Assembly: GCA_900617105.1 (NCBI GenBank)
Contig: UYFQ01000057.1
Location: 1 to 64,000, forward strand
From: Hydrurus foetidus
Lineage: Eukaryota
Reading direction: 5' to 3'
DNA length: 64,000 nucleotides
In this document: piece by piece, positions 1 through 64,000 of the stretch
Layout of the letters: each line of letters begins with the position of its first letter
How positions within the stretch are numbered: position 1 is the first letter of the stretch
Program-made: the position numbers and the translations under genes
Notes under the pieces: model-generated
What the model was told of the DNA's origin: nothing
Database searches by the model: none
What the model saw: the letters and a program-made list of their open reading frames with translations, nothing else

Positions 1-29
1 GTGCCATTCCCTCTGCCCAAGGTCGCCAA

Positions 30-152
30 GTGAGCGCTATCAACTTCCTGCTCTCCGTTGGCGTGGCCACGTTGGTGGCCATCGGCGCCTACGTTGGCTA
101 CCGCATCGGTCGCTTCGTTGAAGCCCGAGCCCTGCTGGGCGATGACGCCTGA
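30..152 (+). CDS. Small hydrophobic hypothetical protein (40 aa, one possible TM helix)
   Basis: Read manually: GTG start overlapping an upstream TGA; MSAINFLLSVGVATLVAIGAYVGYRIGRF. Confidence 0.4.
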   Translation: MSAINFLLSVGVATLVAIGAYVGYRIGRFVEARALLGDDA

Positions 153-184
153 GCAATCCCCTCACCCTGAAAAACAAAAACAAA

Positions 185-418
185 ATGAACCTCGACAACG
201 TCCACACCCCTCAGCGCCTCGAAGGCGAAAGCCAGGCCCAGCACCACAGCCGCCGTCGCATGAGCCGGCGCCTGTACAACCTGCATGCGCGTGAAGGCGT
301 GCTGGTCTTCTCGCCTCGCGGCGCCACGGGCCAGCACACCAACATCGGTAAGCGTGAGCGCCGCCGCCAGATGGCCCTCGTAGGCAAGCGTCAGTACCGC
401 CTCGGCGCGCGAGGCTAA
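185..418 (+). CDS. Basic hypothetical phage-like protein
   Basis: 77-aa ORF co-oriented with its neighbours and followed by a hairpin at 423-448. Confidence 0.55.
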   Translation: MNLDNVHTPQRLEGESQAQHHSRRRMSRRLYNLHAREGVLVFSPRGATGQHTNIGKRERRRQMALVGKRQYRLGARG

Positions 419-479
419 AGTCAGGTGGGGGCCAACGTGCCCCCACCTCCGATCAACCCAACAATAAGAAGACTGACCT

Positions 480-773
480 ATGAGCAGCAATGTTGAGGAT
501 ATTTTGAGCGTCGAGGCTACAGCCTCGCTCCTCGGTTGCGCGGTGCGCACGGTAGAGGAGCAGTCCCGCGCAGGTGACCTGCCTGGGCTCAAGTACGGTG
601 ATGGCGGGTGGATCTTCCCCCGCCCAGCCCTGATGCAGCGACTGACCGAGAAAGCCCTTGAGCAGGCCGCCCTGCGCCGTGAGAAGTCCGGTCCACCACC
701 CCTTGTCGCAGTGCCGGGCGCGGCAAAGGTGCCCAAGCGTGTGCGACCAAACTTGGGGGGCGCCACAGCATGA
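480..773 (+). CDS. Helix-turn-helix protein, excisionase (Xis/MerR-like HTH) candidate
   Basis: ILSVEATASLLGCAVRTVEEQSRAGDLPGLKYGDGGWIF fits the Xis-type wHTH pattern; lies near the integrase. Confidence 0.75.
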   Translation: MSSNVEDILSVEATASLLGCAVRTVEEQSRAGDLPGLKYGDGGWIFPRPALMQRLTEKALEQAALRREKSGPPPLVAVPGAAKVPKRVRPNLGGATA

Positions 774-1186
774 CCGCGTCACGAGACCCCAACACCAGCC
801 TGCTGAAGGCCTTGGGCCTTGGCCACCTACAGCACGTCACTGCAGTGGACATCCAACTGCGCCCCGGCGAGCTACCCCTGGCACGCATCGAGAAGCACCT
901 GATGAACTTTGACTCAGACAACTCGGAGGTCCTGCACTGGGAGCTGGTGAGGGCCGAGCGGGCTGAGTCCAAGCCTTTGGATCTGGAGGCCATGGCCACT
1001 GCCGCGCGCGAGCGCGTTGCCGTTGGAATCGAGCTGGCCACCATCAGAGCGCGGGCAGGAGTGGCGGAGGACTTCGCTCTGGCGAACGCCCGCATCGCTA
1101 GGGCAGGGTGGGTGAGGGACTTCGCCCACTTCCTCGTGAACGTGCCGCTGCTACCCAACCTGGTTGGAGGATTCCGCCGTGGCTGA
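770..1186 (+). CDS. Hypothetical phage protein
   Basis: ATGA overlap with the upstream gene; 138 aa. Confidence 0.6.
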   Translation: MTASRDPNTSLLKALGLGHLQHVTAVDIQLRPGELPLARIEKHLMNFDSDNSEVLHWELVRAERAESKPLDLEAMATAARERVAVGIELATIRARAGVAEDFALANARIARAGWVRDFAHFLVNVPLLPNLVGGFRRG

Positions 1187-1550
1187 GGCCTACACCCTAG
1201 TTGACGCCGCCACCGTGCTGAACGCGTGTGGCTCATACCAGACCAAGCGTGAGGCCCGCGTCGCTGCCATCCGCGACGAGATCGTAGACCACCTCGTTAC
1301 CCGTCGGCTGTATTGGCTTTTCTCTGGTGTGCCCAAGGCCAAGCGCACCCGAGACCTGGTCCGCGAGCGGCTGAGACACGGAGATATTTGGCACGACTAC
1401 AACCTCTGCCAGTTGTCAGGAGACGGAGACGCAGCAGTTGTGCGCGCCGTGCAGGCCGTGGCGCGAGTCGCCTACTTCAGCACGCACCACACAGACGTGA
1501 AACTCGGCTCGCGCGCAGCCCTCATCCTGCTGGACGCAGGCTGCCTCTAG
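1179..1550 (+). CDS. Hypothetical phage protein
   Basis: GGAGG RBS before GTG at 1179; stop overlaps the integrase stop. Confidence 0.6.
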   Translation: MAEAYTLVDAATVLNACGSYQTKREARVAAIRDEIVDHLVTRRLYWLFSGVPKAKRTRDLVRERLRHGDIWHDYNLCQLSGDGDAAVVRAVQAVARVAYFSTHHTDVKLGSRAALILLDAGCL

Positions 1551-2689
1551 GCTGCCAACCGCGCGGACAAATCCTCCGCGCGGAAGCTGGCGTACAGCAG
1601 CACCATGTCGAGTTTGCCCCACCCCATAATCTTGGCAATTTCCACATCAGAGAACGTCCAGTGCCCCTGGGCGTTCCTCTCCTCAAACCAGTCACAGCAC
1701 GCGCTGTGACGCAGGTCGTGCTCGGTAAAACCCGACACCTTGGCATAGTCGAACAGCGTGCTGAAGCGCGCCGTCAGTCTCGACTGGGTAGCTTTTCTCG
1801 TCTTTGGGTCACCGTCCCAGAACGAGAACATCGGCTCACCCTCCGCCCTCCCCTCACAGAACTTTCTCAGCTTCTCTAACAGCTCCGGCCGCAGAGGCAC
1901 CACCCGGGGCTTCTTCACTCCGCGGTGCCCCTTCGAGCCCTCCACGCGCCACCAACCCTTCTCAAAACTGAACCCACCAGGCTCAGCCCTGTAGGCCTCG
2001 AACAAGCGCGCACCTGTGCCGTGGATCAGCTCAAACAACATCTCAAGCTCGGGGTCGTGCTTCAGCGGGCGCTCCCTGTCGTCACGCTTCACACCCGACA
2101 GCGCCGAGCGCACCGATGCAAGTTCCGCCTTCGTCAACCTACGGTCCCGACGCGCGTCCACCTTGGCGCCGTCTGGAGCTAGTTTCGCTTGCGTTGGCGT
2201 GTACAAGCTGTAGCCCCGAGGCAGCATCCTAAAGCTGTTGGGCTGGCTGGCTCCGGTCGTGTGCAGCTGGTGCCAGTCAAGCACGCGCGCCAGCAGCCCC
2301 ACGCGCTTGCGGATCGTGCCAGGCGTGAGGTTCTTCTCCGTCTTCAGCTTGCTGACATATCCCTGCACCCACTGGTAAGTGAGCTCTGTCGTGCGGATGG
2401 TGGCCACCTCCTTGCGCACCACCGGCAGGAGGTCTAGGTCACTCTGCGCCGGCGTGGCGTCGGGATTGGTCGAGTAGTTGTCGATCACCTTGCCCATGGT
2501 CGGCCCAGCCTTTGGACCAGCCTCCAGCAGCTCAAGGGGCACGACCCCCTGCTCAAGTAGGCGCTCCAGCTGCTGGCCATAACTTCTGGCAGCCTCCTCC
2601 GTGTCGAAGGAGTCGTAGTAGGGCTTGCTGAGGAGCTTGTTGACGACCCTGAGCTGGAACTTGTCACCGCGTTTCTGCACGCTTGCCAT
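1547..2689 (-). CDS. int: Phage-type tyrosine recombinase/integrase
   Basis: N-terminal MASVQKRG arm-binding start; catalytic motifs TGAR, HDLRH, MGW and LLY; GGAG RBS. Confidence 0.95.
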   Translation of the reverse strand: MASVQKRGDKFQLRVVNKLLSKPYYDSFDTEEAARSYGQQLERLLEQGVVPLELLEAGPKAGPTMGKVIDNYSTNPDATPAQSDLDLLPVVRKEVATIRTTELTYQWVQGYVSKLKTEKNLTPGTIRKRVGLLARVLDWHQLHTTGASQPNSFRMLPRGYSLYTPTQAKLAPDGAKVDARRDRRLTKAELASVRSALSGVKRDDRERPLKHDPELEMLFELIHGTGARLFEAYRAEPGGFSFEKGWWRVEGSKGHRGVKKPRVVPLRPELLEKLRKFCEGRAEGEPMFSFWDGDPKTRKATQSRLTARFSTLFDYAKVSGFTEHDLRHSACCDWFEERNAQGHWTFSDVEIAKIMGWGKLDMVLLYASFRAEDLSARLAA

Positions 2690-2705
2690 TGATGGACTCC
2701 AAAAT

Positions 2706-2734
2706 AAAAAAGGGCCCCGAAGAGGGGCCCTTTT
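2706..2734 (-). terminator. Intrinsic terminator-like hairpin immediately upstream of the int RBS
   Basis: AAAAAA-GGGCCCC-GAAGA-GGGGCCC-TTTT; U6 tract on the minus strand. Confidence 0.7.
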
Positions 2735-2879
2735 GTGGGCGCGATATTACACCTATCCGGTGACTCCAGCCGGGTCCAGAAACTCGACTCATCGCCCAGT
2801 GCAGTCCGACTATGTGTGGTTTCGCCACAGTTTTGTGTGGCAGAGGTACGTATTGCCACCGCTTTTTGGCGTAGAAACG

Positions 2880-2904
2880 AAAAAGCCCCGGGGGTCCGGG
2901 GCTT
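2880..2904 (-). terminator. Intrinsic terminator downstream of tRNA-Cys
   Basis: AAGCCCCGG/CCGGGGCTT stem followed by a U tract on the minus strand. Confidence 0.75.
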
Positions 2905-2905
2905 C

Positions 2906-2918
2906 TAAGTCGTTGATT
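2906..2918 (-). promoter_or_regulatory. IHF consensus site in the att region
   Basis: AATCAACGACTTA matches WATCAANNNNTTR. Confidence 0.55.
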
Positions 2919-2932
2919 TCATTCAACATTTT

Positions 2933-3006
2933 TGGAGGCGCGGCGCGGAGTCGAACCGCGCTAACCGGATTTGCAATCCGGGGCATAACCGCTTTGCTAC
3001 CGCGCC
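2933..3006 (-). tRNA. tRNA-Cys(GCA)
   Basis: 74-nt cloverleaf GGCGCGG...TTGCAAA...TTCGACT...CCA. Confidence 0.97.
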
Positions 3007-3050
3007 GCTTTGAATAAAAAAATGGAAGTCAAGACTTCCATTTTTTAAAT

Positions 3051-3126
3051 TGGAGCGGGAAAAGAGGTTCGAACTCTCGACCTATACCTTGGCAAGGTAT
3101 CGCTCTACCAACTGAGCTATTCCCGC
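3051..3126 (-). tRNA. tRNA-Gly(GCC)
   Basis: 76-nt GCGGGAATAGCTCAG...TTGCCAA...CCA. Confidence 0.98.
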
Positions 3127-3168
3127 ATGAACTAACGCTGCACTGAAACCGCTGCTCCAGTACGAAAT

Positions 3169-3244
3169 TGGAGCGGGAAAAGAGGTTCGAACTCTCGACC
3201 TATACCTTGGCAAGGTATCGCTCTACCAACTGAGCTATTCCCGC
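3169..3244 (-). tRNA. tRNA-Gly(GCC), identical second copy
   Basis: Same 76-nt sequence as 3051-3126. Confidence 0.98.
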
Positions 3245-3312
3245 GTTTCAAGCCTCAAATTATAGCCTACTTTTTGCGCCCAAGTCCAGTTGGGCACAAA
3301 AAGTATAGGCAC

Positions 3313-5754
3313 TCAATGTTTGACCGATTCATCCAATTGCACCGCTGGCGCAATGGCCGTCACGGCCGCCGCAGGCAGCGCTTCTTCGTCGGTCAGGGGA
3401 ATGGGATGGCTTTCCAACGCCAACTCCAACACCTGGTCAATCCAACGCACCGGCACGATTTCCAGACCGTTCTTCACGTTCTCTGGGATGTCCTGCAGGT
3501 CTTTGGCGTTCTGCTCAGGAATCAACACCGTCTTGATACCCCCGCGCAGCGCCGCAAGCAGCTTTTCCTTGAGTCCGCCAATTTCGGTGATCTCGCCGCG
3601 CAAGGTAATTTCACCGGTCATGGCCACATCGCCGCGAACAGGGATGCCAGTCAGTGCCGACACAAAAGCGGTGGCCATAGCTGCGCCGGCGCTAGGACCG
3701 TCTTTGGGTGTTGCTCCATCGGGCACATGGATGTGAATGTCTTTTTTCTCAAACACCTCATCCTTGATGCCCAAGCGGCGCGAGCGGCTGCGTACAACGG
3801 TGCGTGCGGCTTCCACTGACTCTTTCATCACATCGCCCAGCGAACCGGTACGCGTGATCACTCCCTTGCCGGGAGTCAGCGCCGCTTCGATGGTCAGCAA
3901 GTCGCCGCCCACCTCAGTCCATGCCAAACCAACGACTTGGCCGACCTGGTTCTGTTCTTCTGCACGGCCGTAGGTGTACTTGCGCACGCCCAAGAAATCG
4001 TTCAGGTTGTCTTCGGTCACCTGTACCTGCGCCTCCATCTTCTTGAGCAGCAAGCCCTTGACCACTTTGCGGCAGATCTTGGAGAGTTCACGCTCCAGCG
4101 AACGCACACCAGCTTCACGTGTGTAGTAGCGCACGATGTCGCGTACCGCACCTTCGGAGATGGAGAGTTCCGCGGCCTTGACGCCGTTGTTCTTTATCTG
4201 CTTGGGCAGCAGGTAGGTGATGGCGATATTGGTCTTTTCGTCCTCGGTGTAACCCGACAGGCGAATCACCTCCATGCGGTCCAGCAACGCAGGCGGAATG
4301 TTCATGGAGTTAGACGTGGCAACGAACATCACATCGCTCAGGTCGTAGTCCACTTCGACATAGTGGTCGCCAAACTTGTGATTCTGCTCGGGGTCCAGCA
4401 CCTCCAGCAGCGCGCTGCTGGGGTCCCCACGGAAGTCCGTACCCAGTTTGTCGATCTCATCGAGAAGGAACAGTGGATTGCGGGTGCCCACCTTGGACAG
4501 GCTTTGCAGCACCTTGCCGGGCATGGCGCCAATGTAGGTACGACGGTGACCGCGAATCTCGGCCTCATCACGCATGCCACCCAGGGCCATGCGCACGTAC
4601 TTGCGCCCCGTGGCCTTGGCAATGGACTGCCCCAGCGAGGTCTTGCCCACACCGGGGGGACCAACCAGGCAAAGGATCGGTGCCTTCAACTTGTCCACGC
4701 GCTGTTGCACTGCAAGATATTCCAGGATGCGGTCTTTAACCTTATCCAGGCCGTAGTGGTCTTCGTTCAGCACATTTTCGGCATTCACCAAGTTGTGCTT
4801 GATCTTGGTCTTCGTTGTCCAAGGCAAGCCGGTCAGCACTTCGATGTAGTTGCGCACCACGGTGGCCTCTGCCGACATGGGCGACATCAGCTTGAGCTTC
4901 TTGAGTTCGGCCTCAGCCTTCTTCAATGCCTCCTTGGGCATCTTGGCGGCCTTGATCTTTTTCTCGATCTCTTCAATGTCTGCGCCGTCTTCGCCCTCGC
5001 CCAATTCTTTCTGGATAGCCTTGACCTGCTCGTTCAAGTAGAAGTCGCGTTGGTTCTTTTCCATCTGGCGCTTCACGCGGCCACGGATCTTCTTGTCCAC
5101 ATTCAAGATATCGACTTCGCGCTCGATCTGTTCAAACAGGTTTTCAAGGCGGTCTTTGACTTCCGGCAAGCTCAGCACGGCCTGCTTGCTGTCCAACTTC
5201 AAGGGCAGGTGGGCGGCGATGGTGTCAGCCAGACGGCCGGCATCATCGATGCTGGATATCGAGGTCAGGATTTCGGGAGGAATCTTTTTGTTCAGTTTGA
5301 CGTACTGGTCAAACTGCTGCATGACCGCGCGGCGCAAGGCTTCCACTTCACTGGCAACCTTGCGGGCCTTGTCGCTGGTGTCGTCGGGAATTTCGATGGG
5401 CGTGACATTGGCGGTGAAATGCTGCTCGCCTTCCACGATTTCATTCACGCGAGCGCGCTGGTGGCCTTCCACCAGCACCTTGACGGTGCCATCGGGCAGT
5501 TTGAGCATTTGCAGGATGGTGGACACGCAGCCCACATCGAACATGTCCGACACCACCGGGTCGTCCTTGGCGGCAGCCTTCTGGGCCACCAACATGATGC
5601 GGCGCTCCGCCTCCATGGCAGCTTCAAGCGCCTTGATGCTCTTGGGACGACCCACGAACAGCGGAATCACCATATGGGGAAAAACGACCACATCGCGCAA
5701 CGGCAGCAGTGGCAAATCTAGGGGGGTAGCAGGCAGGGGTGTGTGGCCAGACAT
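3313..5754 (-). CDS. lon: ATP-dependent Lon protease
   Basis: LPLRDVVVFP N-domain, GPPGVGKT Walker A, PKDGPSAG catalytic Ser motif. Confidence 0.99.
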   Translation of the reverse strand: MSGHTPLPATPLDLPLLPLRDVVVFPHMVIPLFVGRPKSIKALEAAMEAERRIMLVAQKAAAKDDPVVSDMFDVGCVSTILQMLKLPDGTVKVLVEGHQRARVNEIVEGEQHFTANVTPIEIPDDTSDKARKVASEVEALRRAVMQQFDQYVKLNKKIPPEILTSISSIDDAGRLADTIAAHLPLKLDSKQAVLSLPEVKDRLENLFEQIEREVDILNVDKKIRGRVKRQMEKNQRDFYLNEQVKAIQKELGEGEDGADIEEIEKKIKAAKMPKEALKKAEAELKKLKLMSPMSAEATVVRNYIEVLTGLPWTTKTKIKHNLVNAENVLNEDHYGLDKVKDRILEYLAVQQRVDKLKAPILCLVGPPGVGKTSLGQSIAKATGRKYVRMALGGMRDEAEIRGHRRTYIGAMPGKVLQSLSKVGTRNPLFLLDEIDKLGTDFRGDPSSALLEVLDPEQNHKFGDHYVEVDYDLSDVMFVATSNSMNIPPALLDRMEVIRLSGYTEDEKTNIAITYLLPKQIKNNGVKAAELSISEGAVRDIVRYYTREAGVRSLERELSKICRKVVKGLLLKKMEAQVQVTEDNLNDFLGVRKYTYGRAEEQNQVGQVVGLAWTEVGGDLLTIEAALTPGKGVITRTGSLGDVMKESVEAARTVVRSRSRRLGIKDEVFEKKDIHIHVPDGATPKDGPSAGAAMATAFVSALTGIPVRGDVAMTGEITLRGEITEIGGLKEKLLAALRGGIKTVLIPEQNAKDLQDIPENVKNGLEIVPVRWIDQVLELALESHPIPLTDEEALPAAAVTAIAPAVQLDESVKH

Positions 5755-5897
5755 GGGGAACCTTTTTGTTACCTGTTGAATATGGACCGGTATGCCTGAA
5801 TTTCAAGCTCACTGCCATTATCGGCAGCAGATCGGGATAGTAGTTCCGGTGAACCTGCCCAAAAACCATGCAAATCTGATCATCGGGCAGGCAGCAA

Positions 5898-7163
5898 TCA
5901 CGCCTTCTTGGCTGATTCGCGGTAAACCAGCAAGGGAGGCTTGTTTTCTTCAATGGTGGACTCATCGACCACCACCTTCTCGACGTTGACCGCATTGGGC
6001 AACTCGTACATCGTGTCGATCAGAGACTGCTCCAGAATAGAGCGCAATCCACGTGCACCGGTCTTGCGATTCAGGGCACGCTTGGCAATGGCTCTCAGGG
6101 CAGCGGGACGAATTTCCAGCTCTGCGCCTTCCATTGCCAGCAACTTGGCGTATTGCTTGACCAACGCGTTCTTGGGCTCGGTCAGAATTTGCACCAGCGC
6201 GTCTTCGGTCAGCTCTGCCAGGGTCGCCACCACGGGCATGCGGCCCACCAGTTCGGGGATCAAACCAAACTTGATCAAATCCTCCGGCTCGACTTCCTTG
6301 AACACTTCGGTCAGCGCGCGTTGCTCTTTGCTTTTCACGGCCGCGCCAAAGCCAATGCCGGATGATTCGGTACGGTTGCCGATGACCTTTTCCAGGCCCG
6401 AGAATGCGCCGCCACAGATGAACAAAATGTTCGTGGTGTCGATCTGCACAAAGTCCTGGTTGGGATGCTTGCGTCCGCCTTGTGGCGGAACGCTGGCCAT
6501 CGTGCCTTCGATCAACTTCAACAAAGCTTGCTGCACACCCTCACCCGACACATCACGCGTGATGGATGGGTTGTCGGATTTTCGGGAAATCTTGTCGATC
6601 TCATCGATGTAAACAATACCGCGCTGGGCGCGGTCCACATCGTAGTTGCAACTTTGCAGCAGCTTCAAGACGATGTTTTCCACGTCCTCGCCCACATAAC
6701 CGGCTTCCGTCAGTGTGGTGGCATCGGCCATCACAAAAGGCACATCCAGCATGCGTGCCAGCGTTTGGGCCAGCAGTGTCTTACCCGAACCGGTGGGGCC
6801 AATCAGCAAGATATTGCTCTTGGCCAGCTCCACGTCGTCCTTCTTGGCTTTTTCTTTGTGCTTGAGGCGCTTGTAGTGGTTGTACACCGCCACGGCCAGC
6901 GTGCGCTTGGCAGGCTCCTGCCCGATAACGTAATTGTCCAGGTTGGCCTTGATGTCAGAGGGCGTGGGCAAGTCACCGCGGCCGTCCTTGTTCTCGGTCG
7001 TCGCAGGTAACTCGTCACGAATGATCTCGTTGCAGAGTTCGATGCATTCGTCGCACACGAACACCGACGGACCGGCGATCAGCTTCTTCACCTCGTGCTG
7101 ACTCTTGCCACAGAAAGAGCAATACAAGGTTTTTTCGCTGGTTGAGCCTTTTTTCTCGGCCAT
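5898..7163 (-). CDS. clpX: Clp protease ATPase subunit ClpX
   Basis: CSFC zinc finger, [16 protein letters not shown] and IGF loops. Confidence 0.99.
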
Positions 7164-7265
7164 GTGAAGTCTGCCTTTTCCGCTAAGTTAACCAATGATA
7201 ACCAAATAAAAACGGCGTCTTTCCATCAAAAAGACACCGTTGGAGGCGTTGCCTACGCCAATCGA

Positions 7266-7913
7266 TCAGGAACGCTTGGAGATCACCTGGTCGACCAGGC
7301 CGTACTCTTTCGCCTCGTCGGCAGACAGCCAGTAGTCGCGCTCCATGTCGCGTGCAATCTTTTCGATTGGCTGGCCAGTGCGTTCGGCATAGATTTTATT
7401 GAGTTGTTCGCGGGTTTTCAGAATTTCCCGCGCGGAGATTTCAATATCGCTGGCCATGCCGCGCGCGCCACCGGAGGGCTGGTGAATCATGATGCTGGAA
7501 TTGGGCAGTGCAAAGCGTTTGCCTTTGGCACCGGCCGCCAACAGGAAAGAGCCCATGCTGGCAGACATACCTGTGCACAGCGTTGACACATCGGGTTTGA
7601 TGAAGTTCATGGTGTCAAAAATCGCCAAACCAGCACTGACGGAACCGCCAGGAGAATTGATGTATAGAGAAATGTCTTTGTCCGGGTTTTCGCTCTCCAG
7701 GAAAAGCAACTGGGCAACCACCAGATTGGCCATGTAGTCTTCCACCGGGCCGACGAGGAAAATCACGCGCTCCTTGAGCAAGCGCGAATAGATGTCATAC
7801 GAGCGCTCGCCACGGCCGGATTGCTCAATGACCATGGGCACCAGCCCCAAGCCCTCGGTTTGCAATGAATCGTACGCACCGAACGGGATGCTGTCAGTTT
7901 GGTTTCTGTACAT
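7266..7913 (-). CDS. clpP: Clp protease proteolytic subunit
   Basis: [11 protein letters not shown] and INSPGG motifs; start set at the ATG with a GGAG RBS. Confidence 0.98.
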
Positions 7914-8023
7914 GAAATGACTCCAAAGGTTGAATAAATGCGACTTTACCCAAAACAAATGGGGCTGGTGCGCAGGAGTTCAATCCGCACACCACCCCCA
8001 TTGATATAAAAATCCAAAACGTT

Positions 8024-9334
8024 TCAGTTTTGTGCCATCAACTCGTCAAACGAGATGGCTTTGTCAGAGACCTTGGCCTTGGCCAACACGAAATTCGTCA
8101 CATTGTTTTCGATCACGATGGCTTCGACTTCAGCCATGCGGCGGTTGTCGCCGAAGTACCAGCGCACCACGTCAGCCGGCTTTTCGTAGCTGGCGGCCAG
8201 CTCGTCGATGTGGGCTTTGATCTGCTCGGGCTTGGCAGCCAGGTCATTGGAGCGCACCAGCTCAGCCACCACCAGGCCCAAGCGCACGCGGCGCTCAGCT
8301 TGGGGACGGAAGATATCGTCAGGAATCGGTGCCTTGTCTGCGTCCTTGATGCCGCGCTGCTTCAGGTCTGCACGGGCGTTTTCGATCATGCGGTCCAGTT
8401 CAGCTTGCACGCTGGACTTGGGCAGGTCCAATTCGGCCTTGGCAACCAACGCGTCCATGGCGGCTTGCTTGTTGCGGGCCAGCAGGCGGTGCTTGACTTC
8501 GCGCTCCAGGTTCTTGCGGATGTCGGCGCGCAGGGCTTCCACGGTGCCTTCGGCAATGCCCAAGGCCTTGGCCAGATCGGCATCGACTGCAGGCAGGTTG
8601 GCAGCTTCCAGCTTCTTCAGGGTAACCATGAAGTCGGCCGTCTTACCGGCCACGTCTTTGCCGTGGTAGTCGGCGGGGAATGCCAGGGGGAAAGTCTTGC
8701 TTTCGCCGGTCTTCATGCCGCGGGTTGCGTCTTCAAATTCTTTCAGCATCTGGCCGTCGCCCAGGATGAACTGGAAGTCGTCGGCCTTGCCGCCGGAGAA
8801 CACTTCACCGTCCATCTTGCCTTCGAAGTCCACGGTCACGCGGTCGGTGTCTTGCGCAGGAGTGCCTTGGGCACGCTGGGCAAAGGTACGACGCTGTTTG
8901 CGCAGGATCTCAATGGTCTTGTCGATGGCTTCTTCGGTCACTTCAGTAGCCAGCTTTTCCACTTCGGCCGTGGCCAGGTCAGCGATCTTGACTTCGGGGA
9001 ACACTTCGAAAATGGCGTCGAAAGCCATTTGGCCTTCGGGAGCGGCTTCGCTCTCAGTGATCTTGGGTTGGCCTGCCACGCGCAGCTTGGCTTCGTTGGC
9101 AGCGGTCGCGAAGGCTTCGCCGACCTTGTCGTTCATCACTTCGTAGTGCACGGAGTAACCGTAGCGCTGTGTCACCACATTCATGGGCACTTTGCCTGGA
9201 CGGAAACCGTCCATCTTCACAGTGCGCGCGAGCTTGCGCAGACGGCTGTCCACTTCAGTCTTGATCACGCCCACGGGCAGGGTCAAAGTGATCTTGCGCT
9301 CCAGCTTTTCCAGAGTTTCTACAGTAACGGCCAT
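8024..9334 (-). CDS. tig: Trigger factor
   Basis: GFRPGKVP signature; tig-clpP-clpX-lon synteny. Confidence 0.99.
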   Translation of the reverse strand: MAVTVETLEKLERKITLTLPVGVIKTEVDSRLRKLARTVKMDGFRPGKVPMNVVTQRYGYSVHYEVMNDKVGEAFATAANEAKLRVAGQPKITESEAAPEGQMAFDAIFEVFPEVKIADLATAEVEKLATEVTEEAIDKTIEILRKQRRTFAQRAQGTPAQDTDRVTVDFEGKMDGEVFSGGKADDFQFILGDGQMLKEFEDATRGMKTGESKTFPLAFPADYHGKDVAGKTADFMVTLKKLEAANLPAVDADLAKALGIAEGTVEALRADIRKNLEREVKHRLLARNKQAAMDALVAKAELDLPKSSVQAELDRMIENARADLKQRGIKDADKAPIPDDIFRPQAERRVRLGLVVAELVRSNDLAAKPEQIKAHIDELAASYEKPADVVRWYFGDNRRMAEVEAIVIENNVTNFVLAKAKVSDKAISFDELMAQN

Positions 9335-9405
9335 GGCTAACTCCTAATTTTGGTTTTGGCAGGACTTTCACCTGCGGCATCATTCAAAGATGCCTGTTTA
9401 AAGGT

Positions 9406-9492
9406 TGGTGCGCGGGGCGGGACTCGAACCCGCACAGTATTGCTACCGTCAGGACCTAAACCTGGTGCGTCTACCAATTTCGCCACCCGCGC
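9406..9492 (-). tRNA. tRNA-Leu(TAG)
   Basis: 87-nt tRNA with a long variable arm, TTTAGGT anticodon loop and CCA end. Confidence 0.97.
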
Positions 9493-9605
9493 AAAAAACA
9501 ACAATGGGAGGCCGGAAGTACTTGCTGGCTCGCGCCGCAAGACTCTGACCCCCCATTTTAAATCGGTCAGCCCGCTATTTTAGCCTGCGGAAAGACTATC
9601 TTCCA

Positions 9606-12600
9606 TCAGACCGGTGTTGCCGGCTCGCGTTTGACCCTAAACCAGGCGGCGTACATGGCTGGCAGCGCCAGCAAAGTCAGCACGGTGGCCACGATCAGCC
9701 CGCCCATGATGGCCACGGCCATGGGGCCCCAGAATACCGAACGGGACAACGGAATCATGGCCAGTACCGCAGCCGCGGCCGTCAACACGATGGGGCGCAG
9801 ACGCCGCACGGCCGACTCCACAATCGCGTCCCAGGCCGGGATGCCGTTGGCGCGGTCCTGCTCGATCTGGTCAATCAGGATCACCGAGTTGCGTTGGATC
9901 ATGCCCATCAGGGCGATCACACCCAGCAGCGCCACGAAGCCAAACGGACGGCCCAGCAGGATCAGCGCACCCGCCACACCGGCAATACCCAGCGGTCCGG
10001 TGATGAACACCAGCACCGCGCGGCTGAAGCTTTGTAGCTGCAGCATGAGCAGCGTGAAGGTCAGGAACAGCATGATGGGAACGCCCGTCACGATGGAAGC
10101 TGAGCCCTTGGAGCTTTCTTCCACTGCACCGGCCACCTGGATGGCATAGCCCTGGTAGCCCGCTTTTTGCCACTGGGCCTCCAGTTCCTTCAGCTTGGGC
10201 TGCAGCTCGGCGGTCACGGTGGCGCCTTGCAGGCCTTCCACAATGTCGCCCTGCACGGTGATGGCGTAGTCGCGATTTTCGCGCCACATCACACCCGGCT
10301 CCCAAGTGAACGTGGGCTTGGCGATCTGCGTGAGCGGGATCGACTTGCCGCTGGCGGTGGGCAGGTAGGCGTTGGCAATGTCGGTAATGGCATTGCGTTC
10401 GTCCAGCGGCTGGCGCAGCACGATGTCGATGAGCTTGTCACCCTCTCGGTACTGCCCCACGTTGGTGCCGGCCAACACGGTCTTGGACGCTTGGGCGATG
10501 GACTGGCTGGTCACGCCCAACGCACGGGCTTTGGCCTGGTCCACTTCCAGACGCAGCACCTTGACGGATTCGTTCCAGTTGTCATTGACGCCACGCGTGT
10601 TGGCGCTGGTGCGCATCACGGCCTTGACCTCATCGGCCCGCTCACGCAGGGCCAAAGGCTCAGGGCCGACCACGCGAAACTGCACCGGATAAGGCACAGG
10701 CGGGCCATTGGGCAGCAGCTTGACGCGGCCGCGCACCTCGGGAAACTCGGTGGCCAGCAACGCAGGCAACTTCACCCGCAGGCTTTCACGCACCTTCAAA
10801 TCCTTGGGGATGATGATGAACTGCGACACGTTGGTCTGCGGGAACACCTGGTCCAGCGGCAGGTAAAAGCGTGGCACGCCAGAGCCAATCCAGGTGCTGA
10901 CGGTGTTGACGCCCTCTTCCTGCATCAGGCGCTTTTCCACACGCTGGGAGACTTCCTGGTTGGCCGCGAAGGACGTGCCTTCAGGGAACCAGATATCCAC
11001 CAGAACCTCAGGGCGGCTGGAGTCCGGGAAGAACTGCTGCTGCACCTTGCCCATGCCCACGATGCCCAGGGCAAACACCAGAACGGTGGCCCCGATGGTC
11101 AGCCAGCGGTGCTGCACGCACCAGTTCACGGTTTTGCGAAAAATGTTGTAGAACGGCGTGTCAAAGTGCTCGTTGTGGGCGGACGCCTCGCCCGCATGGT
11201 GTTTGTGTTCCTTGAGGATCAACGTGCCCAGGTAGGGCACAAAGTACACCGACACAAACCAGCTCAGGATCAGCGCCAGCACCGTTACCGCAAAGATGGC
11301 AAAGGTGTATTCACCCGTGGTGGACTTGGCCAAGCCGATGGGCAGAAAGCCCACCGCGGTAATCAGGGTACCCGTCAGCATGGGCATGGCGGTGACTTCG
11401 TAGGCGAAGGTGGCGGCGCGCACCTTGTCGTAGCCCTCCTCCATCTTGCGCACCATCATTTCCACGGCAATGATGGCGTCGTCCACCAGCAGGCCCAGCG
11501 CAATGATGAGCGAGCCCAGCGAGATCTTGTGCAGGCCAATGCCCCAGTAATACATCCCCAGGAAGGTCACGGCCAGCACCAGCGGGATGGTGATGCCCAC
11601 GACCAAACCGGGGCGGATGTCCAGAGTCCAACGCTTCCACAGCGGGTTCTTGCCGGGTCGCTTGTGCAGGCCCAGTGCGATAAAGCTCACTGCCAGCACG
11701 ATCACCACGGCCTCAATCAGCACGCGCACAAACTCGCCCACCGAGGTGGTCACCGACTTGGGCTGGTCCTGCAACTGCACCAGCTTGATACCGGCTGGCA
11801 GGTCTTTCTCAATCCCCTTGAAAACCGACTCCAGCGAACGGCCCAGCGAAATGATGTCGCCGCCCTTGGCCATGGAGACGCCCAGCGCAATCACTTCCTT
11901 GCCCTGGTGGTGCACCTTCACAGCCGGTGGATCCACATAGCCCTTGGCGATGGTCGCAATATCCTTCAGGCGAAGCTGGTTGCCCGAGGCGCCGCGAATC
12001 GGCATGGCTTCGAGCTCTTCCACGCGGTTGAACTGGCCGCCCACACGCACCTGCACCACGTCCAGCGGGGTTTGCACCGCGCCGGCCGATTCCACCGCGT
12101 TTTGCTGCCCCAACTGGGCCAGCACCTGGTTCAGGTCCAGCCCGAGCTGGGCCAGGCGCTTCTGCGAAATTTCGATATACAGCTTCTCGTCCTGCGCACC
12201 GAACAGCTCCACCTTGGCCACATCAGGCACGCGAAGCAGGCGCTGGCGCACGTCGTCGGCAAAGGTCTTGAGCTCGGCGTAGTTGAAGCCATCGGCCTCC
12301 AGCGCGTAGATCACGCCATACACATCACCGAAGTCATCGTTGAAGTACGGACCCTGTATTCCGCCGGGCAAGGTGCCGCGGATGTCGCCCACCTTTTTGC
12401 GCACGCTGTACCAAACGTTAGGCACATCCGCAGGCTTGCTGGAGTCCTTGATCTGGAAAATGATTTGCGACTCACCGGGCTTGGAGTAGCTGCGGATCTT
12501 GTCGGCATAGGGCACCTCTTGCAGGGTGCGCTCGATCTTGTCGGTGACTTGCTCCGCCACCTGCTGCGCCGTGGCGCCCGGCCAGTAGGTGCGGACCACC

Positions 12601-12761
12601 ATGGCGCGGAAGGTAAACGGCGGGTCTTCGTCCTGCCCCAGCTGAAAGTAGGAGACCACCCCCAGCAACAGAAGCACGATCATCAGGTAGCGCGTGAGCG
12701 CCGGGTGGTCCAAGGCCCACTTGGAAAGGTTGAAACCTTTTTTGGGTTCGTCGAGATTCAT
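9606..12761 (-). CDS. RND efflux permease (AcrB/AcrD/AcrF family)
   Basis: About 1050 aa; GLLVDDAII motif; RRLRPIVLT C-terminal motif. Confidence 0.96.
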   Translation of the reverse strand: MNLDEPKKGFNLSKWALDHPALTRYLMIVLLLLGVVSYFQLGQDEDPPFTFRAMVVRTYWPGATAQQVAEQVTDKIERTLQEVPYADKIRSYSKPGESQIIFQIKDSSKPADVPNVWYSVRKKVGDIRGTLPGGIQGPYFNDDFGDVYGVIYALEADGFNYAELKTFADDVRQRLLRVPDVAKVELFGAQDEKLYIEISQKRLAQLGLDLNQVLAQLGQQNAVESAGAVQTPLDVVQVRVGGQFNRVEELEAMPIRGASGNQLRLKDIATIAKGYVDPPAVKVHHQGKEVIALGVSMAKGGDIISLGRSLESVFKGIEKDLPAGIKLVQLQDQPKSVTTSVGEFVRVLIEAVVIVLAVSFIALGLHKRPGKNPLWKRWTLDIRPGLVVGITIPLVLAVTFLGMYYWGIGLHKISLGSLIIALGLLVDDAIIAVEMMVRKMEEGYDKVRAATFAYEVTAMPMLTGTLITAVGFLPIGLAKSTTGEYTFAIFAVTVLALILSWFVSVYFVPYLGTLILKEHKHHAGEASAHNEHFDTPFYNIFRKTVNWCVQHRWLTIGATVLVFALGIVGMGKVQQQFFPDSSRPEVLVDIWFPEGTSFAANQEVSQRVEKRLMQEEGVNTVSTWIGSGVPRFYLPLDQVFPQTNVSQFIIIPKDLKVRESLRVKLPALLATEFPEVRGRVKLLPNGPPVPYPVQFRVVGPEPLALRERADEVKAVMRTSANTRGVNDNWNESVKVLRLEVDQAKARALGVTSQSIAQASKTVLAGTNVGQYREGDKLIDIVLRQPLDERNAITDIANAYLPTASGKSIPLTQIAKPTFTWEPGVMWRENRDYAITVQGDIVEGLQGATVTAELQPKLKELEAQWQKAGYQGYAIQVAGAVEESSKGSASIVTGVPIMLFLTFTLLMLQLQSFSRAVLVFITGPLGIAGVAGALILLGRPFGFVALLGVIALMGMIQRNSVILIDQIEQDRANGIPAWDAIVESAVRRLRPIVLTAAAAVLAMIPLSRSVFWGPMAVAIMGGLIVATVLTLLALPAMYAAWFRVKREPATPV

Positions 12762-12768
12762 AGGCACC

Positions 12769-13938
12769 TCACTTGGCGGCAGGTGCGCTGGCTGCCGGGG
12801 CGGCAGTTGCTATGGATTCAGGAGCTACTGGCGCAGCGGCGACGGGGGCTGGAGCACCTTTTCCATGGTAAATGGTGACTTTCTGACCAGGCGACAGCAC
12901 ATGCACGCCCGCCACCACCACCCGCATGCCAGGCTGCAGGCCATCTGCCACCACGACCGCATTGCCGTCGGCCGTGGCCACCATGATGGGCTGCAACTTC
13001 ACGGTCATGCTGGACGTGTCCAGCACCCACACCGCAGTCGATTTGCCACTTTGGACCAGCGCGCTGGTGGGCAGCTTGACGACCTGCACACCGCTGCGGT
13101 CAAACGCCTGCGGCACCACAGACACCGTGGTGCCCAGGGTGAGCGCATCTTTGCTGTCCAACGCCACCTTGACGGTGAACGTGCGCGTCACCGGGTCGGC
13201 ACTGGCCGCAACCTCGCGCACCAGCCCCTTCACCGTAGTTTTGCTGGCCCAGACCCGCACGTCCACAGCGGAGCCCACCTTGATCAGGGCCACCTTGTCT
13301 TCAGGCACCGCAAACACCACGTCCCGCGGGCCGTCCTGGGCAATTTGCACCACGGGCGTGCCGGCGGTCACCACCTGGCCAGGCTCGGCCGAAATGGCAG
13401 TCACCACACCCGACACATCGGCCACCAGCGTGGTGTACGACGCCTGGTTGCCCTGGCTATTGAGTTGGGCTTGCGCCTGGTCCAGCTGGGCCTGGGCGGC
13501 CTTCAGCGTGGTGTCGCGGCGCTCCAGTTCGGCGCCGCTGATGAAGTTTTGGTCGCGCAGTTCCTTGAAGCGCTTGAAGTCAGCGGCGGCCAGGTCGCGG
13601 TTGGTGGCGGCAGCGGCCACCTGGGCGCGGGCGGCTTCCGTGGCCAGTTTGTAGTCTTGGGGGTCCAGCTGGGCCAGCACCTGGCCGGCTTTCACCATTT
13701 GGCCCAGCTCCACGGGGCGGCGCACCAGCTTGCCGGCGACCCTAAAACCCAGGCGGGATTCCACGCGGGGCCGCACTTCGCCCGAAAACTCGGCACCGGA
13801 CTGGATGCTGTCCATGCCCACGGTAATCACTTTGACCGCACGGATCGGTTCTTCAGGGGGCGCGGGCTTGGAGCAAGCGGACAAGACCAGCGCCGCTGCA
13901 ATGAGCGAGGCCCCGGTGGCAAAAGATTTGAATTGCAT
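12769..13938 (-). CDS. RND periplasmic adaptor (MFP) lipoprotein
   Basis: LSAC lipobox, VKAGQVLAQLD, ADPVTRTF. Confidence 0.95.
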   Translation of the reverse strand: MQFKSFATGASLIAAALVLSACSKPAPPEEPIRAVKVITVGMDSIQSGAEFSGEVRPRVESRLGFRVAGKLVRRPVELGQMVKAGQVLAQLDPQDYKLATEAARAQVAAAATNRDLAAADFKRFKELRDQNFISGAELERRDTTLKAAQAQLDQAQAQLNSQGNQASYTTLVADVSGVVTAISAEPGQVVTAGTPVVQIAQDGPRDVVFAVPEDKVALIKVGSAVDVRVWASKTTVKGLVREVAASADPVTRTFTVKVALDSKDALTLGTTVSVVPQAFDRSGVQVVKLPTSALVQSGKSTAVWVLDTSSMTVKLQPIMVATADGNAVVVADGLQPGMRVVVAGVHVLSPGQKVTIYHGKGAPAPVAAAPVAPESIATAAPAASAPAAK

Positions 13939-14085
13939 GGTGGCAGGTGCAAAGAAGAAAGGAAAAAGGCAGTTGAATCAGGCTCAACCACCCACTAATG
14001 ACCGAATGGTTAGTAATTTAGGGTAACTACTGAGCTTTGTCAAGCCGCTGTAAAGCAAAAAGTGCTGCGGGCACAATCGCCCCCT

Positions 14086-14943
14086 ATGCCTACCGCCCCC
14101 GCCGCCGCGCCGATCGCCCATTACGAGAACTTTCCCGTAGCGTCCTGGCTGTGCCCGCCGCACCTGCGCGCGCCGATTGCCGCGATTTACCACTTTGCCC
14201 GCACGGCGGATGACATTGCCGACGAGGGCGATGCCAGCCCCGCCCAGCGCCTGGCCAGCCTGCAGGCCTACCGCCGGGCACTGCAGCAGGCGGCCGACGG
14301 CGGGACGGCCTTTGCCGACTGGCCCCAGGTGTTTGGCGCGCTGCAGTGGGCGATCCGTGAACACGCCCTGCCCGTGCCGCTGTTGCACGACCTGCTGGAC
14401 GCCTTTGTACAAGACATTGAAAAGACCCGCGACCGCGCGGGCTACGCCGACGAGGCCGCGCTGCTGGACTACTGCCGCCGCTCCGCCAACCCCGTGGGCC
14501 GCCTGCTGCTGCACCTGTATGGCGTACACGACGCAGAGGCCCTGGCGCAGAGCGATGCCATCTGCACCGCGCTGCAGCTCATCAACTTCTGGCAAGACCT
14601 GAGCGTGGACATTCCGCGCGGCCGCTACTACCTCAGCGACGCCGCGCGCGCGCAATTTGGCGTGCCGCAGGCCGATGTACTGGCCCAGCGCCAGACCGAG
14701 GACGCTACCAAACTGATAGCTGCCAGCGCAGACGCGGCGCGGGCTAGCATGCTGCGGGGCGCCCCACTGGTGCACCGCCTGCCGGGCCGCGCCGGTTGGG
14801 AACTGCGCTTGATGGTGCAAGGCGGGCTGCGCATTCTGGACAAAATCGCCGCGCTGGACTACCGCACCCTGAACCAGCGCCCGGTGCTGCGCGCCTGGGA
14901 CTTTCCCGTGCTGCTGTGGCGTGCCTGGCGCATGCACAAGTAG
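14086..14943 (+). CDS. hpnC: Hydroxysqualene synthase HpnC
   Basis: HYENFPVAS, DDIADEG, YCRRSANPVGR, LQLINFWQD. Confidence 0.95.
   Translation: MPTAPAAAPIAHYENFPVASWLCPPHLRAPIAAIYHFARTADDIADEGDASPAQRLASLQAYRRALQQAADGGTAFADWPQVFGALQWAIREHALPVPLLHDLLDAFVQDIEKTRDRAGYADEAALLDYCRRSANPVGRLLLHLYGVHDAEALAQSDAICTALQLINFWQDLSVDIPRGRYYLSDAARAQFGVPQADVLAQRQTEDATKLIAASADAARASMLRGAPLVHRLPGRAGWELRLMVQGGLRILDKIAALDYRTLNQRPVLRAWDFPVLLWRAWRMHK
14703..14748 (+). repeat. 46-bp dispersed repeat, copy inside hpnC
   Basis: CGCTAC..ATAGCTGC..GCGCA..CGCGGGCTAG, aligns without gaps to the intergenic copies. Confidence 0.7.
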
Positions 14944-14965
14944 GCACCACCGGCCTGCCCATAAA

Positions 14966-15011
14966 CGCTACGAAATCAATAGCTACTCCCGCATATCCCA
15001 CGCGGGCTAGA
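14966..15011 (+). repeat. 46-bp dispersed repeat
   Basis: CGCTACGAAATCAATAGCTACTCCCGCATATCCCACGCGGGCTAGA. Confidence 0.8.
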
Positions 15012-15129
15012 CAGCCATTAAGGCAAAAACAAGACCTGACCAAACGGCCCACTATTCGGTGGCCGAATGGGTGCTTTCCCCTAGAATTTTTACCGGGTTG
15101 ATGCCTGCGGCCATGGTCCAATCAAGGAC

Positions 15130-16050
15130 ATGTTTGCGTCAGTTAATAAAAAAGAGATTTCGTCAGTTCGTTGGACCCGTCGCTCCCTGCTGCACCTTGC
15201 CGGTGCTGGCTTGGCGCTGGGCGGTGTCCGCGCGGGCCACGCACAGTCGCCCATGGCCGTGGTCTACCCCAACCTCAACGCCAATGGTGCAGACAACCTG
15301 GGCTACCGCATGCTGGAGCTGGCCCTGCAACGCTGTGGCAAGCCCTACACCCTCACCCTGCACCCGATGGCCGTGAACGACGAACGTGCGCGCACCATGC
15401 TGCGTCGGGGCGTGGTCGATGTAGCGGACTTTGGCTCGGGCGCCGAGTTTGAAAAAGCCTTCAGCGCGGTCTACTTTCCCATCGACCGCGGCCTGCTGGG
15501 CTACCGGCTCAGCCTGATTCACTACAGCCTGGAAAACGAGTTTGCCCGTGTGGCTAACCTCACGCAGTTGCGCCGCTATCGCGCGGGGCAAGGCCTGGGC
15601 TGGTCCAACAACGCCATCATGCAGGCCGCTGGCATCCCGGTGGTGACCGGGCCTACGCTGGAGTCGCTGTTCGCCATGCTGGAGGCCAAGCGCTTTGACT
15701 TTTTGCCGTTGGGCCTGAACGAGGTGTATGGCTTCTCCGAGCAGTACGGCGACTTTGCTCCCTCCATGGTGGTAGACCCGCATGTGCTGCTGATCTACCG
15801 TTTTGCCCGCCTGTTTTTTGTGCGGCCAGACAGCACCGAACTGCACGCCATGATTTTGTCGGGCCTCAAGCGCGCGTTTGCCGATGGCGCGTTCCAGAAA
15901 CTACTCGCCAGCGACCCCTCGGTGCGCCGCGCCCTGCAGCGCGCCAAGCTGGCGCAGCGGGCCACCATCACCATCGACAACCCCCTGCTCACCGATGCGT
16001 TTTTGACCATCCCCGACGAGTACTACTTCAAACCCTCCGACTTCCGCTAA
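15130..16050 (+). CDS. Periplasmic substrate-binding-like protein with a Tat-type signal
   Basis: TRRSLL twin-arginine leader; PIDRGLLGYR, GQGLGW and MLEAKRFD motifs typical of family-3-like SBPs. Confidence 0.8.
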   Translation: MFASVNKKEISSVRWTRRSLLHLAGAGLALGGVRAGHAQSPMAVVYPNLNANGADNLGYRMLELALQRCGKPYTLTLHPMAVNDERARTMLRRGVVDVADFGSGAEFEKAFSAVYFPIDRGLLGYRLSLIHYSLENEFARVANLTQLRRYRAGQGLGWSNNAIMQAAGIPVVTGPTLESLFAMLEAKRFDFLPLGLNEVYGFSEQYGDFAPSMVVDPHVLLIYRFARLFFVRPDSTELHAMILSGLKRAFADGAFQKLLASDPSVRRALQRAKLAQRATITIDNPLLTDAFLTIPDEYYFKPSDFR

Positions 16051-16080
16051 TGGCAGCCGCGGGATGTAACAATCCCCGCC

Positions 16081-16920
16081 ATGACCCCAGAGCAATACGT
16101 CCAGGAAAAAGCCGCAGCCAGCGGCAGCAGCTTCTACTACGCCTTTCTGTTTCTGCCCGCCCCCAGGCGCGCCGCCATTACCGCCTTTTATGCGTTTTGC
16201 CGCGAGGTGGACGACGTGGTGGACGAGATGGTGGATGCCGGTGTGGCCGCCACCAAGCTGGCCTGGTGGCAAACCGAAGTGGCGCAGTCGTTCTCAGGCA
16301 ACCCGGTGCACCCGGTGATGAAGGCGCTGATGCCGCACACCGCCGTCTACGGCATTGAGGCGCGCCACCTGCTGGGCGTGATCGAAGGCTGCCAGATGGA
16401 CCTGGAGCAAACCCGCTACCTGGACTACCCCAATCTGCAGCGCTACTGCCACCTGGTGGCGGGCGTGGTGGGCGAGGTGGCCGCACGCATCTTCGGCCAG
16501 ACCGACCCGCAAACCACGGCCTACGCCCACAAGCTGGGCCAGGCCCTGCAACTCACCAACATCCTGCGCGACGTGGGTGAAGACGCGCTGCGCGGCCGCA
16601 TCTACCTGCCCGTCAACGAGCTGCAGCAGTTCGACGTGAAGGCGCACGAGATCTTGAAGCGCACCTACTCCGACCGCTTCACCGCGCTGATGAAATTCCA
16701 GGCGCAGCGCGCACAAGGCCTGTACGACGAAGCCCTGGCCCTGCTGCCCGCCGCCGACCGCCGCACGCAAAAGCCCGGCCTGATGATGGCCAGCATCTAC
16801 CGCGCCCTGCTGCGCGAAATCGAGGCCGACAACTTCCAGGTACTGCACCAGCGCATTGCGCTCACGCCGCTGCGCAAGTTCTGGCTGGCGTGGAAGGTGC
16901 AAGCCCTCGGTCGTCTATGA
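16081..16920 (+). CDS. hpnD: Presqualene diphosphate synthase HpnD
   Basis: SGSSFYYAF, REVDDVVD, LQLTNILRDVGED. Confidence 0.96.
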   Translation: MTPEQYVQEKAAASGSSFYYAFLFLPAPRRAAITAFYAFCREVDDVVDEMVDAGVAATKLAWWQTEVAQSFSGNPVHPVMKALMPHTAVYGIEARHLLGVIEGCQMDLEQTRYLDYPNLQRYCHLVAGVVGEVAARIFGQTDPQTTAYAHKLGQALQLTNILRDVGEDALRGRIYLPVNELQQFDVKAHEILKRTYSDRFTALMKFQAQRAQGLYDEALALLPAADRRTQKPGLMMASIYRALLREIEADNFQVLHQRIALTPLRKFWLAWKVQALGRL

Positions 16921-18218
16921 AGGTAGCCGTTGTCGGCGCTGGCTGGGCCGGCATGGCGGCGGCTGTCACAGCCACGCAAGCCGGCCACCACGCTACAGTT
17001 TTTGAAGCAGCCCGCGCAGTCGGGGGGCGGGCTAGAGCCCTGAATGGCACATTGCCGGACGGCACGCCCGTGGTGCTGGACAACGGCCAGCACATCCTGA
17101 TTGGCGCCTACAGCGAAACCCTGAAACTCATGCGCACCGTGGGCGTGGACCCACAGCAAACGCTCTTACGCCTGCCGCTCACGCTGCTGTTCCCCGATGG
17201 CGAGGGTTTGGCCCTGCCCGACTGGCCCAGCCCGCTGGATGCGCTGGCTGGCATTGCACGCGCCAAGGGCTGGACGTGGGCCGACAAGTGGAGTCTGCTG
17301 CGCGCCGCCACCGGCTGGCAGTTGGGCGGTTTTGCCTGTGCGCCGCAGACCAGTGTGGCCGACCTGTGCCGCACGCTAACGCCCACCGTGCTGGCCACCA
17401 TGATCGACCCGCTGTGCGTGTCCGCCCTCAACACGCCGGCCGCGCGCGCCAGCGGCCAGGTGTTTCTGACCGTGCTGCGCGACTCGCTGTTTGGCGGGCG
17501 CGGCAGCTCCAATCTGCTCTTGCCACGCACCGACCTGGCCACGCTGTTCCCCCAGGCGGCGGCCGACTGGCTGCAAGCGCAGGGTGGTGTGGTGCAGTTG
17601 GGCACGCGGGTGGAGCAGGTCGCCCCCCAACCCACCGGCTCCGGTTGGCTGGTCAACGGCCAACCCTTTGACGCCGTGTTGTGGGCCACTGCATCATCCA
17701 ATGCGGCTCTAGCCCTCGTGGAATATGCGCAAGCAGCTCCTGAAACCATAGCAAGTGCCATGCGCACCTGGGCTGCCACGGCGCAGGCGCTGCAGTTTGA
17801 AGCCATTGCCACCATCTACACCCATGGCACCGGCGCGCGCCTGAGCCACCCCATGCTGGCGCTGCGCAGCGATGCCGCCCACCCCGCGCAGTTTGTCTTT
17901 GACCGCGGCCAGCTCGGCGGCCAGTCCGGCGGTGTTCAGGGGCTGCTGGCCTTTGTGGTCAGCGCCAGCGAGGGCGACCGCGACACCCTGCAAACCCAGG
18001 TGCTGGCCCAGGCGCAAGCCCAGTTGGGCCTGGCGCTCACGCCGCTGCAAACCGTGGTGGAAAAACGCGCCACCTTTGCCTGCACACCAGGGCTGGTGCG
18101 GCCACCCCAGGCCATTGCACCCGGCCTATGGGCCTGTGGTGACTATGTAGATGGCCCCTACCCCGCCACACTGGAAGGTGCGGTGCGCAGCGGCGTGGCT
18201 GCCGCAGGCCTTTTATAA
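16917..18218 (+). CDS. hpnE: Hydroxysqualene dehydroxylase HpnE (FAD oxidoreductase)
   Basis: GAGWAG, DNGQHILIGAY, YPATLEGAVRSG; ATGA overlap with hpnD. Confidence 0.95.
   Translation: MKVAVVGAGWAGMAAAVTATQAGHHATVFEAARAVGGRARALNGTLPDGTPVVLDNGQHILIGAYSETLKLMRTVGVDPQQTLLRLPLTLLFPDGEGLALPDWPSPLDALAGIARAKGWTWADKWSLLRAATGWQLGGFACAPQTSVADLCRTLTPTVLATMIDPLCVSALNTPAARASGQVFLTVLRDSLFGGRGSSNLLLPRTDLATLFPQAAADWLQAQGGVVQLGTRVEQVAPQPTGSGWLVNGQPFDAVLWATASSNAALALVEYAQAAPETIASAMRTWAATAQALQFEAIATIYTHGTGARLSHPMLALRSDAAHPAQFVFDRGQLGGQSGGVQGLLAFVVSASEGDRDTLQTQVLAQAQAQLGLALTPLQTVVEKRATFACTPGLVRPPQAIAPGLWACGDYVDGPYPATLEGAVRSGVAAAGLL
17708..17753 (-). repeat. 46-bp dispersed repeat, copy inside hpnE
   Basis: Reverse complement TGCTATGGTTTCAGGAGCTGCTTGCGCATATTCCACGAGGGCTAGA. 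Confidence 0.8.
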
Positions 18219-18285
18219 AACTTACTATCTTTAAATTAACTTAAATGTTATATTTATTGAAAGTTAGTTTTTATAAAGGCATTGC

Positions 18286-18651
18286 ATGGCAACCTCCGTC
18301 GCATGGTTCATGGTCTTTCTCGGCCTGGCGCACATCGCCTACGGTGTGCGCAAATACCGCGCGCCCTTGCGGGCGGCCTGGGTCGGTGGCTACATCGGCC
18401 AGTTCGCCGCCACGGAAGAACGCCGCACCGCCTTCTGGTTTCTGATCTTTGGCCCACTGCTCGTGCTGGCCGGCCACGCCGCCCTGCACGCGGCGGCCAC
18501 CGGTGACCTGGCGCTACTGAAGATCGTGGGCAGCTACCTGCTGCTGACTGGCGTGCTGGGTGCCGCGGCCTTTCCCAAATCCCCCTTCTGGGCTGCAGTG
18601 CCTGCCGGGCCCCTGCTCATTGCCGCCGGCTACGGCTGGCTGTCGCTTTAA
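18286..18651 (+). CDS. Small membrane protein of unknown function
   Basis: Four hydrophobic segments; first gene after an AT-rich promoter region. Confidence 0.7.
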   Translation: MATSVAWFMVFLGLAHIAYGVRKYRAPLRAAWVGGYIGQFAATEERRTAFWFLIFGPLLVLAGHAALHAAATGDLALLKIVGSYLLLTGVLGAAAFPKSPFWAAVPAGPLLIAAGYGWLSL

Positions 18652-18665
18652 ACAAGGATCGCTCC

Positions 18666-19040
18666 ATGTCCAGCTCTGCCTTCAGCGCCAAAGTCTTCGC
18701 CGTCTACCTGTTCCTGGCGGGTGCCGTGCTCATCACCGTCCCCAACCTGCTGCTGACCCTGCTGCAAATACCGCCCACGCCCGACGTGTGGATTCGCGTG
18801 GTGGGGCTGGTCGCTTTCATGATCGGTGTGTACGCCTGGGTGGCGGCCAGCCATGAGTTCAAGCCGTTTCTGGTCGCGTCCGTCTACACGCGCTTTATCG
18901 TCTTCGTGGCGTTCACCACCTTTGCCATCACCGGGCTTGGCAGCCCCATGATCATCCTGTTTGGCCTGGCCGATCTGGCCGGCGGCATCTGGACCTACTC
19001 CGCCTTGCGCGCCGATGCCCGCTGGGACGGCACGGCCTAA
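18666..19040 (+). CDS. Small membrane protein of unknown function
   Basis: Four hydrophobic segments; AAGGA RBS. Confidence 0.75.
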   Translation: MSSSAFSAKVFAVYLFLAGAVLITVPNLLLTLLQIPPTPDVWIRVVGLVAFMIGVYAWVAASHEFKPFLVASVYTRFIVFVAFTTFAITGLGSPMIILFGLADLAGGIWTYSALRADARWDGTA

Positions 19041-19055
19041 CCCTATCCAAAGAAC

Positions 19056-19784
19056 ATGCGCACCACCAAAGCCCAACAAGCCCAAAGCCACCGCCTGCTG
19101 ATCCGCACGGCGGTCGACCTGATGACCCAACACGGGTTTGAGGGAACGACCATGAAGCAGATCGCCCGCGCCGCCGAGCTGGGCGATGCCACCATCTACA
19201 AGTACTTTCCCAGCAAAGAAAAACTAGTGCTGGCCTACTTTGATCAGGCCGTGGAAGACGCCCTGGTGGCCATGCGCAAGACCAAGGGTTTGGACAAGTT
19301 TTCGCTGCAAGAGCGCATGCAGCTGCTGGTGGATCACCTGCTGGAAACCCTGCTGCCCGACCGCGAATTTGTGGCCCTGGCGCACCAACTCCTCGGACGC
19401 GCACCGCTGGCCCTGCTCAGCGGCTCTTTGCCCGGCAAGGCACTGCTGCAAGCCGCGTTTACCGAGATGCTGGAGGCCGCGCAGGCCAGCGGCGAGATAC
19501 CGCCCTGCGGCTTTCAGGGCAGTCTGTCCAGCCTGATGGCCGACTATGTGTATGCGGTGCTGGGCTTCTGGCTGCGCGACACGTCGGACGGCTTTGCCGA
19601 CACCACGCGCATGACCGACCTGAGCCTGGGCGTGCTGACGCTGGCCTTGCGCAGCGGCCTGGTGGACCGCCTGCTGGAACTGGGCGGCTTCATGCTGCGC
19701 AGCCAGCTCTCGCGTCTGCTGCAACCCGGCGGCGGCTGGCTGGACCTGATGCAGCGCGCGCGCCAAACATTACAAACCCCATGA
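19056..19784 (+). CDS. TetR family regulator
   Basis: GFEGTTMKQIARAAELGDATIYKYFPSKE HTH. Confidence 0.93.
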   Translation: MRTTKAQQAQSHRLLIRTAVDLMTQHGFEGTTMKQIARAAELGDATIYKYFPSKEKLVLAYFDQAVEDALVAMRKTKGLDKFSLQERMQLLVDHLLETLLPDREFVALAHQLLGRAPLALLSGSLPGKALLQAAFTEMLEAAQASGEIPPCGFQGSLSSLMADYVYAVLGFWLRDTSDGFADTTRMTDLSLGVLTLALRSGLVDRLLELGGFMLRSQLSRLLQPGGGWLDLMQRARQTLQTP

Positions 19785-20347
19785 CCACCTTAAGCACCAT
19801 GACCGCTACCACCATCACCGAAACCCCACTGCCCCCGCACAGCCAGATTGCCCAGCGCACCGCAGGCGCCGACTTTGCCGACTGCTACACCTTTGCCGAC
19901 CCACAGCCCGCCAGCAACGCCATGGAAACCTACCTGACCGTGATGGGCTACACCCCGGGCTGGATGAACTTTCTCATGTCGGTGCGCAACCAGGCCGTGC
20001 GCCTGGTGGGCCTCAAGCACCTGGGCAGCCTGGAGGTAAAGATGCAGGCGCAAGACGCCAAACCCGCCGCCCGCTACGCGCTGGGCGACCGCGCGGGCAT
20101 CTTCAGCCTGTGCTACCTGTCGGCGCCCGAGGTCATCTTGTGCGACGACGACAAACACCTGCGCGTGGAGCTCTCGGTCTACAAACACCAGCAAGACGGC
20201 CAGCCCATGGTGTCGATCAGCACCGTGGTGCACAACCACAATGCACTGGGCCGCGCCTACATGGCCATCGTGGGGCCGGTGCACCGGCTCATCGTGCCCA
20301 AAATGCTGCGCCAATCCCTGCATGCCGCACGCACCGCGCACCAGTAA
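19781..20347 (+). CDS. DUF2867-like protein
   Basis: DFADCY, P-W-x-x-LM-x-x-RN, DDKHL and NALGRAYM..GPVHRLIV pattern recognised from memory. Confidence 0.8.
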   Translation: MTTLSTMTATTITETPLPPHSQIAQRTAGADFADCYTFADPQPASNAMETYLTVMGYTPGWMNFLMSVRNQAVRLVGLKHLGSLEVKMQAQDAKPAARYALGDRAGIFSLCYLSAPEVILCDDDKHLRVELSVYKHQQDGQPMVSISTVVHNHNALGRAYMAIVGPVHRLIVPKMLRQSLHAARTAHQ

Positions 20348-21647
20348 GCTCGCGCGCGGCGCCATCGTGGGCGTCGCCGCCGCACAGGCGGGTGCCACGC
20401 AACTGGCGCGCTCGGCAAAAAAGCTGGTGCAGCGCAGCGCCAGCACCGCCGACCAGGAAGCTGCCCGTGTGGAGCACGAAGCCAAGATGGGCCGCATCGC
20501 GTTCACCGCGCTGAACCAGCTCAAGGGCACGGCGCTGAAAGCATCGCAGCTGCTGAGCATGGAGCTGGGCCTGCTGCCCGACGGCGTGCGCCAGCAACTG
20601 GCACGCGCACACTACCAAGTCACACCGCTGAACCGCGCGCTGGTGCTCAAGCTGCTGCGCCAGGAGCTGGGTGACAGCCCCGAGGCGCTGTTTGCCGAAT
20701 TTGACCTGCAGGCCTTTGCCGCCGCCAGCCTGGGCCAGGTGCATGCGGCCACGCTGTTGAGTGGTGAGGCCGTGGCCGTCAAGCTGCAATACCCCGGCAT
20801 GGCCGCCACCATCCAGAGCGACCTGGGCATGCTGCGCCTGCTGCTCAAGGGCATCAGCCTGGGGCCCGAGGCGCTGCCCAGCGCCGACATCCAGGCCCGC
20901 GTGATGGACAACATCGCCCAAACGCTGACGCAAGAGCTCGACTATGTGCACGAAGCCCAACAACAGCAATGGTTTGCCCAGCACCTGCAGCACCCGCACT
21001 TGGTGCTGCCCCAACCGGTGATGGACCGCACCACGCCACGCGTGCTGACCATGCAGCGCCTGCACGGCCTGCACCTGCCCGAGTGGCTGGCCACCCAGCC
21101 CAGCCAGGCCCAGCGCGACCACTATGGCCAGCTGCTGTTTGACACCTTTATGCAATGCGCCTGGGGCTTGCAGCGCATGCAGGCCGACCCGCATGCGGGC
21201 AACTACCTGTTCATGGACGAAGGCCGACTAGGCATGCTGGACTTTGGCTGCACGCGCACGCTGTCGCCCCTGTTTTGCGAGCAGGCAGCCATTGCCTGGA
21301 GGGCTGCACTGCGCCGCCCCAAAGACACGGCGGCGCTGCGCAACGCCTACCTGGCGCTGGAACTGATTGACCCCGCGCTGGACCTCCAGCGCTTTGAAAC
21401 CGAGCTGCTGCCCGCGCTGGCCGGCGTGCAAGACTGGCAATGCCTGCCACTGCGCAGCGCGGTGTACGACTTTGGCCAGCTGCCACCGTTCCCCCAACCT
21501 GACTCGGCCGTACGGCGCGCCGCCACACACCACATGCGCGCCCTGCCCCCGGACCTGCCGCACTTTGACCGCGCCTACCTGGGGCTGACCCAGATGCTGC
21601 GCAGCCTGGGCGCCCGCGTGCGCACCCGCAACCCCTGGATTTTTTAG
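20322..21647 (+). CDS. ABC1/AarF/UbiB-family atypical kinase
   Basis: FAAASLGQVH, VAVKLQYPG, ELDY, ADPHAGN, LDFG. Confidence 0.92.
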   Translation: MPHAPRTSKLARGAIVGVAAAQAGATQLARSAKKLVQRSASTADQEAARVEHEAKMGRIAFTALNQLKGTALKASQLLSMELGLLPDGVRQQLARAHYQVTPLNRALVLKLLRQELGDSPEALFAEFDLQAFAAASLGQVHAATLLSGEAVAVKLQYPGMAATIQSDLGMLRLLLKGISLGPEALPSADIQARVMDNIAQTLTQELDYVHEAQQQQWFAQHLQHPHLVLPQPVMDRTTPRVLTMQRLHGLHLPEWLATQPSQAQRDHYGQLLFDTFMQCAWGLQRMQADPHAGNYLFMDEGRLGMLDFGCTRTLSPLFCEQAAIAWRAALRRPKDTAALRNAYLALELIDPALDLQRFETELLPALAGVQDWQCLPLRSAVYDFGQLPPFPQPDSAVRRAATHHMRALPPDLPHFDRAYLGLTQMLRSLGARVRTRNPWIF

Positions 21648-21683
21648 GGCGCGGCGGGCAATTTTGGTGGCACCATAGCCGCC

Positions 21684-24083
21684 ATGAAGTTCATCCTTAA
21701 AATTATTGGCGGCCTGTTAGCCTTGCTTGTGATTGCCGCGCTGGCCCTGGGCAGCTGGTACCTGTACACCAAGCAACCGGTACGCAGCGGCACCCTGCTG
21801 CTGGATAACCTGAGCGCCAAGGTGACCGTGCGCTACGACGAGCGCGGTGTGCCCCATATCGACGCGGCCAACCAGACCGACATGTACCGTGCGCTGGGCT
21901 ATGTGCATGCACAAGACCGGCTGTTCCAGATGGAGATGGTTCGCCGACTGGCCAAGGGCGAGTTGGCCGAAATTCTGGGCCCCAAGCTGCTGGACACCGA
22001 CAAGCTGTTTCGCACCCTGGGTATACGCACCCGCGCCAAGGCCATGGCCGCCGCGATGGACATGAGCACGCCCGCCAACAAGGCCCTGCTGGCCTACCTG
22101 GACGGGGTGAACCAGTACCAGGACCACAACCGCGCACCGGTGGAATTCGACATCCTGGGCATTCCCCACACGCCCTTCACCCCCGAGGACACGGCGGCGG
22201 TGTCGGGCTACCTGGCCTACAGCTTTGCCACCGCGTTTCGCACCGAACCGGCCATGACCTTTATCCGCGACAAGCTGGGGCCTGACTACCTGCGCGTGTT
22301 TGACATCGACTGGCACCCCGATGGCGTTCTGGCGCCCGCCGTGGTGCTGAAAGACAACGACTGGAAAGGCCTGAACCGCATCGCCCAGGTGAGCCAGCAG
22401 GCTATGGAGCTGGCCAGCATTCCACTGCTGGAGGGCAGCAATGCCTGGGCCATCTCGGGCAAGCGCACGGTCAGCGGCAAGCCGCTGTTGGCGGGCGACC
22501 CGCACATTGCGTTCTCTACCCCCAGCGTGTGGTACGAGGCCCACCTGAGCGCACCCGACTTTGAGTTGTACGGCCACTTTCAGGCGCTGAGCCCGGCCGC
22601 GCTGCTGGGCCACACCATGGACTTTGGCTGGAGCCTGACCATGTTCCAAAACGACGACATGGACCTGATCGCCGAGAAGGTGAACCCCGACAACGCCCAG
22701 CAGGTCTGGCACAACAACCAGTGGGTAGACTTGGAAACCCGCACCGAGACCATCACGGTCAAGGGTGCAACGCCCGTGAAGCTAGTGCTGCGCAGTTCGC
22801 CCCACGGCCCCATCATCAATGATGCGTTTAAGGACAGCCTTGGCGACACGCCGATTGCCATGTGGTGGGCGTTTCTGGAAACCGAGAACCCCATCCTGCA
22901 GGCGTTTTATGAACTGAACCGCGCCGACACCCGCGACAAAGCGCGCGAAGCGGTGAGCAAAATCCATGCGCCCGGCCTGAACATCGTCTGGGCCAACGCC
23001 AAGGGCGACATTGGCTGGTGGGCCGCGGCCAAGCTGCCGCAGCGCCCCGAGGGTGTAAACCCCACCTTCATTCTGGACGCCGCCAAGGGTGAAGCCGAGA
23101 AGCCCGGCTTCTACGCCTTTACTTTCAACCCGCAGGAAGAAAACCCGGCGCGCGGCTACATCATGTCGGCCAACCAACAGCCCAAGCCCAGCAGCGGCGT
23201 GCCAGTGCCCGGCTACTACAACCTGGCGGACCGCGCGCAGCGCCTGGACCGCGCACTCAGCAATCCCAAAATCCGCTGGGACACCAAGGCCGCACAGGCG
23301 CTGCAGCTGGACACCGGCAATGGCTACGCGCAGCGCGTGCTCAAAGACCTGATGCCGGTGCTGCAGGCCGTCGTGACCGATGCCAACGAAAAGGCTTTTC
23401 TGGAGCCCCTGACCAAGTGGGACGGCGACTACACCCTCGACAGCATTGCCGCCACGCTGTTCACCCAAATGATGTACGAGCTGGCCAAGGGCGCGATGGA
23501 AGATGAAATGGGCGAGGTGCAGTTCACGAACCTGCTGAAAACCCGCGCGCTGGACGCGGCCCTGCCGCGGCTGATCGCCGATGCCAACTCCCCGTGGTGG
23601 GACAACAAAAATACCAAGGCGGTGGAAAGCCGCTTTGAGACCGTGCGCATTGCCTGGAGCAACACCCTCAAACACCTGCAAGGCCTGTATGGCACCAGCC
23701 TGCTGGACTGGACCTGGGGCAACACCCACACACTGACCCACAACCACCCGCTGGGCCGGCAAAAGCCGCTGGACTGGTTGTTCAACGTCGGGCCCTTCTC
23801 GGTACCCGGCGGGCGCGAGACACCCAATAACCTGTCCGCTCCGATGGGCCCGGCTCCATGGGCGGTCACCTATGGACCGTCCACGCGGCGCGTGATTGAT
23901 TTTGCCGATGCCAGCAAGGCCGTAGGCATCAACCCGGTGGGGCAAAGCGGTGTGCGGTTTGACAAGCACTACGCCGACCAGGCGGAACGCTATGCGGAGG
24001 GAACTTACGTGCGGGAGTACCTGAACGAAGATGACGTCAAGGCCCACACCGAGAGCGTCCTCACGCTAAAACCCGCGCACTAG
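21684..24083 (+). CDS. Penicillin acylase family Ntn hydrolase
   Basis: GVPHI, AQDRLFQM, GSNAW and DPH motifs. Confidence 0.95.
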   Translation: MKFILKIIGGLLALLVIAALALGSWYLYTKQPVRSGTLLLDNLSAKVTVRYDERGVPHIDAANQTDMYRALGYVHAQDRLFQMEMVRRLAKGELAEILGPKLLDTDKLFRTLGIRTRAKAMAAAMDMSTPANKALLAYLDGVNQYQDHNRAPVEFDILGIPHTPFTPEDTAAVSGYLAYSFATAFRTEPAMTFIRDKLGPDYLRVFDIDWHPDGVLAPAVVLKDNDWKGLNRIAQVSQQAMELASIPLLEGSNAWAISGKRTVSGKPLLAGDPHIAFSTPSVWYEAHLSAPDFELYGHFQALSPAALLGHTMDFGWSLTMFQNDDMDLIAEKVNPDNAQQVWHNNQWVDLETRTETITVKGATPVKLVLRSSPHGPIINDAFKDSLGDTPIAMWWAFLETENPILQAFYELNRADTRDKAREAVSKIHAPGLNIVWANAKGDIGWWAAAKLPQRPEGVNPTFILDAAKGEAEKPGFYAFTFNPQEENPARGYIMSANQQPKPSSGVPVPGYYNLADRAQRLDRALSNPKIRWDTKAAQALQLDTGNGYAQRVLKDLMPVLQAVVTDANEKAFLEPLTKWDGDYTLDSIAATLFTQMMYELAKGAMEDEMGEVQFTNLLKTRALDAALPRLIADANSPWWDNKNTKAVESRFETVRIAWSNTLKHLQGLYGTSLLDWTWGNTHTLTHNHPLGRQKPLDWLFNVGPFSVPGGRETPNNLSAPMGPAPWAVTYGPSTRRVIDFADASKAVGINPVGQSGVRFDKHYADQAERYAEGTYVREYLNEDDVKAHTESVLTLKPAH

Positions 24084-24778
24084 CCGCCGGCCAACAGGTC
24101 GCGCAGCTCGGTCAGGCTGGCCACCGTGGCGTGTGGGTGCTGCGCGTAGCTCCACAGGTGCTCGGCACGGTTCACCCACACGGCCTGCATGCCCACGCCC
24201 AAGGCACCCAGCACATCCAGCGCCGCGTCGTCCCCGACGTGCAGGATGGCCTCGGGCGGCACACCCAGCGCATCGGCTGCCGCATGAAAAATGCGGGGGT
24301 CGGGCTTGCCCACCCCCGCATCGCGCGCACTCACGCTGCCCTTGAAATACGCGCCAATGCCCACTGCGTTCACATCGGCATTGCCGTTGGACACGGCATA
24401 GATTGGCCATCGCGCGGCCATCCACTCCAGTGTGGCAAGGGCATCGTCAAATAATTCCACGCGCATGCGCTCGGCAAAAAACAGGTCAAAAGCGGGATCG
24501 GCCAGGTCGGTGTCATCGCCCGCGCGCTCCAGCGCCAGGCGGATGGATTCGCGGCGCAGCACGCTCAGGTCATGCGCCTGGGCGGCCCATTGCAGCTCGG
24601 TGGCCTCGCGGATGGAGCGGCGCGCGTGCGGGTCGGCATACAGCGCGGCCGTGGTTGGCGCGTATTGCAGCAGCCAGGCATGCAAGACCTTTTCGGCACG
24701 CTCAATGCAGGGCCAGATAGGCCACAAAGTGTCGTCCAGATCGAGGGTGATTGCGCGGATGGAAGAAAGTGCCAGCAT
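24080..24778 (-). CDS. HAD-superfamily hydrolase (YigB-like)
   Basis: DLDDTLWP, SNGN, KPDPRIF, HVGDD. Confidence 0.93.
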   Translation of the reverse strand: MLALSSIRAITLDLDDTLWPIWPCIERAEKVLHAWLLQYAPTTAALYADPHARRSIREATELQWAAQAHDLSVLRRESIRLALERAGDDTDLADPAFDLFFAERMRVELFDDALATLEWMAARWPIYAVSNGNADVNAVGIGAYFKGSVSARDAGVGKPDPRIFHAAADALGVPPEAILHVGDDAALDVLGALGVGMQAVWVNRAEHLWSYAQHPHATVASLTELRDLLAGG

Positions 24779-24797
24779 AGGTGCGGGAGAATACCGC

Positions 24798-25901
24798 ATG
24801 CTTCTCACCTCCCCCTTCCAGCCCGAGCCCCCCTACACCCATGGCCAGGTGCCCCGCACGGCGGTGCTGCTGTGCAACCTGGGCACGCCCGATGCGCCCA
24901 CGCCGCAGGCCGTGCGCCGCTACCTGGCGGAGTTTTTGAGCGACCCGCGCGTGGTGGAGATTCCACGCCTGCTGTGGCTGCTGATCCTGCACGGCATCAT
25001 TTTGCGCACGCGCCCGGCCAAGTCGGCCGCCAAGTACGCCAGCGTGTGGACGCCCGAGGGCTCGCCGCTCAAGGTGTGGACCGAAAAACAAGCCAAGCTG
25101 CTACAGGGCTGGCTGGGCCAGCGCAACCACCAGGTCAAGGTGCGCTGGGCCATGCGCTACGGCAGCACGTCGATTGCCTCGCAGCTGGACGCCATGAAGG
25201 CCGAGGGCGTCACCCGCGTGCTCATCGTGCCGGCCTACCCGCAGTACAGCGGCACCACCACCGCCAGCCTGTGCGACGCGGTGTACGCCTGGGCCGCCAA
25301 GACCCGCGCCATTCCCGAGTTCCGCTTCATCAACCGCTACCACGACGACGCGGGCTACATCGCCGCCCTGGCCAGCAGCATCCAGCGCTACTGGAAGGTC
25401 AATGGAAAGCCCGACAAACTGCTCATGAGCTTTCACGGTGTGCCCGAGCGCACGCTGCAGCTGGGCGACATGTACCACTGTGAATGCCACAAGACCGCAC
25501 GCCTGCTGGCAGAGGCATTGAACCTTAGCAAAGACCAATACCAGGTCAGCTTTCAGTCCCGTCTGGGCCGCGCCAAGTGGCTGGAGCCCTACACCGAACC
25601 CACGCTCATCGCCATGGGCAAGGCCGGCGTGAAACGCGTGGACGTGGTCTGCCCCGGCTTCAGCAGCGACTGCCTGGAGACCCTGGAAGAAATCAACATG
25701 GAAGCCCGCGAGGCCTACCTACACGCAGGCGGCAAAGAGTTCCACTACATCCCCTGCCTGAACGACGACCCCGAGTGGATCACCGCGCTGTGCAACCTGA
25801 CGCAGAAGCATCTGCAAGGCTGGCCCACGCTAGAGGTGGCGGATGCGGCGGTGCTGCAGGCGTCAAGGAATGCGGCGGTGAAGATGGGGGCGAAGCAGTA
25901 G
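24798..25901 (+). CDS. hemH: Ferrochelatase
   Basis: NLGTP, YPQYS, SFHGVP, FQSR, DCLETLEEI. Confidence 0.97.
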   Translation: MLLTSPFQPEPPYTHGQVPRTAVLLCNLGTPDAPTPQAVRRYLAEFLSDPRVVEIPRLLWLLILHGIILRTRPAKSAAKYASVWTPEGSPLKVWTEKQAKLLQGWLGQRNHQVKVRWAMRYGSTSIASQLDAMKAEGVTRVLIVPAYPQYSGTTTASLCDAVYAWAAKTRAIPEFRFINRYHDDAGYIAALASSIQRYWKVNGKPDKLLMSFHGVPERTLQLGDMYHCECHKTARLLAEALNLSKDQYQVSFQSRLGRAKWLEPYTEPTLIAMGKAGVKRVDVVCPGFSSDCLETLEEINMEAREAYLHAGGKEFHYIPCLNDDPEWITALCNLTQKHLQGWPTLEVADAAVLQASRNAAVKMGAKQ

Positions 25902-25924
25902 TCTCTTCATTACTGCTTTAGGCC

Positions 25925-25970
25925 TCTAGCCCCCGTGGAATATGCGCTAGCAGCTACTAAAGTGATAGCA
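25925..25970 (-). repeat. 46-bp dispersed repeat
   Basis: Reverse complement TGCTATCACTTTAGTAGCTGCTAGCGCATATTCCACGGGGGCTAGA. Confidence 0.8.
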
Positions 25971-25972
25971 AG

Positions 25973-26194
25973 TCAGTGCACCTGGTCTGCCACCAGCTTG
26001 TCTGCCGCCTGAACGGCCTCATCCCGAGTCGGCCAGGTCTTGTCGCTGCCTTGCAACGGCGGCAGCGACTCCACGTGAATGACCTCGATGGTCCAAGGAC
26101 CATCAGGGTAGTGACACAGCTTGGCCATGTAATGCCGCCCGCCCGCGACGCCTGGGACGTATTCCTCGATCGGTTCCGGTTCTTCTATTTCCAT
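25973..26194 (-). CDS. Hypothetical protein
   Basis: 73-aa ORF with a purine-rich RBS and protein-like composition. Confidence 0.6.
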   Translation of the reverse strand: MEIEEPEPIEEYVPGVAGGRHYMAKLCHYPDGPWTIEVIHVESLPPLQGSDKTWPTRDEAVQAADKLVADQVH

Positions 26195-26241
26195 CAGGTT
26201 TCTTTCCAAATTTCGATTCTGCGCAACCCACTGTGCGCTGC

Positions 26242-26451
26242 TCAATCCTTGAGATCCACGCCCAAAGCGCTCAGCTTCTTCGCATACGAGTCCCTGCGCT
26301 TTGCGGCCTTTGCCGCTGTTTCGACAGCCACCTGAATCGCCTTGGGCCCTTTTTTCCCCGCCGTTTTGACCAATCCCAACTTATGCGCAGCCTCGGCCTC
26401 CGCTCTGCGGAAAGTGGCGATGAGTTCGGCATGGGTAGCGGATGGATTCAC
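26242..26451 (-). CDS. Small basic helical hypothetical protein
   Basis: 69-aa Ala/Lys-rich ORF. Confidence 0.55.
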   Translation of the reverse strand: MNPSATHAELIATFRRAEAEAAHKLGLVKTAGKKGPKAIQVAVETAAKAAKRRDSYAKKLSALGVDLKD

Positions 26452-26745
26452 GGGGAGTTCTCGGTGTTTAAAGCGCTATTTTCTGCGTTTTTTCGAGCAC
26501 ATCACCGTTTAGGGCGAGATGACGTTGCCGGGCTGTGTGTGATTGGTTTAGAAAGTGTGGGCGGGCAGCTTTGCGGCGTTTTCTGTCGTCCACTAAGTAG
26601 GTCCAATTGCCAGCTTTCAGCGCTTTGGCACCTAGAATCTGACAATCGCAAGCTGCGGGGTTTGTCGGAATTTTTATACCTGTATAAAAAGGTCGAAAAT
26701 TCGAGGAAACCTAAGCTGCAAGCCACTTACAAGAGGTTTTCGTGT

Positions 26746-26806
26746 CCAGAATATCCCGCAGCACCCAGAATATCCTGCAGTTTTTGCGGTATACATTACG
26801 TTAAAG
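26746..26806 (+). other. attI-like recombination site
   Basis: GGTATAC-N5-GTTAAAG core (26788-26806) preceded by two 16-bp direct repeats CCAGAATATCCYGCAG; no attC hairpin upstream. Confidence 0.7.
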
Positions 26807-26814
26807 CGCATTCC

Positions 26815-27144
26815 ATGGTGCCCTCAGAATCCCTTTCCAGTGAAGTTGTTTGTTCCGCGCTCAGCGATTGGGGCAGAGGTGATCTTTCAGATGAACAAAT
26901 GCATTTCTGGGCCACAAACAACTATTTCCCCGCGCACCAGGTTGTTGCTCCCAATGAGCCAGACCACGTTGCATTGGCCATCGGTATCGTCCTAACGGAG
27001 TTTGAATGCGCTAAACCGCCTTACAAATTTGGCAGGGCAGTCGCGGCATATGCGTTGGCACTTATCGAGTCAGACGCGAACGAGTTTGAAGCTTGCAAGG
27101 CGGACTTCTTTGATTCACTGCGATTGCACAAACATGCCCTTTAA
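26815..27144 (+). CDS. Cassette 1 hypothetical protein (109 aa)
   Basis: ATG just after the crossover GTT; stop inside R'' of the attC. Confidence 0.75.
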   Translation: MVPSESLSSEVVCSALSDWGRGDLSDEQMHFWATNNYFPAHQVVAPNEPDHVALAIGIVLTEFECAKPPYKFGRAVAAYALALIESDANEFEACKADFFDSLRLHKHAL

Positions 27145-27225
27145 CATGCCAATCGACACGGACCCACAACAGCAGGAAGCGGCTTCGCCGCAAAGTGTTG
27201 TGGTCCGGTCATCTTCACGTTCGAC
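27139..27225 (+). repeat. attC site 1
   Basis: CTTTAAC...GTTCGAC, 87 bp, internal palindrome. Confidence 0.92.
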
Positions 27226-27266
27226 GTCACAGAAGTACAGCGCTTCTATTACCTGAAAGGAATGCG

Positions 27267-27677
27267 ATGACCACTCTATCAAGTCGTACAAAAGACAACG
27301 CGTGGAAGCTGAAGACGCCGCCGGGCACCTCTGAGTACACGATGCATACCGACGAGAAAGATGGAAAGCAAATCCTCGTCTGCACGGTGGGCAGTACCGT
27401 GTTGAATTACGATGCGCGGTGCATTGACGACCTCCATGCCATGCTCAAGAAAGCTGGTGACTGGGTTGAACTTGGTGGTGCCGATGAGCAAAAACCCGCT
27501 AAAGATGGAACCGTAGAGGCTTGGGGCCGTTCGGAATCGAACCCGGTCGGTGGCTGGTATGGTATGAAAAAAGGCCTGCGCGGTCGTTTCGGAGTTTATG
27601 TGCCCCCGCTCATGGAAGCGCTCGGATTGTGTGAGCTTGAGCACAACGCCAAGAACAACCGAATGCGCGCCAAGTGA
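27267..27677 (+). CDS. Cassette 2 conserved hypothetical protein (possibly DUF6855-like)
   Basis: AAGGA RBS; WKLKTPPGTSEY and NPVGGWYG..KGLRGRFG; family assigned from memory only. Confidence 0.8.
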   Translation: MTTLSSRTKDNAWKLKTPPGTSEYTMHTDEKDGKQILVCTVGSTVLNYDARCIDDLHAMLKKAGDWVELGGADEQKPAKDGTVEAWGRSESNPVGGWYGMKKGLRGRFGVYVPPLMEALGLCELEHNAKNNRMRAK

Positions 27678-27678
27678 T

Positions 27679-27765
27679 GCCGAACATTTCGCTCGGCGCG
27701 GACACGCAGCAGCACAATGCCGCTTCGCGGCCCATGCTGCGTGCCGGGCAGCTTTGACGTTGAGG
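27679..27765 (+). repeat. attC site 2 (R' interrupted by an IS after GTT)
   Basis: GCCGAAC...GTT|GAGG, 87 bp. Confidence 0.88.
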
Positions 27766-29554
27766 CTGTAAAAAAACTCTCAATTTGCCAATTTCCGTCA
27801 GCCCCCGCGTGGTCTAAAACGTTGTATTTATATCCCCAACGTACCCCGCAGAACATGGCCCGCTACAAACCCCAAGACCGTAACAGCATGCTGCTGCCAG
27901 TCGTGTTGTCCGAACAAATCGTCCCCGGCAGCTTTGCCTTTGCACTGGACTACCTGGTCGACAACGAGCTTGACCTCACGGCCATGGATGCCAAGTTCAA
28001 GAACGATGAGGTAGGAGCCAGTGCCTACGACCCCCGCGTCATGCTCAAGATCGTCTTGCTGGCCTACAGCCAGGGCCTGATCTCCAGCCGCACCATTGAA
28101 CAAGCTTGTGCGCGCAACGTCCAATTCATCGCCATCAGTGGCGACAGCCAACCCAGCCACACCCACATCGCCAAGTTCGTCTGCAGCCTCAGCGACCAGA
28201 TCAAACCCCTATTCAGCCAAGTCCTGATGACCTGCGATGCCCAAGGCTTGATCGGACGCGAGATGTTTGCCATCGACGGCGTCAAGCTCCCCAGCAATGC
28301 CAGCAAAGAGCGCAGCGGCACCCATGAAGAACTGCGCCACCGCGCTGACCGTTTGGACCAGGCTGCAGACAAGATACTGGCGCTGCACCAAGCCCAAGAC
28401 AAACAAGGTAGTGACCAGCCGCTGGAACCCAAGCGTCAAGCCCAAATGGACGCCCTGCGCAAAGAAGCCAAACGCACACGGGAATTCTTGGCCACCACTC
28501 CCAAGCGTATTGGCAGTAAAGGCAAAGAGCTCAAGTCCAACGTCACCGATCCACAGAGCGCCAAGATGGCCACCAGCAAAGGCGTCATGCAAGGCTACGC
28601 GGCACAGGCTGCTGTGGACAGTGCAAACCAAGTCATCATTGCAGCGGATGTGATTGGCTCCGGCTCCGAGCAAGCCATGCTGCTACCTATGATTGAGCAG
28701 GCAAGCCCCTTTCGCACACCAGATACCCTGGTCACCGCCGATGCGGGGTACCACAGCGATACCAACATTGCGCAACTGATGCAGCAAGGCATCCCCGCCA
28801 TGGTGGCTGACAACCAGATGCGCGCCCGTGATGAGCGCTTTGCGGAACAAGACAAATACAAAGGTAAGCCCGATCCACTGTCCGAGAAGAAAGCCACCGG
28901 GCAGGAGAAGGAGGTCAAACGGTTGGGCCCCAAGGACTTCACCTTCAATGATGACAACACGGCTACATGCCCGGCGGGCCAGGTGATGACCAGTGCAGGC
29001 ACCATCTACTTCACTGCAAATGGACAGCCTTATCAGCGCTACACGGCCAAAGCAAGAGACTGCGAATCGTGCCCCTGCAAAACGCAATGTCTCAAAGGCC
29101 CCATGAAGCCCAACGATGGACGCGGCAGAAGCGTCACCCGCTTTGAGCCCAAACCCAAAGACCCAACCAACCCCAGTGAGCGCATGCGCCAAGCGATTGA
29201 CTCACCCCGGGGACGCCAGCTTTACAGTCAACGCTTTGGCACAGTGGAGCCGGTGTTTGCCAACATCCGCCACAACAAGCGCCTGACTCGGTTGAACCAC
29301 CGAGGCCGCACCAAGGTCAATACGCAGTGGAACCTGTACTGCATGGTGCATAACATTGAGAAGCTATCGAAGACGAATCTGGGATGTCAGAGGGTTCGAT
29401 AAAGAGGCCATAAGGCCCTGCAGACGCTATCAGGCTCGAAACTGAGAAAAATTGCGGCACACTTTGCGCATGAGCGCCAAATTCTTAAAAACCGATCCAC
29501 GAATCACGCACAGCCGACATGGCGGGTTTGGAAATCGGGTTTTTTTACAGCCTC
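27762..29554 (+). mobile_element. IS1182-family insertion sequence, 1793 bp
   Basis: Perfect 16-bp terminal IR GAGGCTGTAAAAAAAC; GTT duplicated on both sides. Confidence 0.93.
27855..29402 (+). CDS. IS1182-family DDE transposase (515 aa)
   Basis: YDPRVMLK..SSR.IE N-domain, AIDGVK, ADAGY, Cys-rich insert, VEPVFANI. Confidence 0.94.
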   Translation: MARYKPQDRNSMLLPVVLSEQIVPGSFAFALDYLVDNELDLTAMDAKFKNDEVGASAYDPRVMLKIVLLAYSQGLISSRTIEQACARNVQFIAISGDSQPSHTHIAKFVCSLSDQIKPLFSQVLMTCDAQGLIGREMFAIDGVKLPSNASKERSGTHEELRHRADRLDQAADKILALHQAQDKQGSDQPLEPKRQAQMDALRKEAKRTREFLATTPKRIGSKGKELKSNVTDPQSAKMATSKGVMQGYAAQAAVDSANQVIIAADVIGSGSEQAMLLPMIEQASPFRTPDTLVTADAGYHSDTNIAQLMQQGIPAMVADNQMRARDERFAEQDKYKGKPDPLSEKKATGQEKEVKRLGPKDFTFNDDNTATCPAGQVMTSAGTIYFTANGQPYQRYTAKARDCESCPCKTQCLKGPMKPNDGRGRSVTRFEPKPKDPTNPSERMRQAIDSPRGRQLYSQRFGTVEPVFANIRHNKRLTRLNHRGRTKVNTQWNLYCMVHNIEKLSKTNLGCQRVR

Positions 29555-29569
29555 GTTAGGCAGCAGAAA

Positions 29570-29983
29570 ATGCGCGCGCCCGGCCCCTTGAATAACATGA
29601 CCCAGTTGGTGTTTTGCCGCGACAACGTTGATCCTGACCTTGTGACGAACAGGCTTGGGTTGATGCCGTCAGAAACCTTAAAGCGCGGTGAACATGCAAA
29701 GACTGGCGTTAGAGCGGGGTCCCCTTCGGCGGTTGGCCTGTGGAAATTGGATCTGCCAGAGGCGGGCGAAGATCTTACGGTTGAAGAGCAATTGGCTAAG
29801 TGGGTCGAACTCCTTCAGCCAAGGTCTGCGGCGCTAAAGTGTCTGCGACAGGAGGGTTACGCGCCTTACCTAGACTGCAGAGCCGAGAGAGGCTCGTTGT
29901 CGCTTTGCATTTCGCCTTGCTTGCTCGCGTCACTTGGTGAGCTGAATGTTTCCCTTAGCATATGGCTGTATGAGCAACCGTGA
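29570..29983 (+). CDS. Cassette 3 DUF4279-like protein
   Basis: DPDLVTNRLGLMPSETLKRG...W and C-terminal LGELNVSLSIWLY pattern; start may be 29597. Confidence 0.75.
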   Translation: MRAPGPLNNMTQLVFCRDNVDPDLVTNRLGLMPSETLKRGEHAKTGVRAGSPSAVGLWKLDLPEAGEDLTVEEQLAKWVELLQPRSAALKCLRQEGYAPYLDCRAERGSLSLCISPCLLASLGELNVSLSIWLYEQP

Positions 29984-29992
29984 CAGTCAGCC

Positions 29993-30079
29993 GCCTAACG
30001 GGTCGGCCAACACAGACCCACAACAGCAGATGGCGGCTCCGCCGCATCTGTTGTGGTCTGGTTGCCTCAAACGTTGAAC
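29993..30079 (+). repeat. attC site 3
   Basis: GCCTAAC...GTTGAAC, 87 bp. Confidence 0.92.
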
Positions 30080-30704
30080 TAAACCGCTGACGCGGTGGTT
30101 GATACAAGCAGAGCGACACCATGTTGTTTGACTGAAAGTGCGAATTGACAAACTCAGGGCAACAGCGCATCTTTTGCCTTTTGGTGAACATTTCCCGGCC
30201 AGCAGACTTCGAGCGCTAGTCTCCTGCCGCTTATGACCGTCAGGCGGGCCACTGCGTGAGCCCCATCACTATTGGCGGTCCAAATGTTCGCCGGTAACAG
30301 CGCTTCTTTTGAGGACCGCCTTACGCAATAGGTATTGATCTCCATAGTGAGTTCAATTCGGTTGGGGTGCCGGGGGTGAAGCCTTTGCCTTTGAGTTGCG
30401 TAGGACGTGCTTTTTTCTATCGCAATCACTGTTGCGACTCTTAGCAATAGGGAATTGACGGTTTGTCGACCCTGGGAGCAGACTGAACAGGTCTAGTTCG
30501 CTTCGTCAGGGTCAAATCGCGACTTTTCACGATGTGAGTCGATCCTTACAATCCCCTTTATATTTGCGGGTGGTGGAACGCACCGATCCACTTCAACGCT
30601 GCACGCGGGCACCTCGCGGCGGTTCAGTCCAACATGGTTTATCAGCCGCGGGAGGCGTTTATGGTTTCTACGAGCATTGCAGCGCGGCTGATAAACGCTA
30701 ATCG
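30074..30704 (+). repeat. 631-bp apparently gene-less cassette, copy 1 (attC at 30627-30710)
   Basis: Near-identical to 30705-31335 and 32720-33350; ends in an 84-bp attC, GTCCAAC...TTTATCAGCCGCG/CGCGGCTGATAAA...GTT. Confidence 0.92.
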
Positions 30705-31335
30705 TTGAACTAAACCGCTGACGCGGTGGTTGATACAAGCAGAGCGACGCCATGTTGTTTGACTGAAAGTGCGAATTGACAAACTCAGGGCAACAGCGCA
30801 TCTTTTGCCTTTTGGTGAACATTTCCCGGCCAGCAGACTTCGAGCGCTAGTCTCCTGCCGCTTATGACCGTCAGGCGGGCCACTGCGTGAGCCCCATCAC
30901 TATTGGCGGTCCAAATGTTCGCCGGTAACAGCGCTTCTTTTGAGGACCGCCTTACGCAATAGGTATTGATCTCCATAGTGAGTTCAATTCGGTTGGGGTG
31001 CCGGGGGTGAAGCCTTTGCCTTTGAGTTGCGTAGGACGTGCTTTTTTCTATCGCAATCACTGTTGCGACTCTTAGCAATAGGGAATTGACGGTTTGTCGA
31101 CCCTGGGAGCAGACTGAACAGGTCTAGTTCGCTTCGTCAGGGCCAAATCGCGACTTTTCACGATGTGAGTCGATCCTTACAATCCCCTTTATATTTGCGG
31201 GTGGTGGAACGCACCGATCCACTTCAACGCTGCACGCGGGCACCTCGCGGCGGTTCAGTCCAACATGGTTTATCAGCCGCGGGAGGCGTTTATGGTTTCT
31301 ACGAGCATTGCAGCGCGGCTGATAAACGCTAATCG
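30705..31335 (+). repeat. 631-bp apparently gene-less cassette, copy 2 (attC at 31258-31341)
   Basis: Tandem to copy 1; two single-base differences seen. Confidence 0.92.
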
Positions 31336-31347
31336 TTAAATCGCACG

Positions 31348-31656
31348 ATGACGACCGCCGCATTTCCTAAGCTGCACTTCCGCGAGCCGTTTGTGGATAT
31401 TGTCGCATTCGAGGTTCCTCACAAGGGCTGGTACGACGGTGTCACGGTCGAACTGGAGGATGGGCGGATGGTTCCTCTGTTCTTCTATGACCCAACCCGC
31501 TTGGCCCAGGATCTCGCGTCAGATGCAGCTCAGGGCGAACCCTTTGTTGCCGAACACTTCATGGTCGTGGTGCCAGAAGTGACGGAGGCGGCCATGCGTA
31601 CTGCCATCTCACTCCTTCACAGCAAGGGCTGGTTCAATGCACGCGGTGCGACTTAA
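31348..31656 (+). CDS. Cassette 6 hypothetical protein
   Basis: ORF fills the cassette; stop lies in R''. Confidence 0.8.
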   Translation: MTTAAFPKLHFREPFVDIVAFEVPHKGWYDGVTVELEDGRMVPLFFYDPTRLAQDLASDAAQGEPFVAEHFMVVVPEVTEAAMRTAISLLHSKGWFNARGAT

Positions 31657-31737
31657 CATGCCAATGGACACGGACCCACAACAGCAGGAGGCGGCTTCGC
31701 CGCACGTGTTGGTGGTCCGGTCATCTTCACGTTAATT
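31651..31737 (+). repeat. attC site 6
   Basis: ACTTAAC...GTTAATT, 87 bp, near-identical to attC1. Confidence 0.93.
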
Positions 31738-31743
31738 CTCAAG

Positions 31744-32064
31744 ATGTACAGCTACGAAGACATCAAGGAACGCTCGGCATCAGGTACATCACTGATTCTG
31801 AGCTATACGGATGCGATGGAGATTCTGTACCTCTATGGAGAAAAATCTGTGGTCGTTTCTGGATGGGACGGATGGATCGTTCAGTCAAACGGTGGCTTAA
31901 GGATGTCTCAACGTCATCAGGGGCCAGCAGATATTTCATCAATGCCACAAAAAGCGGCAATTGCCTTGGCAAAGGGAACGATCATGCAGGCACACGTGGA
32001 GTGGGAAGTAAATCCAGAGGATAAAAATGCGCAGTTATTCTTTCATGTCCGTCTACCGAATTAA
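31744..32064 (+). CDS. Cassette 7 hypothetical protein
   Basis: ORF fills the cassette; stop lies in R''. Confidence 0.8.
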   Translation: MYSYEDIKERSASGTSLILSYTDAMEILYLYGEKSVVVSGWDGWIVQSNGGLRMSQRHQGPADISSMPQKAAIALAKGTIMQAHVEWEVNPEDKNAQLFFHVRLPN

Positions 32065-32145
32065 CAGGTTGCTCGACACGGACACGCAACCAAAGACTGC
32101 CCCTTCGCGGCAAGGGTTGCGCGCCTGGCAGCGCCAACGTTGGAC
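32059..32145 (+). repeat. attC site 7
   Basis: AATTAAC...GTTGGAC, 87 bp. Confidence 0.9.
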
Positions 32146-32148
32146 GAC

Positions 32149-32637
32149 ATGAAGTTCCGAGTCCAGACAACTACTGGCGGCGAAGTAGTCTTTGCTGGCG
32201 ATTCAAGGAAAGGGCGGCTTGTCTACTATGGCGTTCCCCCTGAAACAGGCCTTTGGAAAATAGACAACCCAAAATTCGAAGACTTCCTATCAGGTGAGCT
32301 TGGTCTTCGGTCCTTTGGCAGTTCCATTGAAGAGTTCGTTTTTGGACTTGAAATTGCAGAACTGGAAGAGTGGGGTCGATGGTTTAAGGAGACACGAAAC
32401 TATATGAGCTATCGCCCAAAAAGTAAGCAGATCATTTCAGTCGGGCAGATTGAGTGGAAAGACGTGAAGGAGCTTGCAGCGGACGTGCAATTTGAGCAAT
32501 TGAAATTCGCGCTGACTGTGGCAATTGAACGTATTGGCACTCTGAAGCGTAAGCCGAGTGACTTCGACTACGCAAGTTTCGGAGCCGCTGTCCAAGAGTC
32601 GTTGTCGCGCTGTACTTCGGCGATGGTGGCGGCATGA
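32149..32637 (+). CDS. Cassette 8 hypothetical protein (possibly immunity-protein-like)
   Basis: ORF fills the cassette. Confidence 0.8.
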   Translation: MKFRVQTTTGGEVVFAGDSRKGRLVYYGVPPETGLWKIDNPKFEDFLSGELGLRSFGSSIEEFVFGLEIAELEEWGRWFKETRNYMSYRPKSKQIISVGQIEWKDVKELAADVQFEQLKFALTVAIERIGTLKRKPSDFDYASFGAAVQESLSRCTSAMVAA

Positions 32638-32638
32638 C

Positions 32639-32725
32639 GTCCAACAGGTTGTTCGTCTCGGACATGCAGCGGCAGAAGGCCGCTGCGCGGCATGTGCTGC
32701 CCGCCGGACAACGCCAACGTTGAAC
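32639..32725 (+). repeat. attC site 8
   Basis: GTCCAAC...GTTGAAC, 87 bp. Confidence 0.9.
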
Positions 32726-33350
32726 TAAACCGCTGACGCGGTGGTTGATACAAGCAGAGCGACGCCATGTTGTTTGACTGAAAGTGCGAATTGACAAACT
32801 CAGGGCAACAGCGCATCTTTTGCCTTTTGGTGAACATTTCCCGGCCAGCAGACTTCGAGCGCTAGTCTCCTGCCGCTTATGACCGTCAGGCGGGCCACTG
32901 CGTGAGCCCCATCACTATTGGCGGTCCAAATGTTCGCCGGTAACAGCGCTTCTTTTGAGGACCGCCTTACGCAATAGGTATTGATCTCCATAGTGAGTTC
33001 AATTCGGTTGGGGTGCCGGGGGTGAAGCCTTTGCCTTTGAGTTGCGTAGGACGTGCTTTTTTCTATCGCAATCACTGTTGCGACTCTTAGCAATAGGGAA
33101 TTGACGGTTTGTCGACCCTGGGAGCAGACTGAACAGGTCTAGTTCGCTTCGTCAGGGTCAAATCGCGACTTTTCACGATGTGAGTCGATCCTTACAATCC
33201 CCTTTATATTTGCGGGTGGTGGAACGCACCGATCCACTTCAACGCTGCACGCGGGCACCTCGCGGCGGTTCAGTCCAACATGGTTTATCAGCCGCGGGAG
33301 GCGTTTATGGTTTCTACGAGCATTGCAGCGCGGCTGATAAACGCTAATCG
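32720..33350 (+). repeat. 631-bp apparently gene-less cassette, copy 3 (attC at 33273-33356)
   Basis: Dispersed third copy with exact cassette boundaries. Confidence 0.92.
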
Positions 33351-33375
33351 TTAAGCATCCGCTCAACAGCACAAC

Positions 33376-33840
33376 ATGAACCTCGTCCTCGAATCCTCCG
33401 AGCGTGTGCCGTTCTACACAGACATGTGCTCTACGCTCACGGCTATGGGCGTCGAAGCTACTGCGTATGACTGGTTTGTAAGTGACGTCGAGACAAATAT
33501 TGCTGTACCTGCATTAGCCGATGGTGATGTCTGGGTGACCGGCGACGAGCTCTCTCGGATGCTCTCGCACGATATTCAGTTCATCTGGGGTGTGTTCAGC
33601 GCCGTTCCGAAGGGAAAGAGATTTGAAGTTCTTGTTCCACCGGGTGCCGACGGGAATCCGAGTTTTTGGCAACCACCGGCGGCGCGACCACAATTGGAAG
33701 GGGCGTGCTTCGAGATCGTATGTTGGGACAGTTCGGCTACCGTCCTCGTGGGCGTATCGTCTTTTCAAGCTGAACGGTTTTTTGCAACGTATCCAGATGC
33801 GCTGCCTCTTTCGTCCACGTGGCCCAAGGCAAATGCTTAA
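33376..33840 (+). CDS. Cassette 10 hypothetical protein (possibly DUF2691-like)
   Basis: YDWFVSDVE, QFIWGVFSA and EIVCWDSS motifs; stop lies in R''. Confidence 0.8.
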   Translation: MNLVLESSERVPFYTDMCSTLTAMGVEATAYDWFVSDVETNIAVPALADGDVWVTGDELSRMLSHDIQFIWGVFSAVPKGKRFEVLVPPGADGNPSFWQPPAARPQLEGACFEIVCWDSSATVLVGVSSFQAERFFATYPDALPLSSTWPKANA

Positions 33841-33921
33841 CATGCCAATCGACTCGGACCCACAACAGCAGGAAGCGGCTTCGCCGCAGGTTGTTGTGGT
33901 CCGGTCATCTCCACGTTAAAC
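33835..33921 (+). repeat. attC site 10
   Basis: GCTTAAC...GTTAAAC, 87 bp, near-identical to attC1 and attC6. Confidence 0.93.
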
Positions 33922-34049
33922 CGCAAGTGCAGATCAACCATATTCAAACCGAGAGTGCACCGCTTGCTGCGTTTGGTGTCGACGCCGAAAGCTTGCTTAT
34001 CGCCGACAACGTGAATGTCCTCGTCAACCGTTTCGGTTAGCCTCCAACG
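33916..34049 (+). pseudogene. Internally deleted cassette remnant (ORF start fused to the right end of an attC)
   Basis: 134 bp between two GTTAAAC core sites; no R'' or left arm. Confidence 0.6.
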
Positions 34050-34072
34050 TTAAACCGTAGAAGAAATATCGA

Positions 34073-34107
34073 TTGATGCCAATACGTTTTGTATATACAC
34101 TTTGTAT
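34073..34107 (+). promoter_or_regulatory. sigma70 promoter and probable autorepression operator of the TA cassette
   Basis: TTGATG-N17-TACACT overlapped by two ATAC-N5-GTAT palindromes. Confidence 0.65.
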
Positions 34108-34382
34108 ATGGAGTTCACTTGGTCTGAAACGAAGCGTGCAGCGAACATCAAAGCCCATGGGCTTGACTTCCTGGATGCCGCGAGCGTTTTGAAGGCGTGA
34201 CATTTACTTTCGAGGATGACCGTTTCTCCTACTGCGAGCAACGCTTCGTTACGCTGGGCTTGCTCGCTGGCATCACAGTTTCAGTCGTACATACGGAGAG
34301 TGAACATGAAATCCGCGTCATCTCGTTCCGAAGAGCTACCAAGCGCGAGTCGCAAATCTACTTCGATGAAATCCAAAACTGA
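34108..34382 (+). pseudogene. brnT: BrnT-family toxin, frameshifted
   Basis: MEFTWSETKRAANIKAHGLDFLDAASV in one frame; FEDDR..Y.EQRFVTLG..RVISFRRATKRE in another. The shift is at the T run near 34187-34190. Confidence 0.85.
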
Positions 34383-34620
34383 TTGGGTACGCCTGAAGTC
34401 CGGCGTGGGTGAACAAAAGCCGACGTCCGAACACCCAGAGGCGAACGTAAAGCACATTGTTCGCGGCTTGGTTCGCAAAGGTTTGAAGCCGCTACCTGCC
34501 AAAGCGTCCATTTCGCTGCGCGTAGATCAAGATGTGCTTGAATGGTTCAAGGCGCAAGGGACTGGCTATCAGACACGCATCAACACTGTCCTGAGGGCCT
34601 TCCGTGACGCTTCGGTTTAA
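34366..34620 (+). CDS. brnA: BrnA-family antitoxin
   Basis: KTDWVRL and ISLRVDQDVLEWFKAQGTGYQTRINTVLR. Confidence 0.93.
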   Translation: MKSKTDWVRLKSGVGEQKPTSEHPEANVKHIVRGLVRKGLKPLPAKASISLRVDQDVLEWFKAQGTGYQTRINTVLRAFRDASV

Positions 34621-34701
34621 CAGGTTGCTCGTCGCGGACACGCAGCTGCAGTATTTCGCTTCGCGGCCGATGCTGCGCACCGTACAGCTCCGACGTTGAG
34701 G
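34615..34701 (+). repeat. Last attC site (R' runs into an IS-like end)
   Basis: GTTTAAC...GTT|GAGG, 87 bp. Confidence 0.88.
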
Positions 34702-34716
34702 TTGTAAAAAAAACTC
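34698..34716 (+). mobile_element. Relic terminal IR of a related IS1182-like element
   Basis: GAGGTTGTAAAAAAAACTC versus GAGGCTGTAAAAAAACTC at 27762; no transposase or partner IR seen. Confidence 0.7.
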
Positions 34717-34954
34717 TTCAAAGAAATTCCCTATGGATCGCATCAAAAGTCGACGCATCAGAACGCCGCATACGCCACGATCTCCAGCAAGGGAAGGGTT
34801 CGAGTACCCCCGTATCGAAGCGCTTTTTTCGTCGCCAAACAGGCAATCCCACCATTCCAGCGAATAGTAGTCATTTTAGGAAAATGAATGCCGGCTTTCC
34901 GTCTACTGAGGCCTAGACAAGCAACTGCGGCCAGCTAAGAAAATCTCCACTCAT

Positions 34955-35227
34955 ATGACCAATATAGAACTTCAATCGCTCAGGGCAGAAGTAGACGACG
35001 TTGACGCAAAAATTGTCGATCTCTTGGCAAGCCGGTTTCTTATCACGTCCAAGATCGGCAAACTAAAGGCACTGCACGCACTGGACGCCATTGATCCACA
35101 GCGAGAGGCCGCACAAGAGGCACGCTTTCGCGAGCTAGCGCAAAGCAGTGGCCTCAATCCAGATCTCGTTGTTCAGGTATTCCGGCGCGTCATTGATGAA
35201 GTCGTTCGCAATCACCGCGAGTTCTAA
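34955..35227 (+). CDS. Stand-alone AroQ-type chorismate mutase
   Basis: LRAEVDDVDAKIVDLLASRF..IGKLK..DPQRE. Confidence 0.88.
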   Translation: MTNIELQSLRAEVDDVDAKIVDLLASRFLITSKIGKLKALHALDAIDPQREAAQEARFRELAQSSGLNPDLVVQVFRRVIDEVVRNHREF

Positions 35228-35272
35228 GCTCTCCTGAAACCCATCACGGCAGACATAGTGTCCAATACCCCC

Positions 35273-35485
35273 ATGGACACCACAGAACGCACCGAACAGC
35301 GCATCACCGAGCTGGAAATCAAGGCCAGCTTTGCTGAAGACGCGCTGGACCAACTCGACAAAATCATTGTTCGCCAGCAAGCGCAAATCGACCTGCTGAT
35401 TCGTGAACTCACGCACCTGCGCCAGCAGGCCAGCGAACCGGCTGCGGCGCGCAACTTGCGTGACGAGCTACCACCCCATTACTAA
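35273..35485 (+). CDS. slyX: SlyX family protein
   Basis: RITELEIKASF...DELPPHY. Confidence 0.92.
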   Translation: MDTTERTEQRITELEIKASFAEDALDQLDKIIVRQQAQIDLLIRELTHLRQQASEPAAARNLRDELPPHY

Positions 35486-35512
35486 CCTTTCAATGTTTAA
35501 ACGGAGCCCCGT

Positions 35513-36148
35513 ATGAGTCTGCAAACCTGGTGGTTGTTTGTGATGATGACGTTTGTGGTGTCTGCCACGCCGGGCCCCAACATGCTGCTGGTGATGAGCA
35601 CCAGCGCACGCCAGGGCTTGCGCACCGCGGTGATCAGCATGGCGGGCTGCATGACGTCGCTGATGCTGATGTTGGGCCTGTCGGCCGCGGGGCTGGGTGC
35701 CTTGCTGCAGGCCTTTCCCGCCGTGTTTGACGCCTTGCGACTGGTGGGCGCCGGCTATCTGGCCTACCTGGGTGTGCAAGTCTGGCGCTCGCCAGTGCAA
35801 GAGAACACCGAGGCACCTACGGACACCACGGCCGCCGTCGCACCACCGGCCAACGCCTGGGCCTTGTACCGGCAAGGCGCGCTGGTGGCGGCCAGCAACC
35901 CCAAGGCCCTTCTTTTTGCTGCGGCGTTCTTCCCCCAATTCATCCACCCCGAGCAACCGCAGTTGCTGCAGTTCGCCATTCTGCTGGGCACCTTTGCGGT
36001 GATAGAGGTGAGCTGGTATTTTGTGTATGCGGCTAGCGGCAAAAAGCTGGCGCACTACCTGCGCCGTGCCAGCGTGATGAAAACCTTCAACCGGGTGACC
36101 GGTGGGGTGTTTGTGGGCTTTGCCGCGCTGATGGCCAGCACCCGCTAA
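35513..36148 (+). CDS. LysE/RhtB family exporter
   Basis: TPGPNM, GAGYLAYLG, NPKA. Confidence 0.93.
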   Translation: MSLQTWWLFVMMTFVVSATPGPNMLLVMSTSARQGLRTAVISMAGCMTSLMLMLGLSAAGLGALLQAFPAVFDALRLVGAGYLAYLGVQVWRSPVQENTEAPTDTTAAVAPPANAWALYRQGALVAASNPKALLFAAAFFPQFIHPEQPQLLQFAILLGTFAVIEVSWYFVYAASGKKLAHYLRRASVMKTFNRVTGGVFVGFAALMASTR

Positions 36149-36160
36149 CGATTCGCCGGG

Positions 36161-37789
36161 CTAGGCCAGGCCCTGGCGCCGGGAGTCTTTTTCCTGGTAC
36201 ATGCAGAGGTCGCAGCGGTGCAGCCAGGTGTCCAGCGTATCGCCCACTTCAGCTACCGCCACACCCACGCTGGCGGTAACCTCTAACCCGGGGTGCAGTG
36301 CATCCCAGTCAAAGCTGCGAACGGCGTCATGAATGCGTTGGGCCAAGCCTTCAGCGTCGCGCTCGTCCACGTGCGCAAAGGCCACCACAAACTCGTCACC
36401 ACCCAAGCGCACTGGCACATCGCCTTCGCGCACAAAGCTGCACAAAATATCCGCCAATGCCTTGAGCACGACATCGCCCACGCGGTGCGAAAAGTTGTCG
36501 TTGATGCGCTTGAAGTGGTCCACATCCACAAACGCCATGGCGGGTGACAAGCCACGCTCCTGGCCCTTGCGCAGCACCTCGGGCACCATGTCTTCCAGGT
36601 GGCGGCGGTTGAACAGCCCGGTCAGCGCGTCTTCCATGGCCAGCTGCTGCAGGCGCTGGGTTTCCTCTGCCAGTCTGCGGGCATTGGCGTGGTTGGCGCG
36701 GGCCTTGAGTTGCCATTCAATGCGTTCTTCGCGGCTGCGGATGGCTTCCAGGCGCAGGTTGTTTTCTCGCAGCCTGAGGGCGCGTAAAAATGCCTGCGCC
36801 AGCCGGTCTTTGCCCTGTGCAGACAGCACCTGGGCACTGAGCAGGTAGGCAATGCCCACCATGTGCTCGTTGTCGATCTGGTTGGCCATCTCCAGCATGC
36901 GCTGCGCCTGGGCCTCGGCCTGCGCCCAGTCTTCGCGGGCCCACGCAATTTCGGTGCGCAGCCAAATTTCCATCAGTGTGACGGAAGGGTTGCTGTCACC
37001 CCGCGCCTGGGCGCTCTGGGCAAAGTCGGCGTTTTGTTGCGCAAGCTCCCACTGGCCCAGCCAGCAGGCTTCAAAGCCATCGGCCAGCCCCAACATCACT
37101 TGGGTTTTCACGAAGGCACCCTGCAACACCAGCAGATTGCTGGGCACTTCGGCGGCACGGGCGTGGGCATGGCGCAGATCGGCCAGCCGGGTGAGCGAAC
37201 GAAATTCGCCGTGGTAGTAGCGGTCAAAAAAGCAACGCGTGAGTTCCATGGCGCGCTGGTTGACGCGCGGCAGGTACGACTCCATCCACAGGCCGTTGGC
37301 GTCCAGCAAATCGATCGAGTGCTGCAGCGCGGCGTCGGCCTTGTCAAAGCTCGAGGCGCAGGCATAGGCCACACCCAGGTAGTTGTAAGACATGGCGACC
37401 GAGAGTGGCGCGCCGCCTTCGTTGAGTTTGGCGGCCAGCAGGGCCGCGTCCACACCCTCTTCGCTGTGGCCCATCACGCTCAGGGTGTGCGCAACGGCAG
37501 ACAGGGCCTCGGCCTCACCCGCCGGGTCCCCCACCAATTCAAATAACGCGGCCGCGCGCTGGGCGGTCTCCTGCGCCCGACGAAACCGCGACACCATGCG
37601 GTCCCCATGCGCCAGACACAGCAGCGCGTGGGCTTGCGCCTGCATATCCAGGGTGTTTTGAGCGTGCTGTAGGGCAGCTTTCGAGAGCGACTGACTCTGG
37701 GCCACATCGCCACGGTCCAGTGCGCGCTGGGCCTGGGCCAACAGCGAGAGCACAGGGACCGTCTCGGAGGGCAAGTTGGACGCGGACAT
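36161..37789 (-). CDS. TPR-containing diguanylate cyclase
   Basis: DALTGLFNRR, DVDHFKRIND, RLGGDEF; helical repeat N-terminus. Confidence 0.93.
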   Translation of the reverse strand: MSASNLPSETVPVLSLLAQAQRALDRGDVAQSQSLSKAALQHAQNTLDMQAQAHALLCLAHGDRMVSRFRRAQETAQRAAALFELVGDPAGEAEALSAVAHTLSVMGHSEEGVDAALLAAKLNEGGAPLSVAMSYNYLGVAYACASSFDKADAALQHSIDLLDANGLWMESYLPRVNQRAMELTRCFFDRYYHGEFRSLTRLADLRHAHARAAEVPSNLLVLQGAFVKTQVMLGLADGFEACWLGQWELAQQNADFAQSAQARGDSNPSVTLMEIWLRTEIAWAREDWAQAEAQAQRMLEMANQIDNEHMVGIAYLLSAQVLSAQGKDRLAQAFLRALRLRENNLRLEAIRSREERIEWQLKARANHANARRLAEETQRLQQLAMEDALTGLFNRRHLEDMVPEVLRKGQERGLSPAMAFVDVDHFKRINDNFSHRVGDVVLKALADILCSFVREGDVPVRLGGDEFVVAFAHVDERDAEGLAQRIHDAVRSFDWDALHPGLEVTASVGVAVAEVGDTLDTWLHRCDLCMYQEKDSRRQGLA

Positions 37790-37894
37790 AAGCACGGTAG
37801 TTGGGGCGTTGGGCCTAAAAAAGCTGATGACGCAGGGTAATCCCCTATACCCGAACCTGTCACTCCCCCAAACGGGTGAATTTGCAACCGTTGA

Positions 37895-38989
37895 TTACGA
37901 ACCCACCAAGGCCAGGGCCTTGACCTGGGCCCATACCGACTGCCCCACCGCAAGGCCTAAAGTGTCCACCGCCCGCCGTGTAACCCGCGCCAACAGGGGC
38001 GTTGCGCCACATGACAGTTGCACGACGGCTTGCGATGGATGCACGTCCGGCGCAATTGTGACAAGTACACATGGCAACACATTTTGTATGCTGGTTTGCA
38101 CAGGCGCCTGGGTGGTGATGCTCACATCGCGTGCCAACACGCGCAGACGCACGCGGTGACCCTGCGGCAGGCCCGGGTCACTGATCCACACGCTGCCGCC
38201 ATCAAAGGCAATGAGCGCGAGGTGCCAGGTGGTATCTATCGCCAGCACATGGCCGTCTAACAACGCCGCAGCGTCTTCGCCCACGCGCACGGGCCCATCC
38301 ACTTGGGCCAGCACGCGCGCCGTGGGGCCGCTGGCGCGCACCTGGCCCTGCTCCAGAACCACCAGGGTGTCGGCCAGGCGGGTTACCTCTTCCATGGCGT
38401 GGGTGACGTACAGCATGGGAATGTGCAACTCATCGCGCAGCCGCTCGAGCCAGGGCAGGATGTCCTGGCGGCGGGCCGGGTCCAGCGAGGCCAGGGGCTC
38501 GTCCAGCAGCAGCAGCTCCGGCTGCGTAGCCAGCGCACGGGCAATGGCCACGCGCTGGCGTTCACCGCCTGACAAGGCCTGGGTACGGCGGTGAAGCAGT
38601 GGCTCCAGCCCCAGCAAGGCAATGGCGTTTTCCAGTGCCAGCAGAGACTGCCCCGCACCGCGGCCTGCGCGCTTGTGGGCATAGGCCAGATTGGCCCGTA
38701 CGTCCAGGTGGTCGAACAAGCTGGCCTCCTGAAACACATAGCCCACCGGGCGGCGCCAGGCGGCCAGCGCAATGCCTTCTGCATCGTCTTGCCACACCTG
38801 GCCGTTCATGCAGATGCGCGCCTGAGCCGCCTGCTCCAGCCCGGCCACACAACGCAGCACCGTGGTCTTGCCCGAGCCGGAGGCGCCAAACAGCACGGTG
38901 ATGCCGCGCGCGGGCAAAGCCAAGTCCACGTCCAGCGTGAATCCGTGGCGCGGCAGGCGCAGGCGAATCTGGTTGGGTGCGGTGCTCAT
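37895..38989 (-). CDS. modC: Molybdate ABC ATPase
   Basis: [17 protein letters not shown]-terminal TOBE (TSIQN). Confidence 0.96.
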
Positions 38990-39669
38990 GTGCGCAACCG
39001 GCTGCCCCGCGGGTTGAGCCAGCCCAGACCCAGCAGCACCACAAAGGAAAACAGCACCATGCCGGCCGACAGCCAGTGCGCCTGCGTGTACTGCAACGCC
39101 TCCACATGGCCATAGATCTGGGTGGAGACCACGCGGGTCTTGTCAGGGATATTGCCACCCAGCATCAGCACCACGCCAAACTCGCCCACGGTGTGCGCAA
39201 AGCTCAGCACCGCCGCAGTGACAAAACCCGGGCGAGCCAGCGGCACGGCCACGGTAAAGAACGCATCTAGCGGGCTGGCACGCAGCGTAGCCGCCACTTC
39301 CATGGGCCGGTTGCCCATGGACTCAAACGCGTGCTGCAAAGGCTGCACCGCAAACGGCAGCGAGTACACCACCGAGCCCAGCACCAGGCCCGCAAAGGTG
39401 AATGGCAGCAGGCCAAGACCCATGGCCTGTGTGAGTTGGCCCAAGGGCCCTTGCGGCCCCAGGCTCACCAGCAGGTAAAAGCCCAGCACCGTGGGCGGCA
39501 GCACCAGCGGCAGCGCCACCACAGCGCCCACCGGCCCGCGCCAGCGCGAGGCCGTGCGCGCCAGCCACCACGCCAGCGGCGTGGCCAGCAGCAGGAGCAG
39601 GCAGGTGCTTAGCGTGGCCAAACGCAAGGTCAGCGCTATGGCCCCCAGGTCGTCGGTGCTAATTGGCAT
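38986..39669 (-). CDS. modB: Molybdate ABC permease
   Basis: [24 protein letters not shown]. Confidence 0.96.
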
Positions 39670-40423
39670 AGCCAAAGCTGCGGATCACGGACTTGGCCGC
39701 ATCGCTGCGCAAAAAGGCCATGAAGGCGGCGGCAGCCGCGTTGTCTTTGCCCGCATGGAGCACGATGGCATCGTGACGCAGCGGCGTGTGCAAGGTGGTG
39801 GGCACGACCCAGGCCGAGCCCTCAGCAATCTTGCCATCCACCATCACCTGCGACAGCGCCACGAAGCCCAGGGTCGCGTTGCCGGTATACACAAACTGGT
39901 AGGCCTGGCCGATGCTTTCGCCTTGCACCAGCTTGGGGCTCAGGCGGGTGGCCACGCCCAGCTTGGTCATCACCTCCATTGCGGCTGCGCCATAGGGTGC
40001 GAGCTTGGGGTCGGCCAGCGCCAGATGCGCGAAGCGGCCACTGCGCAGTACCTCGCCCTTGTCGTCCACCACGCCACTTTGGCGGCTCCACAGCACCAGG
40101 CGGCCCGTGGCGTAGGTGAACTGCGAGGCAGCAACCCCCGCACCCTCTTTGCCCAGACGCGTGGGGGTTTCGTCATCCGCCGACAGCAGCACCTGAAAGG
40201 GCGCGCCGTTCTTGATCTGCGCATACAGCTTGCCCGTGGAACCCACCACCACCGTGGCCTTGTGGCCGGTGGCTGCGGCAAAGGCTGCTGCAATTTTCTG
40301 CACCGGTGCGCTGAAGTTGGCAGCCACCGCCACCGTCACTTCTTCGGCATGCAAGGCGCTGCTGGCCAACACAGCCAGGGCACACGCCCAACGCAGGATT
40401 TTTTTCATTGGGGTCACGGACAT
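39659..40423 (-). CDS. modA: Molybdate-binding periplasmic protein
   Basis: [26 protein letters not shown]. Confidence 0.96.
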
Positions 40424-40425
40424 TT

Positions 40426-40448
40426 CGCTATTCCAAAATGGGATAGCG
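40426..40448. promoter_or_regulatory. Probable ModE operator
   Basis: Inverted repeat CGCTAT-N11-ATAGCG between divergent modA and modE. Confidence 0.7.
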
Positions 40449-40461
40449 TAGCATAGCCCAT

Positions 40462-41247
40462 ATGACTCCCCCCTCTCCTATAGCCGGCTCCGGGCTGGCT
40501 GGCGCACTGGGCCACGAGGTCGCAGACAAGCGACTGGACATCCTGCGCCGCATTGGCCAAGTGGGCTCCATCTCTGAGGCCGCGCGCGGTGCCGACGTGA
40601 GCTACAAGGCCGCCTGGCAGGCCATCGACACGCTGACCAACCTGGCTGGCGCCCCGCTGGTGGAGCGCACGGTAGGCGGCAGTGGCGGCGGTGGCGCGCA
40701 GCTCACGGCCACGGGCCACCAATTGCTTGAAGCAGCGGACACCTTGGCCGCGCTGCGCCAGCAGGCGTTGGCCCAGGTGGCACAGCGCAATGCGCCAGCA
40801 GACGGTGCGGCACCGCGCCTGGCCGGGCTGGGCTTGCGCACCAGCATGCGCAACCAGCTGCCCTGCAAGGTCCTGGCGCTGCAGCGCGCCGGGCGGGCCA
40901 TGCAGGTGCGCCTGGGCCTGAGCGATGGCAGCACCCTGGCGTCTCGCATCACGCGTGAAAGTGCCGAGCTGCTGGGCCTGGCGGTGGGCAGCGAGGTGTT
41001 GGCCCTGGCCAAGGCTACGGCGGTGGCGGTGGTGGCCGCACCGGCAACAACATCGCCCGTGCCCAACCGCTTGCATGGCACGGTGGCACGGCTGGCGCGC
41101 TCTACTGCGGGGGATGAGGTGGTGCTCACGCTGGCCTGCGGGCTGCAGATGGTGGGCTTTTCCGCGCCGGGCCTGCAGCTCAAGGTGGGCCAGGCCGCCG
41201 TGGTGGTGTTTGACGATGCGGCCGTGGTGCTGGCCATCGGTGGCTAG
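40462..41247 (+). CDS. modE: Molybdate-responsive regulator
   Basis: GSISEAAR..SYKAAW HTH, TSMRNQ, two TOBE domains. Confidence 0.95.
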   Translation: MTPPSPIAGSGLAGALGHEVADKRLDILRRIGQVGSISEAARGADVSYKAAWQAIDTLTNLAGAPLVERTVGGSGGGGAQLTATGHQLLEAADTLAALRQQALAQVAQRNAPADGAAPRLAGLGLRTSMRNQLPCKVLALQRAGRAMQVRLGLSDGSTLASRITRESAELLGLAVGSEVLALAKATAVAVVAAPATTSPVPNRLHGTVARLARSTAGDEVVLTLACGLQMVGFSAPGLQLKVGQAAVVVFDDAAVVLAIGG

Positions 41248-41254
41248 CCTAGAC

Positions 41255-41300
41255 TGCTATTGTTTTTGTAGCTTCTTGCGCAATATCCACGGGGGCTAGC
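41255..41300 (+). repeat. 46-bp dispersed repeat
   Basis: TGCTATTGTTTTTGTAGCTTCTTGCGCAATATCCACGGGGGCTAGC, between convergent genes. Confidence 0.8.
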
Positions 41301-41312
41301 GCCCTATTTCTC

Positions 41313-42197
41313 TTATATTTCAACCGCAGCATCCTGCGCAGCGTCGATGAAGTCCGACACCAGCGCCAGCTGCGACAGCACGTTCAGCGCTGGTGCGTGG
41401 CCGCAGCCCGGCACCTCCACCAGTTGCAGGCGCCCCGCCGCCCCAGGCCCACGCGTGGTCATGGCTTGCACGGTCTCGCGCAGCACCAGATCGGACTCCG
41501 CACCGCGCAGGCACAGCACGGGCACCTGCACGCGGTCGTAGTGCTCCCAGATGCGGTAGTCGTCAGGCTGCAGGTTGAATTGCTGCACCATGGCCGGGTC
41601 GTAGTGCGGCGTCACGCGGCCATCGGGCAGGCGGCGCGTGGACGTTTCTGTCAGGCGACGCCACTGCGCATCGCTAAGCCAACCATACGGCTGGTACACC
41701 TGCCGAAAGAAGGCCTCCAGCTCCAGCACCGTGTCAAACGCGGGCGGGTTGCCCGCATAGGCGCGAATGCGGTCGATGGCGGCAGCGGACAGCTCGGGCG
41801 CGTTATCGTTCAGCGTGAGGCTGAGAATGCGAGGCTTCAGCTGTGGCTCCAACATTCCACCCGCACACACCGTGCCAATAGCGCCGCCCATGGAGGTGCC
41901 CACCCAATGGGCGCGTTCAATCTTCAGCGCATCCAACAGCTCGGCCGCCATGCGCGCGTAAAACGCCAGGCAGTATTCCTGCGCGGGGTTGCGGCTCCAA
42001 TGGCTCAGGCCGCGGCCCAGCGTGTCGGGGCAAATCACGCGGTAGCGCGGGCTCAGGTGCTGGGCCAGCTCGTCCATGTCGCGGCCCGTGCGCGCCAGGC
42101 CATGCCAGGCGATCACCACAGGCGCATCCGCAGCGCCCCATTCGGTGTAATGGACTTCGTAGCCCGCGCAGCGCAGGTAATGGGAGGTGGGGTTCAT
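41313..42197 (-). CDS. Alpha/beta hydrolase
   Basis: HGLAR, GTSMGG nucleophile elbow, GHAP. Confidence 0.92.
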   Translation of the reverse strand: MNPTSHYLRCAGYEVHYTEWGAADAPVVIAWHGLARTGRDMDELAQHLSPRYRVICPDTLGRGLSHWSRNPAQEYCLAFYARMAAELLDALKIERAHWVGTSMGGAIGTVCAGGMLEPQLKPRILSLTLNDNAPELSAAAIDRIRAYAGNPPAFDTVLELEAFFRQVYQPYGWLSDAQWRRLTETSTRRLPDGRVTPHYDPAMVQQFNLQPDDYRIWEHYDRVQVPVLCLRGAESDLVLRETVQAMTTRGPGAAGRLQLVEVPGCGHAPALNVLSQLALVSDFIDAAQDAAVEI

Positions 42198-42216
42198 GGG
42201 CAACGTCCTTGCGGGC

Positions 42217-43383
42217 CTAGCGCAGCAATTTGCCGGAGGCACCGATCACGGTGACCTCCACATAGTGGGAGCCCACGCGGTTGCTGGGCGAAAAACTCAC
42301 CCGGGTGCCGCCCAGGTCGTAGTTGTTGATGGTCTCCAGCGCCTTGACGAGCTTGCTGCGCGTGGGGTTGGGGCCAGCGCGGCGCAGGCCTTCCACCAGC
42401 ACCTTGGCGCCCAAAAATTCTTCGAAGCTGGTGTAGCTGGCGCCCTGGCCATCACCGTACTTTTGCAACAGCGCGTGGTACTCGCGCACGGCCGGCTTGT
42501 TGGCCATGAACGGGTACGGCACCACCTGCGAAATGCCCAGGCCGTGCACCGGTTTTACCCCGGCCAGCTTGACCAGCTCGGCCGGGTCCACCACCGAGAT
42601 GTTGTAGAGCTGCGCGCCACCCCCCGCATCGCGGTACTGGGTGGCAAACGCGGCCGTGGAGCGGTTTACCGAAATCATGATGACGGCTTGCGCGTCCGAG
42701 CCCTTGATGGCCTTCACTGCATCCTGCACTTGGTCGGTGTTGCGCTCGTAGGGCGCGGTAACCACCAGCGCCATGCCGCGCTTGGCCACAGCCGCCTCCA
42801 CGCCCACCAGGCCCGCCTTGCCAAAGGCGTCGTTCTGGTACATCACGGCAATGCGCGTCATGCCCAGTGTGGCCACCTGGTTGACCATGTGCTCAGTCTC
42901 GTCGGCATAGCCGGCACGCACATGGAAGATGTAGGGGTTGAACGGGCTGCGCAGCGCCTCGCCGCCCGTGTAGGGCGCCACCAGTGGCGCGCCGCCCACG
43001 TCCAGAATGCCTTCGCTCAGCAGCTTGGCCACATTGGCCGTGCCGGCAAAGCCAAACAGCGCAATCACCTCGGGGCGTTGCAGCGCCTCCTTGGTCAGGC
43101 GCACGGTCTCATCCACCTTGTAGCCATCGTCCAATACCGTGTGTTTGATCTTGGCGCCGAAGATGCCGCCGTTGTCATTCACCCAGTCGAAGTAGATCTT
43201 GCCGCCCAGCACCATCTGCTGGCCGGTGCTGGCCAGCACACCGCTGAGCGGTGCCACCTGAACAATGGTCAGGTCACCGGCACGGGCCTGTGGATGGCAG
43301 GCCATCCACACCAGCACAGTGCCCACCACGGCCAAGCGCAGGCGCGCAGTCCAAACATGCATACGGTTCATGGAAGTCTCCAA
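42217..43383 (-). CDS. ABC substrate-binding protein (Leu/Ile/Val-binding fold)
   Basis: APLSG, NGGIFG, DDGY, RAGYADE; start uncertain. Confidence 0.9.
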   Translation of the reverse strand: METSMNRMHVWTARLRLAVVGTVLVWMACHPQARAGDLTIVQVAPLSGVLASTGQQMVLGGKIYFDWVNDNGGIFGAKIKHTVLDDGYKVDETVRLTKEALQRPEVIALFGFAGTANVAKLLSEGILDVGGAPLVAPYTGGEALRSPFNPYIFHVRAGYADETEHMVNQVATLGMTRIAVMYQNDAFGKAGLVGVEAAVAKRGMALVVTAPYERNTDQVQDAVKAIKGSDAQAVIMISVNRSTAAFATQYRDAGGGAQLYNISVVDPAELVKLAGVKPVHGLGISQVVPYPFMANKPAVREYHALLQKYGDGQGASYTSFEEFLGAKVLVEGLRRAGPNPTRSKLVKALETINNYDLGGTRVSFSPSNRVGSHYVEVTVIGASGKLLR

Positions 43384-43389
43384 CTTGGG

Positions 43390-44454
43390 TTAGCGCTGGG
43401 CCGCAGCCCGCAGCCGCCCCACTACGCCGGTGGGGAAGTAATAGACCGACAGCACAAACAGCACGCCCAGCCACAGCAGCCAGCGGTCTGGCGACAGCAG
43501 GGCCGACAGCCAAGGCAAGCTGGCTGCCGCCTCGCTGCCCAGGCGCAGCAGGTCCTGCAAGTAGCTTTGCGCCACCAGGAACAGCACGGCGCCGACGATG
43601 GAGCCATACAGCGTCCCCATGCCACCAATCACCACAATGAGCAGCACGTCCATCATGATTTCGAACGACAGCGACGTGTCCGGCCCGTTGTAGCGCAGCC
43701 AGAGCGCCAGCATGGCGCCAGCCAGCGTGGCAAACACGGCCGAGAGGATGCTGGAGATGGTGCGGTACACCACCACGCGGTAGCCTATGGCCTCGGCGCG
43801 GAATTCGTTTTCACGGATGGCCTGCAGCACGCGACCAAACGGCGAATTCACGATACGCAGCAGCGCGAGGAACAGCACCACGGCCACCACAAACAGCAGG
43901 TAGTAGCAGAGCAAGCGGCCGTCCAACGAAGCACCCAAAAACGGCTCTTCGCTGAATTCGAAGCTGGGCGACAAGACCGCAGGCACCTTGAAGGTCAGGC
44001 CGTCTTCACCACCCGTGAACTCGTGCAACTGCGACGCCAGCGTAAGAAAAGCCGAGGCCACCGCCAGCGTGATCATGGCGAAGAAGATGGCGCGCACGCG
44101 CAGCGAAAACAGGCCAATGAGCCAGGCCAGCAGCAGCGACACGATCAACGCGCCCCCCACCCCCACGCCCAGCGCGCTCCAGGTAGCGCCCAGGCGCGTG
44201 GTGGCAATGGCAATGCCGTAGGCGCCAATGCCAAAGAACATGGTGTGCGCAAAGCTGACGATGCCGGTGTAGCCCAAGAGCAGGTCAAAGCTGGCCACCA
44301 GCACGATGAACACCAGCACCTTGGCCGCCACGTTGAGCGCCTTGACGCCGGGGAAGATAAACGGCGTGAACGCCAGCGCCAGTACCAGTGCGGCCAGCAT
44401 CAGCGCGAGCCAGCGGCTGCGGGGAAAGTCATTGGAAAGAAGTCGTTTGAACAT
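43390..44454 (-). CDS. LivM-type ABC permease
   Basis: LLGYTGIVSFAH, TGGEDG, AIRENEFRAEAIG. Confidence 0.92.
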   Translation of the reverse strand: MFKRLLSNDFPRSRWLALMLAALVLALAFTPFIFPGVKALNVAAKVLVFIVLVASFDLLLGYTGIVSFAHTMFFGIGAYGIAIATTRLGATWSALGVGVGGALIVSLLLAWLIGLFSLRVRAIFFAMITLAVASAFLTLASQLHEFTGGEDGLTFKVPAVLSPSFEFSEEPFLGASLDGRLLCYYLLFVVAVVLFLALLRIVNSPFGRVLQAIRENEFRAEAIGYRVVVYRTISSILSAVFATLAGAMLALWLRYNGPDTSLSFEIMMDVLLIVVIGGMGTLYGSIVGAVLFLVAQSYLQDLLRLGSEAAASLPWLSALLSPDRWLLWLGVLFVLSVYYFPTGVVGRLRAAAQR

Positions 44455-44464
44455 GTCTGCTCCC

Positions 44465-45469
44465 TTACCGATTGGCGACCGGATACACGCCTTGTGGGCG
44501 CCAGAGCAGGATGCCCACCATGAGTGCGATGTTGGAAAACAGCGCCACTTTGGGGACCAGGAAGCCGGTGTAGTTAGCCATCAGCCCCACCAGCAAAGCG
44601 CCGATGAGCGCGCCGCCCGTGGAGCCCAGGCCACCGATGATGATGACGATGAAGATCAGCACATTGACCTGCGCGCCCATCTGCGGCGTCACGGTTTGTT
44701 GGTACAGGCCCCACATCACGCCACCCAGGCCAGCCAGCGCGCTGCCCACAACAAACACACCGATGAACAGGCGCTTGATGCGGTAGCCCAGGCTCTCCAC
44801 CATCTCGCGGTCTTGCACGCCAGCGCGGATCAGCAGGCCGATCTTGGTGCGACTCAGCACCCAGGCCAGCGCGGCAAACACCACCAGGCCCACGACCACC
44901 GCCATGAGGCGGTATTTCTCGATGGCCGCATCGCCCAGCAGCACCGCGCCACGCATGCCTTCGGGCAGCGGCAGCGCAATCTGTGCTGGCCCCCAGACCA
45001 CCTTGATGAGTTCTTCCCCAATGATCATGCCGCCCATGGTGATGAGGATTTGCTTGAGGTGCTGGCCGTACACAGGCCGCACAATGAAGCGCTCAAACGC
45101 CAGGCCCAAGGCGCCCGCCACCGCCATGGCCACCAGCATGGCCGGGAACACGGCCACCAGGTTGCGCCACAGCTCGGTGGAGCCAGTCCAGTCGCCCATG
45201 GCGCCCATCACCGTAGTGGCCACAAAGGCACCCAGCGCGATGAACACGCCGTGGCCAAAGTTGAGCACGTCCATCAGGCCAAACACCAGCGTGAGGCCCG
45301 AGGCGATGATGAAAATAATCATGCCCATCGCCAAGCCTGCGACGGTCAATGTCAACCAGGTGGAACCTGAGCCAATCAGCGGCAAAGCGATCAACGCCAA
45401 CACCGGCACCAAGGCCAGCGGCTTCCAATCGAAGTCTTTTTTCAAGTTTTTGTCCATCAATGTGCTCAC
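44465..45469 (-). CDS. LivH-type ABC permease
   Basis: GLTLVFGLMDVLNFGHG, IIGGLGS. Confidence 0.92.
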   Translation of the reverse strand: MSTLMDKNLKKDFDWKPLALVPVLALIALPLIGSGSTWLTLTVAGLAMGMIIFIIASGLTLVFGLMDVLNFGHGVFIALGAFVATTVMGAMGDWTGSTELWRNLVAVFPAMLVAMAVAGALGLAFERFIVRPVYGQHLKQILITMGGMIIGEELIKVVWGPAQIALPLPEGMRGAVLLGDAAIEKYRLMAVVVGLVVFAALAWVLSRTKIGLLIRAGVQDREMVESLGYRIKRLFIGVFVVGSALAGLGGVMWGLYQQTVTPQMGAQVNVLIFIVIIIGGLGSTGGALIGALLVGLMANYTGFLVPKVALFSNIALMVGILLWRPQGVYPVANR

Positions 45470-46215
45470 AGTGCCAGCCCCAGCAGCGATTGCTGCAAGG
45501 CCGTGTCTTCGGCCAGCGCCTGCATGGAACCCGCATGCACCACGCGCCCGTTGTCCATCACCGCCACGCTGTCGCCCAGGCGTTTGGCGAAGTTCAGGTT
45601 TTGCTCGACCAGCAAAATGGTGGTGCCGGTGGCTTTGAGTTGGGCGAAAGCGTCGATCATGTTGTTGATGATGGCGGGCGCAAGCCCCTTACTGGGTTCG
45701 TCCACGATGAGCAAAGCGCGGGGTTCGACGATGGCACGCGCCACGGCGACCATCTGCTTTTGCCCGCCGGACAGCTTACCTGCGGGATGGTTCCAAAACT
45801 TCTCAACGGGGGGGAACAGCGAGAAGATCCACTTCAGGCGCTGCTCGTCCATGTCCGCTGCACGCTTGGCGCTGCGGGCCGCGAGCAGCATGTTCTCTTT
45901 GACGGTGAGGTCAGCAAAGATGCCCATCGTTTCAGGCACATACGCAATGCCCAGCTCGGCGATCTCGGGTGTGGTGCGGTGGGTGATGTCCAGCGGGGTG
46001 CTGCCGCCCTGCCCTGCAAACTGCACACGGCCTTGAGACGCTTGCCACAAGCCCATGATGGTGCGCAGCGTGGTGGTTTTACCGGCACCGTTGCGGCCCA
46101 GCAGCATGGTCAATTGGCCCTTGGGAATGACCAAATCCACGCCGTGGAGGATGTGGTACGCGCCAATGTGGGTGTGAACGCCGCTGAGCGTCAACAGGTT
46201 CTCGGTGGTACTCAT
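45466..46215 (-). CDS. LivF-type ABC ATPase
   Basis: GRNGAGKT, LSGGQKQM; own GGAGG RBS before the ATG at 46215. Confidence 0.9.
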   Translation of the reverse strand: MSTTENLLTLSGVHTHIGAYHILHGVDLVIPKGQLTMLLGRNGAGKTTTLRTIMGLWQASQGRVQFAGQGGSTPLDITHRTTPEIAELGIAYVPETMGIFADLTVKENMLLAARSAKRAADMDEQRLKWIFSLFPPVEKFWNHPAGKLSGGQKQMVAVARAIVEPRALLIVDEPSKGLAPAIINNMIDAFAQLKATGTTILLVEQNLNFAKRLGDSVAVMDNGRVVHAGSMQALAEDTALQQSLLGLAL

Positions 46216-47034
46216 GCGGCCTCCTCCCCGTTCGGGCTGAGCCTGTCGAAGCCCTTCGACAGGCTCAGGGCGAGCGGAGTTGGGCGCCACGCCCAAATAC
46301 GCTTCTTGAACGACGGGCGAGGCAATCACCTCGGCCGGGTCACCATCGGCCACCAGCGTGCCGTTATGCAGCACGATGATGCGGTCCGCCAGCTCGCGCA
46401 CCACGTCCATCTTGTGCTCCACCAGCAGAATGATTTTGGTCGGGTCTTGCTTGAGTGCGCGGATCAGGTTCAGGATCACCGGCGCCTCGTCCGCACTCAT
46501 GCCGGCCGTGGGCTCGTCGAACATGTAGACGTCCGGGTCCAGCGCCATCAGCAGCGCAACTTCCAGCTTGCGCTGGTCGCCATGCGGCAGGCTGGCCACC
46601 GCGGCATCTTGTTTGTCGCGCAGGGCGACGGTCTGCAGTATTTCCAGCGCGCGCTGCGTCAGGCCCGTGTGGTCGCTCCAGATGCTCCAGAGGTTCAGGC
46701 CACGCAAATGCTTGCCGCCCTGCGTGGCTTGCACCGCCAGGCGCACGTTCTCCAGCACGCTGAGGTTGGGGAACAGGTTGGTAAGCTGAAACGCCCGCCC
46801 CAACCCGGCCCGCGTGCGTGCCGAGGGGCTGAGGGACGACAGGTTGACCCCGTTCAGATACACCCTGCCCTGCGTGGCCTGCAACTGGCCCGAGATCAGG
46901 TTGAAGTACGTGGTCTTGCCCGCGCCATTGGGGCCGACGATGGCGGTCAGCGTGCCAGGCAAGAAATTGCAGCTGACAGCATTCACCGCCACGTGGCCGC
47001 CAAAGCGGATCGTGAGGTCTTTGGTTTCAAGCAT
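46216..47034 (-). CDS. LivG-type ABC ATPase; no stop codon, reads in frame into the LivF-type gene
   Basis: GPNGAGKT, LPHGDQRKLE, VQEAYLG. Confidence 0.88.
46228..46277. repeat. REP-like palindrome
   Basis: CTGAGCCTGTCGAAG-CC-CTTCGACAGGCTCAG, a 15-bp perfect stem. Confidence 0.85.
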
Positions 47035-47090
47035 AGGGTCCCCGCAGGTCGGGGTGAAGAGAGGCGGCACCCGCAGGTGCCGCCGGGAGA

Positions 47091-48281
47091 TCAACGCTGA
47101 TTACGAATCGGAACGGCCATTTCTTCGGCCTTGATCTCGCGCACCAGCTCAGGCACGCCCCAGGCGAAAGCCGGGTCTACCTTGATCTTGAAGTGGTACA
47201 TGCTTTGCATGGCTTGGTGGTCTTCCTTGCGGAAGGTCATCTTGCCCTTGGGTGTGCCAAAGCTCATGCCTTCCATGGTCTTGATCAGCGTGTTGGCACT
47301 GGTGTCGCCATTGCTGGCCTTGAGCGCCGTGACCACGGCCATCGCAGCCGAGAAACCACCGGCCGTGAAGAAGTCTGGCGGTGTCTTGAACTGGCTGTAG
47401 TGGCGCGCCACGAGGGCTTCGTTCACTGCATTCTTGGGCATGCCGAAGTAGTAGTAGGCGGCGCCTTCCATACCAGGGAACTGCTTGTAGGCCACCATGG
47501 CAGGCAAGATGTTGCCGCCGGTGACGATCTCAATGCCGTAGCGCTTCAAGTCCATGTCCGCGATCTTGAACGGATTGCCCGCACCGGCCCAAATGATCCA
47601 GATGACTTTCTTGCCGGGCAGGTCTTTGAGCTTGTCGATCAGGCGCTGGGCACCGGCGGTGAAATCGGTGGTGGCCGCTGGCAGGTACTCTTCATGGACG
47701 ATTTTGGCTTTCTTGATGGCTTCGCGGAAGGCCTTCACACCGTCGCGGCCAAAGGCGGTGTCCTGCGCCATCGTCGCAATGGTCACACCGGCCTTGTCCA
47801 GCGCCACGGCGTTGGCAATGGCGTCCTGGCTGCTGTTGCGGCCGGTGCGGAAGATGTACTTGTTCCACTTGTCACCGGTGATGGAATCCGCCACGGCGGG
47901 CTCGACCAACAAAATCTTTTTGTATTCCTCGGCCACCGGCAACATGGCCAGCGCGACGGGCGACGCGGTAGGGCCAACGGCCAGGTCCACTTTGTCGTCG
48001 CCATAGGCGGCGGCCAGCAGGCTCTTGCCCTGGTCGGGTTTGCCCTGGTCGTCTTTCTCGATCACAGTGATCTTCTTGCCGGCCACCATCATGGTGCCGC
48101 CGGTGGCGTAGTCCAGGCCCATCATGAAACCGGTCTGGGTCTGCTTGCCATAGGCTTCCAGCGCACCGGTCTTGTCATAGACGTGGGCAATGCGGATTTC
48201 TTTGGCTTGCCCGAAGGCGGCGAAGGACGAGAACGTGGCGACAGCGGTGGTGGCGAGGGCGACCCAGGTACGACGATGCAT
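47091..48281 (-). CDS. ABC substrate-binding protein (Liv-type)
   Basis: Signal peptide, KTGALEAYG, EPAVADSITG; GGAGA RBS. Confidence 0.92.
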   Translation of the reverse strand: MHRRTWVALATTAVATFSSFAAFGQAKEIRIAHVYDKTGALEAYGKQTQTGFMMGLDYATGGTMMVAGKKITVIEKDDQGKPDQGKSLLAAAYGDDKVDLAVGPTASPVALAMLPVAEEYKKILLVEPAVADSITGDKWNKYIFRTGRNSSQDAIANAVALDKAGVTIATMAQDTAFGRDGVKAFREAIKKAKIVHEEYLPAATTDFTAGAQRLIDKLKDLPGKKVIWIIWAGAGNPFKIADMDLKRYGIEIVTGGNILPAMVAYKQFPGMEGAAYYYFGMPKNAVNEALVARHYSQFKTPPDFFTAGGFSAAMAVVTALKASNGDTSANTLIKTMEGMSFGTPKGKMTFRKEDHQAMQSMYHFKIKVDPAFAWGVPELVREIKAEEMAVPIRNQR

Positions 48282-48320
48282 GGTTTTGTCTCCAAATGGT
48301 TTTACGGGATGCCATCGTAT

Positions 48321-48437
48321 TGCATGGGACGTGCCAGCGTGGGGAATCTTGTAAGTGCTTGATTTGATTGAGGGTGATTGCAATCATCAAAACACAGATG
48401 CCCAATAATCGAACAATATATGTCTAATAATTAAACA
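48321..48437 (-). promoter_or_regulatory. sigma54 promoter with IHF site and candidate enhancer sites
   Basis: TGGCAC-N5-ATGCA (48336-48321); AATCAAGCACTTA IHF match (48364-48352); TGT-N11-ACA at 48421-48437. Confidence 0.8.
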
Positions 48438-48443
48438 TATTGC

Positions 48444-48885
48444 CTAATATTCAGGCAGCCCAAGCCGGGCGTACAGCGTTGCCCGCGAGATACCTAATCG
48501 CTTGGCCGTCGCCCATTTGTTCCCGTTGCTGGCCTGCATCGCCGCCTGGATGGCTTGGCGCTCAAGCTCGGCGACCTGGACGGCCAAAGGGCGCAGCAGT
48601 GCGGTGTTGGGGGATGCGTTGTCCGTGGGCGTTGGTGCAAGCGCGGCCACTTGCACGGGGATTTGCGCCACCCCTGCGTCTTTCAGCACCTGGGCCACCA
48701 CGTCGGCATCAATGGAGGCGCTGTCGCTGCGCATGGCGGCTTGCTCCAGGACGTTGCGCAGCTCGCGGATGTTGCCGCGCCATGCCTGAGCGCACAGCAC
48801 GTCCAGGGCGGCGCGGCTGAGTTCGGGGGCTGGGGCATCGGAATGCAGGGCCACGTCTTCGCCCAGCACCTCCAGCAATGCGGCA

Positions 48886-48917
<32 letters not shown>

Positions 48918-49934
48918 GCGAATCGGCAGCACGTTGAGGCGGTAAAACAAATCCTCGCGGAAGCTGCCCGCGCGTACCAAACCCGCCAGGTCACGCGAGG
49001 TAGCGGCAATCACGCGCACATTCACGGGCAGCAGCTTGTTGGACCCCAGCGGTTCGACCTCGCCCTCTTGCAGCGCCCGCAGCAGCTTGCTTTGCAGGGC
49101 CTGCGGCATGTCGCCAATCTCGTCCAGAAACAGCGTGCCGCCATCGGCCAGGCGGAACTTGCCGTCGCGCCCCTTGCGGTCGGCGCCGGTGAAGGCACCG
49201 GGCGCGTAGCCAAAAAACTCGGCCTCCAGCAGCGTCTCAGGCACGGCGGCGATGTTGACGCTGATGAAAGGGCCGCGCGTGCGGCTGGATGCGGCGTGGA
49301 CGGCATGGGCCAGCAGCTCCTTGCCGGTGCCGGTTTCGCCCAGCAGCAGCACCGGGCTGCTGGAAAGTGCGGCACGACGTGCGTGGCGCTTGACCTCAAC
49401 CGCAGCCGGGCTTTGGCCCACAAAGCTGGCAAAGGTGTATTTGGACTGGCGCTGGTTCGTGGTTTGCAGGCGCTGGGTGGCCAGCTCGCGCCGGGCGTCG
49501 TCCAGGTCGCGCTGCAACAACGAGAACTTCTCGATCAGCGGCTGCAGTGTGGTCTCGGCATGGTCAAACAGCACGATGCCCAAGGCGCCAATCACCTGGC
49601 CCGCCGCGTCACGCAGCGGAATGCGGCTGACCACAAAGGTACCGGCCCGGTTGGTCAGCAAATCAATCAGGATGGGCTTGCCGGTCTCCAGCACCTGGTG
49701 CATCTGGGTGTTGTGCACCACCATGGAAACCGGGTGGCCGACGAAGTCTTCCTCACGCTCGAAACCCAGCGCGGGCAGGAAGCGTTTGTACTGGTCGTTG
49801 ATCCAGACCACGCGCGCCTGGCGGTCCACCAGCATCATGCCTTCGCTGGCGCTGGAGAACAGCGCAAACATGGAGCGTGCCGCCAGCTCCAGGATGCTCT
49901 GGGCGTCGCGTGGCAGGGAGTCGGGGGTGTCCAT
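48444..49934 (-). CDS. PAS-domain sigma54 enhancer-binding protein (Fis HTH)
   Basis: GETGTGKE, GAFTGA, FREDLFYRLNV, LGISRATLY. Confidence 0.96.
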
Positions 49935-49969
49935 GCGGCTATGTTAACCGTGGCCTGCGTCGTCAGTTC

Positions 49970-50015
49970 CACTATGAAAAAAGGAGCTGCTCCCGCATAT
50001 TCCACGCGGGCTACA
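49970..50015 (+). repeat. 46-bp dispersed repeat
   Basis: CACTATGAAAAAAGGAGCTGCTCCCGCATATTCCACGCGGGCTACA. Confidence 0.75.
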
Positions 50016-50041
50016 GCTCCTTTTAATACCTAAACGGGTGC

Positions 50042-51547
50042 TCAGGCAGCTAACGCAGGCTTCTTCGAGAAATGCTTGGCCACGCGCGGCAGCACCAGCA
50101 CCGCCAGCACGATGATCAGCAGGATCAGCGATACCGGGCGTTGCAGGAAGATCATGGCACTGCCCTCGCCAATCGACATCGCATTGCGCAGTTGCGCCTC
50201 GGCCAGGGGGCCCAAAATCATGCCCACGATGACTGGCGCCGTGGGGAAGTTGAAGCGCCGCATCACCAAGCCCAACACGCCAATGCCGTACAGCAGGAAC
50301 AGGTCAAACGCGCTTTGGCGCATGCCGTAGGTGCCCACCGTGGCAAAGATCAGGATGCCGGCGTACAACTGCGCCTTGGGCACCTTGAGCAGCTTGACCC
50401 ACAGACCGACCATGGGCAGGTTCAGCACCAGCAGCATCACGTTGCCGATGTAGAGCGACGCAATCAGCGCCCACACCAAGGCCGACGAGCTGGTGAACAG
50501 CTGCGGACCGGGCTGGATGCCGTAGTTCTGGAACGCGCCCAGCAAGATGGCCGTGGTGTTGGACACCGGAATGCCCAGCGTCAGCAGCGGAATCAGCGCG
50601 GTGGTCACCGTGGCATTGTTGGCCGCCTCGGGGCCGGCCACGCCCTCGATGGCGCCTTTGGTCCCGAACTCGGCCTGGTTCGCACCCTTGGCCAGCTTCT
50701 TCTCGGCCGCATAGCTCAGGAACGTCGGTATCTCGGTGCCCCCGGCAGGAATGCAGCCAAACGGCGCCCCAATGGCCGTGCCGCGCAGCCAGGCGGGGAT
50801 GGAGCGTTTCCAGTCCAGACGCGTCATGGTGACGCGGCTCATCTGGTTCTCGGACTCTTTCACCTTGCCTTCAAACAATACGGCGTGCAGCGCTTCGGCC
50901 ACCGCAAACAGGCCCACCGCCACCAGCACGATTTCCACACCGTCCAGCAGCTCCGGCACATTGCCGGTGTAGCGCGCCTGGCCGGTGATCTGGTCCATGC
51001 CAATCAGGCCGGCAGCCAACCCCAAAAACAAGGCGGTGAGGCCACGCACCGTGCTTTGGCCCAGCACCGCGCTCACCGTGGTGAACGCCAGCAGCATCAG
51101 ACAAAAGTACTCGGGTGGGCCGAGCTTGACGGCGTAGTCCGCCACCACGGGCGCAAACAGCGTGACCACAATGGTGGCAATGGTGCCGGCCACGAATGAG
51201 CCGATGGCCGAGGTGGCCAGGGCCGCACCGGCGCGGCCGCTCTTGGCCATCTTGTTGCCCTCCATGGCGGTGACCATGCTGGCGGTTTCTCCGGGGGTGT
51301 TCAGCAGGATGGAGGTGGTGGAGCCGCCGTACATCGCGCCGTAGTAAATGCCGGCAAAGAAGATCATGGAGGCGGTGGCGTCCACCTTGGTGGTGATGGG
51401 CAGCAGCATGGCCACGGCGGTGGCCGGGCCAATGCCGGGCAGCACGCCCACGGCAGTGCCGAGTGCGCAGCCCACAAAGGCCCACAACAGGTTCACCGGC
51501 GTACCTGCCGTGGCAAAGCCTTGTAAAAGTTGGTTCCAGATATCCAT
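50042..51547 (-). CDS. tctA: Tripartite tricarboxylate transporter TctA
   Basis: [28 protein letters not shown]. Confidence 0.95.
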
Positions 51548-52056
51548 CACAGCCACCCACTTTGCGTCAGACCTGGCAGGTTAATCGCCAGGAATTTGGT
51601 AAACATCCAGTACACCGGGGCCGAGATCAGCAAGCCCACCACGCCGTCCAGCAGCCAGGGCCGTAGGCCACTGCCCGCCTTGCCCTGCGCCAGCCGCATG
51701 CCGCGCGACGCCATCACAAAACACAGCGTGCAGCTAAAGACAAAGCCGATGGTGGTGATCAGGGCCGCGTTGAGTAGCAGGCCGGCCGACATCCAGACAA
51801 AGCCCATCCAATGCGGCGCCTCGTCCCCATCGGCCTCTTCCATGTCACGGAACCCGCCCGTACGTGCTTCCCAAACCAGAAAGCCACCGCACAGCAGCAG
51901 CGACACCGAGACCAACCAGGGTAAAAAGTCAGGCCCAACGCCGGCATAGCCAGCATCCGAGGGGATGAACCAGGCGCCCGCCGCAAGCCCCACGGCTAGC
52001 ACCAACACGCCCGCCCCCACCAGCAGTTGCTGGCGCAATGCGAGGGTCAGAGCCAT
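51547..52056 (-). CDS. tctB: Tripartite tricarboxylate transporter TctB
   Basis: Small multi-TM protein with a GP..P motif, between tctC and tctA. Confidence 0.9.
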   Translation of the reverse strand: MALTLALRQQLLVGAGVLVLAVGLAAGAWFIPSDAGYAGVGPDFLPWLVSVSLLLCGGFLVWEARTGGFRDMEEADGDEAPHWMGFVWMSAGLLLNAALITTIGFVFSCTLCFVMASRGMRLAQGKAGSGLRPWLLDGVVGLLISAPVYWMFTKFLAINLPGLTQSGWL

Positions 52057-53015
52057 CACACCATGCCCGACAAATGCATGATGCCGCGCAGGCTGGCGAA
52101 TTCGTTGTCCACAAATTCGTCAAAGGCCTTGCCGGTCATCAGCGCAGGGGTCCAAGCGTTCTTCTCCAGCGACTCGGCCCAGGACTTGGTCTTGGTGGCC
52201 TTGACCACCATCTCGGTCAGCTCCGCGCGCTGCTCGGCTGTGATGCCAGCGGCGCCGTATATCGCGCGCCAGTTGCCCAGCACCACGTCAAAACCTTGCT
52301 CTTTCATGGTGGGTACATTGACGCCCGGCAGGCGTTTTTCCGATGTCACACCAATCGCGCGCATCTTGCCCGCGGCGATGTACTCGGCAAACTCGCTGTA
52401 GCCGCTGCCCCCCACGGTCACGTTGCCGCCCAGCACGGCAGCCGTCGCTTCGCCGCCGCCACGGAAGGCCACGTAGTTCACCTTCTTGGGGTCCACACCC
52501 ACCTTGGTGGCCAGCATGGAGGCACAGATGTGCTCCGTGGAACCGCGCGAGCCGCCACCCCACTTCACGCTGCCGGGGTCCTTCTGCATCTGGGCCACCA
52601 CGTCTTTCATGGTCTTCAGCGGCGAGTCGGCAGGCACCACAAACACGTTGTATTCGCTGGTGATGCGCGCAATCGGTGTGGCCTTGTCCAGCGACACGGC
52701 GGGCTTGCCGGTGATGATGCCGCCCACCATCACCGCGCCGGTGATCATGATGGAGTTCACATCGCCCTTGGCGGAATTCACAAACTGGGCCAGGCCAATC
52801 ACACCGGCGGCACCGCCCTTGTTCTCGTACTGCACCGTGTCGGCCACCTTGGCTTCCAGCAAGGCTTTGCCCAGTGCGCGGCCCGTGGTATCCCAGCCAC
52901 CACCAGGGTTGGCGGGGATCATCATCTTCAGGTTGGCAGCTGCACGGGCGGTCAGCGGCAAGGCACCGGCAGCGGCCAGCACGGCCATGGATTTGAGGAA
53001 GGTATCGCGACGCAT
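52056..53015 (-). CDS. tctC: TctC/Bug substrate-binding protein
   Basis: PANPGGGWD, NKGGAAG, FRGGGEA. Confidence 0.94.
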   Translation of the reverse strand: MRRDTFLKSMAVLAAAGALPLTARAAANLKMMIPANPGGGWDTTGRALGKALLEAKVADTVQYENKGGAAGVIGLAQFVNSAKGDVNSIMITGAVMVGGIITGKPAVSLDKATPIARITSEYNVFVVPADSPLKTMKDVVAQMQKDPGSVKWGGGSRGSTEHICASMLATKVGVDPKKVNYVAFRGGGEATAAVLGGNVTVGGSGYSEFAEYIAAGKMRAIGVTSEKRLPGVNVPTMKEQGFDVVLGNWRAIYGAAGITAEQRAELTEMVVKATKTKSWAESLEKNAWTPALMTGKAFDEFVDNEFASLRGIMHLSGMV

Positions 53016-53122
53016 GGGGAGTCTCCTTTGTGTGATTACAGGACCTATGATGCGCAGCGAGCCTGTCAAACGGCTGTCCTTTTCCCTAGGTAAAAACCCC
53101 AGCCTTCACCCACCCGCCTGCG

Positions 53123-53797
53123 ATGCACCTGTTGCTGATTGAAGACGACGCTGCCCTGCACACCACGCTGCAGCGCAGCTTGGTGCGTGCGCGGATGCGG
53201 GTGGATGTGTGCAGCGATGGCGCGCAGGCCCTGGCCGCCTGGCAGACGCTGGAGCCCGACGTGGTGGTGCTGGACCTGAGCCTGCCCGGGCGCGATGGAC
53301 TGGATGTGCTCATGGATGCGCGCACCGCCGGCCTGAAGACACCAGTGCTGATACTCACCGCGCGCGGCACCGTGGGTGACAAGGTGCTGGGCCTGAACGC
53401 CGGCGCCGACGACTACCTGCCCAAGCCCTTTGACCTGGACGAACTCGAAGCGCGGGTGCGCGCCCTGCACCGCCGCCACGGCGGTGCCACACAAGCCACT
53501 GGCGATGCCCAAGTGGGCAGCCTGCGGCTGGACCGCACCAGTGGCGCGATGTACCACCGCCATGAGGTGCTGGACCTCACCCCGCGTGAGCTGGCTTTGA
53601 TGGCCGCACTGATGGCCCGCCCCGGCCACGCCGTACCGAAGGAGCGCCTGTTTGAAGTGGTGTTTCCGGGTGAGGCCGATGTGCAGTTCGAGGCGATTGA
53701 AGTGGTGGTGTACCGCCTGCGCAAAAAACTCAGCGCCACCGGCGTGCAGCTGGTCACGCTGCGCGGCCTGGGCTACCTGCTGAAAGTGGCCACCTGA
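53123..53797 (+). CDS. tctD: OmpR-family response regulator (TctD-like)
   Basis: REC domain plus wHTH, divergent from tctC. Confidence 0.88.
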   Translation: MHLLLIEDDAALHTTLQRSLVRARMRVDVCSDGAQALAAWQTLEPDVVVLDLSLPGRDGLDVLMDARTAGLKTPVLILTARGTVGDKVLGLNAGADDYLPKPFDLDELEARVRALHRRHGGATQATGDAQVGSLRLDRTSGAMYHRHEVLDLTPRELALMAALMARPGHAVPKERLFEVVFPGEADVQFEAIEVVVYRLRKKLSATGVQLVTLRGLGYLLKVAT

Positions 53798-53798
53798 G

Positions 53799-55223
53799 AT
53801 GGCCGGGCCCACGACCAGCCTGTCGCTGCGCCGAAGTTTGCTGCTGGGCATTTTGCTGCCCGTGCTGCTGTTTGTGGTGGTGGACACGGTCAGCCTCTAC
53901 CGCCAGGCACTCAGTGCCGTCAACACGGCCTACGACCGCACACTGCTGGCCTCAGCCAAGGCGATTGGCGAGCAGTTGAATATAGAGGGAGAAGGCAACC
54001 AGGCGCGCCTGCGTGCGCTGCTGCCGTACGCGGCGCTCGAAGCCTTTGAGGCCGACAACCGCAGCCGCATGGTCTACCGCGTGTCCGATGCCAAGGGCGT
54101 GTGGGTGGATGGCGATGCGGACCTGACCGCCTGGCACGGCACCCTGCCCAACCAGGGGCCGTATGCGGCACTGGTGGATTTCTACGACGACAGCTTTCGC
54201 GGCGACGCCGTGCGCGTGGCCGTGCTGCTGCAACCGGTGGCCAGCGGGCGCGAGCGCACCATGGCCACGGTACAGGTGGCCGAGACGCTGGAGTTGCGCC
54301 GCACGCTGGCGCGGCAAATTCTGGTCGACACGTTACAGCGCCAGGCCATTCTGATCACCGTGATCACGGCCGTGGTGCTGATCGTGGTGCAGCGCGTCAC
54401 CCGGCCCGTGCGGCGCCTGAGCAGTAACCTGCAGCAGCGCTCCGAGGACGACCTGACGCCGCTGGAAGCCTCCGACCTGCCGCGTGAAATCCGCCCACTG
54501 ACCGATGCGACCAACCAGGTGATGCAGCGCCTGCAGCACCTGCTGGACCACCAAAAGCGCTTTGTGCGCGACGCTGCGCACCAGCTGCGCACGCCGTTGG
54601 CAGTGCTCAAGGTGCAAGTGCAGTCCGCACTGCGCGGCGATGTAGGCCAAACCGAGGCCCTGCAGGAAATCCAGGTCACCGTGGACCGCGCCATCCAGCT
54701 GGCCAACCAGATGCTCTCGCTGGCCAAGGTGGAGCAGGTCAAACAGCAGCAGGACTTTGCGCCCATGGACTGGTCAGACGCCGTGCGCGCCGTGGCGCTG
54801 GATGTGGCGCCCCTGATTGCCGAGAAAGACCTGGACTTTGACATCCACACCATGCCCTGCCGCGTGCATGCCCATGAGTGGATGCTGCGGGAGATGGCGC
54901 GCAACCTGCTGCACAACGCGGTGCGCCTGACGCCGCAGGGCGGGCGCCTCAGCGTGCAGATGGCGCTGGCCGATGGTGCAGCTGAACTGACCATTCACGA
55001 CAGTGGCCCGGGCATTTCGGACGAGCTGCGCATGCGCCTGTTCCAACCCTTTGCAGCCGGCCACGCCCATTCAGGCTCGGGCCTGGGCCTGACTATCACC
55101 CGCGAAATGGTCAAGGCCCTGGGCGGCAGCATCCAGCTGAACAACCGCTATGCACAGGGACTGATCGCCGGGCTGGACGCCAGCGTGCGCCTGCCTCTTT
55201 ACCATTCCCCTTCCACCCACTAA
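53799..55223 (+). CDS. tctE: Sensor histidine kinase (TctE-like)
   Basis: AYDRTL, AAHQLRTPL, DSGPG, GSGLGL. Confidence 0.88.
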   Translation: MAGPTTSLSLRRSLLLGILLPVLLFVVVDTVSLYRQALSAVNTAYDRTLLASAKAIGEQLNIEGEGNQARLRALLPYAALEAFEADNRSRMVYRVSDAKGVWVDGDADLTAWHGTLPNQGPYAALVDFYDDSFRGDAVRVAVLLQPVASGRERTMATVQVAETLELRRTLARQILVDTLQRQAILITVITAVVLIVVQRVTRPVRRLSSNLQQRSEDDLTPLEASDLPREIRPLTDATNQVMQRLQHLLDHQKRFVRDAAHQLRTPLAVLKVQVQSALRGDVGQTEALQEIQVTVDRAIQLANQMLSLAKVEQVKQQQDFAPMDWSDAVRAVALDVAPLIAEKDLDFDIHTMPCRVHAHEWMLREMARNLLHNAVRLTPQGGRLSVQMALADGAAELTIHDSGPGISDELRMRLFQPFAAGHAHSGSGLGLTITREMVKALGGSIQLNNRYAQGLIAGLDASVRLPLYHSPSTH

Positions 55224-55233
55224 GGTCTGGCCC

Positions 55234-55638
55234 ATGGAATCCACCCGTATCGACAAATGGCTTTGGGCCGCCCGCTTCTTCAAAACCCGCTCGCTGGCCA
55301 CCGAGGAGGTCAACAAAGGCCATGTGCAGATGGAGCAACGCGACATCAAGCCATCCAAGGACATTCGGGCGGGCGATGTGCTGACCATCTGGCAGGCCAA
55401 AATCCCGCGCACCGTGGTGGTCAAGGGCGTGAGCGACCAGCGCGGTTCCGCCCCCGTGGCGCAACAGCTCTACGAAGAAGCCCCGGAAAGCCTGGCCAAA
55501 CGCACCGCCATGGCCGAGCACAACCGCCTTGCCGCCGAGCCGGCCCACGCCATCGAACATGGCCGCCCGACCAAAAAAGACCGGCGCGAGCTGCAAAAGA
55601 GCTGGAATTCGCGCTGGAGCGCCTCCATAGACTCCTGA
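55234..55638 (+). CDS. hslR: S4-domain heat-shock protein Hsp15
   Basis: RIDKWLWAARFFKTRSLA, GRPTKKDRR. Confidence 0.92.
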   Translation: MESTRIDKWLWAARFFKTRSLATEEVNKGHVQMEQRDIKPSKDIRAGDVLTIWQAKIPRTVVVKGVSDQRGSAPVAQQLYEEAPESLAKRTAMAEHNRLAAEPAHAIEHGRPTKKDRRELQKSWNSRWSASIDS

Positions 55639-55742
55639 CCCTGGCGACAGGCTGGCGGGTGGATTGCGGCGATAATTGGGTACCGTCTCACCTGGCTTGG
55701 CCCAGCGTGCTGGCAGCACACACCATGAAAGCCGTTTTTCCC

Positions 55743-56858
55743 ATGACCGCCCTCTCCCCCGTTTCCATTTCCCCGGTTGAAGACATCGTGGCCGACATGC
55801 GCGCGGGCCGCATGGTAATTTTGGTGGACGAAGAAGACCGCGAAAACGAAGGCGACCTGGTTCTGGCCGCTGACCATGTGACGGCCGACGCCATCAACTT
55901 CATGGCCAAATTTGGCCGTGGCCTGATTTGCCTGACCCTGACCCGCGAGCGCTGCGAGCTGCTCAAGCTGCCCCCCATGGCCACCCGCAATGGCACCAAG
56001 CACAGCACCGCCTTCACCGTGTCGATTGAAGCCGCCGAGGGGGTGACCACCGGCATTTCCGCCGCCGACCGCGCCCGCACCGTGCAGGCTGCTGTGGCCA
56101 AGGGTGCCGTGGCCAATGACCTGGTGCAGCCCGGCCACATCTTCCCGCTGCAGGCCGTAGATGGCGGCGTGCTCATGCGCGCGGGCCACACCGAAGCGGG
56201 CTGCGACCTGTCCGCCATGGCCGGCTGCACGCCCGCCGCCGTGATCTGCGAGATCATGAAGGACGACGGCACCATGGCCCGCCTGCCCGACTTGCAGCTC
56301 TTCGCTGCCGAGCACGGCCTGAAGATCGGCACCATTGCCGACCTGATCGAGCACCGCAGCCGCAACGAATCGTTGATCGAAAAATTGGGCGTACGCCCTA
56401 TGCAAACCGCCTACGGCGAGTTCACCGCCCACGCCTTCCGCGACACCACCGGCCAAGGCGTGCACATGGCGCTGGTCAAGGGCAGCTGGACGGCGGACAC
56501 CGTGGTGCCCGCCCGCGTGCACGAGCCGCTGTCGGTGCTGGACGCGCTGGAGATCAACCGTTCCATGCACAGCTGGAGCCTGGACACGGCGCTGGCCCAC
56601 ATTGCCAAGGAAGGCCGGGGCGTGTTGGTACTGCTGAACTGCGGCGAAACCGGTGAACAACTGCTGTCCCAGTTTGAAGGCACGGCACGCGCCTCACAAG
56701 CACCCGAACGCGGCCGCATTGACCTGCGCACTTATGGCATTGGCGCCCAAATCCTGCTGCAATGCGGTGTGCACAAGGTCCAGCTCATGGGCAGCCCGCG
56801 CCGCATGCCCAGCGTGACCGGCTACGGCCTGGAAATCACCGGCTATATCTGTAAATAA
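55743..56858 (+). CDS. ribBA: DHBP synthase / GTP cyclohydrolase II-like fusion
   Basis: [18 protein letters not shown]-terminal [10 protein letters not shown]. Confidence 0.95.
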
Positions 56859-56914
56859 ATGACTTGGCGGGACAGATCTTCGGCTCTGTCCCCAACTTGA
56901 AAGGAATTTTGACT

Positions 56915-57382
56915 ATGTTTGGCGCAGACAAAGGCACCACCACCGAAGACCGTTTGAACGGCAAAAAACTCTCCATCGGCATCGTGCAGGCGCGCTTCAA
57001 CGCCAGCGTGACCGATGCGCTGGCCGCAGCCTGTATTGCCGAGCTGGTGGCGCTGGGTGTGTCCGACAAGGACATTGACCACGTGACCGTGCCTGGCGCG
57101 CTGGAAGTGCCTGTGGCCCTGCAGGCCCTGGCCGAAAAAGGAAAGTACGACGCGCTGGTTGCATTGGGCTGCATCATCCGCGGCGAGACCTACCACTTTG
57201 AGCTGGTGGCCAACGAATCCGGCGCTGCCGTAACCCGCCTGGCGCTGGACTACCAACTGCCCATCGCCAACGCGATTTTGACCACCGAAGACATGCCCCA
57301 AGCCATTGCACGCCAAGACGAAAAAGGCCGCGATGCAGCCCGTGTGGCGGTGGAAATGGCGAACCTGCTGGAAAGTATTTAA
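56915..57382 (+). CDS. ribH: Lumazine synthase
   Basis: [19 protein letters not shown]. Confidence 0.97.
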
Positions 57383-57921
57383 TGAGCGATACCCCCTCCT
57401 CCTCTACGGCCAAGCGCCCTCCCCGCCAGTCCCGTACTGGGCTGACGGCCACCGGCGCCCGCAAGGCCACTGGCAAGTCCAACCGCACCCGTGCACGAGA
57501 ATTTGCGCTGCAAGGCCTGTACCAAAGCCTGGTGGGCCGCAATACGGTGGAAGATATTGACCCGTTCACCCGTGACCTGGCCGGTTTCAGCAAGGCCGAT
57601 GCGGCCCACTTTGATGCCCTGCTGCACGGCTGCATAGAGCAAGCCGAGCAGCTCGATGCGCTGATCGTTCCGCTGCTGGACCGCCCGCTGGCCGAGATCT
57701 CGCCGGTAGAGCGCTCCGTACTGTGGATTGGCGTGTACGAATTCCAGCATTGCCTGGATGTGCCGTGGCGCGTGGTGCTCAATGAGTGCGTGGAGCTGGC
57801 CAAGGAGTTTGGCGGCACCGATGGTCACAAGTATGTGAACGGCGTGCTCAACGGCCTGGCGCCCAGCCTGCGTGCCCTCGAAGTGGAAGCCGACAAGGGC
57901 AAGAAATCCCGCAAGGCTTAG
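57382..57921 (+). CDS. nusB: Transcription antitermination factor
   Basis: [25 protein letters not shown]. Confidence 0.97.
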
Positions 57922-57938
57922 TGCGCAGTACCTCACCC

Positions 57939-59120
57939 ATGCAGATATCGACCCGCGCAAAGAACATTGAGCCGTTTTATGTGATGGAGGTGGCCAAGGC
58001 CGCTTCCGCCCTAGGCGCCCAGGTGGCGCACACCGACACGCCTATGGTGTTTCTGAACATCGGCGAGCCCGACTTCACCGCCCCTCCGCTGGTGCAAGAA
58101 GCCGCACAACGCGCGGTACAGCACGGCCACTCCCAGTACACCGCCGCCACCGGCCTGCCGCAGTTGCGTGAGCGCATCAGCGCTTGGTACGCCAGTCGAT
58201 TTGGCGTGCAAGTGCCAGCGAGCCGCATTGTGGTCACGGCGGGCGCATCTGCCGCACTGCACCTGGCCTGTATGGCACTCATCGAGTCCGGCGACGAAAT
58301 CTTGATGCCCGATCCCAGCTACCCCTGCAACCGCCACTTTGTGAGTGCGGCCGAGGGCAAGGCGGTGCTGATTCCCACCACGGCCGAAGAGCGATTCCAG
58401 CTCAGCGCCGCCAAGGTGGAGGCGGCCTGGGGTCCACGCACGCGCGGCGTGCTGCTGGCATCGCCCTCCAACCCCACCGGCACATCGATTCACCCTGACG
58501 AGTTGCGCCGCATCCACCAGGTGGTGCAGTCGCGCGGTGGCATCACGCTGGTGGACGAGATCTACCTGGCGCTGAGCTTCGATGCCCAGTACGGCCAGAC
58601 CGCGTTGGCGCTGGACGACAACATCATCAGCATCAACAGCTTCAGCAAGTACTTCAACATGACCGGCTGGCGCCTGGGCTGGATGGTGGTGCCCGAAGTG
58701 CTGGTGCCCGTGGTGGAACGCCTGGCGCAAAACCTGTTCATCTGCCCCAGCACCATTGCTCAGCATGCCGCCCTGGCCTGCTTTGAAGACGCCAGCATTG
58801 CGCTGTACGAGCAGCGCCGCGCCGAGTTCAAAGCACGCCGTGATTACTTTATCCCGCAGCTCAATGCGCTGGGCCTCAAGGTACCAGTGATGCCCGATGG
58901 CGCTTTTTACGCCTGGGCCGATTGCTCGGAACTTTGCCGCAAGCTAGGGATCAAGGACAGCTGGGACTTTGCCTTTGAAGTGATGAACCGCGCCCACGTG
59001 GCCACCACACCGGGGCGAGACTTTGGTACTGCGCAAACCGCGCAGTTTGTGCGCTTCTCCACCGCCAGTTCAATGAAACAATTGGAAACAGCGATTGCCC
59101 GCATCCGTGCGATGCTTTGA
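57939..59120 (+). CDS. Class I/II PLP-dependent aminotransferase
   Basis: IGEPDF, SPSNPTG, DEIY, SFSKYFNMTGWRLG. Confidence 0.95.
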   Translation: MQISTRAKNIEPFYVMEVAKAASALGAQVAHTDTPMVFLNIGEPDFTAPPLVQEAAQRAVQHGHSQYTAATGLPQLRERISAWYASRFGVQVPASRIVVTAGASAALHLACMALIESGDEILMPDPSYPCNRHFVSAAEGKAVLIPTTAEERFQLSAAKVEAAWGPRTRGVLLASPSNPTGTSIHPDELRRIHQVVQSRGGITLVDEIYLALSFDAQYGQTALALDDNIISINSFSKYFNMTGWRLGWMVVPEVLVPVVERLAQNLFICPSTIAQHAALACFEDASIALYEQRRAEFKARRDYFIPQLNALGLKVPVMPDGAFYAWADCSELCRKLGIKDSWDFAFEVMNRAHVATTPGRDFGTAQTAQFVRFSTASSMKQLETAIARIRAML

Positions 59121-59141
59121 CCCCTCACGCCGCAACCACCA

Positions 59142-59834
59142 ATGAACCAAGACCTCTCCATTCTCCATTTGGTACTCAACGCCAGCCTCGTGGTGCAAGC
59201 CGTGATGCTGCTGCTGATGGTGGTGTCCATCACCAGCTGGGCCGCCATCTTCCGCAAGCTGTTTGCACTGAACCGGGTCAAGGCCCAGAACGAGGCCTTT
59301 GAACGCGATTTCTGGTCTGGCTCCAGCCTGAACGACCTGTTCACCGTGGCCAGCAAAAACGCCCACCAGGGCGGCCCGATGGAGCGCATTTTTGCCAGCG
59401 GCATGCGCGAATTCCAGAAACTGCGCGAACGCCGCATCACCGATGTGGGCACCCTGATGGACGGCGCACGCCGCGCCATGCGCGCCAGCTTCCAGCGCGA
59501 GATGGACGAGGTGGAAAGCAATCTGTCCTTCCTCGCGTCGGTGGGCTCGGTCTCTCCGTATGTGGGCCTGTTCGGCACGGTGTGGGGCATCATGCATGCC
59601 TTCACTGGCTTAGCGTCTCTGCAGCAAGTCACGCTGTCCACCGTGGCCCCCGGCATTGCCGAGGCGCTGGTAGCCACGGCCATTGGCCTGTTTGCCGCCA
59701 TCCCTGCGGTGGTGGCCTACAACCGCTTTGCGCGCGACCTGGACCGCATCTCCATCCACCAGGAAACCTTCATTGAAGAGTTTTCCAACATCCTGCAGCG
59801 CAACGTCAGCGCCCAGGGCAGCGCACCGCGCTAA
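59142..59834 (+). CDS. tolQ: TolQ
   Basis: SPYVGLFGTVWGIM, APGIAEALVATAIGL. Confidence 0.96.
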   Translation: MNQDLSILHLVLNASLVVQAVMLLLMVVSITSWAAIFRKLFALNRVKAQNEAFERDFWSGSSLNDLFTVASKNAHQGGPMERIFASGMREFQKLRERRITDVGTLMDGARRAMRASFQREMDEVESNLSFLASVGSVSPYVGLFGTVWGIMHAFTGLASLQQVTLSTVAPGIAEALVATAIGLFAAIPAVVAYNRFARDLDRISIHQETFIEEFSNILQRNVSAQGSAPR

Positions 59835-59857
59835 CGCACGCACAGGAGCACTGACCC

Positions 59858-60304
59858 ATGCCCGCTGTAGCTGGCCGCGGCCGAGGCCGTCGCACCATCA
59901 ATGAGATCAACATGGTGCCCTTCATCGATGTGATGCTGGTGCTGTTGATCATCTTCATGGTGACGGCCCCGCTGATCACCCCCAGCATGATTGACCTGCC
60001 CAGTGTGGGCAAGGCGTCACGCCAGCCCGACCAGATCATCCAGATCGTCATCGGCAAGAACGATGCCTTGGAGATGAAGGTGAAAGAGCAAACCACCCCG
60101 CTGGTGCTAGGCGACCTGGCCGCCGCCGTGAAACGTGCACAGGGGGGCGCCCAGGGTGCCAAAGACGGTGTGGCGGCTGCCGGCTCCGCCGTGGTCATCA
60201 GCGCAGACAAATCGGTGAAGTACGAGAGCGTGGTCAAGGTCATGGACACCTTGCAGCGCGCCGGCATCCTGCGCGTGGGCCTGTCCGTGCAACTGGCCAA
60301 CTGA
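59858..60304 (+). CDS. tolR: TolR
   Basis: EINMVPFIDVMLVLLIIFMVTAP. Confidence 0.94.
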   Translation: MPAVAGRGRGRRTINEINMVPFIDVMLVLLIIFMVTAPLITPSMIDLPSVGKASRQPDQIIQIVIGKNDALEMKVKEQTTPLVLGDLAAAVKRAQGGAQGAKDGVAAAGSAVVISADKSVKYESVVKVMDTLQRAGILRVGLSVQLAN

Positions 60305-60314
60305 CGCAAGGGCC

Positions 60315-61289
60315 ATGCAACCCAGCCGCCAACATCTGGAATTTGCGCCACCGCACTCGCCGGGCATGCTGCGCGCGCTGGCGTTGGCCATTGCTGCGCA
60401 CCTGGTGCTGGTCTTCATTCTGGCCGTGGGCGTGGCGTGGAAGCGTGAAACACCCCCCAGCACCGTAGAAGCCGAGCTGTGGGCCAGCATTCCGGTGGAG
60501 GCAGCGCCACCGCCGCCCGAGCCCCAAGCTGAACCCGATCCCGAACCTGCACCACCTCTGCCCGTACCTCCCACGCCTCGCCCAGCCCCGCCGCCCGACA
60601 CACCTAGCCAGGCCGACATTGCGCTGGCCAAGGAAAAGGCGCGCGTGCTGAAGGAGAAGGAACAGCAGAAGTTAGAGCTGGAGCAAGAGCGCAAGCTGCA
60701 GGAGAAGCAGCAAAAGGACAAGTTGCAAAAAGAGAAGCTGGAGAAAGACAGACTCCAGAAGGCCAAGGACGCGAAAGAGAAAGACGCCAAGGAGAAACTG
60801 GCGCGCGACAAGGCCGAGAAAGACAAAGCGGACAAAGCCAAGACGGCTGACGCCGACAAACAGAAGGCCGCCAAACAGGCCCTGGAAGACGCCAAGCGAC
60901 TTGAAGAGTCTCGTGCGGCACAGCTCAAACGCATGGCAGCACTGGCCGGAGGCGCCACTGGCAGCGGTGACAGCAATGCGGCGGGTTCTGCGGCCAAAAG
61001 TGCCGGGCCCGGGGCCAGCTACTTTGGACGGGTGGCCGCACGCATCAAGCCCAACGTCACCTACACCGACATCATCACCGGCAACCCCACCACCGAGATC
61101 GAGGTAACGCTTGGCGCCGGAGGCGACATTCAGAGTAAGCGCTTCGTCAAACGCAGCGGTAACAAGGCCTGGGACGATGCGGCCATGAATGCCATCGAGA
61201 AGACCGACCGGCTACCCTTGGACAACGGCAAAGTCTGGTCACCCATGACCATTGTGTTGTCACCACAGACCTTGTTGGGTGGCCCATAA
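60315..61289 (+). CDS. tolA: TolA
   Basis: N-terminal TM with His, Pro-rich then Lys/Glu/Ala helix, TonB-C-like end. Confidence 0.92.
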   Translation: MQPSRQHLEFAPPHSPGMLRALALAIAAHLVLVFILAVGVAWKRETPPSTVEAELWASIPVEAAPPPPEPQAEPDPEPAPPLPVPPTPRPAPPPDTPSQADIALAKEKARVLKEKEQQKLELEQERKLQEKQQKDKLQKEKLEKDRLQKAKDAKEKDAKEKLARDKAEKDKADKAKTADADKQKAAKQALEDAKRLEESRAAQLKRMAALAGGATGSGDSNAAGSAAKSAGPGASYFGRVAARIKPNVTYTDIITGNPTTEIEVTLGAGGDIQSKRFVKRSGNKAWDDAAMNAIEKTDRLPLDNGKVWSPMTIVLSPQTLLGGP

Positions 61290-61301
61290 GGCTGCGCAAA
61301 A

Positions 61302-61347
61302 CGCTACACTTTTAGTAGCTGCCCGCGCATACTCCACGCGGGCTAGC
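61302..61347 (+). repeat. 46-bp dispersed repeat
   Basis: CGCTACACTTTTAGTAGCTGCCCGCGCATACTCCACGCGGGCTAGC, between convergent tolA and dnaE. Confidence 0.8.
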
Positions 61348-61361
61348 GGCCTATTTCACCC

Positions 61362-64000
61362 TCAATCGTAGGCGATAGCCGCCTTACCCTGGAACGCTTG
61401 AGAACGCCAGCTGGCCAGCGCGGCGTCGCTGGGGAAGAACTTGGCGGCCTCGCCCAAATGCAGCTCCGCCAACGAGCCGGCAATGTCATCCCCATCTGCA
61501 GCGGCGCAATGCACTTGCAGGCGCACGGCCAGGCCGCGCACCAGTTCACCTTGCTCTGATATTTCGCGTTCGGCGGGAAACTCCTTCAGCATGGCAGGCA
61601 CATCGGGCGCGCGTTGCTGGCCATCGAGCTGCACCGCCACGCGCAGGTACTTGCCAAAGCGGCAACGCGCCTGCTCCAGGCTCCATATCTGCTGCACCGT
61701 GAACTGCATGCCGCCCGAGAAGCGGTCGGGTTGGGCCTTGCCCATGACCACGATCAACTCGTCGTCTTTCAGCAGGTTTTTGTGCGCGTTGATCAGCGTC
61801 TCGTCGGCGCGTGCCTCGATGGCGGCGGATTTGTCGTCCAGCTTGAACAGCGCCAGCTTGCCGCGGTTGCCGTTGATGACCCGCATGTCGGTCACGATCC
61901 CGGCCAGCAGCTGGGGTTCGCGGGTGTCCATCAGCTCCTCGATGGGGCGCTTGGCAAAGCGGCGCACCTCCAGTGCCACCGCATCAAACAAATGGCCGGA
62001 CAGGTAAAAGCCCACAGCAGTTTTTTCCTGGGTCAGGCACTCTTTCACGCCCCAGGGCATGGTCTCTACCAAGGCTGGTTCCTGGGTGCTCGGCGGCAAC
62101 GATGGTCGTGCGCTGCGCTGCGCCCAAGTCAATCCAGAGCCATGCGCGGTGATGTGGCGTTCGCCAACGCTGGCCTGCAGCAAAGTCAAACGTCGCGCTC
62201 CAGCCGTGGCACGCCACCAGCAAGCGGCGCGGTGCGACTTGTTGAAGCCATAGCCCGCGAACTTCTCCATCAAGTCGAAAATCTCGTCAGCCTTGGCCTC
62301 GTTGATGTCGTTCTTGGCTGCGCCCACGCGGAAGATGGCGCGGTGCTCGGCCATCTCTTCGGCCTTCTTCTTGCCCATGGCGCGGCGCAGCATGTCGGCA
62401 CCGCCCAGCGAGTAGCCGCCCAGGATCTGCGCGGTCTGCATCACCTGCTCCTGGTAGACCATGATGCCGTAGGTCTCCGACAGCATCTCGGCCACCAGCG
62501 GGTGCGGGTACTCAATCACCTCTTTGCCGTGCTTGCGTGCCACAAAGCTGGGGATCAGGTCCATGGGGCCCGGGCGGTACAGCGCGTTCAGCGCAATCAG
62601 GTCTTCCAGGCGTGTTGGCTTGGCGTCGCGCAGCATGCCCTGCATGCCGCGGCTTTCAAACTGGAACACGGCTTCGGTCTTACCGTCTGAAAACAGCTTG
62701 TAGGTAGGCGTGTCGTCGAGCGGGATGTTCTCGAACGCAAAATTCTCCTGCCCGCGTGGCGGGCGCGGATAAACTCACGCGCGATTTCCAGAATCGTCAA
62801 CGTGGCCAGGCCCAAGAAGTCGAACTTCACCAGGCCAATGGCTTCCACGTCGTCCTTGTCGTACTGACTGACGGCTGACTCGCTGCCGGGCTGCTGGTAC
62901 AGCGGGCAAAAGTCGGTCAGCTTGCCCGGCGCAATCAGCACGCCCCCGGCGTGCATGCCGATGTTGCGGGTCATGCCTTCGAGCTTGCGGGCCATTTCCA
63001 GCAGGGTCTTAACGTCTTCTTCCTTGGCTTCGCGCTCCGCCAGGAGGGGCTCGGCCTCGCTGGCGTAGATGTACTTGTCGTTCTTCTTGCCGTCGGTGGG
63101 CGGTAGTTGCAATGTGACGTTGGTGCCGGGCTTGTTGGGGATGAGCTTGCTGATGCCATCGCAAAACATATAGGGCATGTCCAGCACCCGGCCCACATCG
63201 CGGATCACCCCGCGCGCCGCCATGGTGCCAAAGGTGGCAATCTGGCTCACGGCATCCTTGCCGTACTTGGCTTTCACATAGTCAATCACCAGGTTGCGGT
63301 TGGTCTGGCAAAAGTCGATGTCGAAGTCGGGCATGGACACCCGCTCGGGGTTCAGGAAGCGCTCGAACAGCAGGTTGTATTGCAGCGGGTCCAGGTCGGT
63401 GATCTTCAGCGAATACGCCACCAGCGAACCCGCACCCGAGCCCCGGCCTGGCCCCACCGGGCAGCCGTTGTTCTTGGCCCAGTTGATGAAGTCCCCCACG
63501 ATCAGAAAGTAACCGGGGAAACCCATCTTCAGGATGGTGCCAATCTCAAACTCCAGACGCGCCACATAGCGCGGCATCTCGGCCTCGCGCTTGGCTGCAT
63601 CGGGGTACAGGTGCGCCATGCGGTCCTTGAGCCCCTCAAACGAGGCATAGCGGAAGTACGCTTCCGGCGTCATGCGCTCGCCATTGACCAGGGGCGTCGG
63701 AAACTCCGGCAGGTAGTTTTTGCCCAGCACCAGCGTCAGGCTGCAGCGCTTGGCAATCTCCCGCGTGTTGGCAATGGCCGAGGGGATGTCGGCAAACAGC
63801 GCTTCCATCTGCGCCGCGCTCTTGTAGTACTGCTCGCGCGTGAAGCGGCGCACCCGCTTGGGGTTGCTCAGAATCTCGCCATCGGCAATGCAGACGCGCG
63901 CCTCATGCGCCTCAAAGTCATCGGGCTCGGTGAACTGGATGGGGTGTGTGGCCACCACAGGCAGCATCATGCGGGCGGCCAGTTGCACCGTGGCCACCAC
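61362..64000 (-). CDS. dnaE: DNA polymerase III alpha subunit (5' end outside the window); frameshifted and internally damaged as given
   Basis: [40 protein letters not shown] and OB-fold C-terminus, split over two ORFs. Confidence 0.93.

Follow-up and report, generated by a model that had tools for sequence, protein, structure and literature searches.

Mobile elements described as homing to attC include both insertion sequences and introns. In the relevant papers, the IS1111-attC insertion sequences (ISPa21, ISPst6 and ISKpn4; IS110/IS1111 families) are a monophyletic group that occupies a fixed attC position (PMC3001079, PMC11187229), the group IIC-attC introns (S.ma.I2 and relatives) are a monophyletic subset homing to attC (PMC3001079), and both are reported to target attC near its 5' end in antisense orientation (PMC3001079, PMC11187229). 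A further comparison is offered by IS1272/TnSha1 of staphylococci, which belongs to the IS1182 family and for which two papers report 16-bp inverted repeats (IRs) and hairpin targets (PMC4923244, PMC5678879). Both papers credit palindrome targeting in the IS1182 family to Siguier 2015.

The 64-kb window analyzed here (the whole stretch of DNA, 64,000 nucleotides) contains an IS1182-family element at an attC site (Table 1). Its lineage resembles the IS1111-attC group, as presented in those sources, in being an insertion sequence (IS) lineage that targets attC at a fixed position. However, IS1111-attC elements are described there as using a DEDD enzyme guided by a seekRNA, which is encoded in a long non-coding stretch, and as inserting antisense at the attC 5' end, whereas the window element has a DDE enzyme, short non-coding ends, terminal IRs and a 3-bp duplication, and its lineage is found at R' at the 3' end, in both orientations depending on the lineage. 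Group IIC-attC introns are, by the same accounts, retroelements whose insertion, into the bottom strand, splits the gene from its attC, while the window element leaves gene and attC joined and starts the next cassette. With IS1272 it shares the family, 16-bp IRs and hairpin-forming target DNA. By the accounts cited, IS1272 lacks a primary consensus and strikes terminators, where part of the stem-loop is deleted and no duplication arises, whereas the window lineage has a CGTTA consensus, spares the hairpin and duplicates GTT. The nearest named IS1182 elements in PLSDB, ISPa7 and ISPmo1, belong to the same family but are only 24-26% identical, and unnamed elements about as distant have similar IRs.

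The initial annotation knew of no DDE element of the IS1182 family described as targeting attC, and our search agrees: no description of an IS1182 element at attC was found in the literature searched, which was mostly open-access, partly in excerpt and did not extend to ISfinder. None appears in the available passages of PMC12444791, PMC4889954, PMC13656550, 10.1101/2025.07.22.666184, 10.64898/2026.03.17.712381 or 10.1101/2022.09.11.507474. The targeting habit is real and widespread, and apparently undescribed. Homing to attC, as described for the RNA-guided IS1111 group and the group II introns, would here be reported for a DDE transposase for the first time.

The IS1182-family element of the window

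IS1182 elements carry a single ORF between terminal IRs and are about 1.3-2 kb long. The window element fits this layout, with one ORF, perfect 16-bp IRs and a length of 1793 bp. The 16-bp IR has only two exact copies in the whole 64-kb window, which are the two element ends. GTT flanks the element on both sides, its left copy being retained as the R' GTT of the upstream attC, and the ORF listing shows no interrupted ORF at the insertion site. The initial annotation had drawn the same picture of a perfect 16-bp IR, a duplicated R' GTT at the attC crossover triplet, an upstream attC that keeps its GTT and no ORF hit, and its family assignment holds as well: the transposase scored 298.8 bits against the NCBIfam model NF033551 (IS1182; cut-off 270).

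Table 1. Features of the element, its target attC and the surrounding array, in window coordinates
Feature	Position	Strand	Remarks
attI region, crossover GTT 26800-26802	26624..26803	+	70-74% identity to loci L009, L138 and L057
Cassette array, about 11 cassettes	26801..34695	+	From attI-like site to last attC
Target attC of DUF6855 cassette, R'' to R' GTT	27680..27761	+	Hairpin score 11.8
Left GTT of 3-bp duplication, identical with attC R' GTT	27759..27761	+	Integrase crossover G/TT kept
IS1182-family insertion sequence, 1793 bp	27762..29554	+	IR pair, doubled GTT, family match
Left terminal inverted repeat, 16 bp	27762..27777	+	
Transposase, 515 aa	27855..29402	+	Same direction as cassettes
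Right terminal inverted repeat	29539..29554	+	Exact reverse complement of left IR
Right GTT (29555-29557) and original outer R' bases	29555..29561	+	Now off the hairpin; begins DUF4279-gene cassette
Truncated MITE, left IR and interior	34698..34812	+	Directly after GTT of last attC

Domain matches of the transposase were to DUF772, DDE_Tnp_1 and DDE_Tnp_1_6. The domain and profile scan returned DDE families only, with no match to the IS110 family, and found in the element no reverse transcriptase/maturase ORF of the kind carried by group IIC-attC introns. The acidic residues D141, D232, D296 and E465 are kept in at least 95% of 147 clade sequences and at least 80% of 13 outgroup IS1182 sequences, and presumably include the catalytic triad, judging from known DDE motifs. 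An AlphaFold2 model of the transposase was poor (pLDDT 60.5, pTM 0.30), and the PDB held no significant match to it by sequence or by fold. A promoter-like site over the right IR (29544-29571) is within chance expectation (1 found versus 1.8 expected). A 4-bp CGTT duplication combined with an imperfect right IR was considered for the element ends and rejected, because sites with a base other than C before GTT (L006 and L048) still show the terminal C of the IR followed by GTT.

In two assembled runs (X1 and X2), from which the window may derive, the IS forms a contig of its own (27757-29559) at a depth of 64-74, versus about 36-38 for its neighbors. This hints at a second copy with the same five flanking bases on each side, although contig depth in these runs is no copy number.

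Flanks, orientation and hosts of the relatives

Homologues were collected from species genomes (79 loci) and metagenomes (80 loci), each set representing the best 80 of more than 540 relatives, and further ones from plasmids (3) and additional genome searches. The loci collected span 95% down to about 35% protein identity and lie in Burkholderiales, Alteromonadales and other genomes of the same class. After removal of duplicates and of genomes flagged as unpublished, 143 sites with both ends remained, of which 138 had GTT on both sides when read in cassette orientation, while the other 5 carried a mismatch. The transposase ran in the cassette direction at 77 of the 138 sites and in the opposite direction at 61. 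The tabulation of homologue flanks that had been proposed as a check thus came out in favor of attC-GTT.

To recognize attC beside these flanks, arm pairing was scored between an upstream AAC and the GTT, using the usual attC box names and spacer rules. A score threshold of 8, chosen after viewing the control distribution, passed 9/9 IS-free attC of the window versus 27/1165 background GTT; the resulting attC calls are those of our own heuristic and not of IntegronFinder. An earlier heuristic was too strict and was replaced, as only 1/11 window sites passed, some of them mis-positioned (45/109 IS sites versus 1/1165 controls). A strict version of the current test, applied to sites whose flank was 100 nt or longer, adds an L-box match in R' polarity. 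It was passed by 100/149 IS sites (70/99 sense, 30/50 antisense) but by none of the 164 CGTTA sites counted over 360 kb of a host genome (G003), where the loose test passes 10/164. The homologues lie at attC R' and not at unrelated sites, and the claim that this DDE element targets attC withstands the refutation proposed for it. Many of the 49/149 sites that fail the strict test are, by eye, visibly decayed, internally deleted or IS-split attC, while roughly 8-10 of the failures look by eye like plain intergenic CGTTA without a hairpin; therefore, a hairpin is not absolutely required.

The side of the attC that is struck was determined from the polarity of the extrahelical bases, a rule that is correct for 8/9 window sites. 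For the target attC of the window, the polarity (5 versus 3) places the GTT at R'. All 92 attC-positive IS sites assessed this way (62 sense, 30 antisense) were R' insertions, as were 8/8 later ones, and none among them was at R''. Elements flanked by AAC were considered as possible R'' insertions, but polarity spoke against this in all 30 that could be assessed, and intI direction did so at four loci. In the first two sets of loci, intI lies divergently upstream in nine sense loci and on the other side in four antisense loci; one locus (L077) does not fit this simple layout. At another locus (L218, near 1850), an ORF interrupts the same attC whose R' holds an IS1182 element. By a characteristic motif, this ORF looks like an IS110-type transposase, which would place two attC-targeting families at one site.

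A FastTree phylogeny of 160 transposases grouped 147 of them on a long branch away from 13 outgroups (23-27% identity), although deep supports are low and one tip (L070) comes from an unpublished genome. In this tree the sense and antisense types are interleaved as several blocks, and orientation therefore appears to have switched more than once. Orientation depends on lineage; for example, 4/4 copies in one genome (G257) are antisense. Flanking GTT or AAC occurred in 0/16 copies of distant IS1182 elements (23-27% identity). Most of these 16 outgroup copies (L224-L237) are intergenic and sit at the GGCC-type center of a recurring imperfect palindrome, which suggests a sister lineage that may home to another repeat or recombination site.

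Carriage of the clade is associated with intI. Among 301 genomes of one order, with the center genome and one unpublished genome removed and clade membership assigned by eye, intI was found in 28/34 clade carriers versus 110/265 other genomes (Fisher P = 6e-6). Copies at attC-like sites are also present in a genome (G235) that consists of a single 6.9-Mb contig without an intI match. In a plasmid collection, the clade was detected in 3 of 72,556 records (E < 1e-50), all of them marine Alteromonadales replicons; the clade is thus essentially missing from this collection, and nothing in these data links it to clinical integrons. Viral contigs contained no relative, and phage records a single match (26%). 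Hits in Chloroflexota and Methylomirabilales are on IS-only contigs that may be mis-binned and were left out of the host range.

Target recognition and competing explanations

The bases next to GTT are biased at targeted sites. The motif C-GTT-A is present in 61/68 targeted attC versus 56/126 IS-free attC of the same loci. The A after GTT is preferred even where it cannot be paired by R'' (21/25 targeted versus 14/46 free), and attC-negative sites keep the C in 39/43 and the A in 30/33 cases. To judge from these flanks, a primary sequence motif is read by the element. CGTTA is nevertheless abundant in the 360 kb of G003 (about 49 of its 164 occurrences fall outside long ORFs), and none of the background sites is at an attC, so the motif alone is insufficient. 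Moreover, a bottom-strand CGTTA occurs at R'' in 8/126 free attC, some of them doubtful, yet 0/92 insertions were found there. The CGTTA bias and the attC enrichment together imply that sequence and attC context both matter. The initial annotation had proposed structure- or sequence-guided targeting: motif and attC context are both in evidence, while recognition of the hairpin itself is our interpretation. As the second cue, the hairpin could serve, or else an extended degenerate motif covering the L' box and its spacer. Targeted attC differ from free ones in the bases of this region as well, with differences at positions -9, -7, -6, -3 and -1; the comparisons are compatible with both cues.

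A G directly after the AAC of R'' was seen in 0/92 targeted versus 16/126 free attC, so that in targets the pair adjoining the R box is open in every case. This open pair is possibly a structural cue, or else the difference possibly reflects false positives in the free set.

We put the probability at roughly 65% that an IS1182 lineage sits at the attC R' GTT and duplicates it by virtue of targeting by its own transposase, with the hairpin as a likely second cue. The DDE transposase would cut duplex DNA with a 3-bp stagger across C-GTT-A at the foot of the attC stem, and would itself do the targeting; the adjacent hairpin would likely serve as the second cue, in the form of folded or cruciform DNA and not as an extended linear motif. 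The weak folding of the target attC in the window (free-fold z of -1.6 to -2.0) counts against this explanation. The attC R' is likely a safe harbor for the element, in that insertion there leaves genes intact and preserves the crossover triplet. A guide RNA was considered as well; no motif common to the non-coding ends (~60-100 and 150-200 bp) was apparent by eye in 21-23 sequences.

A rival explanation is recognition of linear duplex DNA alone, in which CGTTA is accompanied by a degenerate 10-15-bp upstream motif that happens to coincide with the L' box and spacer, and folding is unnecessary. An upstream motif would yield the R' exclusivity, the clean duplication of 3 bp implies that the target is duplex DNA, and both the base differences at -9 to -1 and the insertions at truncated or split attC that retain only the 3' half are in keeping with it. 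The upstream biases are modest, however (no more than 59/82), and may stem from attC families particular to certain hosts, and the truncations may postdate insertion. The targets also vary widely, with an inner length of 52-107 nt (10th-90th percentile), and the plain non-attC sites have little in common beyond CGTTA. We consider a purely linear motif unlikely. An explanation without any targeting, in which insertion is broad and copies persist only where cassette arrays are selectively neutral, would be in line with the tolerance of arrays for IS (one survey reports an IS in 12% of CALIN and in 23% of complete integrons; PMC4889954). Nonetheless, neutrality cannot fix a single nucleotide position, R'' would be equally harmless yet is never hit, and the roughly 49/164 background CGTTA outside long ORFs include no attC, which makes survival alone a very improbable account.

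For the insertion step, the integrase could in principle take the place of the transposase, if an IS circle that the transposase had excised, with GTT at its junction, were recombined by IntI into attC as an attG-like site. IntI integration likewise leaves GTT on both sides and acts at R' only, orientation would be inherited, and the carriers of the clade are enriched for intI; attG sites, according to one study, need only GWT (10.1101/2022.09.11.507474), and a locus (L081) that represents a circle or tandem dimer keeps the idea alive. Against this, the C before and the A after GTT, independent of R'' pairing, are not expected of IntI, the plain CGTTA insertions have no attC or attI partner, and no insertion site was recognized as attI. 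In addition, GCT on both sides of one MITE (described below) fits target copying, and G235 carries copies at attC-like sites without an intI match. Insertion through IntI is therefore improbable in our view.

Returning to targeting by the transposase, a more far-reaching version of it, which we hold tentatively and at slightly less than even odds, is that a protein-only DDE transposase reads the polarity of the folded attC, the structure derived from single-stranded DNA on which IntI also acts, and cuts the crossover triplet, that cassettes become IntI-shuttled carriers of the IS, and that sister IS1182 lineages home to other palindromic repeats. If true, the reading of folded attC by a DDE enzyme would be a third independent invention of attC homing. 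For IS1182, the lineage offers a clean test of how structured DNA is recognized by a DDE enzyme, with a defined target, a defined cut position and a defined orientation. A transposase that is site-specific and non-disruptive could also serve as a tool.

The MITE, the cassette array and cassette mobility

A related IS end at the last attC (34695-34716) had been reported in the initial annotation, which concluded that targeting occurred twice. The end is real and follows GTT, and there are two insertions at GTT, but the second is a truncated MITE of originally ~159 bp and not another IS copy. Of a MITE measuring 157-164 bp, the sequence from 34698 retains the left ~115 bp, the right end being absent in the window; it is 88% identical to a complete 159-bp MITE flanked by GTT/GTT at another locus (L292). 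One assembled run (X3) has a contig that tracks the window to 34814 and then enters the right IR. The stretch from 34698 matched 8/401 genomes. Seven complete homologues of 157-164 bp with both IRs were recovered, and most complete copies follow attC-like sequence by eye; five are flanked by GTT/GTT, one by GTT/GCT and one by GCT/GCT, the last being the pattern expected of a copied target. MITEs with the same ends as the IS are thus found at the same site, and in this array the same target received two hits, one from the IS and the other from a MITE whose right end was subsequently lost.

Insertion alters the attC it follows. The outer R' bases now come from the IR, and at least 2/4 of them match R'' in 17/73 sites after insertion versus 64/73 before. 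Among free attC, 56/126 match R'' at no more than one outer base. From these pairings, the upstream attC probably still recombines after insertion, if perhaps with lower efficiency. The geometry of integrons makes the IS the 5' part of the downstream cassette, as the initial annotation had reasoned. IntI would then excise the IS together with the downstream cassette (27760-30073), and such hitchhiking, also proposed in the initial annotation, would need IntI in trans at the window locus. Among 128 sites, no pair shared the same downstream cassette start under different upstream attC, which is a weak test of hitchhiking. Circle or empty-site junctions were absent from the contigs listed from four assembled runs, which is no evidence of absence. 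As the IS and MITEs join the next cassette, they bear on cassette annotation, and they also bear on the decay or fragmentation of chromosomal arrays.

End-to-end junctions (right IR, triplet, left IR) were observed at four loci (L081, L035, L139 and L172). L081 comprises a single IS and GTT and has a terminal repeat of 127 nt, as in a circle or tandem dimer. At L035 and L139, the upstream end of the junction differs from the element's own right end.

A complete integron comprises intI, attI and an attC array, of which the window holds an attI-like site and the array. A tblastn search with IntI gave no match beside the attI-like site or anywhere in the 64-kb window, while the attI-like regions of two of its relatives (L138 and L057) adjoin intI. 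The stretch 25900-26800 retains attI and the sequence upstream of it but lacks intI; two short minus-strand ORFs, downstream of a ferrochelatase gene, lie at the place expected for intI. A 631-bp cassette is present three times (30074-30704, 30705-31335 and 32720-33350; 99.7-99.8% identity), with an atypical attC and no ORF of more than about 110 aa. On this near-identity, the cassettes were evidently duplicated recently, though the window is without intI. The last cassette (34080-34620) encodes a BrnA-type antitoxin; the toxin-like frame upstream of it contains no ORF of at least 70 aa and may be frameshifted. A second GTT lies 134 bp past the attC at 33915 and has the same six downstream bases, and the intervening sequence (33918-34051) is possibly the remnant of a deleted cassette. 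Outside the array, REP-like dispersed repeats are located at 25919-25993, 17707-17779, 41255-41306, 49982-50016 and 61311-61353.

Follow-up and report, generated by a model that had tools for sequence, protein, structure and literature searches.

The 631-bp unit that occurs three times in the window (the whole 64,000-bp stretch of DNA analysed here) is probably a gene-less derivative of an element that inserts at attI and attC sites and encodes a tyrosine recombinase along with an IS91 transposase. As judged from sequence comparison, it is likely mobilized in trans and carries a conserved fold that is likely a small RNA. Our best reading, held with somewhat more confidence than doubt, is a parasite of this parent element with a small structured RNA, the job and target of which are a guess. 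What is new here is an uncatalogued conserved fold on a non-autonomous derivative of a cassette mimic combining a recombinase with IS91. The unit bears on the roles of gene-less cassettes beyond promoter supply and on the use of integron sites by recombinase-carrying IS91 elements.

The three copies were found where the first-pass annotation had placed them, and they differ only at the two positions named there, 30118 and 31143. They lie in an attC array headed by an attI-like site.

26650..26806, + strand: attI-like head of the array, 71% identical to the attI site beside intI in G007
30074..30704, + strand: copy 1 of the candidate gene-less derivative, lying in the attC site 29993-30079 at its G|TT
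30705..31335, + strand: copy 2, directly following copy 1 (tandem) at the G|TT within the hairpin of that copy
32720..33350, + strand: copy 3, located 3' of the attC site 32640-32725

The crossover point of the attI-like site is 26800/26801. The attI site used for comparison adjoins an intact intI gene in G007 (G-numbers are labels of the genomes compared); intI is absent from the 64-kb window. By our own count the copies make up 3 of the 12 units of the array, that is, the quarter claimed initially, and, as in a canonical cassette, the unit is bounded by G|TT core sites within the attI/attC array. The read depth of the unit interior was 81.6 and 106.1 in two runs versus approximately 36–37 in unique neighbours; these 2.2-fold and 2.9-fold ratios fit 2–3 copies, though depth does not equal copy number. 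The junction between copies 1 and 2 was bridged by no contig among those listed. A protein neighbouring the array clusters with one from Rhodoferax saidenbachensis.

The longest plus-strand ORF of the unit has 55 aa, in agreement with the claim that none reaches 60 aa, and minus-strand ORFs have up to 97 aa. It is hardly credible that the unit is an ordinary IntI-moved cassette with a small gene on the minus strand. Such a gene could be read into the 97-aa ORF of the window and into a 200-codon open minus-strand frame in G500 (chance 0.028), but substitutions among the relatives are spread evenly over codon positions, stops occur in every frame, indels break the frame, and there is no Pfam match. 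The even substitutions and the stops in all frames indicate that the unit is non-coding. The candidate gene was rejected since the relatives carry no codon signal: the first-pass annotation had named a conserved minus-strand ORF with codon-type substitutions as evidence against an RNA, and no codon pattern was observed in any frame.

The first 28 nt of the unit match a class 1 integron on an Escherichia coli plasmid, where the match opens a unit with genes for a tyrosine recombinase and for a transposase of the IS91 type. This parent, in which the recombinase is integron-like, is a widespread element of 2.5 kb located at attI/attC sites. The exact 23-nt left-end pattern matched 121 loci (approximately 390 stretches by estimate) in Burkholderiales, Rhodocyclales, Rokubacteria and others. 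Long flanks were examined for 80 of these 121 loci. The right-end motif was found downstream at 24 loci, 19 of them complete elements longer than 2.3 kb, and 18 of these parent elements contained both a recombinase ORF and a transposase ORF. The score of the parent protein against the IS91 transposase family was 389.5 bits (cut-off 125); for the parent recombinase the best family was the integron-like integrase, with a score of 168.7, below the cut-off of 265. Many upstream flanks of the left-end loci, inspected by eye among the matches listed, contain attI or attC cut at G|TT. The parent was seen neither within the 64-kb window nor in the E. coli genome collection; contigs with related ends are present in the same sequencing run as the window. 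In four of the five short-form carriers tested, a parent with open frames shares the ends of the short form; in the fifth, the parent is broken.

Both ends of the unit are common to the parent: approximately 125 nt on the left and 170–220 nt on the right, including an attC-like hairpin. The profile of the parents matches unit nt 1–57 and 431–632, and in the parents the short-family profile finds similarity as far as nt 126 and again from nt 416 onward.

30073..30198, + strand: left end, with homology to the parent up to approximately nt 126 and 29 near-invariant nt at its start
30619..30633, − strand: sub-terminal inverted repeat, matching the left end at 13 of 15 positions and lengthening the hairpin at a tandem or circle junction
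30627..30710, + strand: attC-like hairpin of the element; central stem unbroken, internal loop 7 versus 3, identity to parent ends up to 98%

Since the ends are common to the parent, we infer that the unit is its gene-less derivative, likely moved in trans. The Y2 HUH transposase gene expected of an autonomous IS91 element is present in the parent and absent from the unit, and no remnant of a recombinase or transposase was detected in the unit interior at the protein or DNA level; an RBS-like GAGGA was noticed there by eye at 30311–30315. Other deletion forms, of 300, 435, 1050 and 1100 bp, are independent. As judged from the fold, the unit hairpin is without the bulged (extrahelical) bases present in several neighbouring attC sites. 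The complementarity of the two ends reported in the first-pass annotation is real (13 of 15 positions) and is a property of the sub-terminal inverted repeat of the parent, not of an RNA. The idea of a selfish gene-less cassette has support in a modified form; the unit is not an ordinary cassette, given ends that derive from a recombinase + IS91 element, an atypical hairpin, and no intI in the window.

The enzymes of the parent would excise a single-stranded circle from the unit, the joined ends of the circle would fold into an extended attC-like hairpin, and the circle would reinsert at attI or attC. This route, which we regard as the most economical, follows from established integron and IS91 chemistry. 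Reinsertion of such a circle would explain why there are three copies that are nearly identical and why two of these form a tandem, and excision and reinsertion by the parent's enzymes quite probably account for the copies. The host IntI is a possible mover of the unit as well.

The search for homologues proposed initially yielded relatives with 50–72% identity in Comamonadaceae, four of them full-length and four shortened. The full-length relatives (625–645 bp) are those of G007 (72%), G500 (69%), G013 (64–66%) and G010 (50%). The shortened ones are a 358-bp form in G003, a form without the right end in G1050, an internal piece in G015, and one in G742, where the contig ends inside the folded domain. 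G554 and G107 retain the 3' module only. The short family is rare, being found in 5 of 144 genomes of the richest genus, in 1 of 96 genomes of one sample, and in 2 of 401 genomes drawn from the family. No new members were found in the order sample (151 genomes), in the family sample (348 genomes, largely the same draw as the 401), or in the genera of G545 (131), G544 (151) and G546 (16), and no homologue of the interior in plasmid, phage, viral or metagenome collections (exact patterns only for metagenomes). The RNA model fails on the loci of G281, G420 and G111, and the weak short matches there were discarded for that reason. Neither the family nor an RNA carried by derivatives of IS91 is described in the full-text literature searched, including the accessible parts of PMC9345347, PMC5001619, PMC12772345 and 10.1101/2025.06.18.660453; ISfinder and subscription journals were outside its scope, and the parent may already bear a name there.

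Within the unit, a domain of approximately 125 nt is predicted to form a three-way junction with a pseudoknot.

30182..30304, + strand: folded domain of copy 1, three-way junction with pseudoknot, approximately 125 nt
30182-30193 paired with 30282-30293, + strand: helix P1
30197-30208 paired with 30218-30228, + strand: helix P2
30235-30243 paired with 30272-30280, + strand: helix P3
30246-30251 paired with 30257-30263, + strand: helix P3b
30212-30217 paired with 30299-30304, + strand: pseudoknot between the P2 loop and the strand 3' of P1
30334..30372, + strand: two short helices, P4 and P5 (44 of 45 cells paired, no double-sided change)
30813..30935, + strand: folded domain of copy 2
32828..32950, + strand: folded domain of copy 3

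Helices P1, P2 and P3 were obtained with RNAalifold from four sequences, G003 not being among them; P3b and the pseudoknot were added only after G003 had been seen. P4 and P5 are possibly the 3' part of the RNA. In the column-shuffle test, conserved structure was detected at columns 121–280, with z = −3.8 and SCI 0.79 on the plus strand and z = −1.4 and SCI 0.68 on the minus strand; the 3' half had no conserved structure in this test (SCI 0.12–0.25). In G003, the minus strand folds as well as the plus strand (z = −3.45 versus −2.82). In five sequences, 92.7% of cells are paired and 13 of 44 pairs are changed on both sides. This result was reached by 0 of 500 shuffles, and slid controls had at most 2 double-sided changes. 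When decayed and partial sequences are included (eight rows), 87.2% of cells are paired, with 15 double-sided changes.

Shuffles ignore kinship, and held-out and neutral-simulation tests were therefore run. The held-out G003 keeps 26–28 of 29–30 pre-predicted pairs versus 19–22 expected (P from 1e-4 to 0.02); for double-sided changes of G003 against G500, P = 0.45. G010 keeps 22 pairs versus 16 expected (P about 0.01); taken alone, G010 has no more double-sided changes than expected by chance. In G1050, found later with the finished model, 42 of 44 pairs are intact. Neutral evolution was simulated on a six-sequence tree, from which G010, G015 and G742 were omitted as decayed or partial. The observed values on this tree were 93.2% of cells paired and 14 double-sided changes, compared to 73–78% and 4–6 in neutral runs; the observed pairing was reached in 0 of 3000 runs in each of 6 settings, and 14 double-sided changes in 0–4 of 3000. 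Hence absence of covariation, the other observation that the first-pass annotation would have held against an RNA, was not what we found: compensatory changes exceed the neutral simulation, in 6–8 sequences in all and with many of the double-sided changes arising on two branches, the window and G003. In the pseudoknot, 2 double-sided changes were counted, and a competing partner exists for the 3' strand. Single helices from a naive scan were not used because chance yields many helices with up to 3 compensations.

These tests bear on the possibility that the unit is a neutral deletion relic, in which the fold would be an inverted repeat in decay that template switching has patched. We consider it very improbable. 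The many independent deletion forms, the weak folding of the whole unit, conservation of only 58% in the 3' interior, and the decayed or truncated state of G010, G015 and G1050 are what a relic would look like; decay is nevertheless rejected by the neutral simulations and the held-out tests, and template switching would neither favour G-U over A-C (32 versus 10 cells on the plus strand) nor fix the spacing of a promoter.

The conserved fold is smaller than, and different from, the one first proposed. The unit had been called hairpin-dense; the folding z-scores suggested as a check, computed against shuffles, are only modest for the whole unit (−1.95 on the plus strand and −2.36 on the minus strand). 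Seven stems had been named, all present in the window copy and mostly not conserved in relatives: only the small CGACT/TCAC hairpin is retained, and this in two of three relatives, while the others keep 0–6 of their pairs. The named stem at 30274–30320 competes with the conserved P3, and 6 of its 8 pairs are kept in each of three relatives. Of the structured RNA of approximately 550 nt envisaged earlier, there remains a conserved fold of approximately 125 nt (possibly up to approximately 210 nt), built from other stems. The proposed scan of Rfam (release 15) returned no match for the unit or for the loci of four relatives; the only hits were weak miRNA matches to attC hairpins and, beyond the element, the end of a group II intron.

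Two promoter-like sites and a terminator-like hairpin were observed in the unit.

30145..30173, + strand: promoter-like site A, TTGACA-17-CATCTT
30371..30395, + strand: weak terminator-like hairpin, not flagged in G007
30524..30552, + strand: promoter-like site B, TTTTCA-17-TACAAT, oriented towards the cassettes downstream

Site A was not flagged by the promoter scan because its −10 box has only 3 of 6 consensus positions. The pattern TTGACA-17-CATNNT is located 9 nt upstream of the domain in 8 of 8 members and in 2 of 20 parents; the spacer sequence varies, while its length and the hexamers hold in all eight. The position of this promoter-like site and the excess of G-U pairs suggest a transcript with its 5' end closed by P1. 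No transcript was observed: three RNA runs (X15, X17, X19) cover the shared ends only and leave the interior bare, the host is not evident in them, and run X22 gave no coverage at all.

Transcription matters for the question of whether the fold acts on single-stranded DNA, where it could serve the excised circle as a signal for priming or recognition. Folded ssDNA is indeed the active form of attC sites and of rolling-circle intermediates, and comparative methods cannot separate ssDNA from RNA (PMC5737381, available part of the text). However, the fold begins 9 nt below a promoter closer to the consensus than that of the parents, is rich in G-U pairs, contains a pseudoknot, and is dispensed with by the parents, which move without it. 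An ssDNA role is thus rather improbable, and we are fairly confident that the folded domain works as an RNA.

Site B is found in 6 of 7 short elements and in 0 of 20 parents, and it alone survives in G554 and G107. This would suit a promoter cassette, in which sites A and B drive downstream cassettes where intI and Pc have been lost and the fold serves as a cis-acting leader or attenuator. The window is without intI, and gene-less promoter cassettes have been shown experimentally (10.1101/2023.11.21.568050 and PMC6557892, as far as their accessible text goes). On the other hand, the −10 box of site B shares bases with a motif that the parents retain as well, G010 has lost site B, there is no conserved terminator, and the alternative stem covering the RBS is not conserved. 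We regard such a role as unlikely; it is compatible with the preferred reading.

The folded domain is absent from all parents compared and from several short forms and is therefore not needed for insertion. An RNA that is dispensable in this way and absent from the parents behaves as cargo, and it might be directed at the host, having a regulatory or anti-phage role with the element only as its vehicle. Family members often occupy the first position at attI, next to an intact intI in G007 and next to N-terminal intI matches in G003 and G742, and a precedent exists in sRNA-Xcc1, a trans-acting sRNA in an ORF-less cassette (PMC6557892, same portion). Against host-directed cargo stand the absence of PADLOC matches among all 8 neighbouring cassette proteins and the rarity of the family even in the richest genus (5 of 144 genomes); we give it a limited chance, somewhat above that of a promoter cassette and a little below that of an RNA aimed at the enzymes of the parent.

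Under the preferred reading, a parasite of the parent element, the RNA is expected to bind a protein and not an mRNA, since it is dispensable for insertion, has no antisense match, and is compact and largely paired; no sense or antisense match of the domain to the parent above chance was found. The partner would most likely be the recombinase or the transposase of the parent, with the RNA as a decoy or regulator, a tentative proposal that we would not press. These enzymes are our guess because the RNA would start where the mRNA leader of the parent starts and its outer helix is like the leader hairpin, a resemblance noted by eye. More speculatively, a satellite of an attC-homing recombinase + IS91 element might encode pseudoknotted RNAs of a new class, which would control or exploit the enzymes of the helper or, as an RNA-only cassette, protect the host. 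If so, it would be an RNA working with a HUH rolling-circle transposon system and spreading via integron arrays, of which no example was found in the literature searched.

With IS91 elements carrying an integron-like tyrosine recombinase (e.g. ISShvi3; Integron-like TR subgroup), the parent and the unit share the ends and insertion at attI/attC; unlike these elements, the unit has neither gene and has a folded domain seen in no parent compared. In the accessible text of PMC9229058, ISShvi3 beside an attC site is called a new cassette structure, and IS91 recombinases are grouped with IntI, without its helical insertion, in the part of 10.1101/542381 available. The IS91 family has oriIS and terIS ends and a CTTG or GTTC target (PMC5737581, seen in part), whereas the junctions of the unit read G|TT. 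Like MITE-like non-autonomous IS derivatives, the unit is short, non-coding and multi-copy and has ends in common with an autonomous partner; it differs from them in the lack of target duplication, in G|TT specificity, and in an interior of conserved family-specific sequence that is not a parent remnant. Non-autonomous IS110 elements carrying a bridge RNA are similarly miniature, keep an RNA and borrow an enzyme, but there the enzyme is of another class; in our unit, guide-like matches to the parent stay at the chance level, and its parent is without the RNA. Gene-less cassettes such as promoter cassettes and sRNA-Xcc1 resemble it in the absence of an ORF, the position in an array, promoter motifs and possibly an RNA, and differ from it in that the unit has ends from an IS91-type element, an atypical hairpin and no Rfam match. 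sRNA-Xcc1 is an Rfam family.

For most gene-less integron cassettes, neither origin nor role is known. With a traceable parent and a compact fold under selection, the present unit is a small, testable one for what gene-less cassettes do and for how recombinase-carrying IS91 elements use integron sites. Since the parent is also present on an E. coli plasmid, inside a class 1 integron, this traffic reaches mobile integrons. A further name encountered in this context, ISKpn22, was seen only as an integron label.

The helper, that is, an autonomous copy of the parent element acting in trans, could reside on either of two contigs of sequencing run X2 (records 10 and 14). The 4093-nt contig contains both element ends and has a depth of 961, and the 8127-nt contig contains a related left end at a depth of 37, similar to that of the window's single-copy DNA. 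Elsewhere, head-to-tail tandem copies of the parent element are present in locus L014 and in contigs C18 and C19 of genome G132. A perfect-ended 69-bp palindrome (L034:3001-3069) consists of two inverted parent left ends.

Further units follow the third copy of the 631-bp unit in the array. The cassette at 33351-33915 has a diverged second version, approximately 90% identical, located on a 16-kb contig in both runs resembling the source of the window. The next unit (33916-34029, about 114 bp) is gene-less, is flanked by two G|TT sites and is apparently a truncated cassette. The cassette at 34030-34696 encodes the BrnT/BrnA toxin-antitoxin system; brnT looks frameshifted, given that the ORF detected is only 61 aa long and matches the C-terminal part of the profile. 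Upstream of the unit copies, an IS1182-family transposase (27770-29530) opens a cassette just after an attC. A short look-alike of the left end of this IS1182-family element (repeat family D4) is found after the last attC, at about 34697-34712.

Short REP-like repeats (families D5 and D7), each roughly 50 nt long, lie scattered between genes in the window:

12805-12863, REP-like intergenic repeat
14963-15010, REP-like intergenic repeat
41252-41310, REP-like intergenic repeat
49967-50025, REP-like intergenic repeat
61299-61357, REP-like intergenic repeat

In genome G107 the unit is reduced to the 3' promoter-like module with the hairpin (L129:764-934), which precedes a gene and, as read by eye, sits behind the end of an apparent transporter gene; it apparently lies outside any array. 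In genome G500, which carries a full-length relative, the cassette downstream of this relative is followed by the 3' end of a group II intron (region L136:2443-2512, also labelled L139).
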